Of a stretch of 64,000 nt of DNA, positions 1-64,000 are shown piece after piece (within the stretch, counting starts at the first letter, position 1; each line of letters opens with the position of its first letter). The translations under genes and the position numbers were made by a program. The notes beneath the pieces are model-generated. The model had not been told where the DNA came from and searched no databases. It saw only the letters and a list, made by a program, of their open reading frames with translations. Source of the stretch: Bacteroidia bacterium (GTDB lineage Bacteria > Bacteroidota > Bacteroidia > M30B66); assembly GCA_965279035.1 (NCBI GenBank), contig OZ257142.1, forward strand, positions 192,001-256,000. The letters are read 5' to 3'.

Positions 1-1
1 C

Positions 2-1321
2 GAAGCACCCGGACTTTCGGATTGCTGGGGAGAAAAGTTCGAAGAACTCTATGAGCGGTATGAAGCAGAGGGGAAAGCGCGCAAAACAGTAAAAGCTCGC
101 GAAATTTGGTCTTCCATTTTGGAAGCACAAATAGAAACAGGAACGCCTTACATGCTATATAAAGATGCATGTAACCGTAAGAGCAATCAGCAAAATTTGG
201 GTACGATCAAGTCTTCGAATTTATGTACTGAGATTATTGAGTACACCGATGAGAATGAAGTTGCGGTATGTAATCTTGCATCGATCGCTTTGCCACGTTT
301 CATTATTGACGGAAAATTTGATCACAATAAACTGTTTGAGGTTACTTATCAGATTACACTAAACCTCAACAAAATTATCGACCGAAATTATTATCCAGTA
401 GTAGAAGCAGAGCGCTCGAACTTGCGTCATCGCCCTATTGGGATTGGTATTCAGGGTTTAGCAGATGCATTCATTTTGCTTCGTTATCCATTTGAATGTG
501 AAGAAGCACAAGCATTGAATCGTGAAATTCACGAAACGATTTACTATGCAGCCATGACAGCTTCGAAAGATTTGGCTATCAAAGATGGTCATTACGAAAG
601 TTATCCTGGATCTCCTGTTTCGAAAGGAATTTTCCAATATGATATGTGGAATGTTACTCCAACAAATCGATGGGAATGGGATGTATTGAAAGAAGAAGTG
701 GCTAAATACGGAGTACGGAATTCTCTTTTATTAGCTCCAATGCCAACGGCTTCCACTTCGCAGGTTTTAGGAAATAACGAATGTTTCGAGCCCTATACGA
801 GCAATATCTACACACGTAGAGTACTTTCTGGTGAATTCATCATCGTTAACAAGCATCTTTTACGCGATTTAGTTGACTTAGGTGTTTGGAACGAAGGATT
901 GAAAGATAAAATCATTGGTGCAAACGGCTCCATTCAAGGTATTGTAGAGATTCCAGATAACATTAAGGAGCTTTACAAAACTGTTTGGGAAATCCGCCAG
1001 CGTACCATTATTGATATGGCTGCCGATCGTGGTGCTTTCATTTGTCAGTCGCAGTCGCTCAACATTTTTATGGAGTCGGCGAACATGGCAAAATTAACTT
1101 CAATGCACTTCTATGCTTGGAAGAAAGGATTGAAAACTGGCATGTATTATTTGCGTTCGAAAGCAGCGGCTGATGCCATTAAATTTACCGTTCCATCGCA
1201 AGCAGAACCACAAAAGGTTGCAGTTGTTTCGGAAGCTCAAACTGTAGCAGTTTATGACTCTCAGGGAGAAATATCGTGTTCGCTTGATAACCCCGAAGGC
1301 TGTGAGGCATGCGGTAGCTAA
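2..1321 (+). CDS. nrdA: Ribonucleoside-diphosphate reductase class Ia alpha subunit (5'-truncated by window edge)
   Basis: Frame is open from position 2 ([17 protein letters not shown]...). Contains the SNLCTEI catalytic Cys motif, [26 protein letters not shown] radical-transfer tyrosines and a C-terminal CEAC redox pair. Confidence 0.97.
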
Positions 1322-1340
1322 TTAAAATTTTGTTGGTTGT

Positions 1341-1379
1341 AAAAAAGCCCCTTACCAAAATTTGGCAAGGGGCTTTTTT
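1341..1379. terminator. Intrinsic terminator after nrdA (bidirectional-type)
   Basis: AAAAAAGCCCCTTACCAAAATTTGGCAAGGGGCTTTTTT: stem-loop flanked by an A-tract and a T-tract. Confidence 0.85.
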
Positions 1380-1389
1380 GTTATGAATA

Positions 1390-1497
1390 AGTGGTGCCGA
1401 AGATTAACACTAGAAAGATGAAAGACGCTTCTCATCAAACCATCCGGGATAGTCTCAACCAAAAAACACGACCCATTCGCTAATTTCGGACACCACT
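1390..1497. ncRNA. Candidate structured small RNA (family unknown)
   Basis: Terminal arms AGTGGTGCCGAAGATTA (1390-1406) and TAATTTCGGACACCACT (1481-1497) are near-complementary, in an ORF-free interval. A minus-strand TATTTTTG box lies at 1541-1548. Confidence 0.35.
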
Positions 1498-1686
1498 AGG
1501 CAATAAAGATATAGAATTGGATTATACAATCTTTAATGTGCAAAAATAGGAACATTTTATTGAATGAAAGTATTCGTATTGCTTCTTAAATAAGAAGAAC
1601 GTTCGGGTCAATTTTTTATTTTATTCAAAAACACCAAGCTTAATGTATTGGTTGATTGATGATTATAGCATATGAGTCGATTTGGA

Positions 1687-1747
1687 GAACACTGGAAACA
1701 TTTTTTTTGCATTTTGTTTCCGTTGTTCCCTTTTCGTTTTATCTTTG
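1687..1747 (+). promoter_or_regulatory. Putative TetR operator (inverted repeat) and -7 promoter box
   Basis: GAACACTGGAAACA (1687-1700) and TGTTTCCGTTGTTC (1715-1728) form an inverted repeat with 12/14 match. TATCTTTG at 1740-1747 is 6 nt before the ATG. Confidence 0.6.
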
Positions 1748-1753
1748 CCGCCG

Positions 1754-2383
1754 ATGAACGAAAAATTGGAACATATTATTCAACAAGCACGATCTATTTT
1801 CATGCGATGTGGAATTAGAAGCGTGACAATGGATGATGTATGCCGTGAAATGCATATTTCCAAAAAGACACTCTATCAGCATGTTCACGATAAAACAGAT
1901 CTTGTTAACCAAACAATGAAATGTGAAATCGAAAAAGATGAAATAGAAATAAATAAGCTGATAGACAAGGGGCTAAATGCCATTGAAGAGATGTTTGAAA
2001 TCACACAAGTTGTTTCTGAAAAAATCAGGAACATTCATCCTTCAATTCTGTTCGATATGCAAAAATATTATCCAGAAGCTTGGGATATGATGCTATCTCA
2101 TCGAAATGGATTTATTGAAAAGGTCATTTTCAAAAATTTAATAAAAGGTCAAAATGAAGGGGTTTATCGAACAGATCTCCATTTGATTATTATTTCACGC
2201 TTGTTTGCTTCTAAAATAGAGGTTCTTGCAGATAGCGCTTTTATAGAAGGCACTGGTTTGAGCCTTTCCCAAGTCAATTTCGAACACCTCATTTATCATT
2301 TACATGGAGTTGTTACACTTCAAGGTAAAGCCTATCTCGATCAAAAATTATCAACATATAATCCCAATCCATATGAAAAATAA
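1754..2383 (+). CDS. TetR/AcrR family transcriptional regulator
   Basis: N-terminal HTH GIRSVTMDDVCREMHISKKTLYQH. First gene of the RND operon. Start moved to ATG 1754, after the promoter box. Confidence 0.92.
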   Translation: MNEKLEHIIQQARSIFMRCGIRSVTMDDVCREMHISKKTLYQHVHDKTDLVNQTMKCEIEKDEIEINKLIDKGLNAIEEMFEITQVVSEKIRNIHPSILFDMQKYYPEAWDMMLSHRNGFIEKVIFKNLIKGQNEGVYRTDLHLIIISRLFASKIEVLADSAFIEGTGLSLSQVNFEHLIYHLHGVVTLQGKAYLDQKLSTYNPNPYEK

Positions 2384-3719
2384 ACTGCTGTTGCTGTTGC
2401 TGATTATCTCGGCAGGGCTTCATGCGCAAAATGCTGACCCTGGTAGTTTCTCTTTACCACAAGCAATTGATTATGCGCTGAAGAACGGTTATAGTGTATT
2501 GAATGCAGCAACCGATATTGAAATTGCTAAAAAGAAAGTGGCGGAAATCCGTGGTATCGGCATTCCCCAACTAAAAACCGATGCCTCATTTCAGGATTTT
2601 GTAGAAGTTCCAGTGAGTATTATCTCAGCAAATGCATTTAATCCGGCAGCTCCTCCTGGAACATACTTAAGAATTCCATTTGGAGTAAAATACAATATGA
2701 GTATTGGATACACCGCCTCATGGTTGGCATTTAGTGGTGAATATATTGTTGGTTTACAAGCATCCAAAACCTACGTCGACATTTCAAAAGCGACACTTCG
2801 TAAGAGTGAAATCGATGTCAAAGAAAGTGTTATTAATGCCTATAATCTGGTGCTCATTCTGAAAGAGAATAAGCGAATTCTCACTGAAAATATAGCATCC
2901 TTAGACCAATCAATTGAGCAAACATCGGCTTATAACCGCGAGGGCTTTGTCGAAGAAATGGATGTAGATCGTTTAAAATTACTCAAGAACAATTTGAGTA
3001 CAACGCTTACAACCCTAGAGCAACAAACCATCATTGCTGAAAAACTGCTCAAGTTTCAAATGGGTTTTGATGTAAATGCTCCAATAACTTTAACTGAAAC
3101 GCTTGATAATCTTGTATCAACAGCTAAATCAGGTATTGACATTGAGCCGAAGTTTGATCCTGCAAACAACATCAACCAAATCTTAATTGGAAAAGCGATC
3201 ACGATGCAGAAACTAGAGGTGAAACGCCAAAAGGCAAACTATCTTCCTACACTGAGCACATTTTATACTTGGAAGGAAAGTCGTATCACCAATGATTTCA
3301 ACCAACTAAACAATAATCAGTTTCGCGTTCCAGGTGGAACCATTTTAGGTGTAAATCTGAGCATGCCGGTTTTCCAAGGATTAAGTCAATCGTCACGAAT
3401 AAAACAAGCAAAATTGAATTTGAAAAAATTAGAAGTTCAACAAATTCAAGCAGAACAAGGAATTGCATTGTCTTCCTCTCAAAGTTGGACTGCCTATGCA
3501 TCCTCGTTAAGTGCATTAAGAAATACACAAGAATCGGTGAATTTGGCAACGCGCATTCGTGATCGGGCTAAAATTAAATACCAAGAAGGTGTCGGATCTA
3601 GCCTAGAAGTGATACAAGCAGAAAACGATTTACTTTCCTCTCAATCAAACTATATAAACGCCATTCAGCAAGTATTGAATGCGCGTGTTACCCTCGATAA
3701 AAACCTAAACAAATTCTGA
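2373..3719 (+). CDS. TolC family outer membrane efflux protein
   Basis: Signal peptide MKNKLLLLLLIISAGLHAQ. Typical OEP segments (SLPQAIDYALKN; KYQEGVGSSLEVIQAE). Operon context. Confidence 0.92.
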   Translation: MKNKLLLLLLIISAGLHAQNADPGSFSLPQAIDYALKNGYSVLNAATDIEIAKKKVAEIRGIGIPQLKTDASFQDFVEVPVSIISANAFNPAAPPGTYLRIPFGVKYNMSIGYTASWLAFSGEYIVGLQASKTYVDISKATLRKSEIDVKESVINAYNLVLILKENKRILTENIASLDQSIEQTSAYNREGFVEEMDVDRLKLLKNNLSTTLTTLEQQTIIAEKLLKFQMGFDVNAPITLTETLDNLVSTAKSGIDIEPKFDPANNINQILIGKAITMQKLEVKRQKANYLPTLSTFYTWKESRITNDFNQLNNNQFRVPGGTILGVNLSMPVFQGLSQSSRIKQAKLNLKKLEVQQIQAEQGIALSSSQSWTAYASSLSALRNTQESVNLATRIRDRAKIKYQEGVGSSLEVIQAENDLLSSQSNYINAIQQVLNARVTLDKNLNKF

Positions 3720-3736
3720 CCTTGATTTTTCCTACA

Positions 3737-4867
3737 ATGAAAAAGCTTCTATATATCTCCATTACGCTGCTTGTTGCAGCATGTTCTTCAGGCAATGACC
3801 TGGAAAAGAAAAAAGCACAGCTTGTTGAATACCAAGCTCAACATGATGAGTTGAAATTGAAAATTGCAGAACTCGAAAAAGAAATTGCACTTCTCGATAC
3901 CTCCGAAGAAATTCGCAAACCAAAATTGGTAACGCTCATGTCTGCCTTTTCAGGTGAGTTTAACCATTTTATCGATGTTCAAGGAACAGTTGATTCCGAA
4001 GAAAACATTGCCATTCAACCCGGAATGCCCGGATTGATTACACGTGTGAATGTTCGCGAAGGTGATAATGTTTCTGCTGGGCAAATATTAGCCGAAGTAG
4101 ACAATAGAACTATCCGTGAAAGTATGGCTCAGCTTCAAACCAATTTGGATTTTGCAAAGACTGCATTCGAAAAACAGCAACGTCTTTGGAACCAGAAGAT
4201 TGGAACTGAAATCCAATACCTTCAAAGTAAAACTCAATACGAATCACTTCAAAAAAGCATGGGAACTTTGCAGGCTCAATTGGATATGAGTCGCATAAAA
4301 TCTCCTATTACTGGTGTTATTGATGCAGTAAATGTAAAAGTGGGTGAGTTTGCATCGCCCGGTTTGAACGGTGCTTTTCGTGTAGTGAATTTCAGCAAAA
4401 TGAAGGTGAAAGCAAAAGTGGCTGATTCCTACATTGGAAAAGTGAAAATGGGAAATCCTGTCAAGATTATCCTATCCGATATTCAAGATACCATTCAAGG
4501 TAAAATCAGCTTTGTAAGCAAAGTGGTGAATTCAATGACACGCACCTTTGATATTGAAATTAGTTTGGGTGCTACTAATTCGGATGTTCGTCCGAATATG
4601 TTAGCTACACTCAATATCAATGATGAAGTATTAACGAATTCAATCAGTGTACTTTCAAACCTTGTTCAAAAAGATGCTTCAGGAAATCAATATGTCATGG
4701 TTTCTGAAGGCAGTAACGATAAAATGACAGCTCATAAAAAACTCGTTTCAACTGGAGTTTCATATGGCGATCGCATCGTAATCACCGAAGGATTGAATGG
4801 CAGCGAAAAGCTGATCAATTCAGGCTATCAGGAAGTTGTTGATGGACAATTTATTTCCTTAAAATAA
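3737..4867 (+). CDS. RND efflux periplasmic adaptor subunit (lipoprotein)
   Basis: Lipobox LVAAC, lipoyl-like half motifs (VREGDNVSAGQILA; IKSPITGVI) and a coiled-coil hairpin. Start taken at MKKLL. Confidence 0.92.
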   Translation: MKKLLYISITLLVAACSSGNDLEKKKAQLVEYQAQHDELKLKIAELEKEIALLDTSEEIRKPKLVTLMSAFSGEFNHFIDVQGTVDSEENIAIQPGMPGLITRVNVREGDNVSAGQILAEVDNRTIRESMAQLQTNLDFAKTAFEKQQRLWNQKIGTEIQYLQSKTQYESLQKSMGTLQAQLDMSRIKSPITGVIDAVNVKVGEFASPGLNGAFRVVNFSKMKVKAKVADSYIGKVKMGNPVKIILSDIQDTIQGKISFVSKVVNSMTRTFDIEISLGATNSDVRPNMLATLNINDEVLTNSISVLSNLVQKDASGNQYVMVSEGSNDKMTAHKKLVSTGVSYGDRIVITEGLNGSEKLINSGYQEVVDGQFISLK

Positions 4868-4891
4868 TTTCCAGAAAAATCCCAACCAACC

Positions 4892-7800
4892 ATGGAAAAG
4901 GAACATATAAAGTATTTCAAACCCACCAATTGGGCAATTAATAATAGCACCGCGATTTACATTTTCACGGTATTGATTTCCCTTGCAGGTATTATCATCT
5001 TCCAACGAATTCCCAAGGAGAAATTTCCAGACATTGTGGTTCCAACCATCTTTGTTTCAACAATTTATCCTGGAGCAAGTCCCGAAGATATTGAGAACCT
5101 CATTACCAAACCGATTGAAAAAGAAGTAAAGTCGGTTTCGGGAATTAAGAAAGTTACGTCCAATTCAATTCAAGATTTTTCGCTTGTAGTTGTTGAATTT
5201 AATACTGGGATTGATGTAGACGTTGCCAAGCAGAAAATTTCCAATGCTGTAGATAAAGCGAAGAAAGATTTACCAAGTGATATGAAGTCCGATCCAGGTG
5301 TTCAGGAGGTGAATTTCTCTGAATTTCCTATCATGAATATCAACGTGAATGGCGAATTTCCTTTAGATCAACTGAAGCGTTATGCGGAGGATTTGAAGGA
5401 TAAAATAGAAACGCTCCCCGAAATTACCCGTGTAGATATCATTGGTGCACTCACACGTGAAGTACAAGTAAATGTGGATTTATACCGCATGCAAGCCCTT
5501 GGAATTTCATTTAGTGATATTGAACGTGCTGTAGCTAGCGAAAACGTAAATATATCGGGTGGTGAAATTCGGATTGATGATCTACGACGCACCTTACGTG
5601 TTCGTGGAGAATTTAGTCAGGTGAGTCAAATTGGTAATATCTTAATTCGATCTTCCCGAGGAAACCTTGCTTATTTGAAAGACATCGCTGAAGTGAAAGA
5701 CGGTTATAAAGACAAACAGGATTTTGCCCGTTTGGATGGAAAGCCTGTTATCACCATGAATGTTATCAAACGTTCTGGAGAAAACTTGATTAATGCTGCA
5801 GATAAAATCAAGGTCATAATTGATGAATATAAAGCCACGAAATTTCCGAAAGGACTGGATGTTACCTTAACCGGCGACACATCGATGGAAACAAAAACAC
5901 AACTCAACGACCTAGTGAATACTGTAATCATTGGGTTTGTCCTTGTAGTTATTATTCTGATGTTCTTTATGGGACTGCAAAGTGCCTTCTTTGTTGGACT
6001 TGCGGTGCCATTGTCGGTGTTAGTTGCCCTGTTGTTTATGCCATCGCTTGGATTCTCGATGAATGTGATTGTGCTTTTCTCTTTCTTGTTAGCACTGGGA
6101 ATTATAGTAGATGATGCCATTGTGGTGATTGAAAATACCCACCGAATATTCCATAAATACGACTTCGACATAAAGACAGCTGCCAAAGCTGCAGCAGGAG
6201 AAGTGTTTGTGCCTGTTTTAGCAGGTACATTAACCACAATTGCTCCGTTCTTCCCACTCCTATTTTGGCCAGGTATTGTAGGTGATTTTATGGGTTACCT
6301 ACCTATAACACTCATCCTTACGCTCTTTGCATCCTTGTTTGTTGCCTTTATCATGAACTCGGTGTTTGCCGTAACCTTTATGAAACGCGACGAACACGAT
6401 CATAAAACCAGTTCGAAAGAACTTGTGCGCCCCGCAATTATTTTTGGAGGTATTGCCTTGTTATGCCATGCTGCAGGAATGACAGCTGTTGGAAACGTAA
6501 GTTTCTTAATGCTTGCATTGACACCTCTATACATGTACATACTTCGTCCAATGACTGTAAAATTTCAGCTGGACATTTGGCCTCGTGTTGTTGCATTTTA
6601 CAAACGACTGATTAAAAAAGTACTTGTTGGATATCGTCCAATAGCTATGCTTGTTGGAGTGATTATCTTATTCTTTATTTCGATTGGAGTATTCATTGCC
6701 TCCAAACCGAAAATCGAGTTCTTCCCGAACGGACAACCCAATTTTGCTTATGTATATCTTCAAATGCCCATTGGGACAGATGCCGAAGTGACTGATTCTG
6801 TAACTCGTATTGTAGAAAAGCGTGTTTTTGAAGTGATTGGTGAACATAATCCCAATGTAGAATCGGTTATTTCGAATGTGGGAATTGGTGCGGGTGACCC
6901 ACAAAATCCCGATCGAGTTGCTACGCCTCATAAAGGAAAAGTTTCTGTAGCATTTGTCGATTTTAGTGAACGTAAAAACTTCTCTACACGAGAATGCCTC
7001 GAAGCAATTCGTGAAAACATGAAAGGAATTCCGGGTGTGCGAATTACCGTCGATAAAGAATCGAATGGACCTCCAACTGGAAAGCCTGTCAACATTGAGA
7101 TTAGCGGTGATGACTTTGATCAGTTACAGTTAATCGAAACGAAAATGAGAGCTGCTATCTCGAAAGCGAAAATCTTAGGGATTGAAGACTTACAATCAGA
7201 TTTGCAACGAAATAAGCCAGAGATTATCGTTACAATCGATCCTGATCGTGCACTAGCTCTCGGAATGAGCAAAGCACAGATTGCTATGGAATTACGTACT
7301 GCTTTATTTGGAAAGGAAATTTCAAAATTCCGTGATGCAGACGATGATGCAGAAATTACCTTGCGACTTTCTTCAAATTACCGTGATAAAGTTGACGATC
7401 TCCTTAACATGCAAATTGCATTTATGGATATGAGCTCGGGCATGTTTAAGCAAGTACCAGTTTCGGCTGTTGCTTCTGTGAAATATGAAAAAGCCTTTAG
7501 CTCAATCAACCGTAAAAACCAACGTCGCGTTTTGACATTATCATCTAATGTTTTAACCGGTTTTACTGCAAATGAAATTGTTCGTTCAATCAATCAAATC
7601 ATCCCTTCACTCGAAGTACCTGAAGGATATGAAGTAAAGATGACGGGTGAACAAGAGCAACAAAAAGAAACGTCCGACTTCTTAAGTCTGGCATTCCTTG
7701 GAGCTTTGGCGCTTATGTTCTTGATTTTGGTTACCCAATTCAATTCCTTAGTGAAACCGTTTATCATTTTCTCTACGGTTGTATTCTCACTTATCGGAGT

Positions 7801-8275
7801 GTTTTTTGGCTATGCATTATCAGGAATGACCTTTTCGATTGTTATGACTGGTGTAGGGATTTTTGCCCTTGCAGGAATTGTTATCCGAAACGGGATTTTG
7901 CTTATCGAATTCATTGACGAATTGCGAGCACGCGGTTTAAGTGCAGAAGAAGCTATTGCAGAAGGAGGATCAACACGTATGACTCCTGTAATCCTAACTG
8001 CTTCCGCGGCAATTTTAGGATTGATTCCTTTGGCAATTGGAGTGAACATCGATTTTAATGGCTTGTTTGCGCATTTAGAACCACACTTTTTCTTGGGTGG
8101 TGATAACGTAGCTTTCTGGGGGCCATTAGCTTGGACGATGATTTACGGATTAATCATTGCCACTTTCCTAACACTATTGATTGTTCCGGCCATGTATCTT
8201 CTTTACCTCAAAGTGAAAAAACGTTTTGGTATGGAGAAATCGGGCGAAAAAGCACATGAGGGAACGATATTATAA
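4892..8275 (+). CDS. AcrB/AcrD/AcrF family RND permease
   Basis: 1127 aa. GIIVDDAIVVIEN proton-relay motif, YPGASPEDIE and RMTPVILTA. Confidence 0.96.
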   Translation: MEKEHIKYFKPTNWAINNSTAIYIFTVLISLAGIIIFQRIPKEKFPDIVVPTIFVSTIYPGASPEDIENLITKPIEKEVKSVSGIKKVTSNSIQDFSLVVVEFNTGIDVDVAKQKISNAVDKAKKDLPSDMKSDPGVQEVNFSEFPIMNINVNGEFPLDQLKRYAEDLKDKIETLPEITRVDIIGALTREVQVNVDLYRMQALGISFSDIERAVASENVNISGGEIRIDDLRRTLRVRGEFSQVSQIGNILIRSSRGNLAYLKDIAEVKDGYKDKQDFARLDGKPVITMNVIKRSGENLINAADKIKVIIDEYKATKFPKGLDVTLTGDTSMETKTQLNDLVNTVIIGFVLVVIILMFFMGLQSAFFVGLAVPLSVLVALLFMPSLGFSMNVIVLFSFLLALGIIVDDAIVVIENTHRIFHKYDFDIKTAAKAAAGEVFVPVLAGTLTTIAPFFPLLFWPGIVGDFMGYLPITLILTLFASLFVAFIMNSVFAVTFMKRDEHDHKTSSKELVRPAIIFGGIALLCHAAGMTAVGNVSFLMLALTPLYMYILRPMTVKFQLDIWPRVVAFYKRLIKKVLVGYRPIAMLVGVIILFFISIGVFIASKPKIEFFPNGQPNFAYVYLQMPIGTDAEVTDSVTRIVEKRVFEVIGEHNPNVESVISNVGIGAGDPQNPDRVATPHKGKVSVAFVDFSERKNFSTRECLEAIRENMKGIPGVRITVDKESNGPPTGKPVNIEISGDDFDQLQLIETKMRAAISKAKILGIEDLQSDLQRNKPEIIVTIDPDRALALGMSKAQIAMELRTALFGKEISKFRDADDDAEITLRLSSNYRDKVDDLLNMQIAFMDMSSGMFKQVPVSAVASVKYEKAFSSINRKNQRRVLTLSSNVLTGFTANEIVRSINQIIPSLEVPEGYEVKMTGEQEQQKETSDFLSLAFLGALALMFLILVTQFNSLVKPFIIFSTVVFSLIGVFFGYALSGMTFSIVMTGVGIFALAGIVIRNGILLIEFIDELRARGLSAEEAIAEGGSTRMTPVILTASAAILGLIPLAIGVNIDFNGLFAHLEPHFFLGGDNVAFWGPLAWTMIYGLIIATFLTLLIVPAMYLLYLKVKKRFGMEKSGEKAHEGTIL

Positions 8276-8303
8276 TTCGTTTTTAAACTTCTTTTTGTTC
8301 AAT

Positions 8304-8339
8304 ACAGCACCCTTCGGATTTCCGGGGGTGTTGTTGTTT
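8304..8339 (+). terminator. Probable terminator hairpin after the RND operon
   Basis: ACAGCACCCTTCGGATTTCCGGGGGTGTTGT stem-loop followed by T-rich sequence. Confidence 0.55.
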
Positions 8340-8445
8340 CAGGGTATCTGTTAATCTTGTAAAAGATTCTTTCAAAAATCAACAACCATCTGCCCGACAT
8401 TCTGTTATTTTGTCAATCTATATCCACATAAAATATCCATAGAAC

Positions 8446-9048
8446 ATGGCTTTCGAACTTCCAAAACTTTCTTACGAATACGCTGCATTAGAACCCAATA
8501 TCGATGCACGAACAATGGAAATACATCATTCCAAACACCATCAAGCTTATGTAAATAACCTTAACGCAGCCCTTACCGGAACTGCTGAAGAAGGAAAAAG
8601 CTTAGAGCAATTGATGTCGAATATTTCTAAACTTTCACCTGCCGTTCGTAACAATGGTGGTGGACATTACAATCATAGCCTTTTCTGGGAAATCATGGGC
8701 CCTAATGCAGGTGGTACTCCAACAGGAGAACTTGCTGATGCAATTAATATGGCTTTCGGAACATTCGATAAATTCAAAGAAGATTTTGCAAAAGCTGGAG
8801 CAACACGTTTTGGATCTGGATGGGCTTGGTTAGTTAAACATGATGGAAAATTGGTAGTAACTTCAACTCCTAATCAAGATAATCCCTTAATGGATTTGGC
8901 CGATGTGAAAGGTTTCCCAGTTCTTGGATTGGATGTTTGGGAACACGCTTATTATCTTCATTATCAAAACCGTCGCCCTGATTATATTTCCGCTTGGTGG
9001 AATACCGTGAATTGGAATGCGGTTTCGGATCGATTTAAAAAAGGATAA
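8446..9048 (+). CDS. sodA: Superoxide dismutase, Mn/Fe family (Mn-type signatures)
   Basis: [26 protein letters not shown] and DVWEHAYY motifs. Confidence 0.95.
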
Positions 9049-9064
9049 AATTCAGATTCTATTT

Positions 9065-9101
9065 AAACGCCTGGCAGTCTTAATTGTCAGGCGTTTTTTT
9101 T
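9065..9101 (+). terminator. Intrinsic terminator after sodA
   Basis: AAACGCCTGGCAG...TTGTCAGGCGTTTTTTTT. Confidence 0.85.
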
Positions 9102-9169
9102 AATCAATTATTCACTCCATTTCAAAACGGTAATTGAATTTGTCCGTTTATTTGGCAATTAAACTCTTG

Positions 9170-9889
9170 ATGATGAAGTCTTCTATTTATTATTCACTTT
9201 TCGTTCTGTCTAGTCTTTTGTTAAGTGCTTGTACTCCTCAGCCACAATCGTGTATTTCAGTAAATAAAACCAATGCTCAAATTTCCGAGTCGCTTTCATT
9301 TACTAGCTGTGCTGTAGATGCCAAGCGTTTGGTTTGGAATTTTGGAGATGGGTCAGCTGAAGTGGAAGGTGCAAGTGCATCGCATTCTTATTCAGCACCC
9401 GGATATTATCAAGTTGAATTAAAAGCACTTTCTAAAAAAGACAGTAAATGGGATCGAGCAACCATTTTAATCAATGTTTCTCCAGGAAAAACGCGCTACC
9501 TCACTCGATTTCAAATCAACTCCTTTAATATAAACAACCCTTCAGGAGCAACCTGGGATGTTGCGCCCGGAAATTGGCCGGATGTTTTTGTAGAATATGC
9601 TGTTACGGGTAGTGCTTCTAGAAACTCAATCAATCCTCCATTAAACGAACTTCAATTAAATCAATGTCCTGTTTTTTGGGATTTTAGTAGCCAAGCTGGA
9701 AAACCCATTCTGACAAATCAAGATTGGACCATTCAATTATTAGATAATGATGGAACGATATTGCAACCTGCTTCAGAAATAATGACAACTTTTAATGTGA
9801 ATCCAGCAACGGCAGTTCCTTCATCACCGGGAGTTATAACATTAACCAATGCAAATTATCAAATCGAACTGCATTTTATAGAACTTTAA
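9170..9889 (+). CDS. PKD-domain lipoprotein
   Basis: Lipobox LLSAC and PKD signature WNFGDGS...HSYSAPGYYQVEL. Start placed at the MMKSS ATG (uncertain). Confidence 0.75.
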   Translation: MMKSSIYYSLFVLSSLLLSACTPQPQSCISVNKTNAQISESLSFTSCAVDAKRLVWNFGDGSAEVEGASASHSYSAPGYYQVELKALSKKDSKWDRATILINVSPGKTRYLTRFQINSFNINNPSGATWDVAPGNWPDVFVEYAVTGSASRNSINPPLNELQLNQCPVFWDFSSQAGKPILTNQDWTIQLLDNDGTILQPASEIMTTFNVNPATAVPSSPGVITLTNANYQIELHFIEL

Positions 9890-9909
9890 ATTGCTTTCCT
9901 TGTTTTTCC

Positions 9910-9936
9910 AAGCTCCGCAAACAACGGAGCTTTTTT
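9910..9936 (+). terminator. Intrinsic terminator
   Basis: AAGCTCCG-CAAACAA-CGGAGCTTTTTT. Confidence 0.75.
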
Positions 9937-9988
9937 GTGTTTAATCCTAGGCTTTATTAATTGATATCTTTGACGCCTTATTTTTAGT

Positions 9989-11278
9989 ATGAATCGTTCG
10001 CGCTCAGCTTTGCTTTTCGAAAAAGCTAAAACCTATTTTCCTGGTGGAGTAAATTCTCCCGTTCGTGCATTTAAATCTGTTGGCGGAACTCCCGTGTTTA
10101 TTAAGAAAGGGGATGGTTGTCGTTTGTGGGATGAAGATGGAAATGAATTCATTGATTTTTGTTTCTCTTGGGGACCAATGATTCTAGGTCACAACAATAG
10201 TAAAATCAGAGAAAAAGTCTGGGAAGCGATTCAAAATGGAACTTCTTTCGGAGCGCCTACAGCCCTAGAAAATGAATTGGCTGAACTCATCTTGAATAAT
10301 AACCGGTTTATTCAAAAAATTCGTTTTGTGAGTTCTGGAACCGAGGCTGTTATGTCGGCTATTCGATTAGCTAGAGGTGTAACTGGAAAAGATAAAATTT
10401 TAAAGTTTGAAGGTTGTTATCATGGTCATGTTGATTCCTTGCTCGTTAAGGCTGGTTCAGGTTTAATCACTTTTGGAAATTCATCATCCGCTGGAGTACC
10501 TAAAGGACTTGTAAACGACACGATTGTTATTCCACTCAATCGCATTGATTTAGTTGAAAAGGCATTTGAAGAATTTAAAGGAGAAATTGCAGCAATTATA
10601 ATTGAACCAATTCCAGCTAACAATGGATTGCTTCAAGTAAGTGCCGACTTCCTTCGATCGCTCCAAATAATAACTAAAAGAAATCAAGCCCTCTTAATCT
10701 TCGACGAAGTGATTTCGGGCTTTCGTGTTGGATTTGAAGGCGCCGCTGGTTTGTACGATATTGCTCCAGACATCATCACTTATGGAAAAATAATTGGTGG
10801 CGGTTTTCCTGTTGGAGCATATGGTGCAAGTGTCGAGATTATGAGCAATGTTTCTCCCGATGGAGCTGTATATCAAGCGGGTACATTATCGGGAAATCCA
10901 GTAGCCATGGCAGGTGGAATTGCAGCGCTTACAGAGTGCTTGAAACCCGGTTTTTATGAGCAACTTGAATTAAAAACAGAACGTTTCACCGATCGGATTT
11001 TAAGTCATACTCAAGCGAAAAAATATCCGTTTCGGATTTTTAGAACTGGATCTATATTCTGGCTTTCATTTGCCAATGAAGACATTCATGCAGCCGAAGA
11101 AATTGATCCCAAAGGCATGGATAAATTCAAAATCCTTCATGCCTATTTATTAGAAAATGGAATCTATTTCGGTCCTTCGGGATATGAAGTTGGGTTTATC
11201 TCCTCCTCTCATAGCGAGCAAGATTTAGAAATTGCCGCAAACAGAATCTGTGAAGGACTCGACCTTGCCTATTCTTAA
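9989..11278 (+). CDS. hemL: Glutamate-1-semialdehyde 2,1-aminomutase
   Basis: PGGVNSPVRAF, FEGCYHGH, FDEVISGFR, PLP lysine in GKIIGGGFPVGAY, and YQAGTLSGNP. TATCTTTG box at 9965-9972. Confidence 0.96.
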   Translation: MNRSRSALLFEKAKTYFPGGVNSPVRAFKSVGGTPVFIKKGDGCRLWDEDGNEFIDFCFSWGPMILGHNNSKIREKVWEAIQNGTSFGAPTALENELAELILNNNRFIQKIRFVSSGTEAVMSAIRLARGVTGKDKILKFEGCYHGHVDSLLVKAGSGLITFGNSSSAGVPKGLVNDTIVIPLNRIDLVEKAFEEFKGEIAAIIIEPIPANNGLLQVSADFLRSLQIITKRNQALLIFDEVISGFRVGFEGAAGLYDIAPDIITYGKIIGGGFPVGAYGASVEIMSNVSPDGAVYQAGTLSGNPVAMAGGIAALTECLKPGFYEQLELKTERFTDRILSHTQAKKYPFRIFRTGSIFWLSFANEDIHAAEEIDPKGMDKFKILHAYLLENGIYFGPSGYEVGFISSSHSEQDLEIAANRICEGLDLAYS

Positions 11279-11283
11279 GGAGC

Positions 11284-12168
11284 TTAAAACAAGTTTCCTA
11301 AAAACAGTATCCAGAAAAGTTGATCCACCATGGTTCCATCGAGCCATCCAGGATAATACATTTCAGGAGCATTTATCTCGGCTTTAGAGATAAGTAATCC
11401 TGTTGATGAACAACTAATGATTAGCGCCAAGGTTTGTCCTCCGGTATAATAGTCTAATTGAAAGCTCAATAAAGCAATAGCAGCATTGAAAACTAAGATG
11501 CTTCGGCTAAGTGTTTTCAATTTAGAAATTCCTAGCCAAGAAGCGAACGTCTTTAATCCATGTTCTTGATCATAGGCTAAATCACGAATGTCGAATGGAA
11601 GCGTGATGGCAAAAATGAACAGAAATCGTTGAAGCACTGTTAACCACACTGATTGATCTGGAAACCATGCTGAATTAATACATAAAAAGGGTAAAAAAAC
11701 AGTAACGAATGCCCATACAGCTGCTACTAAAACAATTTTTAAATAGGGAATATCTCGAAATCGGTACCAAGTATTTCCCCTTTTCCAAAGTGGAATTACG
11801 TAAAGTAGCGCAATGAATAAAAACGGACTTGCCCGTAAAAAAAGCTGTTCTGTTAGAAATGGAAGAAAAGAAAAGATTGAGAGCGCACATCCCGAAATTG
11901 CTAAAAGACGCAGTTGAAGATGGTGTTCCAAAATCCACTGTTGGCGTTCGGAAATCTGACTTTTATAAATTGCTTTCTTTCGAAAAAGACGATGGTAATT
12001 ATAAATGAACAAGGTTGCTCCTGCAATTCCAGCAAATATTCTTGGTGAAAATGGAATTTGATGAAGACAGGTTGTTACCCAGTACAAACTCGCTGCACAG
12101 AGCGATATCCATATGTTTCCAAAAACAACAAACCGGATGATTTTCGATAGCCAACCCGGAATTTGCAT
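11284..12168 (-). CDS. UbiA prenyltransferase-like membrane protein
   Basis: Multiple TM helices and an Asp-rich motif FDIRDLAYDQEHGLKT. Confidence 0.7.
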   Translation of the reverse strand: MQIPGWLSKIIRFVVFGNIWISLCAASLYWVTTCLHQIPFSPRIFAGIAGATLFIYNYHRLFRKKAIYKSQISERQQWILEHHLQLRLLAISGCALSIFSFLPFLTEQLFLRASPFLFIALLYVIPLWKRGNTWYRFRDIPYLKIVLVAAVWAFVTVFLPFLCINSAWFPDQSVWLTVLQRFLFIFAITLPFDIRDLAYDQEHGLKTFASWLGISKLKTLSRSILVFNAAIALLSFQLDYYTGGQTLALIISCSSTGLLISKAEINAPEMYYPGWLDGTMVDQLFWILFLGNLF

Positions 12169-12170
12169 GG

Positions 12171-12788
12171 TTAATTTAAAACCAATGTTAGCGTAACTGT
12201 ACCTAAAATAAATCCTGCCATTGAGCCAGCAAAACTTCGACGTGTTACCATACGTTTTGCCGTTGTTCCAAATCCCTCTTTATAATACTCATTACTTAGA
12301 TAGACTGGATTATAGCCATTCTTTTGTGTGAATTTGGGGAGTTGATATCCTTTCCAGCTAGTATAGGCGATAACGAAAAGTGGACTGTAAGGAAAGCCTG
12401 CTGCCGAACCTCCAAAACCAAAAAGCACTCCTCCTCCACCCGCTTTGGTTGCCTGATTCCTATATCCTTTGCGAGCATCTTGTTGTCCTAAAATGTAAAA
12501 GGACATTTGTTCTGCCGTATACCAATTGTTTTCAAGTGTGTCTTGTACATAAACTACTTGCTCTGGTTTTCCAGGAGAACGAACAGAAAATACTTTGTCA
12601 ATCTCTATTTTCTTTTCACGATTTCTTCCTACTTTCTTGAAATAAACCATTTCTCCTTCAACACGAAAAGAACTAATCAATTTTGAAGGTCTGTCTATCA
12701 ATATTAGCGTATCCTGAGCTAATAATTTAGAACTTGGAAAAACCAAACTGAGCAGGATCAAACAGAACAACTGAACCGAATGTTTCAT
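12171..12788 (-). CDS. Hypothetical exported/membrane protein
   Basis: Signal peptide ending LAQD, with hydrophobic C-terminal segments. 2 nt from the next gene. Confidence 0.7.
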
Positions 12789-12939
12789 AGGATTATTTAG
12801 AACTTCAAACCTAAAGTATTTTATTGCTCATCCAAACAACATTTTGGATGGATTACAACTCTTTGCTGGTTCAAATGTTTGTATTTTCGCGTGCCATTTC
12901 GGCAACCTGAATTACAAACTGCTAAACGGAAAATTATTC

Positions 12940-15822
12940 ATGATTCGTGATTTTGAATCCCGTCATATCGGGCCTAATGCTGCCGAAACGGCACATATGC
13001 TTCAAGCTATCGGTGTAAACAGCTTGGATGAACTCATCGATAATACGGTGCCTTCCTCTATACGCCGAACTGATACAATGAACATTTCTCCGGCTTTGTC
13101 GGAATACGAATATTTACAGCACATACGTACACTTGGTGCAAAAAATAAAGTTTTCAAAACGTATATTGGATTAGGTTATTACAATGTAATCACCCCTTCC
13201 GTTATTCAACGAACTATTTTTGAAAACCCAGGCTGGTACACAGCTTATACTCCTTATCAAGCCGAAATTGCTCAAGGTCGATTAGAAGCACTGTTGAATT
13301 TCCAAACTATGGTGATGGATTTAACAGGAATGAAGCTAGCCAATGCTTCTCTATTAGACGAAGCTACGGCTGCAGCAGAAGCTATGCACATGTTTTATTC
13401 GATGCGAAATCGTGATCAAGTGAAAGCGAATGCCAATATTTTGTTCGTTTCTGATCAGTGCTTTCCTCAAACTATTGAACTGCTAAAAACACGGTCTGCT
13501 CCTATCGGAATTGAACTTCAAATTGGAAATCATGCCGAATTGGTTTGGAATAATCAGATTTTCGGTGCTGTATTACAATATCCAAATGCAAGTGGAGAAA
13601 TTCACGATTACAGTGCATTTACTGCAGAAGCCAAAAAACACAATGCCTATGTGTGTGCTTGTGCCGATTTAATGAGTTTAGTGCTATTAACTCCTCCTGG
13701 AGAATGGGGTGCTGATTGTGTAGTTGGTTCAACTCAACGCTTTGGTGTTCCAATGGGTTATGGTGGTCCACATGCCGCCTATTTCGCTACACACGAAGAT
13801 TTTAAACGAAATATACCAGGACGTATTATTGGTGTTTCGGTCGATTCACATGGAAATCCTGCGCTCCGTATGGCGCTACAAACACGTGAACAGCATATCA
13901 AACGCGATAAAGCCACCTCGAATATTTGTACAGCTCAAGCTTTATTGGCAATCATGGCTTCGATGTATGCTGTATATCATGGTCCTGATGGATTAAAACG
14001 CATTGCGAATAAAATTCATTCTGCTACAAGGCATCTTTCCAATCGACTAACAAGTCTTGGTTTTGAGGTAAAAACAAATCAGTATTTCGATACAATTCGT
14101 GTTGGTTTAAACGAATTATGTTCTCAAGAACTTTTGAATAAACGAGCCATTCAACGAGAAATCAATCTTCGTTACGAAGAAAATGGCGACGTTACTTTAA
14201 CGCTCGATGAAACTACTTCTCAATCGGATGTCAAAGCGCTTTTGGATCTCTTTGCAGGTGCAGCAGGGAAAGAATCTGGGAATATTGATGCGATTTCTTT
14301 TGTCCCATTTTGGGATCATTTTTCACGCAGTTCAGAAATTCTAAAAGACCGCGTTTTTAATAGTTATCATTCTGAAACAGAGATGATGCGTTATATTAAA
14401 AAACTCGAAAACAAAGATTTGGCATTAAATCATTCGATGATTTCTCTTGGTTCATGCACCATGAAACTCAATGCCGCTTCTGAATTAATTCCATTAAGCT
14501 TTCCAGAATTTGCCAATCTGCATCCCTTTATTCCTGTTGATCAAGCCGAAGGCTATCAAGAACTTTTCCGTGAGTTAAGCAGCGATCTATGTCAAGCTAC
14601 TGGTTTTGCAGCTGTTTCTTTGCAACCAAATTCTGGTGCTCAAGGCGAATATGCAGGATTGATGGCTATTCGTGCGTATCATCTAAGTCGTGGTGATAGT
14701 CATCGTGATATAGCACTAATTCCTTCTTCAGCTCATGGTACTAATCCTGCATCGGCTGTTATGGCTGGTATGGAAGTAATTGTTGTAAAATGCGATGAAA
14801 ATGGAAATGTGGATATCACTGATTTAAAATCCAAAGCAATCCAATATAGCAATCGACTATCAGCTTTGATGGTAACCTATCCTTCAACTCATGGCGTTTT
14901 TGAAGAAGGCATCCGTGAAATTACTAGCATTATTCACGAAAATGGCGGCTTAGTTTATATGGATGGTGCTAATATGAATGCTCAAGTTGGCCTAACAAGT
15001 CCTGGTACGATTGGAGCAGATGTTTGTCACCTCAACTTACATAAAACCTTTGCAATTCCGCATGGTGGAGGCGGTCCAGGAGTTGGCCCTATTGGCGTAA
15101 ATGAGAAATTAGCACCTTTCCTTCCAGGGCATTCTTTAATTAAAACTGGGGGCAACAAAGCAATTACCGCTATTTCGGCTAGCCCATTTGGAAGTTCGTT
15201 GATATTACTAGTTTCCTATGCGTATATCAAAATGCTTGGACCTGATGGTTTAACAAATGCCACTCGGTATGCGATTCTCAATGCCAATTACCTAAAATCA
15301 AAATTAGAAGCTCATTATCCGGTTCTCTACAAAGGAAGTCATGGATGTGTTGCTCATGAAATGATATTGGATTGTCGGGAGTTCAAACGTACCAGCCATG
15401 TAGAAGTTGGTGATATAGCGAAACGTTTGATGGACTATGGTTATCATGCTCCAACGATATCTTTCCCAGTACCAGGAACAATCATGATTGAACCTACTGA
15501 AAGCGAAGGACTTGCCGAATTGAATCAGTTTGCAGAAGCGATGATTTCGATTCGTAAAGAAATAGCTGAAATTGAATCAGGTAGTGCTGATGCCGAAAAC
15601 AATGTGATTGTTAATGCTCCTCATACTGCAACATCGGTAATAAGTGATTCATGGAGCAAACCATATAGCCGTGAAAAAGCAGCTTATCCATTGAAATGGG
15701 TTGCTGAAAACAAATTCTGGCCAAGTGTTGGAAAAGTAGACAATGCTTATGGCGATAGAAATCTTGTTTGTAGTTGTACTCCAATTGAAGCATATGCTCA
15801 ATCGACGCTCGCGGTAGAATAA
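12940..15822 (+). CDS. gcvP: Glycine dehydrogenase (decarboxylating), P protein
   Basis: [44 protein letters not shown] and [18 protein letters not shown]. Start at [12 protein letters not shown]. Confidence 0.97.
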
Positions 15823-16004
15823 TACAATACCAATTCAATTTATAACTCGGTTGTATATCAAGCGATAAGCGGGTTTTTTTGTTCTAATAAAGAAATTGGG
15901 ATTTGAACATATTAATTCTATTTTTGCCCTCTGTCTTATAACCTCAAAAAAAGGGTCTTAAGATTTTTGCCAAGGATTCACAATCAACACATAAACAACC
16001 ACAC

Positions 16005-17828
16005 ATGAACTCTAAACTTTTACTTGCCATGTTCTTGGGTGCGTCTGCTACGCTGAGCGCTCAAAATGCTAGTACGCAGTCTGTACGAGCGAACACAACC
16101 AAAAAGAACTCGTATGTTCACCAACATGCAGCTCATTCTTCAAATTCATCTACAAACAGAGTTGACATTTGGTCTAACGACTTTTCAAACGCTGCAGATT
16201 GGGTAATCTCTAATGAAGTAGGAAATTCTAGTAACTGGAGTATCGGGACAACTGCTCCAAACGGGTCTTTCCCTATTACAGCCATTGCTTCAACATCAGC
16301 GGCTAATGGTTTTGCCCTTTTCGATTCTGATCTAGATTGTTCACACAATCAAATTGCTGATTTGACAACAGCAAATTCAATTGACTGTTCAGCTTTCCCA
16401 GCTGTAGTTCTTGAATTCCAACAACAATATCGTCGTTTTGATGATTCTACCTTTGTTTTTGTATCGAATGATGGTGGTACAAACTGGGTGAAATACACAG
16501 TAAACGGTTCATTAACAAACAACGATGCAACTGCAACTAATCCTGATATTGCAAAAGTAAATATCACACCAACAGCTGGAGGACAAGCAAACGTTAAAGT
16601 TCGTTTCCAGTTTTGGAGTCCTGCTACTTATACAACAGGAATTGCAGGAGCGCCTGGTTGTGCTTATGCTTGGATGATAGATGATGTTAAATTAGCTACT
16701 CCTCCAGATTATGAGTTAATGGTAAACACAGTATACCATGGTGATCCATACGATCATTTTGAATATGGTACTTATCCATTGCTTCAAGTTGATACAGTTC
16801 GCGTAGTTGCAATTGTTCGTAACGAAGGAGCTCTTGCTCAACAAGCTACAGTGAATTATACTGTAACTCGTGGAGCAACTACAGTAAATAGTGGCTCATC
16901 TGCTTCATTTGTAATTCAACCATTTACAAATGATACAGTTATCGTAAGTACTGCTTATGTTCCAGATGCTGTAGGTAACTATTCTGTTGCTGCAACAGTT
17001 TCATCTGCAAATACTGATTTTGATCCTTCCAACAATGCTGGTTCTTCTGACTTCGTAGTATCTCAATACATTTATTCAGGTCTTACTAGCTTAACAGGTG
17101 TTTCTGCATTAACTTTCTCAGGTGCTGGTCCTACTATTTTTGATGCAAGTAAAATTGCTCATCAATATTTGATGATTAATGATGCTCCTTGTAAAGCGAT
17201 TGATATTGCAGTTTCATCACTTTCTGATGACATCAGCTTAATTATTGAACTTTTTGATGCTGCTGATCTTAACGTAGCTCTTTCTGTAGGTGATTTTAGT
17301 ATCACTTCAACTCATCCTACAACAGCTCAATACTTTACCATTCTTTTAGATGAACAAAATTTAACTGCTGGTAATGTTTATGTTGCTTCTGTTGGATCTG
17401 AAGCAACTGATAAGAAATTTGATTTCTATGGTATTGATGGTGACCCTGATGATGCAACACTTGTTAATGTACCTGATGATAATGGAGTATTAACTTGGTT
17501 CCGTACTGACCTTACTCCTGCTGTAAACCTTAACTTCAATCCATCTGTTGGCATTGCTGATGTTAATGCTTCTCCAGTAAGTGTTAATGTTTATCCAAAT
17601 CCAGCTAATGATCAAATTTCTTGGAACGTTAAACTTCAGAATTCTACTTCTATGAATATCAGTTTAATTGATATTAATGGTAAAGTTGTATTCAACAAAA
17701 CTGTAAAAGGAAAAGTTGCTTCTTATTCTGATACATTGAATGTTTCTGAATTTGCAAATGGAGTTTATACACTTCAAGTTAAATCAAACGAAACAACAAA
17801 CTCTCAGAAAATAGTGATTGCTCACTAA
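16005..17828 (+). CDS. Secreted protein with T9SS type A sorting domain
   Basis: Signal peptide and C-terminal VYPNPAND...NGVYTLQV...KIVIAH. Beta-rich body. TATTTTTG box at 15919-15926. Confidence 0.88.
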   Translation: MNSKLLLAMFLGASATLSAQNASTQSVRANTTKKNSYVHQHAAHSSNSSTNRVDIWSNDFSNAADWVISNEVGNSSNWSIGTTAPNGSFPITAIASTSAANGFALFDSDLDCSHNQIADLTTANSIDCSAFPAVVLEFQQQYRRFDDSTFVFVSNDGGTNWVKYTVNGSLTNNDATATNPDIAKVNITPTAGGQANVKVRFQFWSPATYTTGIAGAPGCAYAWMIDDVKLATPPDYELMVNTVYHGDPYDHFEYGTYPLLQVDTVRVVAIVRNEGALAQQATVNYTVTRGATTVNSGSSASFVIQPFTNDTVIVSTAYVPDAVGNYSVAATVSSANTDFDPSNNAGSSDFVVSQYIYSGLTSLTGVSALTFSGAGPTIFDASKIAHQYLMINDAPCKAIDIAVSSLSDDISLIIELFDAADLNVALSVGDFSITSTHPTTAQYFTILLDEQNLTAGNVYVASVGSEATDKKFDFYGIDGDPDDATLVNVPDDNGVLTWFRTDLTPAVNLNFNPSVGIADVNASPVSVNVYPNPANDQISWNVKLQNSTSMNISLIDINGKVVFNKTVKGKVASYSDTLNVSEFANGVYTLQVKSNETTNSQKIVIAH

Positions 17829-17847
17829 TTTTTTCTAAGAAAAATTT

Positions 17848-17881
17848 AAAACCCCTTAAGTTTGCGCTTAAGGGGTTTTTT
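17848..17881 (+). terminator. Intrinsic terminator
   Basis: AAAACCCCTTAAG-TTTGCG-CTTAAGGGGTTTTTT. Confidence 0.88.
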
Positions 17882-17898
17882 AATTTATCCTTCTATAC

Positions 17899-18819
17899 AT
17901 GCGCTTTCTGATTTTTGTTTTTTCTTCTGTTTTGTTTTGTAGCTCAATGCTTGCCCAAACAGCTACTGATACAATCAACGATTTTTTCCAAGTTAATGGT
18001 GCAACGCTTATTGAAAGTCCCAATGGAGGTTATGTTTCTGGCACGAATGGGTATAAAGACTCAGAAAAACTTCAAGCGTTTTTTCCTTATAAATCATATA
18101 GTATTCTAGGTGCATTTGTATGGACTGGAAAAAAGGTTTTTAATTCTGCAAATTCTAATTCGAGGATTTGTTTGAAAGTAAAAAACTTCGATACTACAAC
18201 CGTAAGCACTTTTCCATTCATGAAAGGAATTGGCTCAACCATAGATTCGGCTTGGTATGCTTTATCCGAAAGTAATCCTGTGCTTTCGTTTGATGCAGGT
18301 TTAAAATATTATCCTTTTTCATCCCCAATTCTTATTAATAGTTTCTATGCTTTGGGAATTTCTTTCGATAGTCTTGCACAAGATTCAGAAGGAAATTTAC
18401 TCGATAGTATTGCCATTTTCAGTTCTGCAATGGATAGTGTTTCATTTCCTAATATGAGCTGGGAAAAATGGAACGGGAACTACAAACGAATTGCAGATAC
18501 CTGGGGCTTTGATATTGATTTGGCTTTATTTCCAGTAATTGATTCTACGCTTAACTTCAATGAAAAAATAATGAGCCAAGAAATAGCTGTATATCCTAAT
18601 CCGGCGAATCAAACACTTTCTTTTTCAATACCAAGCAATCAAAAAAATCTTGTCTTATCTGTCTATTCAATGGATGGAAAACTTGTAATAAATAAAAATT
18701 GTTTCGACTTACTTTCAACTCAAACAATTGATACAACACCTTTTACAAATGGAATCTATTTTCTCCGAATTCAGAATGAACATTGGATTGGATTAGCACC
18801 ATTTACTATTTCTCATTAA
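17899..18819 (+). CDS. Secreted protein with T9SS type A sorting domain
   Basis: Signal peptide and C-terminal VYPNPANQ...NGIYFLRI. Confidence 0.85.
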   Translation: MRFLIFVFSSVLFCSSMLAQTATDTINDFFQVNGATLIESPNGGYVSGTNGYKDSEKLQAFFPYKSYSILGAFVWTGKKVFNSANSNSRICLKVKNFDTTTVSTFPFMKGIGSTIDSAWYALSESNPVLSFDAGLKYYPFSSPILINSFYALGISFDSLAQDSEGNLLDSIAIFSSAMDSVSFPNMSWEKWNGNYKRIADTWGFDIDLALFPVIDSTLNFNEKIMSQEIAVYPNPANQTLSFSIPSNQKNLVLSVYSMDGKLVINKNCFDLLSTQTIDTTPFTNGIYFLRIQNEHWIGLAPFTISH

Positions 18820-18899
18820 ATTTTTTTCATTGTATTTTTATAATTGAATATTTCAATAACTTGTTGTTCTCTATTTTTTAATGCAAGAACCCAATTTTC

Positions 18900-20099
18900 A
18901 TGAAGAGATTAATACTCCCTGCCTTTGCCATTATTTGCTCCCTTACCGCTTTTGGACAGCAAATCAACAATCCTTCTACTTCAATGGAACGCTTCCGTGT
19001 TTCTCAAGAAGAAGTGAATGCTCTAAAACAAGCTCATTCCGGCTCAGTTGATCGTTCAGATATAACTTTATATGTCGATTATCCTGCGGATGATGAGATA
19101 GAACAAGGAACTGGCACAAATACGAACTTTCTTTGGACGTTCAACAGTAACTACTCTGCTGCCTCTGATACGGATATTGTTCCTATCAATTTTATTGGTG
19201 TTCGTTTGCTCAATTTAACTGGATACACCGATCCACTTCAAGACCCGATTCAAACATATGCAGGTCCTTATCCTTATCCAAACAGTTTGACCGTTACTGT
19301 CGACAGTATCTTTATGTTGATGGCACATGAAAATAATACGGGTACTGAAAATAAATTCTATGTTGATTTAAGACAATTATCAGCAACTGGTGGATTTTCA
19401 AACTCACTTCCAACTGTATGGTCCGATTCAATTGTAACAACTACTTCACTTTCACCAAGTGGAAATTGGCTAGGAACTAATGCCCTTTATTCTTTAGCTA
19501 TGCCTGTAGGCTATACCACCAATGCGAATCAAAAAATCGGAATCGGACTTCGATACATCGCCCCTAAATTGGATACCCTTGGCATTCTTGCTTCTTATAT
19601 ATCTAATCCAAACGGGCCAGCATCTCCAAATGATTACGCAATGAAATCTAAATTTCCGTATTCAGTTGTTCGATGGGAAGGCTTTTCAGGTGGAAATTTT
19701 ATAGGTACATCCAATATCTTTTACAATTTTGCCCAAGGACAAACCGATACCTCTTATTTCAAAGCACAAAACTGGCAAATATGGGCTTTGCTCACTTTTA
19801 CTGATGTTACAGGGATTAAAGAACAAATTAAAGTTCCTTTAAACGCCGGTCAAAATCAACCAAATCCATTTCAATCAAACAGTCAATTCCGTTATACGAT
19901 TTCGACTCCTCAATTAATTAATCTGGTGATATATGATTTGAATGGTCGCCGTGTTCGTTCAAATAATTTAGGCTTCAAAACTCAAGGAGATTATCAAGCA
20001 GATCTTACTGCCGATGATTTAGAATCGGGCACTTATTTTTACCGACTTGAAGGAAGTAAGAGCCAATCTACAATGAATAAAATGGTTGTAGTTCATTAA
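18900..20099 (+). CDS. Secreted protein with T9SS type A sorting domain
   Basis: Signal peptide and C-terminal QNQPNPF...SGTYFYRL...KMVVVH. Confidence 0.85.
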   Translation: MKRLILPAFAIICSLTAFGQQINNPSTSMERFRVSQEEVNALKQAHSGSVDRSDITLYVDYPADDEIEQGTGTNTNFLWTFNSNYSAASDTDIVPINFIGVRLLNLTGYTDPLQDPIQTYAGPYPYPNSLTVTVDSIFMLMAHENNTGTENKFYVDLRQLSATGGFSNSLPTVWSDSIVTTTSLSPSGNWLGTNALYSLAMPVGYTTNANQKIGIGLRYIAPKLDTLGILASYISNPNGPASPNDYAMKSKFPYSVVRWEGFSGGNFIGTSNIFYNFAQGQTDTSYFKAQNWQIWALLTFTDVTGIKEQIKVPLNAGQNQPNPFQSNSQFRYTISTPQLINLVIYDLNGRRVRSNNLGFKTQGDYQADLTADDLESGTYFYRLEGSKSQSTMNKMVVVH

Positions 20100-20121
20100 T
20101 TAACTCGATAAAGCATTTTTG

Positions 20122-20151
20122 AAACCCGTTGTATTTCGCAGCGGGTTTTTT
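20122..20151. terminator. Terminator between convergent genes
   Basis: AAACCCGTTG-TATTTCG-CAGCGGGTTTTTT. Confidence 0.75.
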
Positions 20152-21370
20152 ATTTTATATATAGAAGTGAACTATCACCATAACTCAAAAAACGATAGCC
20201 ATGGTGCAAAGCATATTCATACACTCGTTTCCATTCACTCCCTATACAGGCACTTACCAATAGCAACAATGTGCTTTGGGGTTGATGAAAGTTTGTAATA
20301 ATTGCATCGATGGTTCTGATTTGATAACCCGGTGCAATTATAATTTGTGTTTCTCCCTTTAAGAAATTCAAACTCCTTTCTTTCATCTGCCTTGCAAGAA
20401 ACAAAAATGCCTCTTTTCTGTTTGGCAATTCAGCCGATTCGAATTCATATGGATCCCATTGTTTTACTTGGATTCCAAATTCCGAATCAGGAAATTTCAT
20501 CAATCGTACTGCTGTCCAATAAATACTTTCAAGTGTTCTTAATGTGGTTGTTCCTACAGCAACTATTTTTCCTTTACTGGTGGCAATGGATTCAATTAAA
20601 TTGAAATTTGCTATTACCTCTTCCGAATGCATAACATGATCATTCATCCGATCTGCCTTGACTGGTTTAAATGTTCCTGCACCTACATGTAATGTGAGAC
20701 ATTGACAATCGACTCCAGCTATTTTCAAAGAATCTAACACTTCTTGTGTAAAGTGCAAACCTGCAGTAGGAGCTGCAACGGAACCTTTTTCATTTGCATA
20801 AACAGTTTGATAACGGCTCTTATCTTCTTCTTCAACTGCACGTTTCAAATAAGGTGGAAGCGGCAATAAACCAGCGGAATCTAAAATATCAGCAAAGCAA
20901 ATCTGATCTCCAGTCCATTCAAAAAGAATAACATAACCATCTTCCTTTCTTTCAATCTGACTCAATCGAAGCAGTTCACTCGACTGAAATTGGATTTCTA
21001 AAACTTCCTCTGGCTTCCATTTTTTAGCATTCCCAACATAGCAAAACCATGTTGCTGTTTCCTTCTGAAGCATTGCTTCTGGAATACTAATCAAGCCATT
21101 GGGTTCTAAACAAAAAACCTCAATCCATGCTCCGGTTTTCGTTTGTAGTTTAAGTCTCGCTTGAACAACGCGCGTTTGATTAAAAATCAGCAAATCGCCT
21201 TTTTCAAAATAGTTTGTTATTTGAGGAAATTGGGCGTCTTGAATTTCCCCTTCCTTATAAACCAATAAACGAGATGAATCCCTTTCCTTCAAAGGAAACT
21301 TGGCTATCTTTTCATCGGGTAGCTCATACGTAAAATCAGATATTGATATCGTTCTAGGATGAATGTTCAT
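20150..21370 (-). CDS. queA: S-adenosylmethionine:tRNA ribosyltransferase-isomerase
   Basis: PLPPYLKR, YQTVYA, GSVAAPTAGLHFT, TLHVGAGTFKPV, TNFHQPQSTLL and YRFLSYGD motifs. Confidence 0.95.
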   Translation of the reverse strand: MNIHPRTISISDFTYELPDEKIAKFPLKERDSSRLLVYKEGEIQDAQFPQITNYFEKGDLLIFNQTRVVQARLKLQTKTGAWIEVFCLEPNGLISIPEAMLQKETATWFCYVGNAKKWKPEEVLEIQFQSSELLRLSQIERKEDGYVILFEWTGDQICFADILDSAGLLPLPPYLKRAVEEEDKSRYQTVYANEKGSVAAPTAGLHFTQEVLDSLKIAGVDCQCLTLHVGAGTFKPVKADRMNDHVMHSEEVIANFNLIESIATSKGKIVAVGTTTLRTLESIYWTAVRLMKFPDSEFGIQVKQWDPYEFESAELPNRKEAFLFLARQMKERSLNFLKGETQIIIAPGYQIRTIDAIITNFHQPQSTLLLLVSACIGSEWKRVYEYALHHGYRFLSYGDSSLLYIK

Positions 21371-22128
21371 TATGAACGAGATGCTTTCCTTATCCGTTTA
21401 AATAATTCGGATGCGTATACAAAATCATTAATCTCTTGATTATCTGTTTCAAGAATGTCTTGCTTATTTCCCTCCCACCATTTTTGGCCCTTATTCAAAT
21501 AAATTATCTTCTCCCCTATCTCTAAAACAGAATTCATATCATGGGTATTGATAACGGTTGTGATATTATACTCCTTCGTTATTTCATGAATTAAATTATC
21601 AATGATGATGGATGTTTTGGGATCAAGTCCTGAATTAGGTTCATCGCAAAACAAATAGCGCGGATTAAGGGCAATAGCTCGTGCAATAGCAACTCGTTTT
21701 TTCATCCCACCACTTAATTGAGATGGAAATAACTTATTGGCATTCGTTAAATTTACCCTATTCAAACAAAAGTTGACACGCTCTCTCCTTTCCTCTCCCG
21801 ACATTTTCCCAAACATCTGTAATGGAAATGCAACGTTTTCCTCTACCGTTTGAGAATCGAAAAGAGCGCCTCCTTGAAAGACCATCCCGATTTCTTTGCG
21901 AATCTCTCTTCGTTGATCTTCATCAAGTAAGGAGAAATCGCGTCCATCATATAAAATATTTCCTTCGTCTATTTGATATAAGGCTACAAGACATTTGATC
22001 AACACCGTTTTCCCTGAACCACTTCCCCCAATAACCAAGTTCGTTTTCCCCTCTTCAAAAATCACGTTAATATGATCCAGAATCTGGCGATTATCAAAGC
22101 TTTTACAGATGTTTTTAACCTCAATCAT
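21370..22128 (-). CDS. mlaF: ABC transporter ATP-binding protein, MlaF-like
   Basis: Walker A GGSGSGKT, LSGGMKKRVAIARA and CDEPNSGLDP. Paired with an MlaE-type permease. Confidence 0.85.
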   Translation of the reverse strand: MIEVKNICKSFDNRQILDHINVIFEEGKTNLVIGGSGSGKTVLIKCLVALYQIDEGNILYDGRDFSLLDEDQRREIRKEIGMVFQGGALFDSQTVEENVAFPLQMFGKMSGEERRERVNFCLNRVNLTNANKLFPSQLSGGMKKRVAIARAIALNPRYLFCDEPNSGLDPKTSIIIDNLIHEITKEYNITTVINTHDMNSVLEIGEKIIYLNKGQKWWEGNKQDILETDNQEINDFVYASELFKRIRKASRS

Positions 22129-22865
22129 GCTAAGAGTAATTGAGTTAAAATATAATTAGCAACCAATATGAAAATACTGCTATAAACAACCGCTTTCGTG
22201 CTAGAACTGCCCACTTCCAAAGCTCCACCTGAAGTGTAATATCCATAATAGGAAGAAATGGATGTGATAATGAACGCAAAAAATAAGGTTTTCACGAGGG
22301 CGTATACCACATAAAAAGGTTTGAAAACATACTGTATTCCATATAAATATTCAGTCGTAGTAACACTTCCGGCTATTACTCCAAAAAACCATCCTCCAGC
22401 AATTCCTAAAAACATACTCAGAATAATCAAAAATGGATTGATCAAAACAGCAGCAAGGATTTTAGGAAGCACTAAATAAGAAGAGGAATTTATCCCCATA
22501 ATTTCTAATGCATCAATTTGTTCTGTAACCCGCATTGTACCAATCTCAGATGCGATACTTGATCCCACCTTTCCAGCTAAAATCAAACTGATGATGGTTG
22601 GGGAAAACTCCAAAATAATGGAATCGCGCGTTGCTAAACCAACAGCATATAGTGGAATAAAAGGACTGTCGATATTATATGCCGTTTGAATGGTGATTAC
22701 AGCTCCCATAAAAAGGGAAATGATTGTAATGATAGGCAAAGAGTTGATTCCCAGAGAATTTATCTCGTACAACAATTGCCTTCTGAACCAAGCAAATCGT
22801 TGGGGTTTTCGGAAAACATTCCGAATAAAAAGGTAATAATGACCTGTTGAATAAAATATGTTCAT
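22125..22865 (-). CDS. mlaE: MlaE family ABC permease
   Basis: AGKVGSSIASEIGTMRVTEQIDALEIMG signature. Confidence 0.9.
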   Translation of the reverse strand: MNIFYSTGHYYLFIRNVFRKPQRFAWFRRQLLYEINSLGINSLPIITIISLFMGAVITIQTAYNIDSPFIPLYAVGLATRDSIILEFSPTIISLILAGKVGSSIASEIGTMRVTEQIDALEIMGINSSSYLVLPKILAAVLINPFLIILSMFLGIAGGWFFGVIAGSVTTTEYLYGIQYVFKPFYVVYALVKTLFFAFIITSISSYYGYYTSGGALEVGSSSTKAVVYSSIFILVANYILTQLLLA

Positions 22866-22988
22866 TTACAGCCCAAACCTAAGCAAAATACAGGATGGCT
22901 TTGGTTTCAAAAAATTGATTTTTCAAGGGATACACTGTTGATAGTTTATCATGAATGCAATATGCCTTCGTAACTTGCAGCAGAATCT

Positions 22989-24263
22989 ATGAATCAAGTT
23001 CATCTAGCTCAACGCTTAAATTTATTTAATCATCTCTCAAAATTAGAAGAATGTGTTTTTCTTCTTGATTCAAATGGATATGATGATGGGTATGGATCAT
23101 TTAGTTGGTTAATACTCGCTGGCAAAAAACGTTCGGTCAATGATAAAATGAATGATGGAAATCCTTGGGATGCACTACGTAATTTTTTAAAAGAGCCTAC
23201 TAATGCACCCTTCATTCCCGGATTTTTATCCTACGACTTAAAAAATTATATTGAAAATCTTCACTCGAATAACCTAGATCAAACTGAATTCGACCTTCTT
23301 TCTTTTGTCGAACCTACGCTTATATATGGCTTTGATCGTATGGATAATTTAATTTCATATGGTGATATTGGATTTGTTAATTCATGCATCCATGAAGAAA
23401 TTAAATCAGTAAAGCTTCCAGAAATTAATCTCAAATGCTATACTTCTGAAGAAGCTTATGAGCAACATTTTAACACATTAAAATCACATATTTTACGTGG
23501 AGATATCTATGAAGTAAATTACTGCATTCATTTTGGTTCCCTTGTGAAAGAATTGAATCCCATTGAATTATATTCTAGGCTAACACGTATTTCACCATCA
23601 CCATTTGCTTGCTTAATGAAAAATGGAAATCAATGGTTGATTGGATCAAGTCCAGAACGTTTTATTCATAAAAAAGGGAAACAGCTAATTTCTCAACCAA
23701 TAAAAGGAACTATTCGAAAATCAGAATCACCTATTCATGATCAAATAGCTATAGAACAATTAAAGAATGATCCCAAAGAACGAGCTGAAAATATTATGAT
23801 TGTTGATTTAGTTCGAAACGATCTTTCGCATTATGCTCTAAAGGGCTCTGTGATTGTTGAAGAACTCTGTGAGATTTATCCATTTGCTACAGTTCATCAT
23901 ATGATTTCTACTATAAAAGCCGAGTTAACAGAGCAAAAATTTGGTCTAGATGCTATGATTAAAGCGTTTCCAATGGGTTCAATGACTGGAGCTCCCAAAA
24001 TTCGAGCAATGCAACTAGCAGAAGAAGAAGAGAATTTCAGAAGAGGAATTTATGCTGGTGCAATAGGATATTTTACATCAGAAGGTGATTATGACTTTGC
24101 CGTTATTATTCGGTCATTCACATGGAATGCACAATCAGGTTACCTTTCTTTCAGCACTGGTGGTGCTATAACTCAACGCTCAAATGCAAAAAACGAATAT
24201 TCCGAATGCTTATTAAAAGCTGAAGCATTAATGAAAGCATGTAATGATGAATCGGCTAATTGA
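22989..24263 (+). CDS. pabB: Anthranilate synthase component I family protein (PabB-like aminodeoxychorismate synthase)
   Basis: Chorismate-binding motifs SSPERF, PIKGT, KERAENIMIVDLVRND and FPMGSMTGAPK. Confidence 0.85.
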   Translation: MNQVHLAQRLNLFNHLSKLEECVFLLDSNGYDDGYGSFSWLILAGKKRSVNDKMNDGNPWDALRNFLKEPTNAPFIPGFLSYDLKNYIENLHSNNLDQTEFDLLSFVEPTLIYGFDRMDNLISYGDIGFVNSCIHEEIKSVKLPEINLKCYTSEEAYEQHFNTLKSHILRGDIYEVNYCIHFGSLVKELNPIELYSRLTRISPSPFACLMKNGNQWLIGSSPERFIHKKGKQLISQPIKGTIRKSESPIHDQIAIEQLKNDPKERAENIMIVDLVRNDLSHYALKGSVIVEELCEIYPFATVHHMISTIKAELTEQKFGLDAMIKAFPMGSMTGAPKIRAMQLAEEEENFRRGIYAGAIGYFTSEGDYDFAVIIRSFTWNAQSGYLSFSTGGAITQRSNAKNEYSECLLKAEALMKACNDESAN

Positions 24264-25551
24264 ACAATTCCCCAAAACACTTAAGAATCTTGGAATATCA
24301 TTGGAGAATCATGTGTATCTCGCACTTAGTTCTGGGCTTGATTCCGTGGTTCTCCTCGATTTATTTGCTCAATTTGGTTTTATCGGAACAATCGCTCATG
24401 TTAATTATGGATTACGAGGCGAGGACTCGATAGAAGATGAAGCACTAGCTCATAAACTTGCACTTCACTATCGTTGGAAAATAGAAGTGCTTTCTGCTGA
24501 TAATGAGATAAGTGAGCATCCTGGTGAATCAACCCAAATTGCTGCTCGAAGAATTCGTTACGATTGGTTTAATCTGCTTTTAGAAAGAAATTCATCATCA
24601 GTTTTAGCACTTGCGCATCATGCAAACGATCAAGCTGAAACATTCTTTATCAAGCTTTTAAGAGGTGGTGGAGTTGAAAGTCTTTCTGGAATGGATGAAC
24701 AGAATAGAAAATTTATTAGACCATTATTGAAGTATTCAAAAGAGGATCTTTTAGCATATGCTACTGAAAAAGAATTGGTTTGGAGAGAAGATCGAAGCAA
24801 TCAATCAGATGTGTATTTGAGAAATGCGATACGGCATCATATAATCCCTTCGATGATTCATGTTCAGCCTAATTCTTTACGGATGATGAATGAATCTATC
24901 ACACGTTTGAAAAGTGAAGAAAAACAACTTCGCTTTTTCACACAAGCATGGATAAAAGATCATGTAAATTATTTGCATTCAGGTTTTTCAATTAAGAAAA
25001 CTGATTTAGTCAATATGCCTTCACCCACATTTTTATTGCATGAATTATTGAAGGATTATGGATTTTCTTGGCGGTTTTGTGAGAGTATCTCCTCTAATCT
25101 TACCAATACACATACTCAGTACTTTTCTGCTGGCAAAAATGTTATCGTGTTAGACCGGCTTAATCTATCACTTAATCAGCATGTTGCGGCTGTTTCTGAG
25201 GATGAAACTGCAATTACTCCAACTATTTCTATAGAATATCATTCTACAATGCCCGAAAACATAGGCATTCAAACAAAAAATGAAGCTTGGTTTAGTGTAA
25301 ATAAAATTCAAGGAAAACTCTTATTAAGAAAGTGGCAAAAAGGCGATAGATACTGGCCTTGGGGAATGAATGGCAGCAAATTACTAAGTGATTATTTTAC
25401 AGATTTAAAATTACAACCAGAAGAAAAAGAAAATCAATGGATATTAACCTGTGACAATGAGATTGTTTGGGTTGTGAATCTTAGAATTGACAGGCGTTTC
25501 GCGGCAGATCCTGGAGAAAAAGACCTCGTTTGTATTCGAGTTTCAGAATAA
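24247..25551 (+). CDS. tilS: tRNA(Ile)-lysidine synthetase
   Basis: PP-loop ALSSGLDSVV, AHHANDQAET, IRPLL, WREDRSN...RNAIRH and a TilS C-terminal domain. Confidence 0.93.
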   Translation: MNRLIEQFPKTLKNLGISLENHVYLALSSGLDSVVLLDLFAQFGFIGTIAHVNYGLRGEDSIEDEALAHKLALHYRWKIEVLSADNEISEHPGESTQIAARRIRYDWFNLLLERNSSSVLALAHHANDQAETFFIKLLRGGGVESLSGMDEQNRKFIRPLLKYSKEDLLAYATEKELVWREDRSNQSDVYLRNAIRHHIIPSMIHVQPNSLRMMNESITRLKSEEKQLRFFTQAWIKDHVNYLHSGFSIKKTDLVNMPSPTFLLHELLKDYGFSWRFCESISSNLTNTHTQYFSAGKNVIVLDRLNLSLNQHVAAVSEDETAITPTISIEYHSTMPENIGIQTKNEAWFSVNKIQGKLLLRKWQKGDRYWPWGMNGSKLLSDYFTDLKLQPEEKENQWILTCDNEIVWVVNLRIDRRFAADPGEKDLVCIRVSE

Positions 25552-25622
25552 ACTATCTATGAAACTATGGTTTAGCAAAGACGTAACAGGATTCAGAAAC
25601 TGAAATTTAAAAACCTGACCAT

Positions 25623-25907
25623 ATGCGTAATGTGCCAATCGTTGAAAAAGAGACTGTGAAAAACATGGTTTTCCCAAGAGAAGAAGTACTTAAAAATAAA
25701 GATTCTGCAATCGAGAGGAGAACCTTACTCGAAAGAGCAACAATACTCAGTAATTTGTATCATAACAAAGTGAAAATTGTTTTCGAAGACCGTGATGGAA
25801 GCAAAATGGTCGACACAACAATTTGGGCTACGACCGAAGCTGCCATTATGCTTAAAGGTGGTGTGGTAATCCCAATTCATCGTATTCATAGCATTGACTT
25901 AGTTTAA
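25623..25907 (+). CDS. Small conserved-looking hypothetical protein
   Basis: Clean 94 aa ORF ending LKGGVVIPIHRI; protein-like composition. Confidence 0.75.
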   Translation: MRNVPIVEKETVKNMVFPREEVLKNKDSAIERRTLLERATILSNLYHNKVKIVFEDRDGSKMVDTTIWATTEAAIMLKGGVVIPIHRIHSIDLV

Positions 25908-25998
25908 GCGTCAAATTGACAGCAAATCGGCATTTATTAAAATAATTCCTGTCGATTTAACCACGTTGGCGCATACCGTATAGAGGTTTATCGTAATT

Positions 25999-26031
25999 TG
26001 AGCCGGGGAACAGTTGTTGTTCCCCGGCTCA
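25999..26031. promoter_or_regulatory. Perfect 14-bp GC-rich hairpin upstream of lemA
   Basis: TGAGCCGGGGAACA-GTTGT-TGTTCCCCGGCTCA with no adjacent U-tract. Confidence 0.5.
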
Positions 26032-26053
26032 CGTATTTTAAACCCATACATAC

Positions 26054-26641
26054 ATGAAAAGCATTGTTTCAATTGGCGTAATCCTTCTAGTTGTCATCTT
26101 ACTTTTTGGCATTGGAGGATGTTCTTATAATAAAATGGTACAGAAGCAAGAAGCTGTATCGAGTGCATGGTCACAAGTTGAAAATGTTTATCAACGTAGA
26201 GCCGACCTCATTCCAAACCTAGTTAATACCGTTAAAGGAGCAGCAAATTTTGAAAAAAGCACTCTAGAGGCTGTTATGCAGGCTCGTGCGAGTGCTACGA
26301 GTGTTAAAATTGATGCAAATAATTTAGATGCTGCGAGTTTCCAGAAATTTGAACAAGCTCAACAAGGAGTTACTTCAGCATTATCACGTTTATTGGTTTC
26401 GGTTGAAGCATATCCCGAATTAAAAGCCAATCAAAACTTTCGTGATTTACAAACACAATTGGAAGGAACCGAAAATCGGATTGCTGTTGAAAGAAAGAAT
26501 TTCAATGAAATTGTGAAAGATTACAATAGCCATATCCGCTCTTTTCCGAACAACCTATATGCAGGCATGTTTGGATTTACTACGAAAGAATATTTCAAAG
26601 CTGCTGAAGGATCTGATAAAACTCCTGAAGTAAAATTCTAA
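26054..26641 (+). CDS. lemA: LemA family protein
   Basis: YQRRADLIPNLVNTVKG, VEAYPELKANQNF and LEGTENRIAVER. Confidence 0.95.
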   Translation: MKSIVSIGVILLVVILLFGIGGCSYNKMVQKQEAVSSAWSQVENVYQRRADLIPNLVNTVKGAANFEKSTLEAVMQARASATSVKIDANNLDAASFQKFEQAQQGVTSALSRLLVSVEAYPELKANQNFRDLQTQLEGTENRIAVERKNFNEIVKDYNSHIRSFPNNLYAGMFGFTTKEYFKAAEGSDKTPEVKF

Positions 26642-27075
26642 TGGCTCAGAAATTCATTAGTAAATCTGAAGAAAAAGCAATTACGGATGCGATTGCTTTG
26701 GCAGAAAAGGAAACTTCAGGCGAAATTCGGGTTCATATCGAATCTACGTGCAAAGGAGATGCTGTTGATAGAGCCGTAGAAATCTTTTATCGATTAAAAA
26801 TGGAGCAGACGAAAGAAAAAAATGGTGTACTGCTTTATGTTGCAATCAAAGATCGAAAGCTTGCAATCATTGGTGATTCTGGAATAAATGCTGTTGTGCC
26901 AGATGGTTTTTGGGACAAAACAAAAGACTTTCTCGTTAACCATTTTAAAGAAAGCAAATTTACTGAAGGATTAGTTGGAGCAATTGATCAAGCGGGACAA
27001 CAACTTAAACAGTACTTTCCTTATCAAAGTAACGATAGCAATGAACTCTCCAATGAAATCTCAATCGGGAATTAA
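26641..27075 (+). CDS. TPM domain-containing protein
   Basis: AEKETSGEIRVHIE and NGVLLYVA...IIGDSGIN. Classic lemA operon position. Confidence 0.9.
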   Translation: MAQKFISKSEEKAITDAIALAEKETSGEIRVHIESTCKGDAVDRAVEIFYRLKMEQTKEKNGVLLYVAIKDRKLAIIGDSGINAVVPDGFWDKTKDFLVNHFKESKFTEGLVGAIDQAGQQLKQYFPYQSNDSNELSNEISIGN

Positions 27076-27829
27076 GAAAATTGCGTTCGTTTTTCTCCTG
27101 CTTTCCGGGTTTTGTCTGAATTTGTATTCAAGGGATTTACCTAAGAGACCAGAACCTGCTCGACTAGTAAATGACTTTGCATCAATCCTTTCGGATTCTG
27201 AAAAAGATCAATTAGAGAAAAAATTAGTTGCATTCGATGATAGTACCTCCAATCAAATTGCGATTGTAACACTATCGAACTTGGATGGAGAGCCAGCTTC
27301 TTCTTATGCTCCTGAACTTTTCAATTCTTGGAAAATAGGAAATCAAGGTAGAAATAATGGGGTGTTGATTCTAGTTTCAATGGACAATCCTCGAGAGGTA
27401 TTTATCAATACAGGCTATGGAATGGAAGAATTCATACCGGATATTACCGCCGGAAGAATCGTCCAAGAGGATTTACTACCTTTCTTTAAGCAAAAGCTTT
27501 ATTATCAAGGTTTAGATAAAGCATCAACTGATTTGATGCAGTTATTATCTGGAACATTTAAAGGATTTCCTAAAAAAGAACGACAACGTGGTATTCCTCC
27601 ATTAGTCATTGTTGTATTAATCATTGTCGCTATAATACTTATATCTAGATCGAAAGGAGGAGGAGGAGGAAGGTATATGCGCACCTTTGGAGGTCCTGGA
27701 TTTGGAGGATGGGGCGGCGGCGGATTTGGAGGATTCGGAGGCAGTTCAGGAGGAGGTTTTAGTGGTGGTGGATTTGGTGGATTTGGAGGAGGAAGTACCG
27801 GTGGGGGTGGCGCTGGAGGTAGTTGGTAA
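27041..27829 (+). CDS. TPM domain protein (YgcG-like) with Gly-rich tail
   Basis: VNDFASIL, NNGVLILV and TGYGME motifs, a TM helix, and a tail ending GGGGAGGSW. Start uncertain. Confidence 0.9.
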   Translation: MNSPMKSQSGIKKIAFVFLLLSGFCLNLYSRDLPKRPEPARLVNDFASILSDSEKDQLEKKLVAFDDSTSNQIAIVTLSNLDGEPASSYAPELFNSWKIGNQGRNNGVLILVSMDNPREVFINTGYGMEEFIPDITAGRIVQEDLLPFFKQKLYYQGLDKASTDLMQLLSGTFKGFPKKERQRGIPPLVIVVLIIVAIILISRSKGGGGGRYMRTFGGPGFGGWGGGGFGGFGGSSGGGFSGGGFGGFGGGSTGGGGAGGSW

Positions 27830-27899
27830 GATATTTTATTAAAATCGTTGCGAAATGACAAGAATTCTTTTAGGTTTGAATTCACTCAATTCGAAATAA

Positions 27900-28460
27900 A
27901 TGAAGCTCATCTTTACACTGGTATTTCTCATTTTTACTGTCAATGGATATAGTCAAGCTGCCAAAGGAATGGAATACTTTGATGGCTGGGCATGCACAAA
28001 GAAAGGGGATACACTACGAGGAAAAATCTGCTATGAAAGCACTAAAACAGGTGAACGCTTTGATAAAATTTTCTTCATCGATGCAGCCAATGCCAAAAAA
28101 CGCCTAGGTCCAGAAAAGCTTGTTTCTTTTGGTGTTCAAGGGAAAATTTATGAATATGTCTTGTTAGAAGAAGCCCCTTCAGCTCTCCCAATGCAACAAG
28201 TTATAGTGGGTGATATCAGTTTATATTATGGGTATTTTCCAACGATGGAAGCAACTCCTCAGAAATTTATTTACGAAAAGGGAATCTTTTTGAAAAAGAA
28301 AGATCAAGAAGGATACTTTGAAGTATTGGATAAGAAATTCCAAAAAACAATGTCGACCTATTTTAAAGGAGATGATGACATTATTAAATTAATTAAAGAC
28401 AACGACTATCAAGCTAAAGACATTGAAAAGATTGTTGCAGCATACAACGCAAAGAAATAA
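27900..28460 (+). CDS. Hypothetical exported protein
   Basis: Signal peptide ending YSQ and a KGDTLRGKI-type N-terminal motif. Confidence 0.75.
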   Translation: MKLIFTLVFLIFTVNGYSQAAKGMEYFDGWACTKKGDTLRGKICYESTKTGERFDKIFFIDAANAKKRLGPEKLVSFGVQGKIYEYVLLEEAPSALPMQQVIVGDISLYYGYFPTMEATPQKFIYEKGIFLKKKDQEGYFEVLDKKFQKTMSTYFKGDDDIIKLIKDNDYQAKDIEKIVAAYNAKK

Positions 28461-28492
28461 TTTTTCATTCGACTCTACACCTATACATATGT

Positions 28493-28524
28493 ATATAAAA
28501 AGCGGCAATTGCCGCTTTTTATAT
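28493..28524. terminator. Bidirectional terminator (perfect 32-bp palindrome)
   Basis: ATATAAAAAGCGGCAATTGCCGCTTTTTATAT. Confidence 0.8.
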
Positions 28525-28794
28525 TTTTAGTTAGTTATAAGGGGAATAAACAAGCTTGACTGATTTTAAAATAGAAAAAGCCAGCTCCTTGTGTAAGTTT
28601 TTCTGTTGATATCGGTTAACAACTTTTGCAATATTATACCTCAAGCGGCTGATTTTATACTTTTGAGATGCATTGATGACTTTGTATTGATTTTATTACA
28701 TAAATATGCATCAACTTTTTTGTAACTTTAATTTGACTTCTCTGTAAGAATAGATAACTTTGAACCCGTTAACCTAACTAAAATTCAGAACAGT

Positions 28795-30231
28795 ATGAAA
28801 TTATCTACAATTGTTCGCTTACCACTTTTCGCAGCAGCATTGCTCGTTGCTGGAAATGCAGAAGCACAAGTAACAGCTACTAGCGTAGTAGGCTTTACAC
28901 AAGGAATGCGCGCTGATGGTGTTTCTCCAATTGGAGTTACCCGTAGCAATGCTAACAATGCTCTTGGAGCAATTAACGTAAATGATGTAAACATCGGAGA
29001 AGTAGCTAACAATTCTGCTTCAGTTGAGTTTGTATCATTAGGATTTGGTGGTGAGATTGTACTTGAATTTGCAAGTCCAATCTGCAACATCTGGGGAAGT
29101 AACGATTTAACTATCTATGAAACTTCTTACGGAACACCTTCTTGCGCATCATGGCCAGAAAGAGCATTGGTTTATGCTCGTCAAGATGAGTGTCAGCCTT
29201 GGATTTTGATTAGCCCTAGTTTTGCTGATGGTGGAATTTGTCAAAATGCTGATCTTGATTTAGGTGTTCTTAGCTGGGCTAAATACATTAAAATTGAGGA
29301 CATCACAAACCCAACTACTTTCCTTGCAAACAACCAAGATGGTTATGATGTAGACGGTGTTGTTGGATATTCAACTTGTGATGGTGGTGCATATGGTGCT
29401 GGTGGTAAGTATTCACCAAATGCTGTTGCTTCTTTAGCTCAAGGTCTTCGTAGAAACGGAAGCGGAGTTCCTGCTAACCGTTCAATCCAAAGCAGAATGT
29501 TAGGTGCTCCTCAAATGAGTGATGCTTCTACAACTCCAGCTAACTATCCATTCTTTGCTCTTGGATATGCTGGTACAGTAACTCTTTCTTTCCCTTACAC
29601 AATTCTTAATGTAACAGGAGCTGATCTTCAAGTTTTTGAAACTACTTTCGGTGACAACCCTTCACGTCCTTGCTCTAGCTATCCTGAGAAGGCTAAATTC
29701 GAAGGTTCTGTTGATGGAATTACTTTCTTCGATCTTGATGCAGTTGTTACTGCTGATGATGGTGGTGCTATCCTTTGCCGCGATGGTAAATTGAATATCC
29801 CTGCTGGTCAAGCTGGTTTAAACTTCATCCGTGTTACAGATGTTACTACTGCTTTCGGTCCTGGAACTACAGATGCTTATGATATCGATGGTATCGTAGG
29901 TCTTGGTCAGTGTGGTGTTTCTACAAGCCCTAGCAACGGTCAAAAAGTAGCTACTGAAGAAGAAATTGGAGAAGGTGAATTCGGAATCGATATCTACCCT
30001 AACCCAGCTTCTGATGTTGCAACATTGAATGTTACTGGTGTTAACAACATGGATAACTACACAATCAAAGTAATTGATCTAATGGGTCGTGTTATCTCTA
30101 CTGAATCTGTAAACAACGGAACTGGTAGCTTTACTCACAATCTTGGAATCAACAAATTGACTGCTGGTATCTACATCATCTCTGTAGAATCTAACGGTTC
30201 ACGTGAAGTTGCTAAATTGATCAAAAAATAA
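28795..30231 (+). CDS. Secreted T9SS type A protein with an internally duplicated beta-rich domain
   Basis: Signal peptide, two homologous domains and C-terminal IYPNPASD...AGIYIISV...KLIKK. TAACTTTG box at 28755-28762. Confidence 0.9.
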   Translation: MKLSTIVRLPLFAAALLVAGNAEAQVTATSVVGFTQGMRADGVSPIGVTRSNANNALGAINVNDVNIGEVANNSASVEFVSLGFGGEIVLEFASPICNIWGSNDLTIYETSYGTPSCASWPERALVYARQDECQPWILISPSFADGGICQNADLDLGVLSWAKYIKIEDITNPTTFLANNQDGYDVDGVVGYSTCDGGAYGAGGKYSPNAVASLAQGLRRNGSGVPANRSIQSRMLGAPQMSDASTTPANYPFFALGYAGTVTLSFPYTILNVTGADLQVFETTFGDNPSRPCSSYPEKAKFEGSVDGITFFDLDAVVTADDGGAILCRDGKLNIPAGQAGLNFIRVTDVTTAFGPGTTDAYDIDGIVGLGQCGVSTSPSNGQKVATEEEIGEGEFGIDIYPNPASDVATLNVTGVNNMDNYTIKVIDLMGRVISTESVNNGTGSFTHNLGINKLTAGIYIISVESNGSREVAKLIKK

Positions 30232-30248
30232 TCAGTATCCCTGATACT

Positions 30249-30282
30249 AAAAACCCTGACCAAATGGTCAGGGTTTTTTTTT
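30249..30282 (+). terminator. Intrinsic terminator
   Basis: AAAAACCCTGACC-AAAT-GGTCAGGGTTTTTTTTT. Confidence 0.9.
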
Positions 30283-30418
30283 GCCCATACTTAGCAAGAT
30301 TCTCCCAATACAAAATCTATTTTCATTACCCTTAAATCCTATTTACTCTTGCATTTATTTGAAGAGTATATCCATAGTTAATTTGAATTTATACTATGTA
30401 ACAATGAATCTAAACAAC

Positions 30419-30460
30419 TAAAAAAACGGCGATATCTTTCGTCAAAGAATATCACCGTTT
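30419..30460 (-). terminator. Intrinsic terminator of the heavy-metal efflux operon
   Basis: Minus strand reads AAACGGTGATATTCTTTGACGAAAGATATCGCCG followed by a T-run. Confidence 0.75.
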
Positions 30461-30480
30461 CTAATTTATCCTAAATGGAA

Positions 30481-31608
30481 TTAATCTTCCTCTGCAGTAT
30501 TTTTCAATTGCATGAGTAATGTATACGCTCCTTTTAATACTACAGTCTTTGAGACCAAGTTAGAGGCATCAATAATTTGAGTAAATCCATTTTCGTTACT
30601 ACCTGTAGTTACCTCAACTAATTCAAAGTGATTGGAATGATCTTGAACAAACACATATTGGTGTCCTTTAAATAATACAATTGCTTCGTCAGGCAATACA
30701 TCCGAATTAACACTCTTCAAATTAATCTCAGCATTCATAAACATGCCGGGAATTAGGAGCTCATCGTATTTTTCAAAATGACAATGGACTTCTGCATTTC
30801 TATCCTCAGATAATGTTTTCCCAATTAAGATTACCTCACATTCATGTTTCTTTTCTGGTTCACGATTGTTATAAGCAATAAGCTTTTGACCAATAAAAAT
30901 ATCATCCAAATCTTTTTCGAAAACAGTTAATGCAAGGTGAATGTCTGAAGGATTCACCAATTCGAAAAGCACCTCACTTGGTTGAGTATATTTTCCAATA
31001 TTCACGTTCACATGTGTTACAAACCCATCAATTGGAGAATACACATTGATGCTTTTGGATATCGTGTTTTCAGATAATTTATTAGGATCAATACCGATCA
31101 ACTTTAGCTTTTCACCTAATGATTTAAGCGTAATCTTTTGAGTTGTGAAATCCGATTCTGCTTGTTGAAAAACTTTGTCGCTTGTAGATTTACTTTGATT
31201 TAGCTCCTTCTGCCGTTCAAATTCTTTTTCGGAATATTTCAGTTTTGCTTCTGCTATTAAATAATCTTGTTGAAGCTGGATGTATTGCTGGTCTTCCATT
31301 ACGGCTATTACTTCTCCTTTTCTAATATGCATTCCTGGTAAAAGCTGAGTTGATTTTAAATAGCCACCTAAAGGAACGCTCACCGAAACCATATTTTGAG
31401 GTGGTACATCTATTTTACCGCTTACTTGAAGAATTCGAGAGATCATCTTTTTCTGAATATGACCAATCGTAATTCCTGCATTTTTTGCCTGTGAATCTGT
31501 CAGTGTTACCGTTTGTGTTTCGCTCAAAGGTTCTTGAGTTTGTTGTACCGTATTGGATCCACAAGCTGACATTAAAAGAATGGAAATGAATATATGATGA
31601 GTTTTCAT
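30481..31608 (-). CDS. Heavy-metal RND periplasmic adaptor (CzcB/CusB-like)
   Basis: Lipobox MSAC, GKIDVPPQ and SPIDGFV. Directly downstream of the czcA-like gene. Confidence 0.9.
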   Translation of the reverse strand: MKTHHIFISILLMSACGSNTVQQTQEPLSETQTVTLTDSQAKNAGITIGHIQKKMISRILQVSGKIDVPPQNMVSVSVPLGGYLKSTQLLPGMHIRKGEVIAVMEDQQYIQLQQDYLIAEAKLKYSEKEFERQKELNQSKSTSDKVFQQAESDFTTQKITLKSLGEKLKLIGIDPNKLSENTISKSINVYSPIDGFVTHVNVNIGKYTQPSEVLFELVNPSDIHLALTVFEKDLDDIFIGQKLIAYNNREPEKKHECEVILIGKTLSEDRNAEVHCHFEKYDELLIPGMFMNAEINLKSVNSDVLPDEAIVLFKGHQYVFVQDHSNHFELVEVTTGSNENGFTQIIDASNLVSKTVVLKGAYTLLMQLKNTAEED

Positions 31609-31610
31609 GA

Positions 31611-34600
31611 TTAGTTGTTGTTTAGGTAATGAAGATGAATCATCACTGAATTAAGGTTGCTGATTACATTGAGGTAATCGTTTTGAATCGATATTGCCTG
31701 ATTGGTTAACATAACCCAATCGAGATAATTAATATCCCCATTTAAAAATTGACGGTTAGCCGTTTCAATTATCGTTTTAGCATTCGAAAGAGCCGTATTC
31801 TCATAATATTCAGCTGTCTTTGTAAAATTTTGAAAGCTTGTTAATGCTTCTTGAAACTCAGCTCCCAGCTTGTTCAGTTCTGAATTATACACGTTTTCTG
31901 CAATCAATTGATTAATCCCTGCAGCTTTAATTCGAGCTCTTTGTGATCCAGAAAACAAGGGAATTCCTAAACCAATTTGTCCCGATTGAAAACGTGTTGA
32001 ATAAGAATATGTGGTATTGTCTGAGCCTGTTCCAAGCATCGTCATATTACTATATCCCAATGATAATGAAGGGAGAAGCTTTGATTTTTCAAGTCTCCTA
32101 CTAGCAATGGATACCTGCTTTTGTTGATCAAGGATTTTCAAAGCAGGATGTTGAAGATTCATTGTTGAAGCTGAAAACGAATCTTTCATTTTAAAACCAA
32201 TGTCTTCAGGTACAAACTTCGAATTTGAATTCAGTAATAATTGAAATTCTAATAAAAGCAATCTTTCTTCTGTTTCAAGCTGATTCAATTGAATAGAAAT
32301 TTGTCCTCTTTGCATTTGGGCAGAAGTGATTTCTATTACATTGCTTTCTCCACTAGAAAATCGTTGCTGTGTTTTTTCAAAAAAGCCTAAGTATAAACTA
32401 TCAATTTTAAGAAGTAATTGCCGCTTTTCTTTCAGAAACAATAAACCATAATACGCTTGCCTAACAGCCCGTGTAATTTCAGCTTTCTTCAAGTCAATCT
32501 GAAGAATATATCCCTTAAAGTCTTCAGAATAAAGTGTTTTTTGACGAGAGTAAACCGTAGGAAAGCTAAAATTCTGAGCGAGCCCAAAACGATTATCATG
32601 ATATCGACTATTGATATTTCCATATTCTGCTCCAATGGATGTCTGAGGTATATCCCAAGCTGTATTTTTAAGTTGCTTATGATATTCTGCTAATAGAGTT
32701 TGGTTTTTAACCAGAAGATTGTTTTTCAAGGCTGTGTCGATTGCTGTTTGAAGCTTGATCGGTTGTTGAGCAATTGAAGCACTTCCGGAGAGAAATAAAA
32801 AAATAACAAGTCCAATTGTTGCACTGTTCTTTTTCACCTTTTGAGAGCCTGTTGTCTTCTCGAATAATATGTAAAGAATGGGCAAAACAAACAATGTTAA
32901 AAAGGTGGCGATCAATAACCCTCCAATGACAACTGTTGCTAAAGGACGTTGAACTTCTGCTCCAGCACCATTACTTAAAGCCATAGGAAGAAAACCAAGC
33001 GATGCAACAAAGGCTGTCATTAACACTGGGCGTAAACGAATTTTAGTTCCCATGAGTACAATTTTATTAAGGTCGGTCCAGCCTTCCGCTTTCAATCGAT
33101 TGAACTCTGCCACTAAGACAATCCCATTCAAAACGGCTACTCCAAACAAAGCAATAAATCCAACTCCCGCTGAAATACTAAATGGCATTCCCCTTAGGCT
33201 CAAGGCGAAAATTCCACCAATAGCCGAAAGTGGAATTGCAGAGTAAATGAGAAGTCCTTGACGGATTGAGTTGAAAGAAAAATAGAGTAGAATAAAAATT
33301 AATAATAAGGAAACAGGGACTGTAATACTTAATCGCGCTTTGGCTGCATTGAGGTTTTCAAATGCACCTCCATATGTTATTTGATATCCAGCAGGTAGTT
33401 TCAAGCCTTTCTTAACTTTTATTTGTAATTCATTAACGATTGTTTGAACATCTCTTCCTCGTGTGTTGAACCCAACTACGATTCGGCGTTTTGCATCTTC
33501 ACGTTGAATTTGATTGGGGCCTTCTTTCATCTCCACATTGGCTAATTGCGATAGCGGGACTTGTTGTCCACTAGGTGTTGGAATTAATAGATTCTTCACG
33601 TCTTCGATGTTTTCTCTTTGCTTACCATCTAAGCGCACAACGAGATTAAAACGTTTTTCACCTTCGTAAACAAAGCCTGTACTTTGCCCCGCTAGTCCTA
33701 TGTTTACCACTTTATTTATGTCTTCTATAGACAATCCAAATTGCGCAATAGCGGCTCGATTATAATCAATGACTATTTGTGTCATCCCTGTGACAGGTTC
33801 TACATAAATGCCTGTAGCACCTTCAACAGTTGAAGAAATTTCGCCCAGTTTTGTAGCGTAGTGGGCTAGGGTATCTATATTTTCACCAAATATTTTGCAT
33901 ACTACATCTTGTTTTGCACCTGTCATCAATTCATTAAAACGCATTTGAACAGGATATTGAAAGCTGACTGTTATTCCCGGAACTTCGGAGATTGCTTTGG
34001 TCATTTTTTCGGCTAATTCGTTAAATGTTGTTGCCGAAGTCCATTCACTTCTATCTTTAAGAATCACCATCATATCAGCGGCTTCCATTGGCATTGGGTC
34101 TGTCGGAATTTCTCCACTACCAATTTTAGTAACGACTTTTATTACTTCAGGAAAACGGTTTTTGAGAATCCCTGCTGCCTTTTGTGTGCTTTCGATGGTT
34201 GTTTTTAAATTACTTCCAGTAAGGACGCGGGTTTCCACAGCAAAATCGCCTTCTTCAAGCGCAGGAATAAATTCTCCACCCAAAGTTGACAACAGATAAA
34301 TTGAAAGAGCGAACATCACTAAAACAACAGAAATCAATGCCTTAGGAATTGCAAGTGCTCGATGAAGTGCATGTTGAAATTTCTTTTCGAAGAAAATCAT
34401 CATTCGATCTGAAAACGTCTTCTTATGTGAGCTGTTTTTACTCATCAAAAGCGAGGTAATCATGGGAACGTAAGTCAATGAAAGGATGAAAGCCCCAGTT
34501 AAAGCAAACACTACTGTTTGAGCCATTGGCTTAAACATTTTCCCTTCAATTCCCTGTAAGCTCAATATGGGTAGATAAACAACCAAGATGATGACTTGTC

Positions 34601-35963
34601 CAAATACAGCACTGTTCATCATTCTTCCAGTAGCCGATTTCACCTCGGTATTCATCTCTCCTTGTGTCAATCTCAACCCTTGCCCGAATCGTTTGCTATG
34701 TGTTAATTGGTGAAGTACTGCCTCAACGATGATTACCGCTCCGTCTACAATAAGCCCAAAATCCAAAGCACCAAAACTCATCAGATTGCCACTAACGCCG
34801 AACAAATTCATCATGATAACGGCAAACAACATGGCTAATGGAATAACAGAAGCGACGATAAATCCAGCCCTAAAATTTCCTAGAAAAAGGATTAAAACGA
34901 AAAGCACGATGAGAGCACCTTCCATCAAGTTCGTTTCGACAGTACCAATGGCATTGTTTACCATTTTAGTTCGGTCAAGGAAAGGTTCAATGACAACACC
35001 TTCGGGCAGTGTTTTTTGAATTTCGGCAACGCGGGCTTTCACATTTTCGATGACTTCATTGCTATTAGCCCCTTTGAGCATCATGACGATTGCCCCAGCT
35101 ACTTCGCCTTGATCGTTATAACACATAGCTCCATATCGAGTAGCACTACCAAAACGAACTTCTGCTATATCTCGAATTAATAATGGTGTTCCGTTCGAGG
35201 TGTTTTTAATGAATGTATTTTCAATGTCTTTGAGATTTTCAACTAAGCCTTCGCTCCGTATATATAATACCGTCGGTCCTTTTTCAATATAAGCACCTCC
35301 TGTATTTTGGTTGTTCTTTTCTAGAGCAATAAAGACTTCGTTAATTGTAATGTTGTTTGCTTTGAGTTTATTGGGTTCAACAGCTATTTCGTATTGCTTT
35401 AGATTACCTCCAAAGCTGCTCACTTCAGCAACTCCTTTCACTCTCAACAGATCACGCCGAACTACCCAGTCTTGAATGGTTCTTAAATCACTTGCGGAAT
35501 ATTTCTTTTCGAAACCCTTTTCAGGACGAATAACATATTGATAAATTTCCCCAAGTCCTGTTGTAACAGGTCCTAATGAAATAGAACCAATGCCTTGTGG
35601 AATTTCATCTTTCACTCCTTGAATTCTTTCTGCCACCTGTTGTCGAGCCCAATACACATCCACATTATCATTAAAAACGATGGTAACGAGTGAAAGTCCA
35701 AATCGAGAGAAACTCCGAATTTCATGGATACCAGAAATGTTGCTATTGGCTAATTCAATTGGGAAAGTGATAAGTCGTTCAATATCGGTTGCCCCCAATG
35801 ATGGAGCAACAGTAATAACTTGAACCTGATTGTTTGTGATATCAGGTACAGCATCAATTGGCAATCGTGTAAATTCATAACTGCCATAACCGATCAAAGC
35901 CAGAATAAATAAGGCGATGATTAATTTATTATTCACGGAAAATTCAATGATTCTATTGAGCAT
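31611..35963 (-). CDS. czcA: CusA/CzcA family heavy-metal RND transporter fused to a C-terminal TolC-like domain
   Basis: LPIDAVPDIT, GALDFGLIVDGAVIIVE, RLRPVLMTA and GAEVQRPLATVVIGG, followed by ~400 extra residues of OEP-like helical sequence. Confidence 0.93.
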   Translation of the reverse strand: MLNRIIEFSVNNKLIIALFILALIGYGSYEFTRLPIDAVPDITNNQVQVITVAPSLGATDIERLITFPIELANSNISGIHEIRSFSRFGLSLVTIVFNDNVDVYWARQQVAERIQGVKDEIPQGIGSISLGPVTTGLGEIYQYVIRPEKGFEKKYSASDLRTIQDWVVRRDLLRVKGVAEVSSFGGNLKQYEIAVEPNKLKANNITINEVFIALEKNNQNTGGAYIEKGPTVLYIRSEGLVENLKDIENTFIKNTSNGTPLLIRDIAEVRFGSATRYGAMCYNDQGEVAGAIVMMLKGANSNEVIENVKARVAEIQKTLPEGVVIEPFLDRTKMVNNAIGTVETNLMEGALIVLFVLILFLGNFRAGFIVASVIPLAMLFAVIMMNLFGVSGNLMSFGALDFGLIVDGAVIIVEAVLHQLTHSKRFGQGLRLTQGEMNTEVKSATGRMMNSAVFGQVIILVVYLPILSLQGIEGKMFKPMAQTVVFALTGAFILSLTYVPMITSLLMSKNSSHKKTFSDRMMIFFEKKFQHALHRALAIPKALISVVLVMFALSIYLLSTLGGEFIPALEEGDFAVETRVLTGSNLKTTIESTQKAAGILKNRFPEVIKVVTKIGSGEIPTDPMPMEAADMMVILKDRSEWTSATTFNELAEKMTKAISEVPGITVSFQYPVQMRFNELMTGAKQDVVCKIFGENIDTLAHYATKLGEISSTVEGATGIYVEPVTGMTQIVIDYNRAAIAQFGLSIEDINKVVNIGLAGQSTGFVYEGEKRFNLVVRLDGKQRENIEDVKNLLIPTPSGQQVPLSQLANVEMKEGPNQIQREDAKRRIVVGFNTRGRDVQTIVNELQIKVKKGLKLPAGYQITYGGAFENLNAAKARLSITVPVSLLLIFILLYFSFNSIRQGLLIYSAIPLSAIGGIFALSLRGMPFSISAGVGFIALFGVAVLNGIVLVAEFNRLKAEGWTDLNKIVLMGTKIRLRPVLMTAFVASLGFLPMALSNGAGAEVQRPLATVVIGGLLIATFLTLFVLPILYILFEKTTGSQKVKKNSATIGLVIFLFLSGSASIAQQPIKLQTAIDTALKNNLLVKNQTLLAEYHKQLKNTAWDIPQTSIGAEYGNINSRYHDNRFGLAQNFSFPTVYSRQKTLYSEDFKGYILQIDLKKAEITRAVRQAYYGLLFLKEKRQLLLKIDSLYLGFFEKTQQRFSSGESNVIEITSAQMQRGQISIQLNQLETEERLLLLEFQLLLNSNSKFVPEDIGFKMKDSFSASTMNLQHPALKILDQQKQVSIASRRLEKSKLLPSLSLGYSNMTMLGTGSDNTTYSYSTRFQSGQIGLGIPLFSGSQRARIKAAGINQLIAENVYNSELNKLGAEFQEALTSFQNFTKTAEYYENTALSNAKTIIETANRQFLNGDINYLDWVMLTNQAISIQNDYLNVISNLNSVMIHLHYLNNN

Positions 35964-36100
35964 TTTCTTGAAATAAACTTGTGATTGAAATAGAGATAAA
36001 TACTTCCATTAGAGCGCTCAAATCCATAGTTAGGATTGCGTTTTAAATGGGTATTCAATCAGTATTATAACTGAATTTGACGATCTAATCGCCTTTAATT

Positions 36101-36475
36101 TTATACCGCTTGGGGAGGTTGAAACACCGATGATGCGTGGTCTCTTGTTTCTTTTGGAATATGTAGAACAGGTCGTTCTGGGTAATGTGTAATGTGAATA
36201 AAAGTAAAATCAGTATAAATTAATTCTGCTGTATAAGCACAGGTATATGCGTGTTGAAAAGGTAACTTACAGTTATCTTCCTTACTGTGATCACTATTCG
36301 CTGAATAATGAAGAAATAGAAAATCGGCAATGCTTATTTTTTCTTGTGATCGACTTTCGTGATGATTGTAATGTTCAATCAAGTTAAGCACCTTGGGAAT
36401 TTCGTCCCAATCTGAGCCAGGCATAAGACTTCCTGCAAAAAAGTAAAGTGCTAAAAGAAATGCGATGGGTCTCAC
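36101..36475 (-). CDS. Small His-rich protein upstream of czcA (GTG start)
   Basis: N-terminal hydrophobic helix, LIEHYNHH, FLFLHY, KLPF and C-terminal VFQPP. Confidence 0.75.
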   Translation of the reverse strand: MRPIAFLLALYFFAGSLMPGSDWDEIPKVLNLIEHYNHHESRSQEKISIADFLFLHYSANSDHSKEDNCKLPFQHAYTCAYTAELIYTDFTFIHITHYPERPVLHIPKETRDHASSVFQPPQAV

Positions 36476-36642
36476 AGGACAAAAGTAGTGAATGACTCCT
36501 TGCTTTTCACATCATTATATTATTTAGAACATATCACAATAACTGCAATTGGTTGAAAATGATTTATTTAATTTTATTCTCCTCTGTGTAGATTGAATTT
36601 CAACCTAATTCTTTTGTATAAATGCTTTCGCTATATCAAGTA

Positions 36643-39084
36643 TTAAAACTTCAATTTAAGCATAACCAAAAAGTTTCTTCCTGCTTGTGGGTAATAGTAG
36701 TTGTAATCGTAACGTTGACCGCCCGATAATCCTGAATACGTATAGCCGTTCGGATTGTATTTCACTCCTAAGAGATTGTTGATCGAAACTGCGAATTCAA
36801 TTCCTGGAGCTTTGATAAATTCCGGCGTCCAATTGATGCGTATGGATTGAGTAGTAAATGCATTGAGTTTTCTTAAATCAGATTGGGTATTGTCGAGATA
36901 TTGTTTCCCAACGTATTTGCTGATTAATGAAATACGAAGTCTCTTTAATGGCTCATAGCTAATTGTTGAAGCGCCAACAACCGAAGGCGAAAACGAAATA
37001 TCCGTATTCCAATACTTGATGCTATCTTGAAGATAGGTATCGTAATTTTCGATATACTCGGTGAACTTGTTGATTTTATTTTGACTCAAAGCGAGGTTTG
37101 CTTGCCAAGTGATTTTACTTGTTAACTGCCAGCCAGCTTCTAACTCAATACCATTACGGAAGCTTTGTGGAATGTTGATGCGGTTGTATGCACCAACATC
37201 GTTAACGGCTCCAGTTAATACCAATTGATTCTTGTAATTCATGGAATAAAGGGTCAGACCAGCTTGGAACTTTTTGCTTTTAAAGCGGTATCCCAATTCG
37301 AAATCGGTGAGGTGTTCAGGAAGCGGTCTACTTAATGCGGATGAGTTTGTATAATCGTCGCGCACTGGCTCGCGGTTGCCTACTGAGACTGAGTAAAATA
37401 TACGATGTTCGTTATTGATATCCCAAGTTAAACCTGCTTTGGGATTAAAGAAATTGAGTCTTACTTCCTGCTGAACCGATTGAAGCTGAGAGTTAAATCC
37501 TAAAAACGAATAGTTGATTGTTCGGTATTGCAAATCCACAAAGAAGTCGAGCTGGGAGCTAATTTCGACATTAGCCTTAGTGTAAATATTGAAATCGGTT
37601 TTTCGCGCTGTGTCTTGGTAGTAGTGATAATTAATCGGGAATGCATTGGCATATGTTGCCCAAATCACTTCACCGTAATGTGTTCCATTGTATTGATTCC
37701 ATCCGCCACCAAAAATCATTCGGATGCGATTGCTTGGAATATAGGTAGCTGAGAAAACAGTTCCGTAAAAATGATTGTCGAGCCAACGGCGACGAATTAA
37801 ATTGGTAGTGTATACAGTATCTACCGGAACAATCAGCGTATCATTTCCTTGAATATGCTGCATTTGCCCAAGGTATTGATCGCTAACACCATAATTTGAA
37901 AACAATTGATCTTCTTTGAATTCTTCATAATACCCTTTTCCACGTGTATAATGAAGTGCTGCATTAATGAGTAATTTTTTAGACGCTTGATGATTGAAGA
38001 AAAACTGATAATGGTCTTGTTGGTAGTTATCGGTTTGATTGGTATAAAAAGTTTCTTTGCCATCGGCGCCAATATAGCTCCCGGCAGGATTGTAGGTTGG
38101 ATGTGTTTGCAAAGAATCTTGAGGAACTCCATACCAAGCTTGATAGGTCTTTTCCATCCCAGAAAATACATTGGCGCGAAGACTTGTTTTGCCTTTGTAC
38201 CAAGCAGCCGTCATGAAATAGGATTTTAAATCGGAAGCAGCGCGATCGATATAGCCATCACTGTTGATTTTAGATAATCGTAAGTCGAAAGTAAAACCAT
38301 TGATCATTCCCGTTCCTGCCTCAATGGTATTGCGCAATGTGTTAAAAGATCCAGCACTACTGGTAAGTGAAGCGTATGGATTTCCTTTGAATTCGTTGGT
38401 TTGCATATTCAAAGTAGCTCCAAAAGCACCTGCACCATTGGTTGAAGTTCCCACACCACGTTGCAATTGAACGCTGTTAACAGAAGAAGCAAAATCGGGC
38501 ATGTTCACCCAAAACAAACCATGCGATTCAGCATCATTCATTGGAATTCCATTCACCGTAACATTGGTGCGTGTTGGATCACTTCCGCGTACGCGAATTC
38601 CTGTATATCCAATGCCTGTTCCTGCATCCGAATTGACCACCACCGACGGTTGGTTGTTAAGCAGCATGGGCATATCTTGACCAAGATTTTGTTCAGCAAT
38701 TTCTTTTTTCGAAAGAGTGCTGAAAGCCATCGCCGATTTATCCCCCGCACGGGTAGCACTAATCACCACTTCATCGGCAATAAAAACCTTTCGTTGCAAG
38801 GTAAAATCGAGTGTTGTTGCTCCTTTGGGTGTAACGCGTTTGCTCGTACTTACATAGCCTAGCATGCTTACTTCAATCAGTATTTCTTTCTCAGAAAGTG
38901 CTTTTAACTGATACATTCCTTTGGCATTGGTCGATGTCGCAAAATAGGTTCCTGAAACATTGACAATCGCACCGGGAATAGGCTGTCCATCAGCATCACT
39001 AATTGTTCCGTTGATAGAATTTTGTGCAATGCTATCGAATGAATATCCGAGAAATAAAATCAATGAAAGTAAATACGTACGCAT
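36643..39084 (-). CDS. TonB-dependent receptor, probably for thiamine
   Basis: Signal peptide, N-terminal extension, plug (SDAGTGIGYTGIRVRG; QLQRGVGTSTNGAGAFG) and C-terminal F. Preceded by a TPP riboswitch. Confidence 0.92.
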   Translation of the reverse strand: MRTYLLSLILFLGYSFDSIAQNSINGTISDADGQPIPGAIVNVSGTYFATSTNAKGMYQLKALSEKEILIEVSMLGYVSTSKRVTPKGATTLDFTLQRKVFIADEVVISATRAGDKSAMAFSTLSKKEIAEQNLGQDMPMLLNNQPSVVVNSDAGTGIGYTGIRVRGSDPTRTNVTVNGIPMNDAESHGLFWVNMPDFASSVNSVQLQRGVGTSTNGAGAFGATLNMQTNEFKGNPYASLTSSAGSFNTLRNTIEAGTGMINGFTFDLRLSKINSDGYIDRAASDLKSYFMTAAWYKGKTSLRANVFSGMEKTYQAWYGVPQDSLQTHPTYNPAGSYIGADGKETFYTNQTDNYQQDHYQFFFNHQASKKLLINAALHYTRGKGYYEEFKEDQLFSNYGVSDQYLGQMQHIQGNDTLIVPVDTVYTTNLIRRRWLDNHFYGTVFSATYIPSNRIRMIFGGGWNQYNGTHYGEVIWATYANAFPINYHYYQDTARKTDFNIYTKANVEISSQLDFFVDLQYRTINYSFLGFNSQLQSVQQEVRLNFFNPKAGLTWDINNEHRIFYSVSVGNREPVRDDYTNSSALSRPLPEHLTDFELGYRFKSKKFQAGLTLYSMNYKNQLVLTGAVNDVGAYNRINIPQSFRNGIELEAGWQLTSKITWQANLALSQNKINKFTEYIENYDTYLQDSIKYWNTDISFSPSVVGASTISYEPLKRLRISLISKYVGKQYLDNTQSDLRKLNAFTTQSIRINWTPEFIKAPGIEFAVSINNLLGVKYNPNGYTYSGLSGGQRYDYNYYYPQAGRNFLVMLKLKF

Positions 39085-39157
39085 CGCTGTTGGTTTTTAA
39101 CGACTAACAACGGATCGCAGGGGTCGACGAATCCGACAAATTGTAAAACAATACCAG

Positions 39158-39256
39158 CCTCCCTACGCCGGCATTACCCGGATCAGGTTCGATCGCTCCA
39201 AAAGGCTAGAGCGAAAAGGGTATAATCTCAGCCACGTTTACACGCAGCACCCCTTG
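39158..39256 (-). ncRNA. TPP riboswitch
   Basis: Minus strand reads AGGGGUGC...GCUGAGAUUAUACCC...GAACCUGAUCCGGGUAAUGCCGGCGUAGGGA, matching the conserved TPP aptamer elements. Lies ~75 nt upstream of the receptor ATG. Confidence 0.95.
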
Positions 39257-39302
39257 AATTATGCAGCAAATCACGGAAAGCTTTCTGGATTTCGCAAGGA
39301 AA

Positions 39303-39824
39303 TTATTCAGCAGAATGATCAACAGATGCGTCATCTGCCAGTGATTTCAATGCTTTGCGGTTGATTTTGATGACTTTTTTTAGACGTTTATCCACCGATT
39401 TTTGTTTGGTTTTCATGCTTTTAAAAAAAGCGGCTTCGGTTGCAGCAAAAACAGGAGTTGCTTTTTCGATCAATTCCATTCCGCGAGGCGTGATGAGTAA
39501 TGAGCGAGAACGGGTATCCATGTGATGTGGTTTTCGCATGATGAGTTTATGCTCTTCGAGTGTTCGGAGAACTTTTGAAGCCATCATTTTATCACAATTG
39601 GCATGATTCGCAACCATCATTTGAGTGATTGCTGTATCGGATGTTTTATTTAAGGTGGCGAGAGAAGTCAAAAGAAGAAACTGAACATGAGTAAGTCCGA
39701 GTGGATCAAGACTTAATTTCATGTGTCTTTGCCACAGATTTGTAACCTGCCAAACCAGAAATCCTGTAGTATCCGAAGGATCTTCAAAAGCAAGTTCAAA
39801 ATTGGGAACGAGACGTTTCTTCAT
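39303..39824 (-). CDS. MarR family transcriptional regulator
   Basis: GFLVWQVTNLWQR, LTHVQFLLL and wing motif DTRSRSLLITPRG. Confidence 0.9.
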   Translation of the reverse strand: MKKRLVPNFELAFEDPSDTTGFLVWQVTNLWQRHMKLSLDPLGLTHVQFLLLTSLATLNKTSDTAITQMMVANHANCDKMMASKVLRTLEEHKLIMRKPHHMDTRSRSLLITPRGMELIEKATPVFAATEAAFFKSMKTKQKSVDKRLKKVIKINRKALKSLADDASVDHSAE

Positions 39825-39835
39825 GGTTTTGGTTT

Positions 39836-40168
39836 TCAGGAAATTTTCCAGCCATTTGGAACAGGCATTTGAGGTTGAATGAGCACAACATCGCCCTGTT
39901 CATCGGTAGCTCCCAAAACTAAGCAATCGGAGCGGAATCCAGCAATGCGTTTAGCTGGAAAATTAATGACTGCAATGATCTGCATGCCAATAAGATCAGA
40001 CTCAGTATAGCGACGAGTTAGTTGAGCACTACTTTGAAGTATCCCCATTTCCCCGAAATTTATCGTGAGTTGATAAGCGGGCTTGATGGCTTTTTCAAAG
40101 AATACGGCTTCGAGAATGGTTCCAACACGTATGTCGAGAGCTGTAAATTGATCGAATTGAGCTTCCAT
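39836..40168 (-). CDS. csaA: CsaA-like tRNA-binding protein/chaperone
   Basis: LDIRVGTI, SSAQLT and VINFPAKRIAGFRSDCLVLG. Confidence 0.9.
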   Translation of the reverse strand: MEAQFDQFTALDIRVGTILEAVFFEKAIKPAYQLTINFGEMGILQSSAQLTRRYTESDLIGMQIIAVINFPAKRIAGFRSDCLVLGATDEQGDVVLIQPQMPVPNGWKIS

Positions 40169-41470
40169 TTATTTTAGATCAGGACGAAGAAATACATTCC
40201 AATAGCGCTCGGCAGTCATTTCCTCCCAATGAATTTGATAGTAGCGGTATTGATAAATCTGTATTTGACAGATCAGAATACACATCACAACCAGTGTGCG
40301 ACTAGCGAATCGAATTGCCCTTGCATTTTGTTGAAGAAGCAAAGCCAAACCGATAGCAAAAAAGGGAAGGTATTCGACCAGAACGCGTGATGAAAAACTT
40401 CCTCCATACCACCAATTCCACCAAGATGAGAGCAAATAAATTAGTAGAAATCCCCAAGCTAAACCATAAACCAACTGAGGACGATTTTGCTTGGGCGTGA
40501 AATAATATCCCATCAATCCAACAAATAAAATGGGTGTATATAAGAAAGCTCCCTTCTTATAACTCACTAGAAATTCGATGAAATGTGGTTTCAGAAAATG
40601 AAACTCTTCGCCAGGATAGGAATCAAGAAAGAACTTTCCGGTTTGTATTTTCCACAAAATGGGCTGAATAGATAGAATTGCTGTAGCCAAAAGGATTGGA
40701 AGAAAAGCGTGTCCAGAATACAATGCTGATTTAATGCGAACAAACACATCGGAAAGAGAAGTTCCTAAAAGCGGAATGGCAAAGATTAGAAATCCATTTA
40801 CTGGACGAATGAGGATGATCATTCCCATGCAAATTGCAGCAAATAAAAGGTGTTTCATCATCGCATTGCGCAACCATGAATGCATAGAATTTAGAAAGCC
40901 GCAGGTAAAAGCAAAGGAGTAACTATGCGACATGCCCGGTTCCAAGATGCTGTAATAAAGCAGATTGGTTGCAAAGAGAGTTGCAAGCAAAGTCCAAGAA
41001 ATTTGAGCTTCGGAAAAGTGCATGTTGAGCAAAAGTCGACGCAGGAAAATCAATCCAGCAAGGGTGTAAAAAATGCCAGCGAGGTTGATGAATAATTGGT
41101 AATAGAATGAATATCCATCTTCAATTCCTCCAGAAATCTTGGTGATGAAATGAGCCATGAAAAAGAATGGCAGTTCTGCTAAGGCAGTTCCAACGAAATA
41201 CTTATTGCTATGAGTATGACCAATTTCAACACGATACACCGCACGATGACGAGGATCGGTTTGGGGATTTTCTATGCTTTCTTGAAAGTTGAACTGTAAA
41301 TCATGATGGATGAAAATGGCTGGTAGCCAAGCATAATAGCCTCTAGCATCGGAACGTAAAATGCCTTTCCAGTAATCCTTTGGCCAATTGATGTTTGATG
41401 AAACGAGCATTAAAATGCAGGTACTCAAAAGCAAAATCCATTGAGAAGAACTGAGTCGGCTTCTACGCAT
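40169..41470 (-). CDS. Polytopic membrane protein, possible GT-C-type glycosyltransferase
   Basis: About 10-11 hydrophobic segments, an extracytoplasmic loop with SDARGYYAWLP, and ILIRPVN and WWYGGSFSSR. Function is inferred. Confidence 0.6.
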   Translation of the reverse strand: MRRSRLSSSQWILLLSTCILMLVSSNINWPKDYWKGILRSDARGYYAWLPAIFIHHDLQFNFQESIENPQTDPRHRAVYRVEIGHTHSNKYFVGTALAELPFFFMAHFITKISGGIEDGYSFYYQLFINLAGIFYTLAGLIFLRRLLLNMHFSEAQISWTLLATLFATNLLYYSILEPGMSHSYSFAFTCGFLNSMHSWLRNAMMKHLLFAAICMGMIILIRPVNGFLIFAIPLLGTSLSDVFVRIKSALYSGHAFLPILLATAILSIQPILWKIQTGKFFLDSYPGEEFHFLKPHFIEFLVSYKKGAFLYTPILFVGLMGYYFTPKQNRPQLVYGLAWGFLLIYLLSSWWNWWYGGSFSSRVLVEYLPFFAIGLALLLQQNARAIRFASRTLVVMCILICQIQIYQYRYYQIHWEEMTAERYWNVFLRPDLK

Positions 41471-42711
41471 TATGACTCAGGATAAAGGAGGTATTTTTTT
41501 CGCATTTCGCGATACGCATTCAATCCCGGTTCCCAACTTTTACGAATTTCTGTTTCGCTTTTTCCCTCGAGAATTTGTTTCCGTAATTTATCGGTACCGG
41601 CAAGCTTATCGAAAAAGTTGTTGAAATAATCAGGCTTCTTTCCGTTTGCATCGTACATACTTTGCAACCAAAAGAGGTAAATCATCTTAGTATCTCGAAC
41701 GAAATTTTCTCCAAAACCACTGAGGTCAAATCCTTTGCAATCTTTATTTTCATACATAGGTGCTTTGCTTCCCGGTCCTGATTTCGGTGTGAAATGAAAT
41801 TCTCCAACAGCATTTCCAGGAAATCCAATTTGCTCAAAAGGATGCGTCGTTCCCCTGCCAACACTCACATTGGTTCCTTCGAAAAAACACAAGGATGGAT
41901 AAAGGTAAATCGCATTCATCGTTTGCAAGTTGGGTGAAGGAGGAGTTGTTAGTTGATAGTAATTGCTATGTGCCCAGCCCTTGCATTGTATGACATTGAG
42001 CTTGCATTTTACTTTTCCTTTCAACCAGCCTTCTCCATTCACCATTTGAGCATATTCTCCTACAGACATTCCATGCACAACGGGCACTGGGTGCATGCCC
42101 ACAAATGAGGAAAATGCAGGTTCCAAAACAGGTCCATCGGTATAATGTCCGTTGGGATTTGGACGATCGAGTACAACGAGCGGAATGCCTTTTTCAGCAC
42201 AAGCTTCCATCACAAGCGAAAGCGTAGAGATGTAGGTGTAAAAGCGAGCTCCAACATCTTGGATATCGAAAACAACGATATCTACATCACTAAGCTGTTC
42301 CGGCTTCGGCTTCTTGTTATCACCGTATAGCGAAATCAGAGGCAATCCGGTTTTAGCATCGTTTGCTGACTTCACTTTTTCGCCCGCATCGGCTGCACCA
42401 CGAAATCCATGTTCGGGAGCAAACACTTTGACAAGATTCAGGTTGAGCGAACGTAAGGTGTCGACAAGGTGGGTATTTCCAATCAAGGAAGTATGGTTTG
42501 CCACTAAGGCAACACGTTTCCCTTTAAGTAGTGGTAAATATTCGGAAATTCGCTCTGCTCCTATTTCTACGTCAGCATCGGTTTTAATAACAACCTCCAC
42601 CCGACTAAAAATTTGAGGTCTTAGTGAAAGTGGAAAAAGGAAAGCGATGAGGATTATCCAGCCAAAGGCCTTTATTTTCCTAACTTCGGGCACTTGATTT
42701 TTTAGATTCAT
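41470..42711 (-). CDS. namZ: Exo-beta-N-acetylmuramidase NamZ family (DUF1343)
   Basis: FAPEHGFRG, FDIQDVGARFYTY, LDRPNP, PPSPN and SVGRGT. The true start may be downstream of 42711. Confidence 0.9.
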   Translation of the reverse strand: MNLKNQVPEVRKIKAFGWIILIAFLFPLSLRPQIFSRVEVVIKTDADVEIGAERISEYLPLLKGKRVALVANHTSLIGNTHLVDTLRSLNLNLVKVFAPEHGFRGAADAGEKVKSANDAKTGLPLISLYGDNKKPKPEQLSDVDIVVFDIQDVGARFYTYISTLSLVMEACAEKGIPLVVLDRPNPNGHYTDGPVLEPAFSSFVGMHPVPVVHGMSVGEYAQMVNGEGWLKGKVKCKLNVIQCKGWAHSNYYQLTTPPSPNLQTMNAIYLYPSLCFFEGTNVSVGRGTTHPFEQIGFPGNAVGEFHFTPKSGPGSKAPMYENKDCKGFDLSGFGENFVRDTKMIYLFWLQSMYDANGKKPDYFNNFFDKLAGTDKLRKQILEGKSETEIRKSWEPGLNAYREMRKKYLLYPES

Positions 42712-42725
42712 TCAGTTTATCAGAA

Positions 42726-43955
42726 TTGAGCACTTCTGCTTTTATCGCCCGACGACTTCTGCGTTCTGATGCAGGCAATAACCGATTATCTACACCGATA
42801 GTTCGAATTGCGATTGGCGGCATTTCGACAGGTATTTGTGTTATGATAGTGGCAATAGCGATTGTTACGGGCTTTCAGCAACAGATCAGGGCGAAAGTTA
42901 TTGGTTTCGGAGCGCATATTCAAATTAGCAAATACGATACGAATCATTCTTTTGAAAGTAATCCGATAAGCAACAACGCAAATTACTTAAGCGAAGTTGT
43001 GCAATTGCCTGGTATCAAGCATGTACAAGGGTTCGCAATCAAAGCGGGCATTGTTAAATCGGGTGATGCTATTGAAGGAGTAGTATTCAAAGGAATAGGA
43101 AAAGATTATTCTACCGCCTTTTTCAAGGAACATTTGATCTCGGGTAATTTGCCCATAATTCCTGATTCTGGGAGATCGAATGATGTATTGATTTCTAAAA
43201 CACAAGCTCAATTGCTGCATTTAAACGTGGGTGATGCCTTGTTGATGTATTTTGTTCAAGATCCTCCCAAAGCCAGGAAGTTCAAGGTTTCGGGAATTTA
43301 CGATACAGGATTGGGTGATAATGATTTTGATAAATTGTATGTGATTGGTGATTTGAGAGTTGTTCAACAATTGAATCATTGGGAACCGGATCAAGTGAGC
43401 GGAATTGAAGTGCAATTGGATGATTTTTCAAAACTCGATGAGAAAGAACAACTGATTTACCAGACCATTCCGAATGATTTGGATGCGAAAAGTATTCGAA
43501 CACGTTACCCTCAAATTTTTAGCTGGCTCGATTTGATGGATACCAATGTGTACATCATTATTGCCTTAATGCTTGTCGTTTCCATCATCAACATGGTCAC
43601 GTCCTTACTGATAATGATCTTGGAAAAAACGCAACTCATTGGGATTTTAAAAGCATTAGGTGCTGACAATCGCTTGGTTATTTCGCTCTTTATGAGACAA
43701 GCGGCTGTTTTAGTAGGAAAAGGAATGCTCATTGGCAATGTTGTCGGAATCGGACTTTGCTTCATTCAAGCTCAAACTGGTGTCTTGACCTTAAATCAGG
43801 AAACGTATTATTTGTCGGTTGTTCCTATTCATCTCGAAGTATTGGATGTGCTTTTATTGAACCTTGTTACGTTCGTAATCTGTTTGCTTTCCTTGCTCAT
43901 TCCGGCATTGCTTGTTATGCGAATTCGACCAGCTCGTGTTATTCGTTTCGATTGA
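42726..43955 (+). CDS. LolC/E-like (FtsX family) ABC permease, TTG start
   Basis: IVTGFQQQIR, ILEKTQLIGILKALGA and YYLSVVP. 4-TM MacB/FtsX topology. Confidence 0.88.
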   Translation: MSTSAFIARRLLRSDAGNNRLSTPIVRIAIGGISTGICVMIVAIAIVTGFQQQIRAKVIGFGAHIQISKYDTNHSFESNPISNNANYLSEVVQLPGIKHVQGFAIKAGIVKSGDAIEGVVFKGIGKDYSTAFFKEHLISGNLPIIPDSGRSNDVLISKTQAQLLHLNVGDALLMYFVQDPPKARKFKVSGIYDTGLGDNDFDKLYVIGDLRVVQQLNHWEPDQVSGIEVQLDDFSKLDEKEQLIYQTIPNDLDAKSIRTRYPQIFSWLDLMDTNVYIIIALMLVVSIINMVTSLLIMILEKTQLIGILKALGADNRLVISLFMRQAAVLVGKGMLIGNVVGIGLCFIQAQTGVLTLNQETYYLSVVPIHLEVLDVLLLNLVTFVICLLSLLIPALLVMRIRPARVIRFD

Positions 43956-45057
43956 TTCGATTCAATAAATCGGCTACGGCTTGTGTTAAAAAATCCTGAT
44001 GCTCATCGAGCTTGATTGCATTTCCTCTATTATTTGTTGGGAACGAATTTAAAAAAGAGGGTGAGTCTTTTATTGCTGAAAGCTCCCTTTGTGAAAGGCT
44101 AGAAAATCCCCATTGATGCGCTTCTTTTGCCAAGTATTCTTGTTCTGTTTGTCCTGGAGTTGGGATTAACAAGGCAGTTCTATTGAGTCGAATTAAGTCC
44201 ATGAGGCTGCTATAACCCGAACGACAGAGAATGTATTCGGCTTGATTGATTTCTTTGGCGAATACTTCATCATTCGGATTCAGTATCAAGCGAATGGAAT
44301 TTATAGAATCTGAACTTACTTTCTCTGGAACATTCGAACATATAATTGAAATTCCGAGCGATGTTGCTTTTTGGATTCGAAGAATTTCTTTCAGTAAAAT
44401 ACCTTGCTGAGGTTCTGGACCAGAAAGAAGAACAAGAACGCCGTTTCGTGATGTGTTGCTCGAGTTCTGCTTGGAGAAGCGACTCAAAAATCCAATACGT
44501 CGAATTGTTGGGTTGATGTGAGTTGTTTGGGATAGTTTCCCACTTAAATCCTTGGGTTCTACTTGATCAGGAATCCATATTTCATCAAACGACTTAAGGA
44601 ATTTGCGAATTTTTTTGGAGATTGTTTTTTGTGTGATGCGAGGAAAGAAGGGCGAAACGGGATTTAATTGGTGCGTGATAAGCACACAAGGAATGCGTGG
44701 TGAATGTAGACCGTATCGGTTGTCAGAAACGACTGCATCTATTTGCTTGTTTTTTATCAGGGTTTGTAAGTTCGAGTATTCTAATCGGATGTTTCTACTG
44801 ATTTTATTCGCCTGAAGGAGGATTTTAGCCCATGCTGGCAACCAAGATGAATATCGGATTTCCGGTACATTTGTTGGAATTTGTTCCAAACCTGGAATGT
44901 GAGAATTCAGCAATGCAAGCACACGAGGTGAACCCATGATCAACACCTGAGCACCTTGAACTTGAAGCTCACGAATAACAGGAATACAGCGTGTAGCGTG
45001 ACCCAAACCCCAATCAAGAGGTGCAACTAATATGCGAGGAGCGTTTGGTTGCGACAT
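43939..45057 (-). CDS. Glycosyltransferase (GT28/MurG-like fold)
   Basis: APLDWGLGHATR, VSDNRYG, CRSGYSS and PTPGQTEQEY. Start moved to MSQPN. Confidence 0.88.
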   Translation of the reverse strand: MSQPNAPRILVAPLDWGLGHATRCIPVIRELQVQGAQVLIMGSPRVLALLNSHIPGLEQIPTNVPEIRYSSWLPAWAKILLQANKISRNIRLEYSNLQTLIKNKQIDAVVSDNRYGLHSPRIPCVLITHQLNPVSPFFPRITQKTISKKIRKFLKSFDEIWIPDQVEPKDLSGKLSQTTHINPTIRRIGFLSRFSKQNSSNTSRNGVLVLLSGPEPQQGILLKEILRIQKATSLGISIICSNVPEKVSSDSINSIRLILNPNDEVFAKEINQAEYILCRSGYSSLMDLIRLNRTALLIPTPGQTEQEYLAKEAHQWGFSSLSQRELSAIKDSPSFLNSFPTNNRGNAIKLDEHQDFLTQAVADLLNRINRNE

Positions 45058-45104
45058 AATGCAAAATAACCGGTATTTCCTCCACAAACCGCTACTTTTG
45101 CAGA

Positions 45105-45803
45105 ATGAAAGCAATCGTAACAGGAGCAAGTAGTGGAATAGGACATGCAATCGCGTTGAAATTAGCCGCAGCAGGTTGGCAATTAGCAGTCATTTCGAGA
45201 AGTGAAAAGCGCGTGGATGAACTATTGGCATTGCTAGGTACACTTGGCATGCAGGAACATATTTTCATGACGGGCGATTTAACCCATCCCGGTGTGGTGG
45301 AATCTTTTTGCTCAACCGTTAAAGAGCGTTGGGGCAATGTGGATTTGATTGTAAATAATGCAGGAGAATACGTGCCCGGAGATGTGGGAACATTGACTTT
45401 AGCTCAGTTAGATGAGCAGATGAATGTCAATTTCCGCAGTGGTTTTCAGCTTATACAGCATTTTGTTCCTGTGATGAAGCAAGCTGGTAAAGGACGGATT
45501 GTCTTTATTAGTTCTCAAGTGGTGAATGATCCTCGCCCATTTGCAGCAGCCTATACGCTTTCAAAAGGATTGAATGATATGTATGCTCGCTTGTTGCGTG
45601 ATGAATTGCGCGAATCGGGCATTGGAGTAACGCGTATCGTTCCGGGCTCGGTAAACACTTCAACATGGGGCGATGCCGAAGTGCCGCGTGATCAATTTGT
45701 TCAACCCGAAGAGATTGCTCAACTCGTTCTCGACATTTGTACTATGTCGACTTCAACTTTAGTGGATGAGATTCGGATTCGTCCGCTTGATAAAAATTGG
45801 TAA
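45105..45803 (+). CDS. SDR family oxidoreductase
   Basis: TGASSGIG, VNNAG and catalytic YTLSK. TACTTTTG box at 45093-45100. Confidence 0.92.
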   Translation: MKAIVTGASSGIGHAIALKLAAAGWQLAVISRSEKRVDELLALLGTLGMQEHIFMTGDLTHPGVVESFCSTVKERWGNVDLIVNNAGEYVPGDVGTLTLAQLDEQMNVNFRSGFQLIQHFVPVMKQAGKGRIVFISSQVVNDPRPFAAAYTLSKGLNDMYARLLRDELRESGIGVTRIVPGSVNTSTWGDAEVPRDQFVQPEEIAQLVLDICTMSTSTLVDEIRIRPLDKNW

Positions 45804-45809
45804 ACACAC

Positions 45810-46472
45810 ATGACCAAACGAAAACTGAGAAATTTTGCTGAGTTGGAAACATTCACCAATGTGATTCAGCATCCCTATAAACGCGAGCAGTATGATCATC
45901 CCATGAAGGGAAACTGGCAGCGCGATTTTTTCAAAAATGAATTACCCATTACGTTGGAACTTGGCTGTGGCAAAGGAGAATACAGTGTTGGTTTAGCCTT
46001 GAAACATCCCGACAGGAATTACCTAGGTATCGACATCAAAGGAAATCGCATCTGGCGTGGAGCAAAAACCGGCATCGAAGAACATATTCCCAATTTGGGC
46101 TTTTTGAGAACCGAAATCGACCACTTAATAAACTTCTTTAACCCGGGCGAAGTAGATGAAATCTGGATTACGTTTCCCGATCCTCAGCCCAATAAAACCA
46201 AGGCACAAAAGCGCTTGACTTCCCCCGAATTTTTAGATCGATATCGCAAGATTTTACGTCCGGGCGGAGTGGTGCATTTGAAAACCGATTCTGCATTTTT
46301 GTTTGAGTCGACGATGGAAGTGATTGAATCTCAGAAATTGCCGGTATTACGCATCAGTCGGGATATTGACACCGATTTTCCGGGTGATGAATTATTACAG
46401 ATTCGGACGTATTATGAATTGAAATTCCGTCAGACCGGAGTACCTATTAATTATGTAGCATTTACGCTATGA
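45810..46472 (+). CDS. trmB: tRNA (guanine-N7)-methyltransferase
   Basis: LELGCGKGEY, ITFPDPQ, KRLTS and HLKTD. Confidence 0.95.
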   Translation: MTKRKLRNFAELETFTNVIQHPYKREQYDHPMKGNWQRDFFKNELPITLELGCGKGEYSVGLALKHPDRNYLGIDIKGNRIWRGAKTGIEEHIPNLGFLRTEIDHLINFFNPGEVDEIWITFPDPQPNKTKAQKRLTSPEFLDRYRKILRPGGVVHLKTDSAFLFESTMEVIESQKLPVLRISRDIDTDFPGDELLQIRTYYELKFRQTGVPINYVAFTL

Positions 46473-46816
46473 AAGATCCACGCGACCAGGAAGATTTCTT
46501 TGAAAAGGTATTTGCCGTGGTGCGCGAAATTCCGGCAGGTCGAGTAACTAGTTATGGGGCAATTGCCAAGTTTTTGGGTACTGGAGGATCGGCTAGAACA
46601 GTTGGTTGGGCGATGAATTTATCGCATTCGGCTGCCATTCCAGTTCCTGCACATCGGGTGGTTAATCGCAACGGTCAATTAACGGGAAAGCACCATTTTC
46701 CGAATCCGGATGCGATGCAAGAACAATTAGAAGCCGAAGGCATTGTGGTAAAAGAGGATCAGATTGTTGGTTTTCCTCAGGTTTTCTGGGATCCTCAAAT
46801 TGAAATTGGGCTTTAA
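46469..46816 (+). CDS. MGMT family alkyltransferase-like (ATL) protein
   Basis: IPAGRVTSYGAIA and ARTVG. PAHRVV has Ala in place of the catalytic Cys of PCHR. Confidence 0.9.
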   Translation: MKDPRDQEDFFEKVFAVVREIPAGRVTSYGAIAKFLGTGGSARTVGWAMNLSHSAAIPVPAHRVVNRNGQLTGKHHFPNPDAMQEQLEAEGIVVKEDQIVGFPQVFWDPQIEIGL

Positions 46817-47088
46817 CGTTTGCTAATACGATTGCCCGTGCTTCGCTGACGCGTGCATTTGAAGCGCGACACATTCATATCTCTTAAAGCCACATGTTTG
46901 GTATGACGACCAGCAACTCTAGCGCGCCATTTTCGCCAGTTATTGGGATGAAGTTCGCGTTTCATCAAGGCTTTCACGTCGTCTTCGCGTAATCCAAATT
47001 GAAGAAAAATAGCATCAAAGGGAGTACGATCTTCCCAGGCCATTTCGATGATGCGATCAATATCGAGCGGTTGAAGCGTGGCTGTCAT
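46813..47088 (-). CDS. TIGR03643/DUF2805 family protein
   Basis: DRIIEMAWEDRTPFDAI...WRARVAGR signature. Confidence 0.85.
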   Translation of the reverse strand: MTATLQPLDIDRIIEMAWEDRTPFDAIFLQFGLREDDVKALMKRELHPNNWRKWRARVAGRHTKHVALRDMNVSRFKCTRQRSTGNRISKR

Positions 47089-47124
47089 GCGAAGAAAACC
47101 ACTATCCGCAAGAAAAGTTCAGGA

Positions 47125-47652
47125 CTAAGTCGTGATTTTCTTTTTCGCCAAGACAATATCCACTTTTTCGCATGCCGTCTTGAAGCGTTTATCGTCTTTC
47201 CCAGAGATGACGCTAAAGGAACGACCATCTTCTTTTAACGCAATTTGATAACGATCGAACAATTCTTGTCGGCGGTTTGGATGTTCGCGCAAAGGATCGT
47301 TAACCCAAGGAAGGTCGATGTTCATGAGCAAAGTATGCGTGTAACGCGGAATGCGTGAGGCTTTAAGCAACCAATCGGGGCAGGAGCCAAAGACCACTTC
47401 CATCCAGATGCGGCACACGAGCAAATCGGTATCGCAGATGATGAGGCGGTGATTTTTCTCGAGCACGTTTTCGGCGTCCATTTGTCCGCGGGCGATGGCT
47501 TCCACATCGTAAGCCGCATACTTGCGATTGAGTTGCATCAAGTATTCGCGAGCATATTCAGGCACGACCGGACAACTATAATGAGCCGCTAATTGATGCG
47601 CAAGGGTAGATTTTCCGGTTGATTCAGGGCCGGTAACAGCAATTCGGATCAT
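47125..47652 (-). CDS. NadR-like P-loop kinase (AAA_28)
   Basis: TGPESTGKST, PEYAREY, ICDTD and PWVNDPLR. Overlaps pnuC by 4 nt. Confidence 0.88.
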   Translation of the reverse strand: MIRIAVTGPESTGKSTLAHQLAAHYSCPVVPEYAREYLMQLNRKYAAYDVEAIARGQMDAENVLEKNHRLIICDTDLLVCRIWMEVVFGSCPDWLLKASRIPRYTHTLLMNIDLPWVNDPLREHPNRRQELFDRYQIALKEDGRSFSVISGKDDKRFKTACEKVDIVLAKKKITT

Positions 47653-48218
47653 GAAAGGACGAGGTCTTTTTTCCAGCGGAATGCGCCGTACACAGCCAAA
47701 GCAGCCATGATAATGTATAACAATGCAGTGAGGTGCAATGTTTTATAAATGAACAATCCGCTATTAACGAGATCGACGAGAACCCAGCAATACCAGTTTT
47801 CGATGAATTTTCGAGCCATCATCCAGGTGATGATTAATCCGGCTACGCCCATGCTGGCATCAAAAAAAGGCACATCGGTATTGGAATAATGCACGAGTGT
47901 TAAACCGAGCAAGTAGGAGGCAAGGAGAAAGAGAATGGAAAGTGCAAACGCGGTGTTTAGCGGAATATTTCGAACAGGACGATCGGATGCTTTTTTACCT
48001 ATACGATTCCAATTCCACCAGCCAAAGAAACCAATCAGAACGTAGGTAAATTGCAATCCTGTTTCGGCATAGAGGCGAGATTGAAAAAAAACCGGTACGT
48101 AAAGAGCCGATCCTAAAATACCAAAAGCCCACCCGGCAATTTGTCCACGCACCGTGAGGATAACACCTAAGAGCGCGAGAAGAAAAGCACTAAGTTCGAA
48201 CAGTTGAGCTCCGAGCAT
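47649..48218 (-). CDS. pnuC: PnuC family transporter
   Basis: Polytopic, with LQFTY..GWWNW, PFFDA and ARKFIENWYCWVLVD. Confidence 0.9.
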   Translation of the reverse strand: MLGAQLFELSAFLLALLGVILTVRGQIAGWAFGILGSALYVPVFFQSRLYAETGLQFTYVLIGFFGWWNWNRIGKKASDRPVRNIPLNTAFALSILFLLASYLLGLTLVHYSNTDVPFFDASMGVAGLIITWMMARKFIENWYCWVLVDLVNSGLFIYKTLHLTALLYIIMAALAVYGAFRWKKDLVLS

Positions 48219-48315
48219 GCATTGAAATGAGATTCACAAACATCGGTTAATTCGTGTGAATTCATGGGTGATTTACACGGAAGATTCAGAATAAAAAAAT
48301 GCTGAAATTGGATGC

Positions 48316-49824
48316 ATGAAATTTAAGTTTCTACTCCTCTTTATTGGGGTGTTTCAGTTTGCCTCCGCCCAAAGCGAGTCCTACAGTTGGATTTATGGCA
48401 ATTGTGACAGCACTGAGAATAATTGTACTGGTTGGTATGGGACTGCCGTCATTCAATTTAACGATGATAGTATTGAAAGTATTCGAAGAGTTGATTTTCC
48501 AACAGCTTTTGGTTTCCTTTCATCATGTATTTCAGACTCAGAAGGAAATCTTGTATTAGCGAATAGTAACCATATGGTTTATGATTCATCAGGAAATACC
48601 TTATTAGATTTAGAAACCAATGACTATACTAATTTTCAATTGGGTTATTTAAGGTATTCGGCCCTTTTCTTTAAATTAAGAGAGCCTAAAAAAAATTATT
48701 ACTTCTTGAACTTTAAAGTAGCATGGGTTGATTCAGCAGAAAACCCTCTTATGAATAACCGAATTAGCAGAATTTACCTTAGTAAAATTAAGGTTGATGA
48801 AAATGGTTATGAAATAATGAATATCGATACTCTTTTCAGAAATGATACTATACTAGGTGCCGGTATGCAGGCATGTCGCCATGCTAACGGTAGAGATTGG
48901 TGGATTTTCAGTAACACATACAATCAGAAACAATTCTTAAGAGGATTATTAACTCCCAATGGTGTTGATTTTGAATTATACGATGGACCCGGCCCTGATT
49001 TATTTCAAAACTCTGGGCAAAATCAATTTAGCTCTGATGGAACAAAACTGTTCCATTACTTATCTACATACTACCGGAAAATGCAGATTTATGATTTTGA
49101 CAGATGCACGGGTGAATTGAGTAATTTTCGGGAGATGGATTTTAGTTCATATATCCCTTTTCCGCCATATGATTTTACACCATATGTATTAAGTCCGGAC
49201 GCTAGTAAAATATACATGGGAAGATCGAATCCAAGCCCAGTAGTTTCATATCAAAATATTCAAGTTGATGTTGCAAGTGGGCAAATGACCGTTGTTGCTG
49301 ATAGCGTTTTTGTTCCTTGCCTTACGCCCAATTTAAAATGGGTAGTTTCGGGTTATCAATCTGTTACTTGGTCGCATATTGATAGAATAAATGCACTCAC
49401 ACAACCCAATGAACTAGGAGCTGATTGTAATCGAATTCGGGATTTATATTCTTTGCCTGTGGATGGTTTTGTTTTCGAACCTATCGAATACGCCAATCAT
49501 TTACTTGGTCCTATTGACGGCAGTAGTTGCGACACTTTAGGTTTAGATGATGAAACGGGAATTCAAAAACAAAAAGAATTCAGCTTTCAACTTTTTCCCA
49601 ATCCAGGAGGAAATCAATTAACTATTAAAACTGATATGCCTTTACCTGTCAAGCTTGTACTGCGAGATTCACAAGGAAAAAATGTATTCGGAAAAGAATT
49701 CAATAAAAATTCATTTTCAATTCAACAGGAATTAATGGAATTAAATCAAGGAATTTATTTTGTTGAAATAATGAATGTGGCTCAACATAAACGATTGGTT
49801 AGGAAGTGGATGAAGGTGGAATGA
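48316..49824 (+). CDS. Secreted T9SS type A protein (beta-propeller-like body)
   Basis: Signal peptide, ACRHANGRDWW, FSSDGTK, DFDRCTG and LSPDASK blade-like motifs, and C-terminal LFPNPG...QGIYFVEI. Confidence 0.85.
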   Translation: MKFKFLLLFIGVFQFASAQSESYSWIYGNCDSTENNCTGWYGTAVIQFNDDSIESIRRVDFPTAFGFLSSCISDSEGNLVLANSNHMVYDSSGNTLLDLETNDYTNFQLGYLRYSALFFKLREPKKNYYFLNFKVAWVDSAENPLMNNRISRIYLSKIKVDENGYEIMNIDTLFRNDTILGAGMQACRHANGRDWWIFSNTYNQKQFLRGLLTPNGVDFELYDGPGPDLFQNSGQNQFSSDGTKLFHYLSTYYRKMQIYDFDRCTGELSNFREMDFSSYIPFPPYDFTPYVLSPDASKIYMGRSNPSPVVSYQNIQVDVASGQMTVVADSVFVPCLTPNLKWVVSGYQSVTWSHIDRINALTQPNELGADCNRIRDLYSLPVDGFVFEPIEYANHLLGPIDGSSCDTLGLDDETGIQKQKEFSFQLFPNPGGNQLTIKTDMPLPVKLVLRDSQGKNVFGKEFNKNSFSIQQELMELNQGIYFVEIMNVAQHKRLVRKWMKVE

Positions 49825-49958
49825 AATAATTGAGATTTTCTAATATTTTGATTACTCGTTGTGCGGTTGAATTATCAATTTATTTTTTCATATCAATCAA
49901 TGAAGTAAGGCTGATATAGCAACTTGTCAATAATCATTCATGATTGTCTACGACGTAT

Positions 49959-50161
49959 TACTTTATTGTCTTGACACAAGAAAGTATGCAACGGCGAAGC
50001 CCTCATGAGTACAAATTAAAAAATAAACACATACGAATAAAGTAGGTCAAGTCTGGACGATGCTTCAGCGCTCAAAAGGCCATTTTTCGCCCTTTGTGCA
50101 GGTAGCAATATTTTTCAATGGAATGTCGAAACACACCCTCGCCGCCCAGACGGGCCCTCGC
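49959..50161 (+). repeat. Structured intergenic element (hairpin with complementary downstream segment; possible MITE or ncRNA)
   Basis: Stem TACTTTATTGT/ACAAGAAAGTA with loop CTTGAC complementary to GTCAAG at 50046-50051. Second arm pair GTCTGGACG/CGCCCAGAC. Confidence 0.4.
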
Positions 50162-50368
50162 AATGATCCGTGCTTGCATTTTAGTATTACTAAACATTCA
50201 TGAAAATTTGCAAGTTTTTTCTTATTTGCCTTTACATAAATATCAACGACGTATCAATTCTAGTCTTGAAACACGCTTCGATAAACTCAACCTACAATCA
50301 AAGAAGTTCTATTCTGGAAGATGCTGCTCGAACTAAATTTTTCAAATCGATGCCGAAACAAGGAACTG

Positions 50369-50396
50369 AATTATACGTACGAAATAATTATATTTG
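50369..50396 (+). promoter_or_regulatory. TA operon promoter with probable autoregulatory palindrome
   Basis: AATTATACGTACGAAATAATT imperfect palindrome (core CGTACG) abutting a TATATTTG -7 box at 50389-50396. Confidence 0.5.
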
Positions 50397-50414
50397 CACG
50401 TAAGCATTAGGCGT

Positions 50415-50660
50415 ATGGACACCAAATTAACACTCAAGCTTGAGCAATCGGTGATTGAAAAAGCGAAAGACTATGCTAAAAAACAGCAAACTAGCTTGTC
50501 GAGATTGATAGAAAATTATCTTTTAAACATTACCAATGAGGAAGAAAGTGAAGAAAAAATAACTCCATTGGTTAAGAGTTTATCGGGCATAATTGATCTG
50601 CCGAATGATCTAGATTATAAAAAAGAATATGCTGATTATCTCAGTAATAAATACAAATAA
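50415..50660 (+). CDS. Ribbon-helix-helix antitoxin (DUF6364-like)
   Basis: MDTKLTLKLEQSVIEKAKDYAK...SLSRLIENYL and TPLVKSLSG. Overlaps the PIN gene by 1 nt. Confidence 0.85.
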   Translation: MDTKLTLKLEQSVIEKAKDYAKKQQTSLSRLIENYLLNITNEEESEEKITPLVKSLSGIIDLPNDLDYKKEYADYLSNKYK

Positions 50661-51070
50661 TGGAACGTGTATTTGTTGATTCTGATATTATTCTGGATTT
50701 ATTAGGAGGCAGAGAACCATTCTATAAATTTTCTGCCGAACTATTTTCTATATCCGACAAAGGAAAAATTAAACTACATGTTTCCTCTTTATCCTTTGCT
50801 AATTTGAACTACATTTTATCTAAGCAGTTTTCGTCAGAACAAGCGCGGAAAAAATTATTGAAATTTAAAACACTGGTCACTGTTTTGGCTGTCACGGATA
50901 AAATCGTTGATCTTTCATTAGCTTCTGATTTCAAAGACTTTGAGGATGGACTTCAATACTTTAGTGCAATAGAAAATGGAATCAATCTTTTACTAACTCG
51001 AAATCTAAAAGATTATAAATCAGCTGAAATTAGTGTAATGACCGCTGAGCAATTTTTGAAAGGAAAATAA
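50660..51070 (+). CDS. PIN domain toxin (VapC-like)
   Basis: VFVDSDIILD, DFEDGLQY and TRNLKDY acidic PIN motifs. Confidence 0.9.
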   Translation: MERVFVDSDIILDLLGGREPFYKFSAELFSISDKGKIKLHVSSLSFANLNYILSKQFSSEQARKKLLKFKTLVTVLAVTDKIVDLSLASDFKDFEDGLQYFSAIENGINLLLTRNLKDYKSAEISVMTAEQFLKGK

Positions 51071-51139
51071 AAAAGCGAAACCCTTTCCTCCTCTATAAGG
51101 CAATCGTACAAAAGGTTTTAAGCTGAAGTCAATGAATCC

Positions 51140-52096
51140 TCAAGCTGAAGTTTTCATTGCTCGAAGATTCACCAACATATCGCCGGTCATTTTAGCTAAA
51201 TCGAATTCGGGATTCCAGTTCCAGTCTTTACGGGCTTCGCTGTCGTTGATTGAAGCAGGCCAGGAATCGGCAATGGCTTGGCGGAAATCGGGTGCATAGT
51301 CGATACGAAAATCGGGGATGTGTTTGCGTATTTCTTCAGCTAGATTTTCGGGTGAAAAGCTCATTGCTGCGAGATTATAGGAAGAACGAATACGAATCTG
51401 CTCAGCTGGAGCTTGCATAATTTGGATGGTGGCGTTAATGCCATCGGGCATGTACATCATCGGCAAACGCGTATTGGCCGAAAGGAAACTGGTGTAAGAA
51501 CCTTTCTCTATCGCTTCATGAAAAATGTGTACAGCATAATCGGTCGTTCCTCCGCCAGGTGCCGATTTCCAGCCTATCAATCCCGGATAACGCAGAGATC
51601 GAACATCTACGCCAAATTTCTGATGGTAATATTCGCACCAGCGTTCACCTGCCAATTTCGAAATGCCATACACGGTGGTTGGCTCAGCTATGGTGTTTTG
51701 TGGCGTTGCAATTCGAGGCGTAGTTGGACCAAATACAGCGATGGAACTCGGCCAGTAAAGTTTTTTAATCTTGCCTTCTTTAGCAGCATCCAACAAATGA
51801 AACAGCCCGTTCATGTTGAGATCCCAAGCTTTCATCGGGAATTTCTCTCCCGTTGCTGATAGCATCGCAGCTAACAGATACACTTCCGAAATGCGATACT
51901 TGGCAAATATCTCCGACAAACGCTGTGTATCTAAAACATTGAGTTGCTCAAATGGACCGTCCGATTCGGTGGGAATGTTCAAGTCGGCTGCAATTACTTG
52001 AGATGAACCGTGGATTTCACGAAGTCGGCTTACGAGTTCTGTTCCGATTTGACCGGAAGAACCAATTACCAGGATGTGATCCGTGGAAGAAGGCAT
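51140..52096 (-). CDS. NAD-dependent epimerase/dehydratase (L-threonine 3-dehydrogenase-like SDR)
   Basis: GSSGQIG, LSATGE, PSSIAVFG, YGISK, GGGTTDYA and RQAIADSWP. Confidence 0.88.
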   Translation of the reverse strand: MPSSTDHILVIGSSGQIGTELVSRLREIHGSSQVIAADLNIPTESDGPFEQLNVLDTQRLSEIFAKYRISEVYLLAAMLSATGEKFPMKAWDLNMNGLFHLLDAAKEGKIKKLYWPSSIAVFGPTTPRIATPQNTIAEPTTVYGISKLAGERWCEYYHQKFGVDVRSLRYPGLIGWKSAPGGGTTDYAVHIFHEAIEKGSYTSFLSANTRLPMMYMPDGINATIQIMQAPAEQIRIRSSYNLAAMSFSPENLAEEIRKHIPDFRIDYAPDFRQAIADSWPASINDSEARKDWNWNPEFDLAKMTGDMLVNLRAMKTSA

Positions 52097-52208
52097 AGTT
52101 TGGATGGTTTTGGGGCGATAAAGGTAGAAAAAGAGCGCTCATAGCAAGTGTCTCACAGCGATTCATCCACCTGCATGTGAAGAAAAAAATAAGACGACAC
52201 TCGATATG

Positions 52209-52240
52209 TTTGCATATTATATGTACACTTAGTATATTTG
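52209..52240 (+). promoter_or_regulatory. Consensus Bacteroidota promoter with putative MarR operator in the spacer
   Basis: TTTG (52209-52212), 20 nt spacer, TATATTTG (52233-52240). Imperfect palindrome ATATTATA-TGTACA-CTTAGTAT at 52214-52235. Confidence 0.65.
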
Positions 52241-52259
52241 TCGGCTCATACTCAAAACC

Positions 52260-52679
52260 ATGTGGAAAGGAAACGCAAGCATCATCACCCAAAAGGCTAC
52301 TATCGACCAGCTTTGGAAGACATTAACCGACATACAAAACTGGAACACTTGGGATCTGGACATTGCATGGACGAGCATAGAAGGTCCAGTAAAACTGGGC
52401 GCTGAATTTTACCTAAAGCCCAAAGATGGACCTAAAACCAAACTGCACATTTCGGAATACACTGCTCCCAATGTATTTAGTGACATTGCACATCTGCCCT
52501 TGGCAAAAATGCGAACTACTCATCGCTTTGTCCAAACAGAGCAGAGCGTAGAAATCCATATTGAAGTGGAAGTGCGCGGTTTATTGAGCTTTATCTGGAG
52601 CCGAATCATTGCTCAAAACCAGATTAAGGGCGCTGAGCAACAAACGCAAAACCTCATCAACAAAGCGGGCGAGCTATGA
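52260..52679 (+). CDS. SRPBCC/polyketide cyclase-like protein
   Basis: LWKTLTDIQNWNTWD helix-grip motif and GLLSFIW. Confidence 0.8.
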   Translation: MWKGNASIITQKATIDQLWKTLTDIQNWNTWDLDIAWTSIEGPVKLGAEFYLKPKDGPKTKLHISEYTAPNVFSDIAHLPLAKMRTTHRFVQTEQSVEIHIEVEVRGLLSFIWSRIIAQNQIKGAEQQTQNLINKAGEL

Positions 52680-53107
52680 GAGCACAAAAATTCTTCATCG
52701 GAGCTGTCTCGCGAGATCATACCAAACGAGGCGAATCGGGCGGTTTCATGCAAGTGTGTCATGGAAAACAAGCACCACTTAAACGCATGCAAAAAGGCGA
52801 TTGGATTATTTTCTATTCCTCCAAAATCTCCATGCAGGGCGAGGAAAAATGTCAGGCTTTTACAGCAATCGGACAAGCTTGCGATGAGGCCGTTTATGGC
52901 TTTGAAATGTCACCCGAGTTTGTGCCCTTTCGCAGAAACGTTTCATTTTATCCATGCGAGGAAACTGCCATTGCGCCGCTCATTCCACACTTAGAATTTA
53001 TTCCCGACAAAAAGCGTTGGGGATATCCGTTTCGATTTGGTTTCTTTGAAATCGGTGAAAAGGACTTTCGCCTAATTGCTTCACACATGCTTCCCAATGA
53101 GTTCTGA
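52676..53107 (+). CDS. EVE domain protein
   Basis: VSRDH...QVCHGKQAPLKRMQKGDWIIFYS, FTAIG and WGYPFRFGFFEIGEKDF. Confidence 0.9.
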   Translation: MRAQKFFIGAVSRDHTKRGESGGFMQVCHGKQAPLKRMQKGDWIIFYSSKISMQGEEKCQAFTAIGQACDEAVYGFEMSPEFVPFRRNVSFYPCEETAIAPLIPHLEFIPDKKRWGYPFRFGFFEIGEKDFRLIASHMLPNEF

Positions 53108-53564
53108 ACCAAACCCCTTTCAGTTTGAAGAAGCCAACGACAGCTCCGGATTTTTACTCTGGCAGGTAACAAGTCTTTGGCAACGCGAAATCCGCAAGGC
53201 ACTCGAACCCTTCGATTTAACTCATTCGCAATTCGTTCTCCTGGCGAGCATGCACTGGTTAACGCTCAAAAAAAAAGAAATCACACAAATCATCTTGTCG
53301 CAACACACCAAAATCGACCCGATGACAACCTCAACGGTCCTTCGCACCTTACAAAGCAAAGGCTTAATTGAGCGCAAAGAACACAGCACCGATACGCGCG
53401 CTAAATCAGTAGCACTCACACCTGCAGGAAAAACCAAAGTGCTTCAAACAGTCAAAATTGTAGAAGCTTTTGACGATGAATTTTTCGCCATCCTCGGCAA
53501 AGAAATTCCGGAATTCAATCAGAAATTGTTGCGGTTACTTGTTCCTAGAATGATTAAAAGTTAA
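53097..53564 (+). CDS. MarR family transcriptional regulator
   Basis: SGFLLWQVTSLWQR, LTHSQFVLL and DTRAKSVALTPAG. Start at MSSEP. Confidence 0.9.
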   Translation: MSSEPNPFQFEEANDSSGFLLWQVTSLWQREIRKALEPFDLTHSQFVLLASMHWLTLKKKEITQIILSQHTKIDPMTTSTVLRTLQSKGLIERKEHSTDTRAKSVALTPAGKTKVLQTVKIVEAFDDEFFAILGKEIPEFNQKLLRLLVPRMIKS

Positions 53565-53606
53565 AATCTAGAAGCTTATTAGAATCTTTAATTCCTGCAA
53601 CAGCAA

Positions 53607-53744
53607 CCTCGGACTTCAGTCCGAGTACCATTAAGAAAAATGCTAGTTCAGATAATTGAAATACAGCTGGTTGTCAAACACATTGCATTAGGGACCTCGG
53701 ACTGAAGTCAGAGGTTGCTATGGACAGAGGTTGGATTATATCAA
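53607..53744. repeat. Direct repeat copy 1 (138 bp) containing two REP-like palindromes
   Basis: CCTCGGACTTCAGTCCGAGT (53607-53626) and CCTCGGACTGAAGTCAGAGG (53695-53714). Near-identical to 56509-56647. Confidence 0.93.
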
Positions 53745-53761
53745 TGATATAGAGGCCGCGG

Positions 53762-56392
53762 CTAATGTTGAATAATCACCTTTCGGAATTCTTTTCTGTT
53801 GTTGCTATTCCAGCTAAGGATATAGATTCCCGCTTCTGCATTCACCGATATTTCCGATTGATTTGAAGAATAGGAAACATTACAATTTATTTCTCTTCCA
53901 TCGAGACTAAACAGCATAACGCTACCCTTGTCAATTGAATGTATGTGTTGAATATAAAAACGACCCTTGTTGGGATTTGGATAAATCGCCAATACGTCTG
54001 TTGTTTTTTCAATAGAAGTTGTAATTCCTCCTGTGTTTGCAAGCCATGAAAGAGGGTATTGATTGACTGCGTTTTTTAAGAACCGAATTAAATCTGGATA
54101 AGCATCATCATTCAAATCGGCATGACCAAAATTCATAATGTATTCATTATTATTGGAAGGTAGAAAGGTATCAGGGGCTGCAAATTCTGCAGTTCCATCA
54201 TTAAGGATTAACGCGCTCCTGTAATTGATACTTGATGTTGATACATAAGCCAATAACACAACATCGACATCATTATCTAAGTCAAAATCCATAGACTCCA
54301 AAGCCACACCTTTCCAATTAGGTTGTGTCGTAATAAAAGCCTCCTGAGGATTAAAGTTTCCTCCTCCCATATTCTCAAAATACAAAAAATAATTGGGGTT
54401 CGCTGTAGAACCAAATGCAGCAACTAGCAAATCATTTCGTTGATCTTGATTAATATCAGCCACTTTAATGTCTTTAATTGACAATAATTGATTGGTAATT
54501 ACCCTAATAGTATCGAACAAACCATTTCCCAATGATTTCATCCAAATTGCAGAAGTATTACTCCCAGAAATTAGATCGGGGAAATTGTCTTGATCCAAAT
54601 CGGCAGTCAATAATAATTCACTTCCCCAAGTAACAGAATCGGCAATGAGCATTGGTAATTCAAAAACACCATTGCCCGAGTTACGTATTGAATACACTTT
54701 TCGATAGGTGTTGTAATATCCCAATTTGAATGTTCCAGCTAAATCAATATTTCCATCTTGATCAAAATCGGCAGCAGTGATTTTTGCTCCAGAATTCATA
54801 TGATTTGCAATTATTTCCGGATCCTGAAAATCCCCAATGCCATTGTTCCGGAATAGTTGAATGTTAGAATCGGCAATAGATACAGCTACGATATCCAAGT
54901 CTAAATCATTGTCAAAATCTGCCACACTGATATCTTTCAAATTCAATACAGAATAGGAAATAATTATTGGTTCGCTAAAGTTTCCTGCACCCATATTATC
55001 GAAATACACCAGTTTATCATCATTCTTCGATCCCGCAACAAGGTCCTGATCTCCATCTCCATCAACATCGGCTGGAATTACATTTTGAATATTTACAAGT
55101 TTTGGATAAACAACAAGTCGGTTATTCCAATCTCCATTATTGTTTCTTTGGTAAACCGATAATGTTCCATAATCTGAATCTCCTGCAACTAAAATTTCAT
55201 TAATTCCATCATTATTTAAATCGACAGTACAATTCCATAATCCCTCTGTATTTTTATGATCAATTGGATTTATTAAAAAATTAGATCCGTCTCCAGTGTT
55301 TTCGAAAATGAGCATTACAGAAAACAATCCCAATAAATCTATATCTCCATCAGCATCAATATCTGACGTGGTGAAATGACCAGCATTTGAATTATTAAAT
55401 GGAATTGGATTCCCAAACTGCCCAGCACCAAAATTTCTTTGCCAATAGGAATTACCATCATATTTATTGTAAACAAAATCAATGAGCGAATCACCATTCA
55501 AATCAGCTAATTTGAAATAGAACACTTGGTGTTCGCTAGCCCCGGTTATCCACTGTTTCGGACCAAAACTACCATTGCCTAGGTTTTCCATCCATCCTGC
55601 AAAACCATTAAAACCGGATGCAAAAAAGACATCTAAATCTCCATCGTTTTCTATATCGCCCAATTCTACATTAAAACCTTGAATGGTGCTATCACTTAAT
55701 ATAGTTTCAATAGAAAATAGCGTATCATTAAATGAGTTATTACTGAATACAGAAATTTTTCCAGGAAGGTCACTAAATCCATATGGGTCAATGGTGTCGT
55801 TGAAATATTCAACCGTTGATTGTAAACTTGAAGCTACTATTTCTAGACCTTGAGAACTATCTAAATTACCTGCACGTACGGTTGAAATATGTCCGAAATT
55901 CTTAGCAATAAACTTCCCTTCAGAAAATAAACCATTTCCTAATCCTTGGTATATAAATATTCTTCCTTGTTCTTTAGATGGTGGCGGTGGTGGCGGTCCA
56001 GGACCAAACGAATTAACGATTCCAATATTCCCAGAGTTGTTAGGAACGATATAATTAACAGCACAAACCACATCTTTTTTCCCATCCTCATCCACATCTG
56101 CCACAATCATATTATTAAAACTCCAGCCAATAAAGGCGGTATCCCAAGGTGGATTGCTCAGTTGGATGGGCTCTGAAAATCCATTATTCCCATTGTTTGG
56201 CCACCAATACACATTGCTGGAAAAGGCAATGATGGCATCCTCAAATCCATCTTGGTTAAAATCCCCTTTGTCAATGGAAACAGGATAACCCAAAATCATA
56301 TTATGAATGAGATTGTTAGGAGTTCCAAATTGAGCCTTTGCATTCGTACTGTAACAGGCTAAAAGCAAGTAACATATTAGAAACCTATTCAT
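53762..56392 (-). CDS. FG-GAP/VCBS-repeat secreted protein with T9SS type A sorting domain
   Basis: Signal peptide MNRFLICYLLLACYSTNAKAQ, many DxDxDGDxD loops (ADVDGDGDQDLV, ADFDNDLDLDIV), and C-terminal IYPNPNKG...AGIYIL...KVIIQH. Confidence 0.9.
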   Translation of the reverse strand: MNRFLICYLLLACYSTNAKAQFGTPNNLIHNMILGYPVSIDKGDFNQDGFEDAIIAFSSNVYWWPNNGNNGFSEPIQLSNPPWDTAFIGWSFNNMIVADVDEDGKKDVVCAVNYIVPNNSGNIGIVNSFGPGPPPPPPSKEQGRIFIYQGLGNGLFSEGKFIAKNFGHISTVRAGNLDSSQGLEIVASSLQSTVEYFNDTIDPYGFSDLPGKISVFSNNSFNDTLFSIETILSDSTIQGFNVELGDIENDGDLDVFFASGFNGFAGWMENLGNGSFGPKQWITGASEHQVFYFKLADLNGDSLIDFVYNKYDGNSYWQRNFGAGQFGNPIPFNNSNAGHFTTSDIDADGDIDLLGLFSVMLIFENTGDGSNFLINPIDHKNTEGLWNCTVDLNNDGINEILVAGDSDYGTLSVYQRNNNGDWNNRLVVYPKLVNIQNVIPADVDGDGDQDLVAGSKNDDKLVYFDNMGAGNFSEPIIISYSVLNLKDISVADFDNDLDLDIVAVSIADSNIQLFRNNGIGDFQDPEIIANHMNSGAKITAADFDQDGNIDLAGTFKLGYYNTYRKVYSIRNSGNGVFELPMLIADSVTWGSELLLTADLDQDNFPDLISGSNTSAIWMKSLGNGLFDTIRVITNQLLSIKDIKVADINQDQRNDLLVAAFGSTANPNYFLYFENMGGGNFNPQEAFITTQPNWKGVALESMDFDLDNDVDVVLLAYVSTSSINYRSALILNDGTAEFAAPDTFLPSNNNEYIMNFGHADLNDDAYPDLIRFLKNAVNQYPLSWLANTGGITTSIEKTTDVLAIYPNPNKGRFYIQHIHSIDKGSVMLFSLDGREINCNVSYSSNQSEISVNAEAGIYILSWNSNNRKEFRKVIIQH

Positions 56393-56508
56393 AATAAAAT
56401 AGTTGTATGTGTAAAAATACTCCGAAAAGCAAAGAGACTTATTGCCTAAATGTTGAATAGTTGCATTTTTATTAACAGGCTTTATTAGCTCAAATCCAGC
56501 ATCTGCAC

Positions 56509-56647
56509 CCTCGGACTGAAGTCCGAGGACCATTAAGAAAAATGCTAGTTCAGATAATTGAAACTACAACTGGATGCCAAACACATTGCATTAGGGACCT
56601 CGGACTGAAGTCAGAGGTTGCTATGGACAGATGTTGGATTATATCAA
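56509..56647. repeat. Direct repeat copy 2 (139 bp) containing two REP-like palindromes
   Basis: CCTCGGACTGAAGTCCGAGG (56509-56528) and CCTCGGACTGAAGTCAGAGG (56598-56617). By eye, 7 substitutions and 1 indel versus copy 1. Confidence 0.93.
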
Positions 56648-56657
56648 CAACATTCGA

Positions 56658-56704
56658 TGCTATCCCCGGACTTCAGTCCGGGGATGCGGGGGGTGGGGAT
56701 AGCA
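56658..56704. repeat. Fifth, variant REP-like palindrome
   Basis: ATCCCCGGACTTCAGTCCGGGGAT (56662-56685) shares the CGGACTTCAGTCCG core. TGCTATCCCC can alternatively pair with GGGGATAGCA (56695-56704). Confidence 0.8.
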
Positions 56705-56761
56705 AATTCCTACTATAAAATTCCCCTAATTCTCTACCTTTGCAGCTCTATAAAATCACGC

Positions 56762-57823
56762 ATGTTTTTACACAACCGTGTCAATAAAGACGAGCTACGA
56801 GCGCGCATTCAGGCTGATAATACGCCACGCAACACGCTCTCTTTTTACCGATACGTTATTTTGGAAGATGCCCCTACTTTCCGCGATCAGCTATACAAAG
56901 AATGGCACGAACTGGGTGTTTTAGGTCGCATCTATTTGGCTTACGAAGGTGTGAATGCACAATTAAGCGTTCCAACAGCCAACTTCGAAGCTTTCCGAAA
57001 ACAAATCGATTCGCATCCTCAATTCAAAGATGTACCCTTTAAAATTGCCGTTGAAGATGATGGTAAATCGTTTATCAAACTGGTCATTAAAGTGCGCAAG
57101 AAGATTGTTGCTGATGGTCTCGACGACAATGCCTTCGATGTAACCAATGTTGGTAAACACCTAAGTGCCGAGGAATTCAACGAAGCAATGAACACGCCCG
57201 GAGTGGTGGTGGTGGATATGCGCAATCATTACGAAGCTGAAGTTGGTCGTTTCGAAGGAGCTATAACGCCCGATGTAGATACCTTTCGTGAGGAATTGCC
57301 TTGGGTAGTAGAAAACCTCAAAGACAAAAAAGACCAGAAAGTGCTCATGTATTGCACCGGTGGAATTCGTTGCGAAAAAGCAAGTGCTTACCTGCGCCAT
57401 CATGGATTTGAGGATGTGAACCAATTGTATGGTGGCATTATTTCTTATGCCCAAGAAATCAAGGAAAAAGGCATCGAGTCGAAATTCAAGGGGAAAAACT
57501 TTGTCTTTGATGAGCGTTTAGGCGAACGCATTACCGATGATATCCTCAGTAATTGTCACCAATGTGGCGAACCATGCGATACACACACTAACTGTGCGAA
57601 CGTAGATTGCAACCTGCTTTTCATTCAATGTGAGAATTGCCAAAAAGAATTCAACGGCTGTTGCAGTGCTGAGTGCATGGAAATTATTGCCTTACCCGAA
57701 GAAACCCAGAAAGAACTCCGCAAAAACAAAAATTACCAATACAGCAATATGTTGTACCGCAAAGGCCGACTTCGTCCAAGTGGACCACAACTTCAACAAT
57801 ACACGCTTAAATCCAAGTCATGA
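56762..57823 (+). CDS. trhO: Rhodanese-related tRNA uridine(34) hydroxylase (UPF0176)
   Basis: [42 protein letters not shown] and a Cys-rich C-terminus. TACCTTTG box at 56735-56742. Confidence 0.93.
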
Positions 57824-58599
57824 GCTTCCAAAATATTCTCGTTTCTGTAAACGAAGGCATTCAAACCATCACCGTAAATCGTCCCGACAAACTCAATGCG
57901 CTGAATTACCTAACCATTCAGGAGATTGGTCAAGCAGTTAAGCAAGGGAACAAAAATCCAGAAGTATTTGGGATGATTCTCACCGGCTCTGGTGATAAAG
58001 CCTTTGTGGCAGGAGCCGACATTAGCGAGTTTTCTTCCTATGGCGATATTGAAGCAGAGAAACTTAGTCGCGACGGAGGTGATGTTTTTAATAGCATCGA
58101 ACGTTCGGATAAACCAGTCATTGCAGCGGTAAACGGATTTGCATTGGGCGGTGGTTGCGAATTGGCGATGTCGTGTCAGATTCGTGTGGCATCTGAAAAT
58201 GCTCGTTTTGGACAACCCGAAGTGAATCTAGGTTTGATTCCCGGATATGCCGGAACACAACGTTTGGTGCAGCTTATTGGAAAAGGAAAAGCACTCGAAT
58301 TGTTGATGACTGCCGATATGATTGGTGCTGAAGAAGCGCATCGTTTAGGTTTAGTCAACCATGTGGTTCCGCAAGCCGAATTGATAAACAAAGCCACCGA
58401 AATCCTTAAAAAGATTGGCACAAAAGCACCATTAGCAATTGCTGCTGTAATTCGTTGCGTGAATGCTCATTTTCAATATGATGAAAACGGTTTCGATACA
58501 GAGATTCGCGAGTTTGCAGGATGTTTTGGAACCGAAGATTTTAAAGAAGGAACCGAAGCCTTTTTAGGAAAGCGTAAGGCGGAATTCAAAGGGAAATAA
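57820..58599 (+). CDS. Enoyl-CoA hydratase/crotonase family protein
   Basis: [20 protein letters not shown] and [12 protein letters not shown]. Confidence 0.93.
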
Positions 58600-58696
58600 A
58601 TCATTCTAAAATCCGATATATTCGGATGAACGAAATGTGATGGAGATTGATAGGAAAAAAACGTCCTTTGTTGCTGAAGCAAATGATTGATAAAGC

Positions 58697-60181
58697 GTGA
58701 ATCCTCTGCGTAAACTTGCTGGTCAAACGGCCATCTATGGGTTAAGTTCCATCGTTGGTCGACTGCTGAATTACCTACTGGTTCCGATTCACACGCGTGT
58801 TTTTCTTCCAGAAGCATATGGTGTAGTTACAGAAATGTATTCCTACGTTGCTTTCTTGATGATTGTGCTTACCTATGGTTTCGAAACTTCCTTCTTTCGA
58901 TTCGCCAGCAATCAAGAGGATCGTCCGCGTATTTATGCTACATCCCTCATTTCGCTCCTTATTAGTTCACTTGGGTTTTTCATCCTCTGTTGGATATTCG
59001 CAGGACCAATTGCTGAGTACATCCAATATCCCGAACATTCCGAATACATTGTTTGGTTTGCACTCATTTTAACCACCGATGCCGCTACTAGCATCCCATT
59101 CGCCAAACTACGACTCGAAAACCGCCCACTCAAATTTGCTTTTCTCAAGCTGGTAAACATTGGCGTGAATGTGCTAATTAATTTGTTTTTCCTGATGCTT
59201 TGTCCGTGGTTGCTCGAAAACGGTAGCCCATCTATTCAGGATGCTGTTCTTGATATCTATGATCCGAATATGGGTATTGGATATGTGTTCATTGCCAATC
59301 TGGTAGCGAGTTTAGTTACGTTTATCCTGCTAATTCCCGATATGTGGAAAATGAGCTGGAAATTCGACAATGAACTTTGGCAACGTATGATGAGGTATAG
59401 TTTGCCCTTGTTGATTGGCGGATTGGCGGGCACAACCAACGAAATGTTTAGTCGGATGAGCATGAAATATCAGCTTCCTAAATCCATTGCGATGCACGAT
59501 TTAGGGGTTTTTGGAGCCTGCTACAAAGTGGCTATTTTGATGACCATTTTCATTCAAACGTTTCGCTTTGCAGCTGAACCATTTTTCTTCACTCAAGCCC
59601 GGGAGAAAAACGCCAAAAAGCTCTACGCCGATGTGATGCACTGGTTTGTAATCGCTTGTAGTTTGATTTATTTAGGTGTGCTCATCTTCATGAATATTGT
59701 GCAGGAATTCATTGGAGAAGCCTATCACGAAGGATTGGTGGTTGTGCCCATTTTACTCATGGCTCAGCTGTTTTTGGGTGTGTTTTTCAACTTAAGTATT
59801 TGGTTTAAACTGAACGACCGCACATCAATTGGCGCTTGGTTGGCCATTTTCGGATCTGTACTCACCTTGATTCTAAACTATTTTTGGGTGCCGAAATTTG
59901 GTTATGTAGGTGCTTCCTGGGCTACGTTTGTGGTGTATTTGATGATGTTGATTGCCTCGTATCTGTTGGGACAGAAATATTATCCTATTGAATATGATTT
60001 ACGTCGGGTAATTGGTTATCCGGCCTCGGTTGCCATCATTGTTTGGCTTTACACACAGTATCTTCCTATGGAAGGCGCTCTATCATGGGTGCTAAAAAGC
60101 TTGATATTGTTAGCTTTTATTGGTGTTGTGTGGCTTCTTGAGGTACGGAAAAAAACCGTAATTTCGTCCCCTTCAACCTAA
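58697..60181 (+). CDS. Polysaccharide/oligosaccharide flippase family protein (GTG start)
   Basis: [16 protein letters not shown] and [12 protein letters not shown], with about 14 TM segments. Confidence 0.88.
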
Positions 60182-60194
60182 AAAACATCCTCGT

Positions 60195-60629
60195 ATGAAA
60201 ATCAGAATCATCAACCAGTCGGCACACGCGCTGCCGGAATATGGAACTGAACATGCCGCCGGATGTGATTTACGAGCCAACTTAAGCGAACCGGTTGTTC
60301 TCGCACCTCTTGGACGCGCTTTAATTCCTACCGGATTGTTTTTAGAAATCCCTGTTGGATTAGAAGGACAAGTCCGCCCACGTAGCGGATTAGCAGCTAA
60401 GCATGGAGTAACAGTGCTCAATTCACCCGGAACCATTGATGCAGATTACCGCGGAGAAGTAAAAGTGATCCTAGTAAACTTATCGGATACCGCTTTTACG
60501 ATTAACAATGGAGAGCGAATCGCCCAGTTGGTTGTAGCCAAACACGAACGTGCCGAATGGGAAGAAAGTTCTAGTCTTGCCGATTCAGAGCGCGGTGCTG
60601 GAGGATTTGGTCATACCGGAGTTCATTAA
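60195..60629 (+). CDS. dut: dUTP diphosphatase
   Basis: [28 protein letters not shown] and [10 protein letters not shown]. Confidence 0.97.
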
Positions 60630-60653
60630 AAAAATCTACCCTAATTTTCAGGA

Positions 60654-61664
60654 ATGAGAATCATTATACCAATGGCAGGCATGGGCAAACGCATGCGCCC
60701 TCACACACTTGTCACCCCAAAACCTTTAATTGAATTTGCTGGCAAACCGATGGTTCACCACATTGTGGAAGAACTCGCCAAAACCTGTCATGAACCTATC
60801 GAAGAGATTGCGTTTGTGATTGGAAACTTTGGTAAAGAAGCCGAAAAAAGCCTGATTGCAGTTGCCGAAAAAGTAGGTGCAAAAGGCAGCATTTATTATC
60901 AAGAAGAAGCGCTCGGAACAGCTCACGCCGTTTTATGTGCAGCCGAATCGATGCAAGGAAAACTCATCATCGCCTTTGCTGATACACTTTTCAAAGCGAA
61001 TTTCGTTCTCGACGAATCGAAAGATGCCGTGATTTGGGTTCAACAAGTTGAAGATCCTCGCCCTTTTGGTGTGGTGAAAGTGAACGAAGAAGGTAACATC
61101 ACCGATTTCGTTGAAAAGCCTGCTGAATTCGTTTCCGACTTAGCAATTATTGGTATTTACTATTTCCGCGATGGTGAGAATTTACGTTCCGAATTGCAGT
61201 ATTTGATTGATAACGACCTAAAAGAAAAAGGCGAATATCAAATCACCAACGCCCTCGAAAACATGAAGCAAAAAGGGCTCAAATTCGCCCCCGGCAAAGT
61301 GATCGAATGGCTCGACTGTGGTAATAAGAATGCTACTGTTTACACACATTCCCGCTGGTTGGAATTGAAAAGAGGTGAGCAATTGATTGATGCTTCACTG
61401 GTGAAAGAAAATGCTTTAGTGATTGAGCCGTGCTACATTGGAAAAGGCGTAAAGATTATCGGATCGGTAGTTGGGCCCCATGTTTCGATAGCTGATGGTA
61501 GCTTGATTGAAAATTCAGTGATTCAAAATTCGATCATCCAGAAAAATACGCGCATCCGAAACAGCGTTATTGGTAACTCGATGATTGGAAATTCGGCAGA
61601 GATTCAAAACCAGATGCTCGATTTGAGTGTTGGAGATTATTCCGTGATTTCAACCGGGAATTAA
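60654..61664 (+). CDS. Sugar-phosphate nucleotidyltransferase
   Basis: PMAGMGKRMRPHT..PKPL, FVEKP, WLDCG and C-terminal hexapeptide repeats. Confidence 0.9.
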   Translation: MRIIIPMAGMGKRMRPHTLVTPKPLIEFAGKPMVHHIVEELAKTCHEPIEEIAFVIGNFGKEAEKSLIAVAEKVGAKGSIYYQEEALGTAHAVLCAAESMQGKLIIAFADTLFKANFVLDESKDAVIWVQQVEDPRPFGVVKVNEEGNITDFVEKPAEFVSDLAIIGIYYFRDGENLRSELQYLIDNDLKEKGEYQITNALENMKQKGLKFAPGKVIEWLDCGNKNATVYTHSRWLELKRGEQLIDASLVKENALVIEPCYIGKGVKIIGSVVGPHVSIADGSLIENSVIQNSIIQKNTRIRNSVIGNSMIGNSAEIQNQMLDLSVGDYSVISTGN

Positions 61665-61673
61665 ATCCTTAAA

Positions 61674-63416
61674 ATGCATCAACTAAAATTTGTTTTTTAT
61701 ACTATAGTGCTTCTTGGACTTTTGTCTTCCTGCAAAAACAAGCAGGTTGGCTCGTCCGATAAGAATCCTTCTGCTTCCTCTGCTCTCACCGAAAAAGAAC
61801 GTCTCGATTTTGAGGTTTTGTTTTTTGATGCTGAGAAAGAAAAGCTACTTGGTAATTTTAGCCAAGCTCAAACGAAGTTTCAACAAGCCATTCGCATCAA
61901 CCCAAGAGCTGCTGCAGCACATTTTGAATTGAGTCAGGTTTATTTGCAAACGGGCAATAAAGACTTAGCAGAATTAAGTGGTAAAACGGCTGTTCGTTTC
62001 GACGAAAATAACAAATGGTATAAGCTTGCATTGGCCGATATCTATGCACGCAACGATAAATATGCTGAGGTAGTTCCATTGATGGAAAGTCTGCATAAAA
62101 AGGAGCCAAACAACGAAGATTATTTATATGGATTAGGTTCGGCACTTGTGCAAACGGGTAAATTCGACGAAGCAGCTAAAGTGTACAACAAATTAGAGGC
62201 ATTGGTTGGAATTAACGAAGAGTTGATTCTTCAAAAGAAAAACCTCTATATGCGTTTGGGCAAAACCGATAAAGCCATTGCAGAAATTAATCGGCTGATG
62301 GCGGCATTTCCCGAAGAAGTTGGCTATCGTGGCTTTCTAGCGGAGATTTATGAAGCCACCAAACAACCCGAAAAAGCGTTGGCTGAGTACAATGAGATTT
62401 TACGTCTCGATCCGGACAATCCCAATGTTCGATTTTCTTTAGCTGAATATTATCGTGCGCAGGGCGACAAAGAGAAATCGTATCAGGAATTGAAGAAAGC
62501 CTTTGCAAACCCAGAGAGTTCCTTGGAGTTGAAAATGCAGGTGCTTTCCTCCTATTTCGAAATCACTGCCCAATATCCCGAGTTGAAATATCAAGCGATG
62601 GAATTATGTCGCGAACTGGTGGCAGCACATCCCGAAGATCCACAAGCACATGCTGTTTACGGAGATTTTCTACTTCGCGAAGAGAAACTCAATGAAGCGC
62701 GCGATCAATACATGTTAGTGTTAGAAGCCGACAAAGGGCGCTATTCGGTTTGGAATCAGATTTTGTTGATTGATTCGGAATTGAAGAACTACCAAAGCAT
62801 GTTCGATTTGAGTAAAGAAGCGATGGAATTGTTTCCATATCAACCTACTTTATTTCTCTACAATGGCATTGCAGCTATGCAATTGAAGCAATACGACAAA
62901 GCCATTGAATCGCTAAAGGGCGGTGCAGATGTTACTATTGGCAACTCAGCATTATCATCGCAATTCTATGCATCGATGGGCGACAGTTACAATTACATGA
63001 CGAAGTTCAATGAAAGCAATGATGCGTATGAGAAAGCCTTGAAATACGATGCGGCAAATACATACGTATTAAACAATTACGCGTATTACTTGTCACTGCG
63101 CAAAGAAAACCTTCCTCGTGCGAAAGAATTGTCTGAGAAATGCAATGAACTTCAACCTGGAAATGCTTCGTTTCAAGACACTTACGCTTGGATATTGTTT
63201 CAGATGAATGATTTAGAAAATGCATCTATTTGGATTGATAAAGCCATCGAAAATGGGGGAATTCGTAGCGGTACGATCATGGAACACAAAGGCGATATTT
63301 TGATCAAACAAGGCAAAACAAACGATGCATTGGACTTTTGGAGAAGGGCAAAAGAACTCGGTGGAACGAGCGATAAATTGGACCAGAAAATCAGTCAGCA
63401 AAAATATTCGGAGTAA
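61674..63416 (+). CDS. TPR-repeat lipoprotein
   Basis: Lipobox LSSC and multiple TPRs (LNNYAYYL, DTYAWIL, EHKGDIL). Confidence 0.9.
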   Translation: MHQLKFVFYTIVLLGLLSSCKNKQVGSSDKNPSASSALTEKERLDFEVLFFDAEKEKLLGNFSQAQTKFQQAIRINPRAAAAHFELSQVYLQTGNKDLAELSGKTAVRFDENNKWYKLALADIYARNDKYAEVVPLMESLHKKEPNNEDYLYGLGSALVQTGKFDEAAKVYNKLEALVGINEELILQKKNLYMRLGKTDKAIAEINRLMAAFPEEVGYRGFLAEIYEATKQPEKALAEYNEILRLDPDNPNVRFSLAEYYRAQGDKEKSYQELKKAFANPESSLELKMQVLSSYFEITAQYPELKYQAMELCRELVAAHPEDPQAHAVYGDFLLREEKLNEARDQYMLVLEADKGRYSVWNQILLIDSELKNYQSMFDLSKEAMELFPYQPTLFLYNGIAAMQLKQYDKAIESLKGGADVTIGNSALSSQFYASMGDSYNYMTKFNESNDAYEKALKYDAANTYVLNNYAYYLSLRKENLPRAKELSEKCNELQPGNASFQDTYAWILFQMNDLENASIWIDKAIENGGIRSGTIMEHKGDILIKQGKTNDALDFWRRAKELGGTSDKLDQKISQQKYSE

Positions 63417-64000
63417 GTGAAGAAACTCATCCTACCAGCAATCTGGCTCCTTTTAAGTATTTTAACGATAAACAGTTATTCCTGCAAATCCAAAAAAGAA
63501 GCAGTCAATTCGCCTAAACCGGAGATTATACAAACACCTCCAAATTCAGGTTTACTAAATTCAATTCCAGATAGTCTTTCTAATGCCATTTATGCGGCTG
63601 ATGTTCCGATTAAATGGTTTAGTGCTAAGGTTTCGGCCAATACCGATATCGACAAACAAACCAATTCTTTTTCTGCAAACCTGCGTTTGAAAAGAGATAG
63701 TGCCATTTGGATGTCGATTTCGCCTGCACTTGGAATTGAAGTCGCAAGAGCACTTATTACTCCCGATTCGCTTAAATTCATCAATCGTTTAAACGGTACT
63801 TATTTCAAAGGCAATTATCAATACTTAAATAAATTGCTTCAGATTGAGGTGAATTTCAAGATGGTACAAGCCATTTTATTGGGAAATGCCTATCTACATT
63901 ATACTGTTGAAAATTATGTGAGCGACAGTGAAAATGGTGACTTGGTTCTGAGCACCTTGAAGAAGCGTAAAATTCGACGTGAAAACGAGCTTGATATACC
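63417..64000 (+). CDS. DUF4292-like lipoprotein (3'-truncated; absent from the ORF track)
   Basis: GTG start immediately after the TPR stop. Reads MKKLILPAIWLLLSILTINSYSCKSKK...LRLKRDSAIWMSISPALGIEVARALITPDS and appears open to the window end. Confidence 0.85.
   Translation, partial: MKKLILPAIWLLLSILTINSYSCKSKKEAVNSPKPEIIQTPPNSGLLNSIPDSLSNAIYAADVPIKWFSAKVSANTDIDKQTNSFSANLRLKRDSAIWMSISPALGIEVARALITPDSLKFINRLNGTYFKGNYQYLNKLLQIEVNFKMVQAILLGNAYLHYTVENYVSDSENGDLVLSTLKKRKIRRENELDI

Follow-up and report, generated by a model that had tools for sequence, protein, structure and literature searches.

REPIN-like hairpin repeats on both sides of a secreted FG-GAP protein gene in an uncultured Bacteroidia-type bacterium

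The FG-GAP gene and its surroundings

In the window analysed here (the whole stretch of DNA under study, 64 kb in length), a gene for a secreted FG-GAP/VCBS beta-propeller protein is bracketed by two direct repeats, which leave a unique segment of 2747 nt between them (Table 1). According to Pfam, the protein combines FG-GAP_3 in eight stretches (E 4e-56) with Por_Secre_tail. A sequence-only reading of this DNA had already placed an FG-GAP/T9SS gene at this position, with 17 nt separating its stop codon from the left repeat, and both statements are borne out. A promoter-like motif of the consensus TAnnTTTG is found at 56735-56742, rightward of all REPs and before trhO; a scan for sigma-70 promoters and terminators performed no better than on shuffles.

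Table 1. Coordinates of genes, repeat units, and REP palindromes at the FG-GAP locus (window numbering).
Feature	Position	Strand	Remarks
MarR-family regulator gene, left neighbour	53076..53564	+	convergent with FG-GAP gene; left repeat begins 25 nt past its stop
Left REPIN-like repeat unit	53590..53744	+	core long hairpin 53602-53719; outer left arm decayed relative to right copy
REP palindrome P1, left copy	53607..53626	.	TC loop
REP palindrome P2, left copy	53695..53714	.	GA loop, one stem mismatch; inverted vs. P1 judging by loop and flanks
FG-GAP/VCBS beta-propeller gene, secreted, bracketed	53762..56392	-	876 aa; signal peptide; T9SS C-terminal sorting domain
Right REPIN-like repeat unit	56492..56647	+	one long imperfect hairpin 56493-56641; in divergent FG-GAP/trhO gap
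REP palindrome P1, right copy	56509..56528	.	perfect 9-bp stem, GA loop
REP palindrome P2, right copy	56598..56617	.	identical to left P2
Solitary third REP beside right copy	56662..56685 (20-mer 56664-56683)	.	C/G stem variant, 11-bp stem
UPF0176/rhodanese (TrhO-type) gene, right neighbour	56762..57823	+	assigned by Pfam

The window holds six Por_Secre_tail genes, and REPs occur at only one of them. The GC content of the FG-GAP gene is 0.36, as compared to 0.42-0.47 for its neighbours. Low GC was nevertheless dropped as a sign of import: the GC3 of all six T9SS genes is at most 0.282 (window mean: 0.334), and composition therefore does not mark the FG-GAP gene as a special import. Among the matches listed, the encoded protein has only three relatives at 63-71 % identity, with the next best at 31 %, and one 71 %-identical homologue resides on a contig of 2695 nt. 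For the neighbouring TrhO protein, 14 protein clusters among 120 listed share at least 79 % identity (98, 96, 88 %, and so on), and the nearest relatives carry the source names ‘Bacteroidia’ and ‘Flavobacteriales’. High-identity short fragments of the FG-GAP protein were not found, and neither was a second copy or an alternative context of its gene, including in plasmids and phages; at blastn sensitivity, the plasmid and phage collections contained no match to 53566-56710. The gene is patchy among relatives, a pattern that is also compatible with its gain or loss here. A 20-nt likeness (80 %) between the 3′ end of the gene (53764-53783) and 56449-56468 might have been left by a former occupant, but it does not stand in a consistent order with the repeats and was dismissed as a probable chance match.

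No transposase was recognized by Pfam among the 55 ORFs of the window, and no window ORF of at least 50 aa matched a Y1 profile, in agreement with what had been claimed from the sequence. The 55 ORFs scanned likewise include no integrase, the window has neither attI nor an array, and no integrase, IS, or tRNA is located near the repeats. A tRNA-linked island was rejected, as the window is devoid of tRNA genes. A search of the window for tandem repeats returned nothing relevant. Rfam offered no family at or near threshold for the repeats; four matches to microRNA hairpins (19-29 bits vs. gathering thresholds of 60-100) were rejected as an indication of microRNA precursors, being sub-threshold chance matches as obtained for any long hairpin.

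Palindromes, repeats, and hairpins

Allowing for up to three mismatches, the 20-nt palindrome gives nine strand-matches at five sites in the 64 kb, all at the FG-GAP locus, and none in 100 shuffles. Its 12-nt core (up to one mismatch; 1.5 matches expected) recovers the same five sites and nothing else in the 64 kb, and this is the only REP cluster of the window. All five palindromes have stems of 8-11 bp and are extragenic, being distributed over the gap between marR and the FG-GAP gene and that between the FG-GAP gene and trhO. The two of the left copy are spaced by 68 nt, which matches the earlier description of two 20-nt palindromes per repeat about 68 nt apart. The third REP beside the right copy is absent from that description; two changes in its stem (56664-56683) preserve pairing, and its C/G stem subtype accounts for most matches in other phyla among the matches listed. 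In canonical GTAG-type REPs, the stem has GTAG (or CGTC) as an unpaired tag on one side of its base (Di Nocera et al. 2013, PMC3733652). The REPs of the window are not of this canonical type because the 5′ GT[AG]G tag is missing, the flanks being GCAA/TTGC in the doublets and TAT/ATG in the singlet.

A global alignment of 53607-53744 with 56509-56647 yields 7 substitutions and 1 gap column (94.2 % identity), exactly the difference (7 substitutions and 1 indel) stated beforehand. A repeat search returned the homology as two matches, 53659-53744 vs. 56562-56647 (94 % over 86 nt) and 53590-53661 vs. 56492-56563 (89 % over 72 nt), which are offset from each other by one indel. The divergence of about 6 % between the copies is concentrated in the left third; they share identical runs of 60 nt and 35 nt, and conservation is higher in the inter-palindrome spacer than in the outer arm. 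On the right, homology ends sharply at 53744/56647, while fainter homology extends leftward to about 53590/56492 and possibly to 53573/56478; sequence outside the copies aligns at merely 40-50 %. No short duplication of the target-site type was seen by reading at the ends of either copy, the true ends being uncertain with two copies.

Each repeat as a whole forms a single long, imperfect hairpin (about 150 nt) and is thus a discrete REPIN-like element. DNA folding of the 150-nt units gave z = -7.0 for the left copy and -4.4 for the other, and the extended units reached z = -5.9 in both cases. In the left copy, the inverted arms (53602-53638 and 53683-53719) are 81 % complementary over 37 nt and therefore approximate, not exact, reverse complements, which corroborates the long hairpin suggested previously and qualifies the mutual complementarity suggested along with it. 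In the right copy, 56493-56504 pairs with 56630-56641, thereby enclosing both palindromes. The window repeats hence show the organization by which REPINs are recognized, namely an inverted REP doublet plus spacer in a single long hairpin. That their boundaries coincide with the hairpin and that homology ends sharply fits a discrete element and not an arbitrary segmental duplication.

The same palindrome beside Y1 transposase genes in other genomes

A scan of genome contigs with a degenerate 19-nt pattern of the palindrome returned at least 122 stretches from at least 82 assemblies, and at least 19 assemblies have more than one palindrome locus among the matches listed. The flanks are family-specific among the listed stretches, none of which matched the 150-nt element or the neighbour genes by blastn, the genome of the window itself not being among them; the GTAG tag is present in some of the matches from Acidobacteriaceae. 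Among literature titles, the palindrome as a word was encountered only in eukaryotic (primer-type) contexts.

In 80 listed loci having flanks of up to 2 kb, ORFs matching a Y1 profile are situated beside or between palindromes at no fewer than seven distinct places (at least six assemblies). Those at L054/55, L068, and L080 score 75-94 bits with Pfam Y1_Tnp and that of Portibacter marinus (L027/28) 27.4 bits (cutoff 23 in both cases), and the one at L037 reaches 108.8 bits with NCBIfam REP_Tyr_transpos (cutoff 80). Two further candidates are less clear, as that at L024 stays below both curated cutoffs (Pfam and NCBIfam) and that at L056 is matched by our own profile alone. An alignment of five Y1 proteins shows no variation at the HUH histidines or the catalytic Tyr.

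The 19 nt of P1 in the left copy are identical to the REPs flanking the P. marinus Y1 gene on both sides, and the identical palindrome also flanks Y1 genes in other genomes, including a Bacteroidetes MAG (L080) and a Chlorobiales MAG (L054). With the REP doublet beside the L080 gene, the window REP has 21 nt in common, including the 5′ flank GCAA. This Y1 gene is furthermore bracketed by REP doublets of the same internal order on both sides, so the repeat-gene-repeat architecture exists for the transposase itself. Seven of the places listed from other genomes have two palindromes 340-930 nt apart, and none of them holds a cargo gene in between: four enclose a Y1 gene, and the other three (L032, L086/87, and L103) contain no recognizable ORF. 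These properties agree with passages of two studies on REPIN/RAYT systems (PMC3116915; PMC6006769), in which inverted doublets form hairpins, singlets are remnants, and clusters of REPINs lie on either side of RAYT genes. The view of the sequence-only reading that the repeats are REP/REPIN-like and of the HUH type is thus supported, given that the same palindrome flanks Y1 genes elsewhere and each repeat is a complete long hairpin.

Origin of the bracket and relation to known systems

We favour, with some reserve, the view that the bracket arose incidentally as REPINs spread around a resident T9SS gene and is not a dedicated cassette machine. The two repeats would then represent one non-autonomous REPIN-type element (about 150 nt) in two diverged copies, each a doublet of inverted REP palindromes in a single long hairpin, with the solitary third REP next to the right one. 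Such elements would be copied within the genome by a REP-associated Y1 HUH tyrosine transposase (RAYT) encoded elsewhere and would settle in intergenic DNA, here presumably in both gaps around the surface-protein gene via nearby insertion or local copying. The repeat, its hairpin anatomy, the extragenic position, and the link of this palindrome to Y1 genes of other genomes were observed; the reliance on a RAYT of this genome and the mode of origin are inferred. In a chance model, two elements distributed over the 26 intergenic gaps of at least 50 nt hit neighbouring gaps in about 7 % of cases (roughly half of that for the same orientation), a post-hoc figure that hints at a local event linking the two copies. 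The hairpins may serve as transcript-end or stabilizer structures where marR and the FG-GAP gene converge. The identical runs of 60 and 35 nt constitute a substrate for homologous recombination; ordinary recombination between the repeats could therefore delete the FG-GAP gene and leave one hybrid repeat behind.

A related scenario, which we regard as possible yet rather unlikely, turns this recombination into a passive cassette, in which ordinary homologous recombination at REPIN copies, be it Campbell-type integration of a circle or a pop-out deletion, would add or remove the gene plus one repeat. Here the repeats would act as mere portable homology, and the outcome would be a presence/absence polymorphism of the surface protein. 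Direct orientation and the identical runs make the repeats a usable substrate, the FG-GAP gene is patchy although TrhO relatives at 96-98 % identity exist, and placement in neighbouring gaps is improbable by chance, as calculated above. A weak hint comes from the 71 % homologue, whose contig is nearly as long as the segment between the repeats (2695 vs. 2747 nt), as if the assembly had broken at flanking repeats. There is also a precedent in Neisseria, where passages of one study (PMC3352162) link the deletion of FetA and PorA to repetitive elements. However, neither an empty site nor a hybrid repeat or alternative allele was seen, T9SS cargo genes are commonly patchy with or without flanking repeats, five unflanked T9SS genes share the low GC3, and the 6 % divergence with its concentration in the left third speaks against a recent event. 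In view of that divergence, the lack of a Y1 gene in the window, the five of six T9SS genes without repeats, the low GC3 of all six, and the failure to find a second gene context, the cassette system for surface-protein variation that the sequence-only reading had put forward lacks support, albeit without being refuted. The active form of this idea, also from that reading, is in our estimation very improbable: a RAYT acting in trans would cut same-strand REP hairpins and move or excise the 2.9-kb unit as a single-stranded circle, much as for a RAYT gene with its flanking REPs, with cargo replacing the transposase. Y1 genes bracketed by this REP elsewhere, at L080 by doublets of the same internal order, would be in line with it, and passages on IS200/IS605 relatives describe excision of DNA between two same-strand hairpins (PMC6006769). 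Against it stand the missing Y1 gene, the decayed outer stem of the left copy, and the absence of cargo from all seven palindrome pairs in other genomes. Moreover, the literature passages on REPIN/RAYT contained no case of cargo mobilized by a RAYT, and passages of a mobilome preprint state that no circles from REPIN regions were found in E. coli (10.1101/2024.07.17.603846). It is accordingly most doubtful that a RAYT encoded elsewhere makes the T9SS surface-protein gene a trans-mobilized cargo and thereby provides an undescribed way of cell-surface variation.

REPIN spread is also to be weighed against origins that do not involve REP mobility at all. The repeats might be the remnant of a local segmental event, for example, of an intergenic block that was long ago duplicated in tandem and received the gene between its units, or a shared cis-regulatory element flanking the gene. 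Weak homology extending some 10-30 nt to the left of the hairpin and the better conservation of the inter-palindrome spacer as compared to the outer arm would suit such an origin, as would tandem REPIN units that include flanking sequence in Pseudomonas fluorescens SBW25 (passages of PMC3116915). Yet we deem it improbable, since the homology ends coincide with the hairpin ends, Rfam gave no family at or near threshold, and no integrase, IS, or tRNA is nearby. Spurious duplication of one repeat during assembly is a general risk in draft and metagenome assemblies, and nothing else speaks for it; with eight differences between the copies, different flanks, and a third REP after only one of them, an artefact is extremely unlikely.

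Compared with known systems, the locus comes closest in many traits to REPIN/RAYT (Bertels and Rainey 2011, PMC3116915; Quentin et al. 2018, PMC6006769). As far as passages of these studies describe them, the shared features are short GC-rich extragenic palindromes, inverted pairs with a spacer, a single hairpin of about 100-150 nt, a singlet beside doublets, and, seen here in other genomes, a palindrome that brackets Y1 HUH genes. The window REPs differ in lacking the canonical tag, the element exceeds in length the units of 71 and 110 nt given there for P. fluorescens SBW25, and the host is an uncultured Bacteroidia-type bacterium. With the REP clusters at porA, fetA, and hpuAB of Neisseria meningitidis, as portrayed in passages of PMC3352162, the locus shares a surface or secreted gene, repeats on both sides, and the expectation of recombinational loss. 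However, the repeat family is unrelated, and deletions have been observed in meningococcal isolates, whereas no deletion allele was seen at the FG-GAP locus. A porA deletion between REP clusters was reportedly described by van der Ende in 1999. A REPtron or IS200/IS605 element similarly consists of a gene bounded by hairpins of one family in a segment of a few kb or less, but the bounded gene here encodes FG-GAP_3 plus Por_Secre_tail instead of a transposase, and tnpA and tnpB are missing. Integron cassettes resemble the locus in joining a single gene to an imperfect palindromic recombination site (attC), and a circular intermediate was part of the earlier proposal; in contrast, the window has no integrase, attI, or array, its repeats occupy both sides as opposed to one attC per cassette, and its palindrome belongs to a Y1-associated family. 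A MITE of a DDE transposon would combine terminal inverted repeats with a target-site duplication; the window element has inverted arms, and no such duplication was seen by reading at its ends, which are uncertain with two copies.

If REPIN spread around a resident gene is the true explanation, it would add a REPIN-like family to an uncultured Bacteroidia-type lineage and one more surface-protein gene flanked by REP-type repeats and hence prone to recombinational loss, which would help annotation and the interpretation of assembly breaks, albeit without being surprising. To our knowledge, RAYT/REPIN systems are considered to be inherited vertically and to carry no cargo. A cargo-bearing unit, if true, would therefore change that picture, and REPIN pairs carrying cargo would matter far more than the ordinary reading. 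Apart from the FG-GAP locus, one REP core of 19-20 nt turns up in many phyla, next to Y1 proteins of two different classes, a recurrence that may deserve separate study.

Repeats and hairpins around the FG-GAP gene

The same-orientation repeats found by the repeat search lie on both sides of one gene and comprise two segments offset by one indel (see table). Global alignment of 53607-53744 with 56509-56647, the limits drawn by hand in the sequence-only reading, reproduced its count, with exactly 7 substitutions and a single gap column at 94.2% identity; immediately beyond the repeat edges, identity is 40-50%. As the copies differ at eight positions, these differences argue against a duplication introduced by assembly. 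The 20-nt palindrome (at most 3 mismatches) occurs at five sites (see table), nowhere else in the 64-kb window and in none of 100 shuffles, and its 12-nt core marks the same five sites (1.5 expected). The fifth site stands alone and is a variant with an 11-bp stem, in which pairing is kept despite two stem changes. Perfect hairpins with stems of at least 8 bp number 12 in the window, inside the shuffle range of 6-18; the nine away from the locus resemble ordinary A-tract/T-tract terminators and are members of no repeat family.

Features of the window and Y1 transposase ORFs at palindrome-containing loci from other genomes (L numbers, with their own coordinates)
Feature	Position	Details
Left repeat copy	53590-53744	
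Right repeat copy	56492-56647	
Repeat segment	53659-53744 / 56562-56647	94% identity
Second repeat segment	53590-53661 / 56492-56563	89% identity
20-nt palindrome, five sites	starts 53607, 53695, 56509, 56598, 56664	at most 3 mismatches
Solitary variant REP	56662-56685	
FG-GAP gene	53762-56392, minus	876 aa; eight FG-GAP_3 stretches and Por_Secre_tail T9SS sorting domain
MarR regulator gene	left neighbour	convergent with FG-GAP gene
UPF0176/rhodanese TrhO-type gene	right neighbour	divergent from FG-GAP gene; followed by enoyl-CoA hydratase gene
DUF6364 gene, then PIN-domain gene	50394-51070	88 and 136 aa; reading frames abutting
AcrB/RND-OEP ORF	31611-35963	1450 aa
L054/55, Chlorobiales MAG	L054:128-930	Pfam Y1_Tnp, 75-94 bits (range with L068 and L080)
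L068, Limisphaerales	L068:1047-1644	Pfam Y1_Tnp, same range
L080, Bacteroidetes MAG	L080:2001-2660	Pfam Y1_Tnp, same range
L037, Acidobacteriaceae		NCBIfam REP_Tyr_transpos, 108.8 bits (cutoff 80)
L027/28, Portibacter marinus	L027:2001-3003	Y1_Tnp, 27.4 bits (cutoff 23)
L024, Acidobacteriaceae MAG	1635-2144	under both curated cutoffs: Pfam 18.6 (23), NCBIfam 52.3 (80)
L056		match to custom Y1 profile only

Each unit holds two palindromes 68-69 nt apart. Their mutual inversion, proposed from sequence inspection for the left copy, is borne out by the loop and flanks, but the complementarity is partial, with 37-nt arms matching at 81%. Folded as single-stranded DNA, either unit forms a single long hairpin (z = -7.0 left, -4.4 right). 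In the right copy with flanks, 56493-56504 pairs with 56630-56641 (z = -5.9), and the entire directly repeated unit forms one imperfect hairpin of ~150 nt; in the left copy this outer pairing is mostly gone, and the same left arm holds most of the inter-copy differences. The limits of homology coincide with the limits of the hairpin, as would be expected of a discrete REPIN-type element (an inverted REP doublet folding as a hairpin); this speaks against an arbitrary segmental duplication. Rfam returned only sub-threshold microRNA-precursor matches, of the kind drawn by any long hairpin.

Given the convergent MarR gene and the divergent trhO gene, the left repeat is flanked by the ends of two genes, and the right repeat occupies the upstream region from which two genes diverge. 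For trhO, a promoter-like TAnnTTTG motif is found at 56735-56742, with all REPs to its left; 5' of the FG-GAP gene there are only versions with one mismatch, one of them within the 99-nt unique stretch between start codon and right repeat. The window contains no tRNA gene, integrase or IS, and no Y1 transposase was found there, in agreement with the earlier reading. The Pfam match of the FG-GAP protein to TcdB_toxin_midN is sub-threshold (19.3 bits, cutoff 24.8) and is taken as similarity between beta-propeller blades at the repeat level, with no toxin implied.

The palindrome and Y1 genes in other genomes

A scan of the genome collection with a degenerate pattern spanning the five window copies yielded at least 122 stretches from at least 82 assemblies, those listed all being from genomes other than the source. 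By blastn, the solitary-variant palindrome is the sole match of window 51000-59000 to the 122 listed loci. Under uniform composition, ~70-140 chance sites are estimated for the whole collection, nearly all of them in separate genomes, whereas at least 19 assemblies among the matches listed carry 2-6 loci each, and palindrome flanks are conserved inside a lineage and differ from lineage to lineage; this combination is the signature of repeat families. Among the matches listed, multi-copy lineage-specific families with the window's 19-20-nt REP core occur in Acidobacteriaceae, Planctomycetota, Chlorobiales, Polyangiaceae, a Deltaproteobacteria MAG, Bacteroidota and others.

Flank ORFs were clustered and a profile was built from four of them; among 80 listed loci with flanks up to 2 kb, Y1 HUH transposase ORFs lie next to or between palindromes at seven separate places, distributed over 6 assemblies (see table). 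An alignment of five of the proteins shows no variation at the HUH histidines or the catalytic tyrosine. In Portibacter, the 19-nt palindromes flanking the Y1 gene on both sides are identical to the first palindrome of the left copy, and in L080 a REP doublet is present on each side of the Y1 gene; 21 nt of one doublet, 5' flank included, are shared with the window copy.

The published accounts describe REPs as extragenic palindromes, REPINs as hairpin-forming inverted doublets that are the replicative unit, with singlets as remnants, and RAYT genes (encoding REP-associated Y1 transposases) as flanked by the REPs on which RAYTs act (PMC3116915, PMC6006769, PMC3733652). The hairpin doublets and singlet of the window, together with the Y1 genes beside the same palindrome elsewhere, match these descriptions, which supports the REP/REPIN assignment. 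Canonical REPs carry a GT[AG]G foot, whereas the window copies lack it; REPs without this foot are described for some Y1 classes (PMC6006769). A literature search at listing level found no bacterial paper with the palindrome as a literal word.

Two kinds of Y1 protein lie beside the REP core, Y---Q--HH (L054, L068, L080) and Y---NP (L037, L027). The former is the signature of 'subclass 1.2', to which Table 1 of PMC6006769 gives no associated secondary structure. In L024, with palindromes at 2001 and 2158, a REP lies inside the 3' part of the Y1-like frame, directly after the tyrosine motif; being translated within the ORF, it makes this look like a REP-disrupted RAYT gene. Tandem stem-foot copies were also seen: in the window (56679-56704), the solitary REP is followed ~17 nt downstream by a second copy of the motif, and in L080:2568-2610, L088 and L031 a short stretch beside palindromes, made up of the stem's 3' half and a few further bases, is repeated once or twice in tandem. 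Slippage could have left such a trace, and so could cleavage followed by rejoining at the hairpin.

Resident gene or mobile cargo

Of the readings considered, the best supported places two REPIN-type elements and a REP singlet in the two gaps that flank a resident surface-protein gene. The direct repeats are identical to each other over stretches of 60 and 35 nt. General homologous recombination between them would lead to loss of the gene or to its Campbell-type gain; no other mechanism follows from the anatomy unless further assumptions are made. A likeness exists to Neisseria meningitidis, for which surface-protein genes with repeats around them are described as deleted by inter-repeat recombination (PMC3352162): in both, repeats of similar general kind lie on both sides of a surface-protein gene.

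The sequence-only reading had instead proposed a possible cassette system, in which an enzyme excises or swaps a REPIN-bounded cargo unit. We consider this very improbable and found no positive evidence for such a unit. REPs accompany only one of the six Por_Secre_tail genes in the window (16005, 17899, 18900, 28795, 48316, 53762), namely that at 53762; the copies have diverged by 6%, with the outer stem decayed in one. The low GC3 of the FG-GAP gene (0.28 versus 0.36-0.49 in neighbours) was rejected as a mark of recent import, since values of 0.18 to 0.28 are common to all six T9SS genes and are thus a trait of the class. Among the listed loci of other genomes, palindrome pairs 340-930 nt apart occur at seven places, four of which enclose a Y1 gene and three nothing recognisable; none encloses a cargo gene. 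By blastn, plasmid and phage records gave no match to the repeat-gene-repeat unit.

Two independent insertions into the 26 intergenic gaps of at least 50 nt would fall in neighbouring gaps in ~7% of cases, a post-hoc figure. TrhO has 14 protein clusters with identities of at least 79% (98, 96, 88, 87, 85 ...) among 120 listed; the FG-GAP protein has only three among the matches listed (71, 69 and 63%, all full-length and colinear), the next best being at 31%, and a search for high-identity short fragments of it found none. Neighbouring-gap placement and the patchy occurrence of the gene point towards some connection of its history with the repeats; surface T9SS cargo is often patchy anyway.

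Composition and further genes of the window

GC3 rises from ~0.18-0.35 in window 1-36000 to ~0.36-0.53 in 36000-64000, where GC3 stays low in two islands, one at 48.3-51.1 kb and the other formed by the FG-GAP gene. The six T9SS-tailed genes all have values towards the bottom of the range. The DUF6364/PIN gene pair, which is arranged like a type II toxin-antitoxin pair, lies in a low-GC stretch adjoining the T9SS gene at 48316-49824. The 1450-aa ORF carries both a full AcrB/RND transporter domain and, at its C-terminal end, an outer-membrane efflux protein (OEP) domain, and appears to be a fusion of pump and outer-membrane channel.
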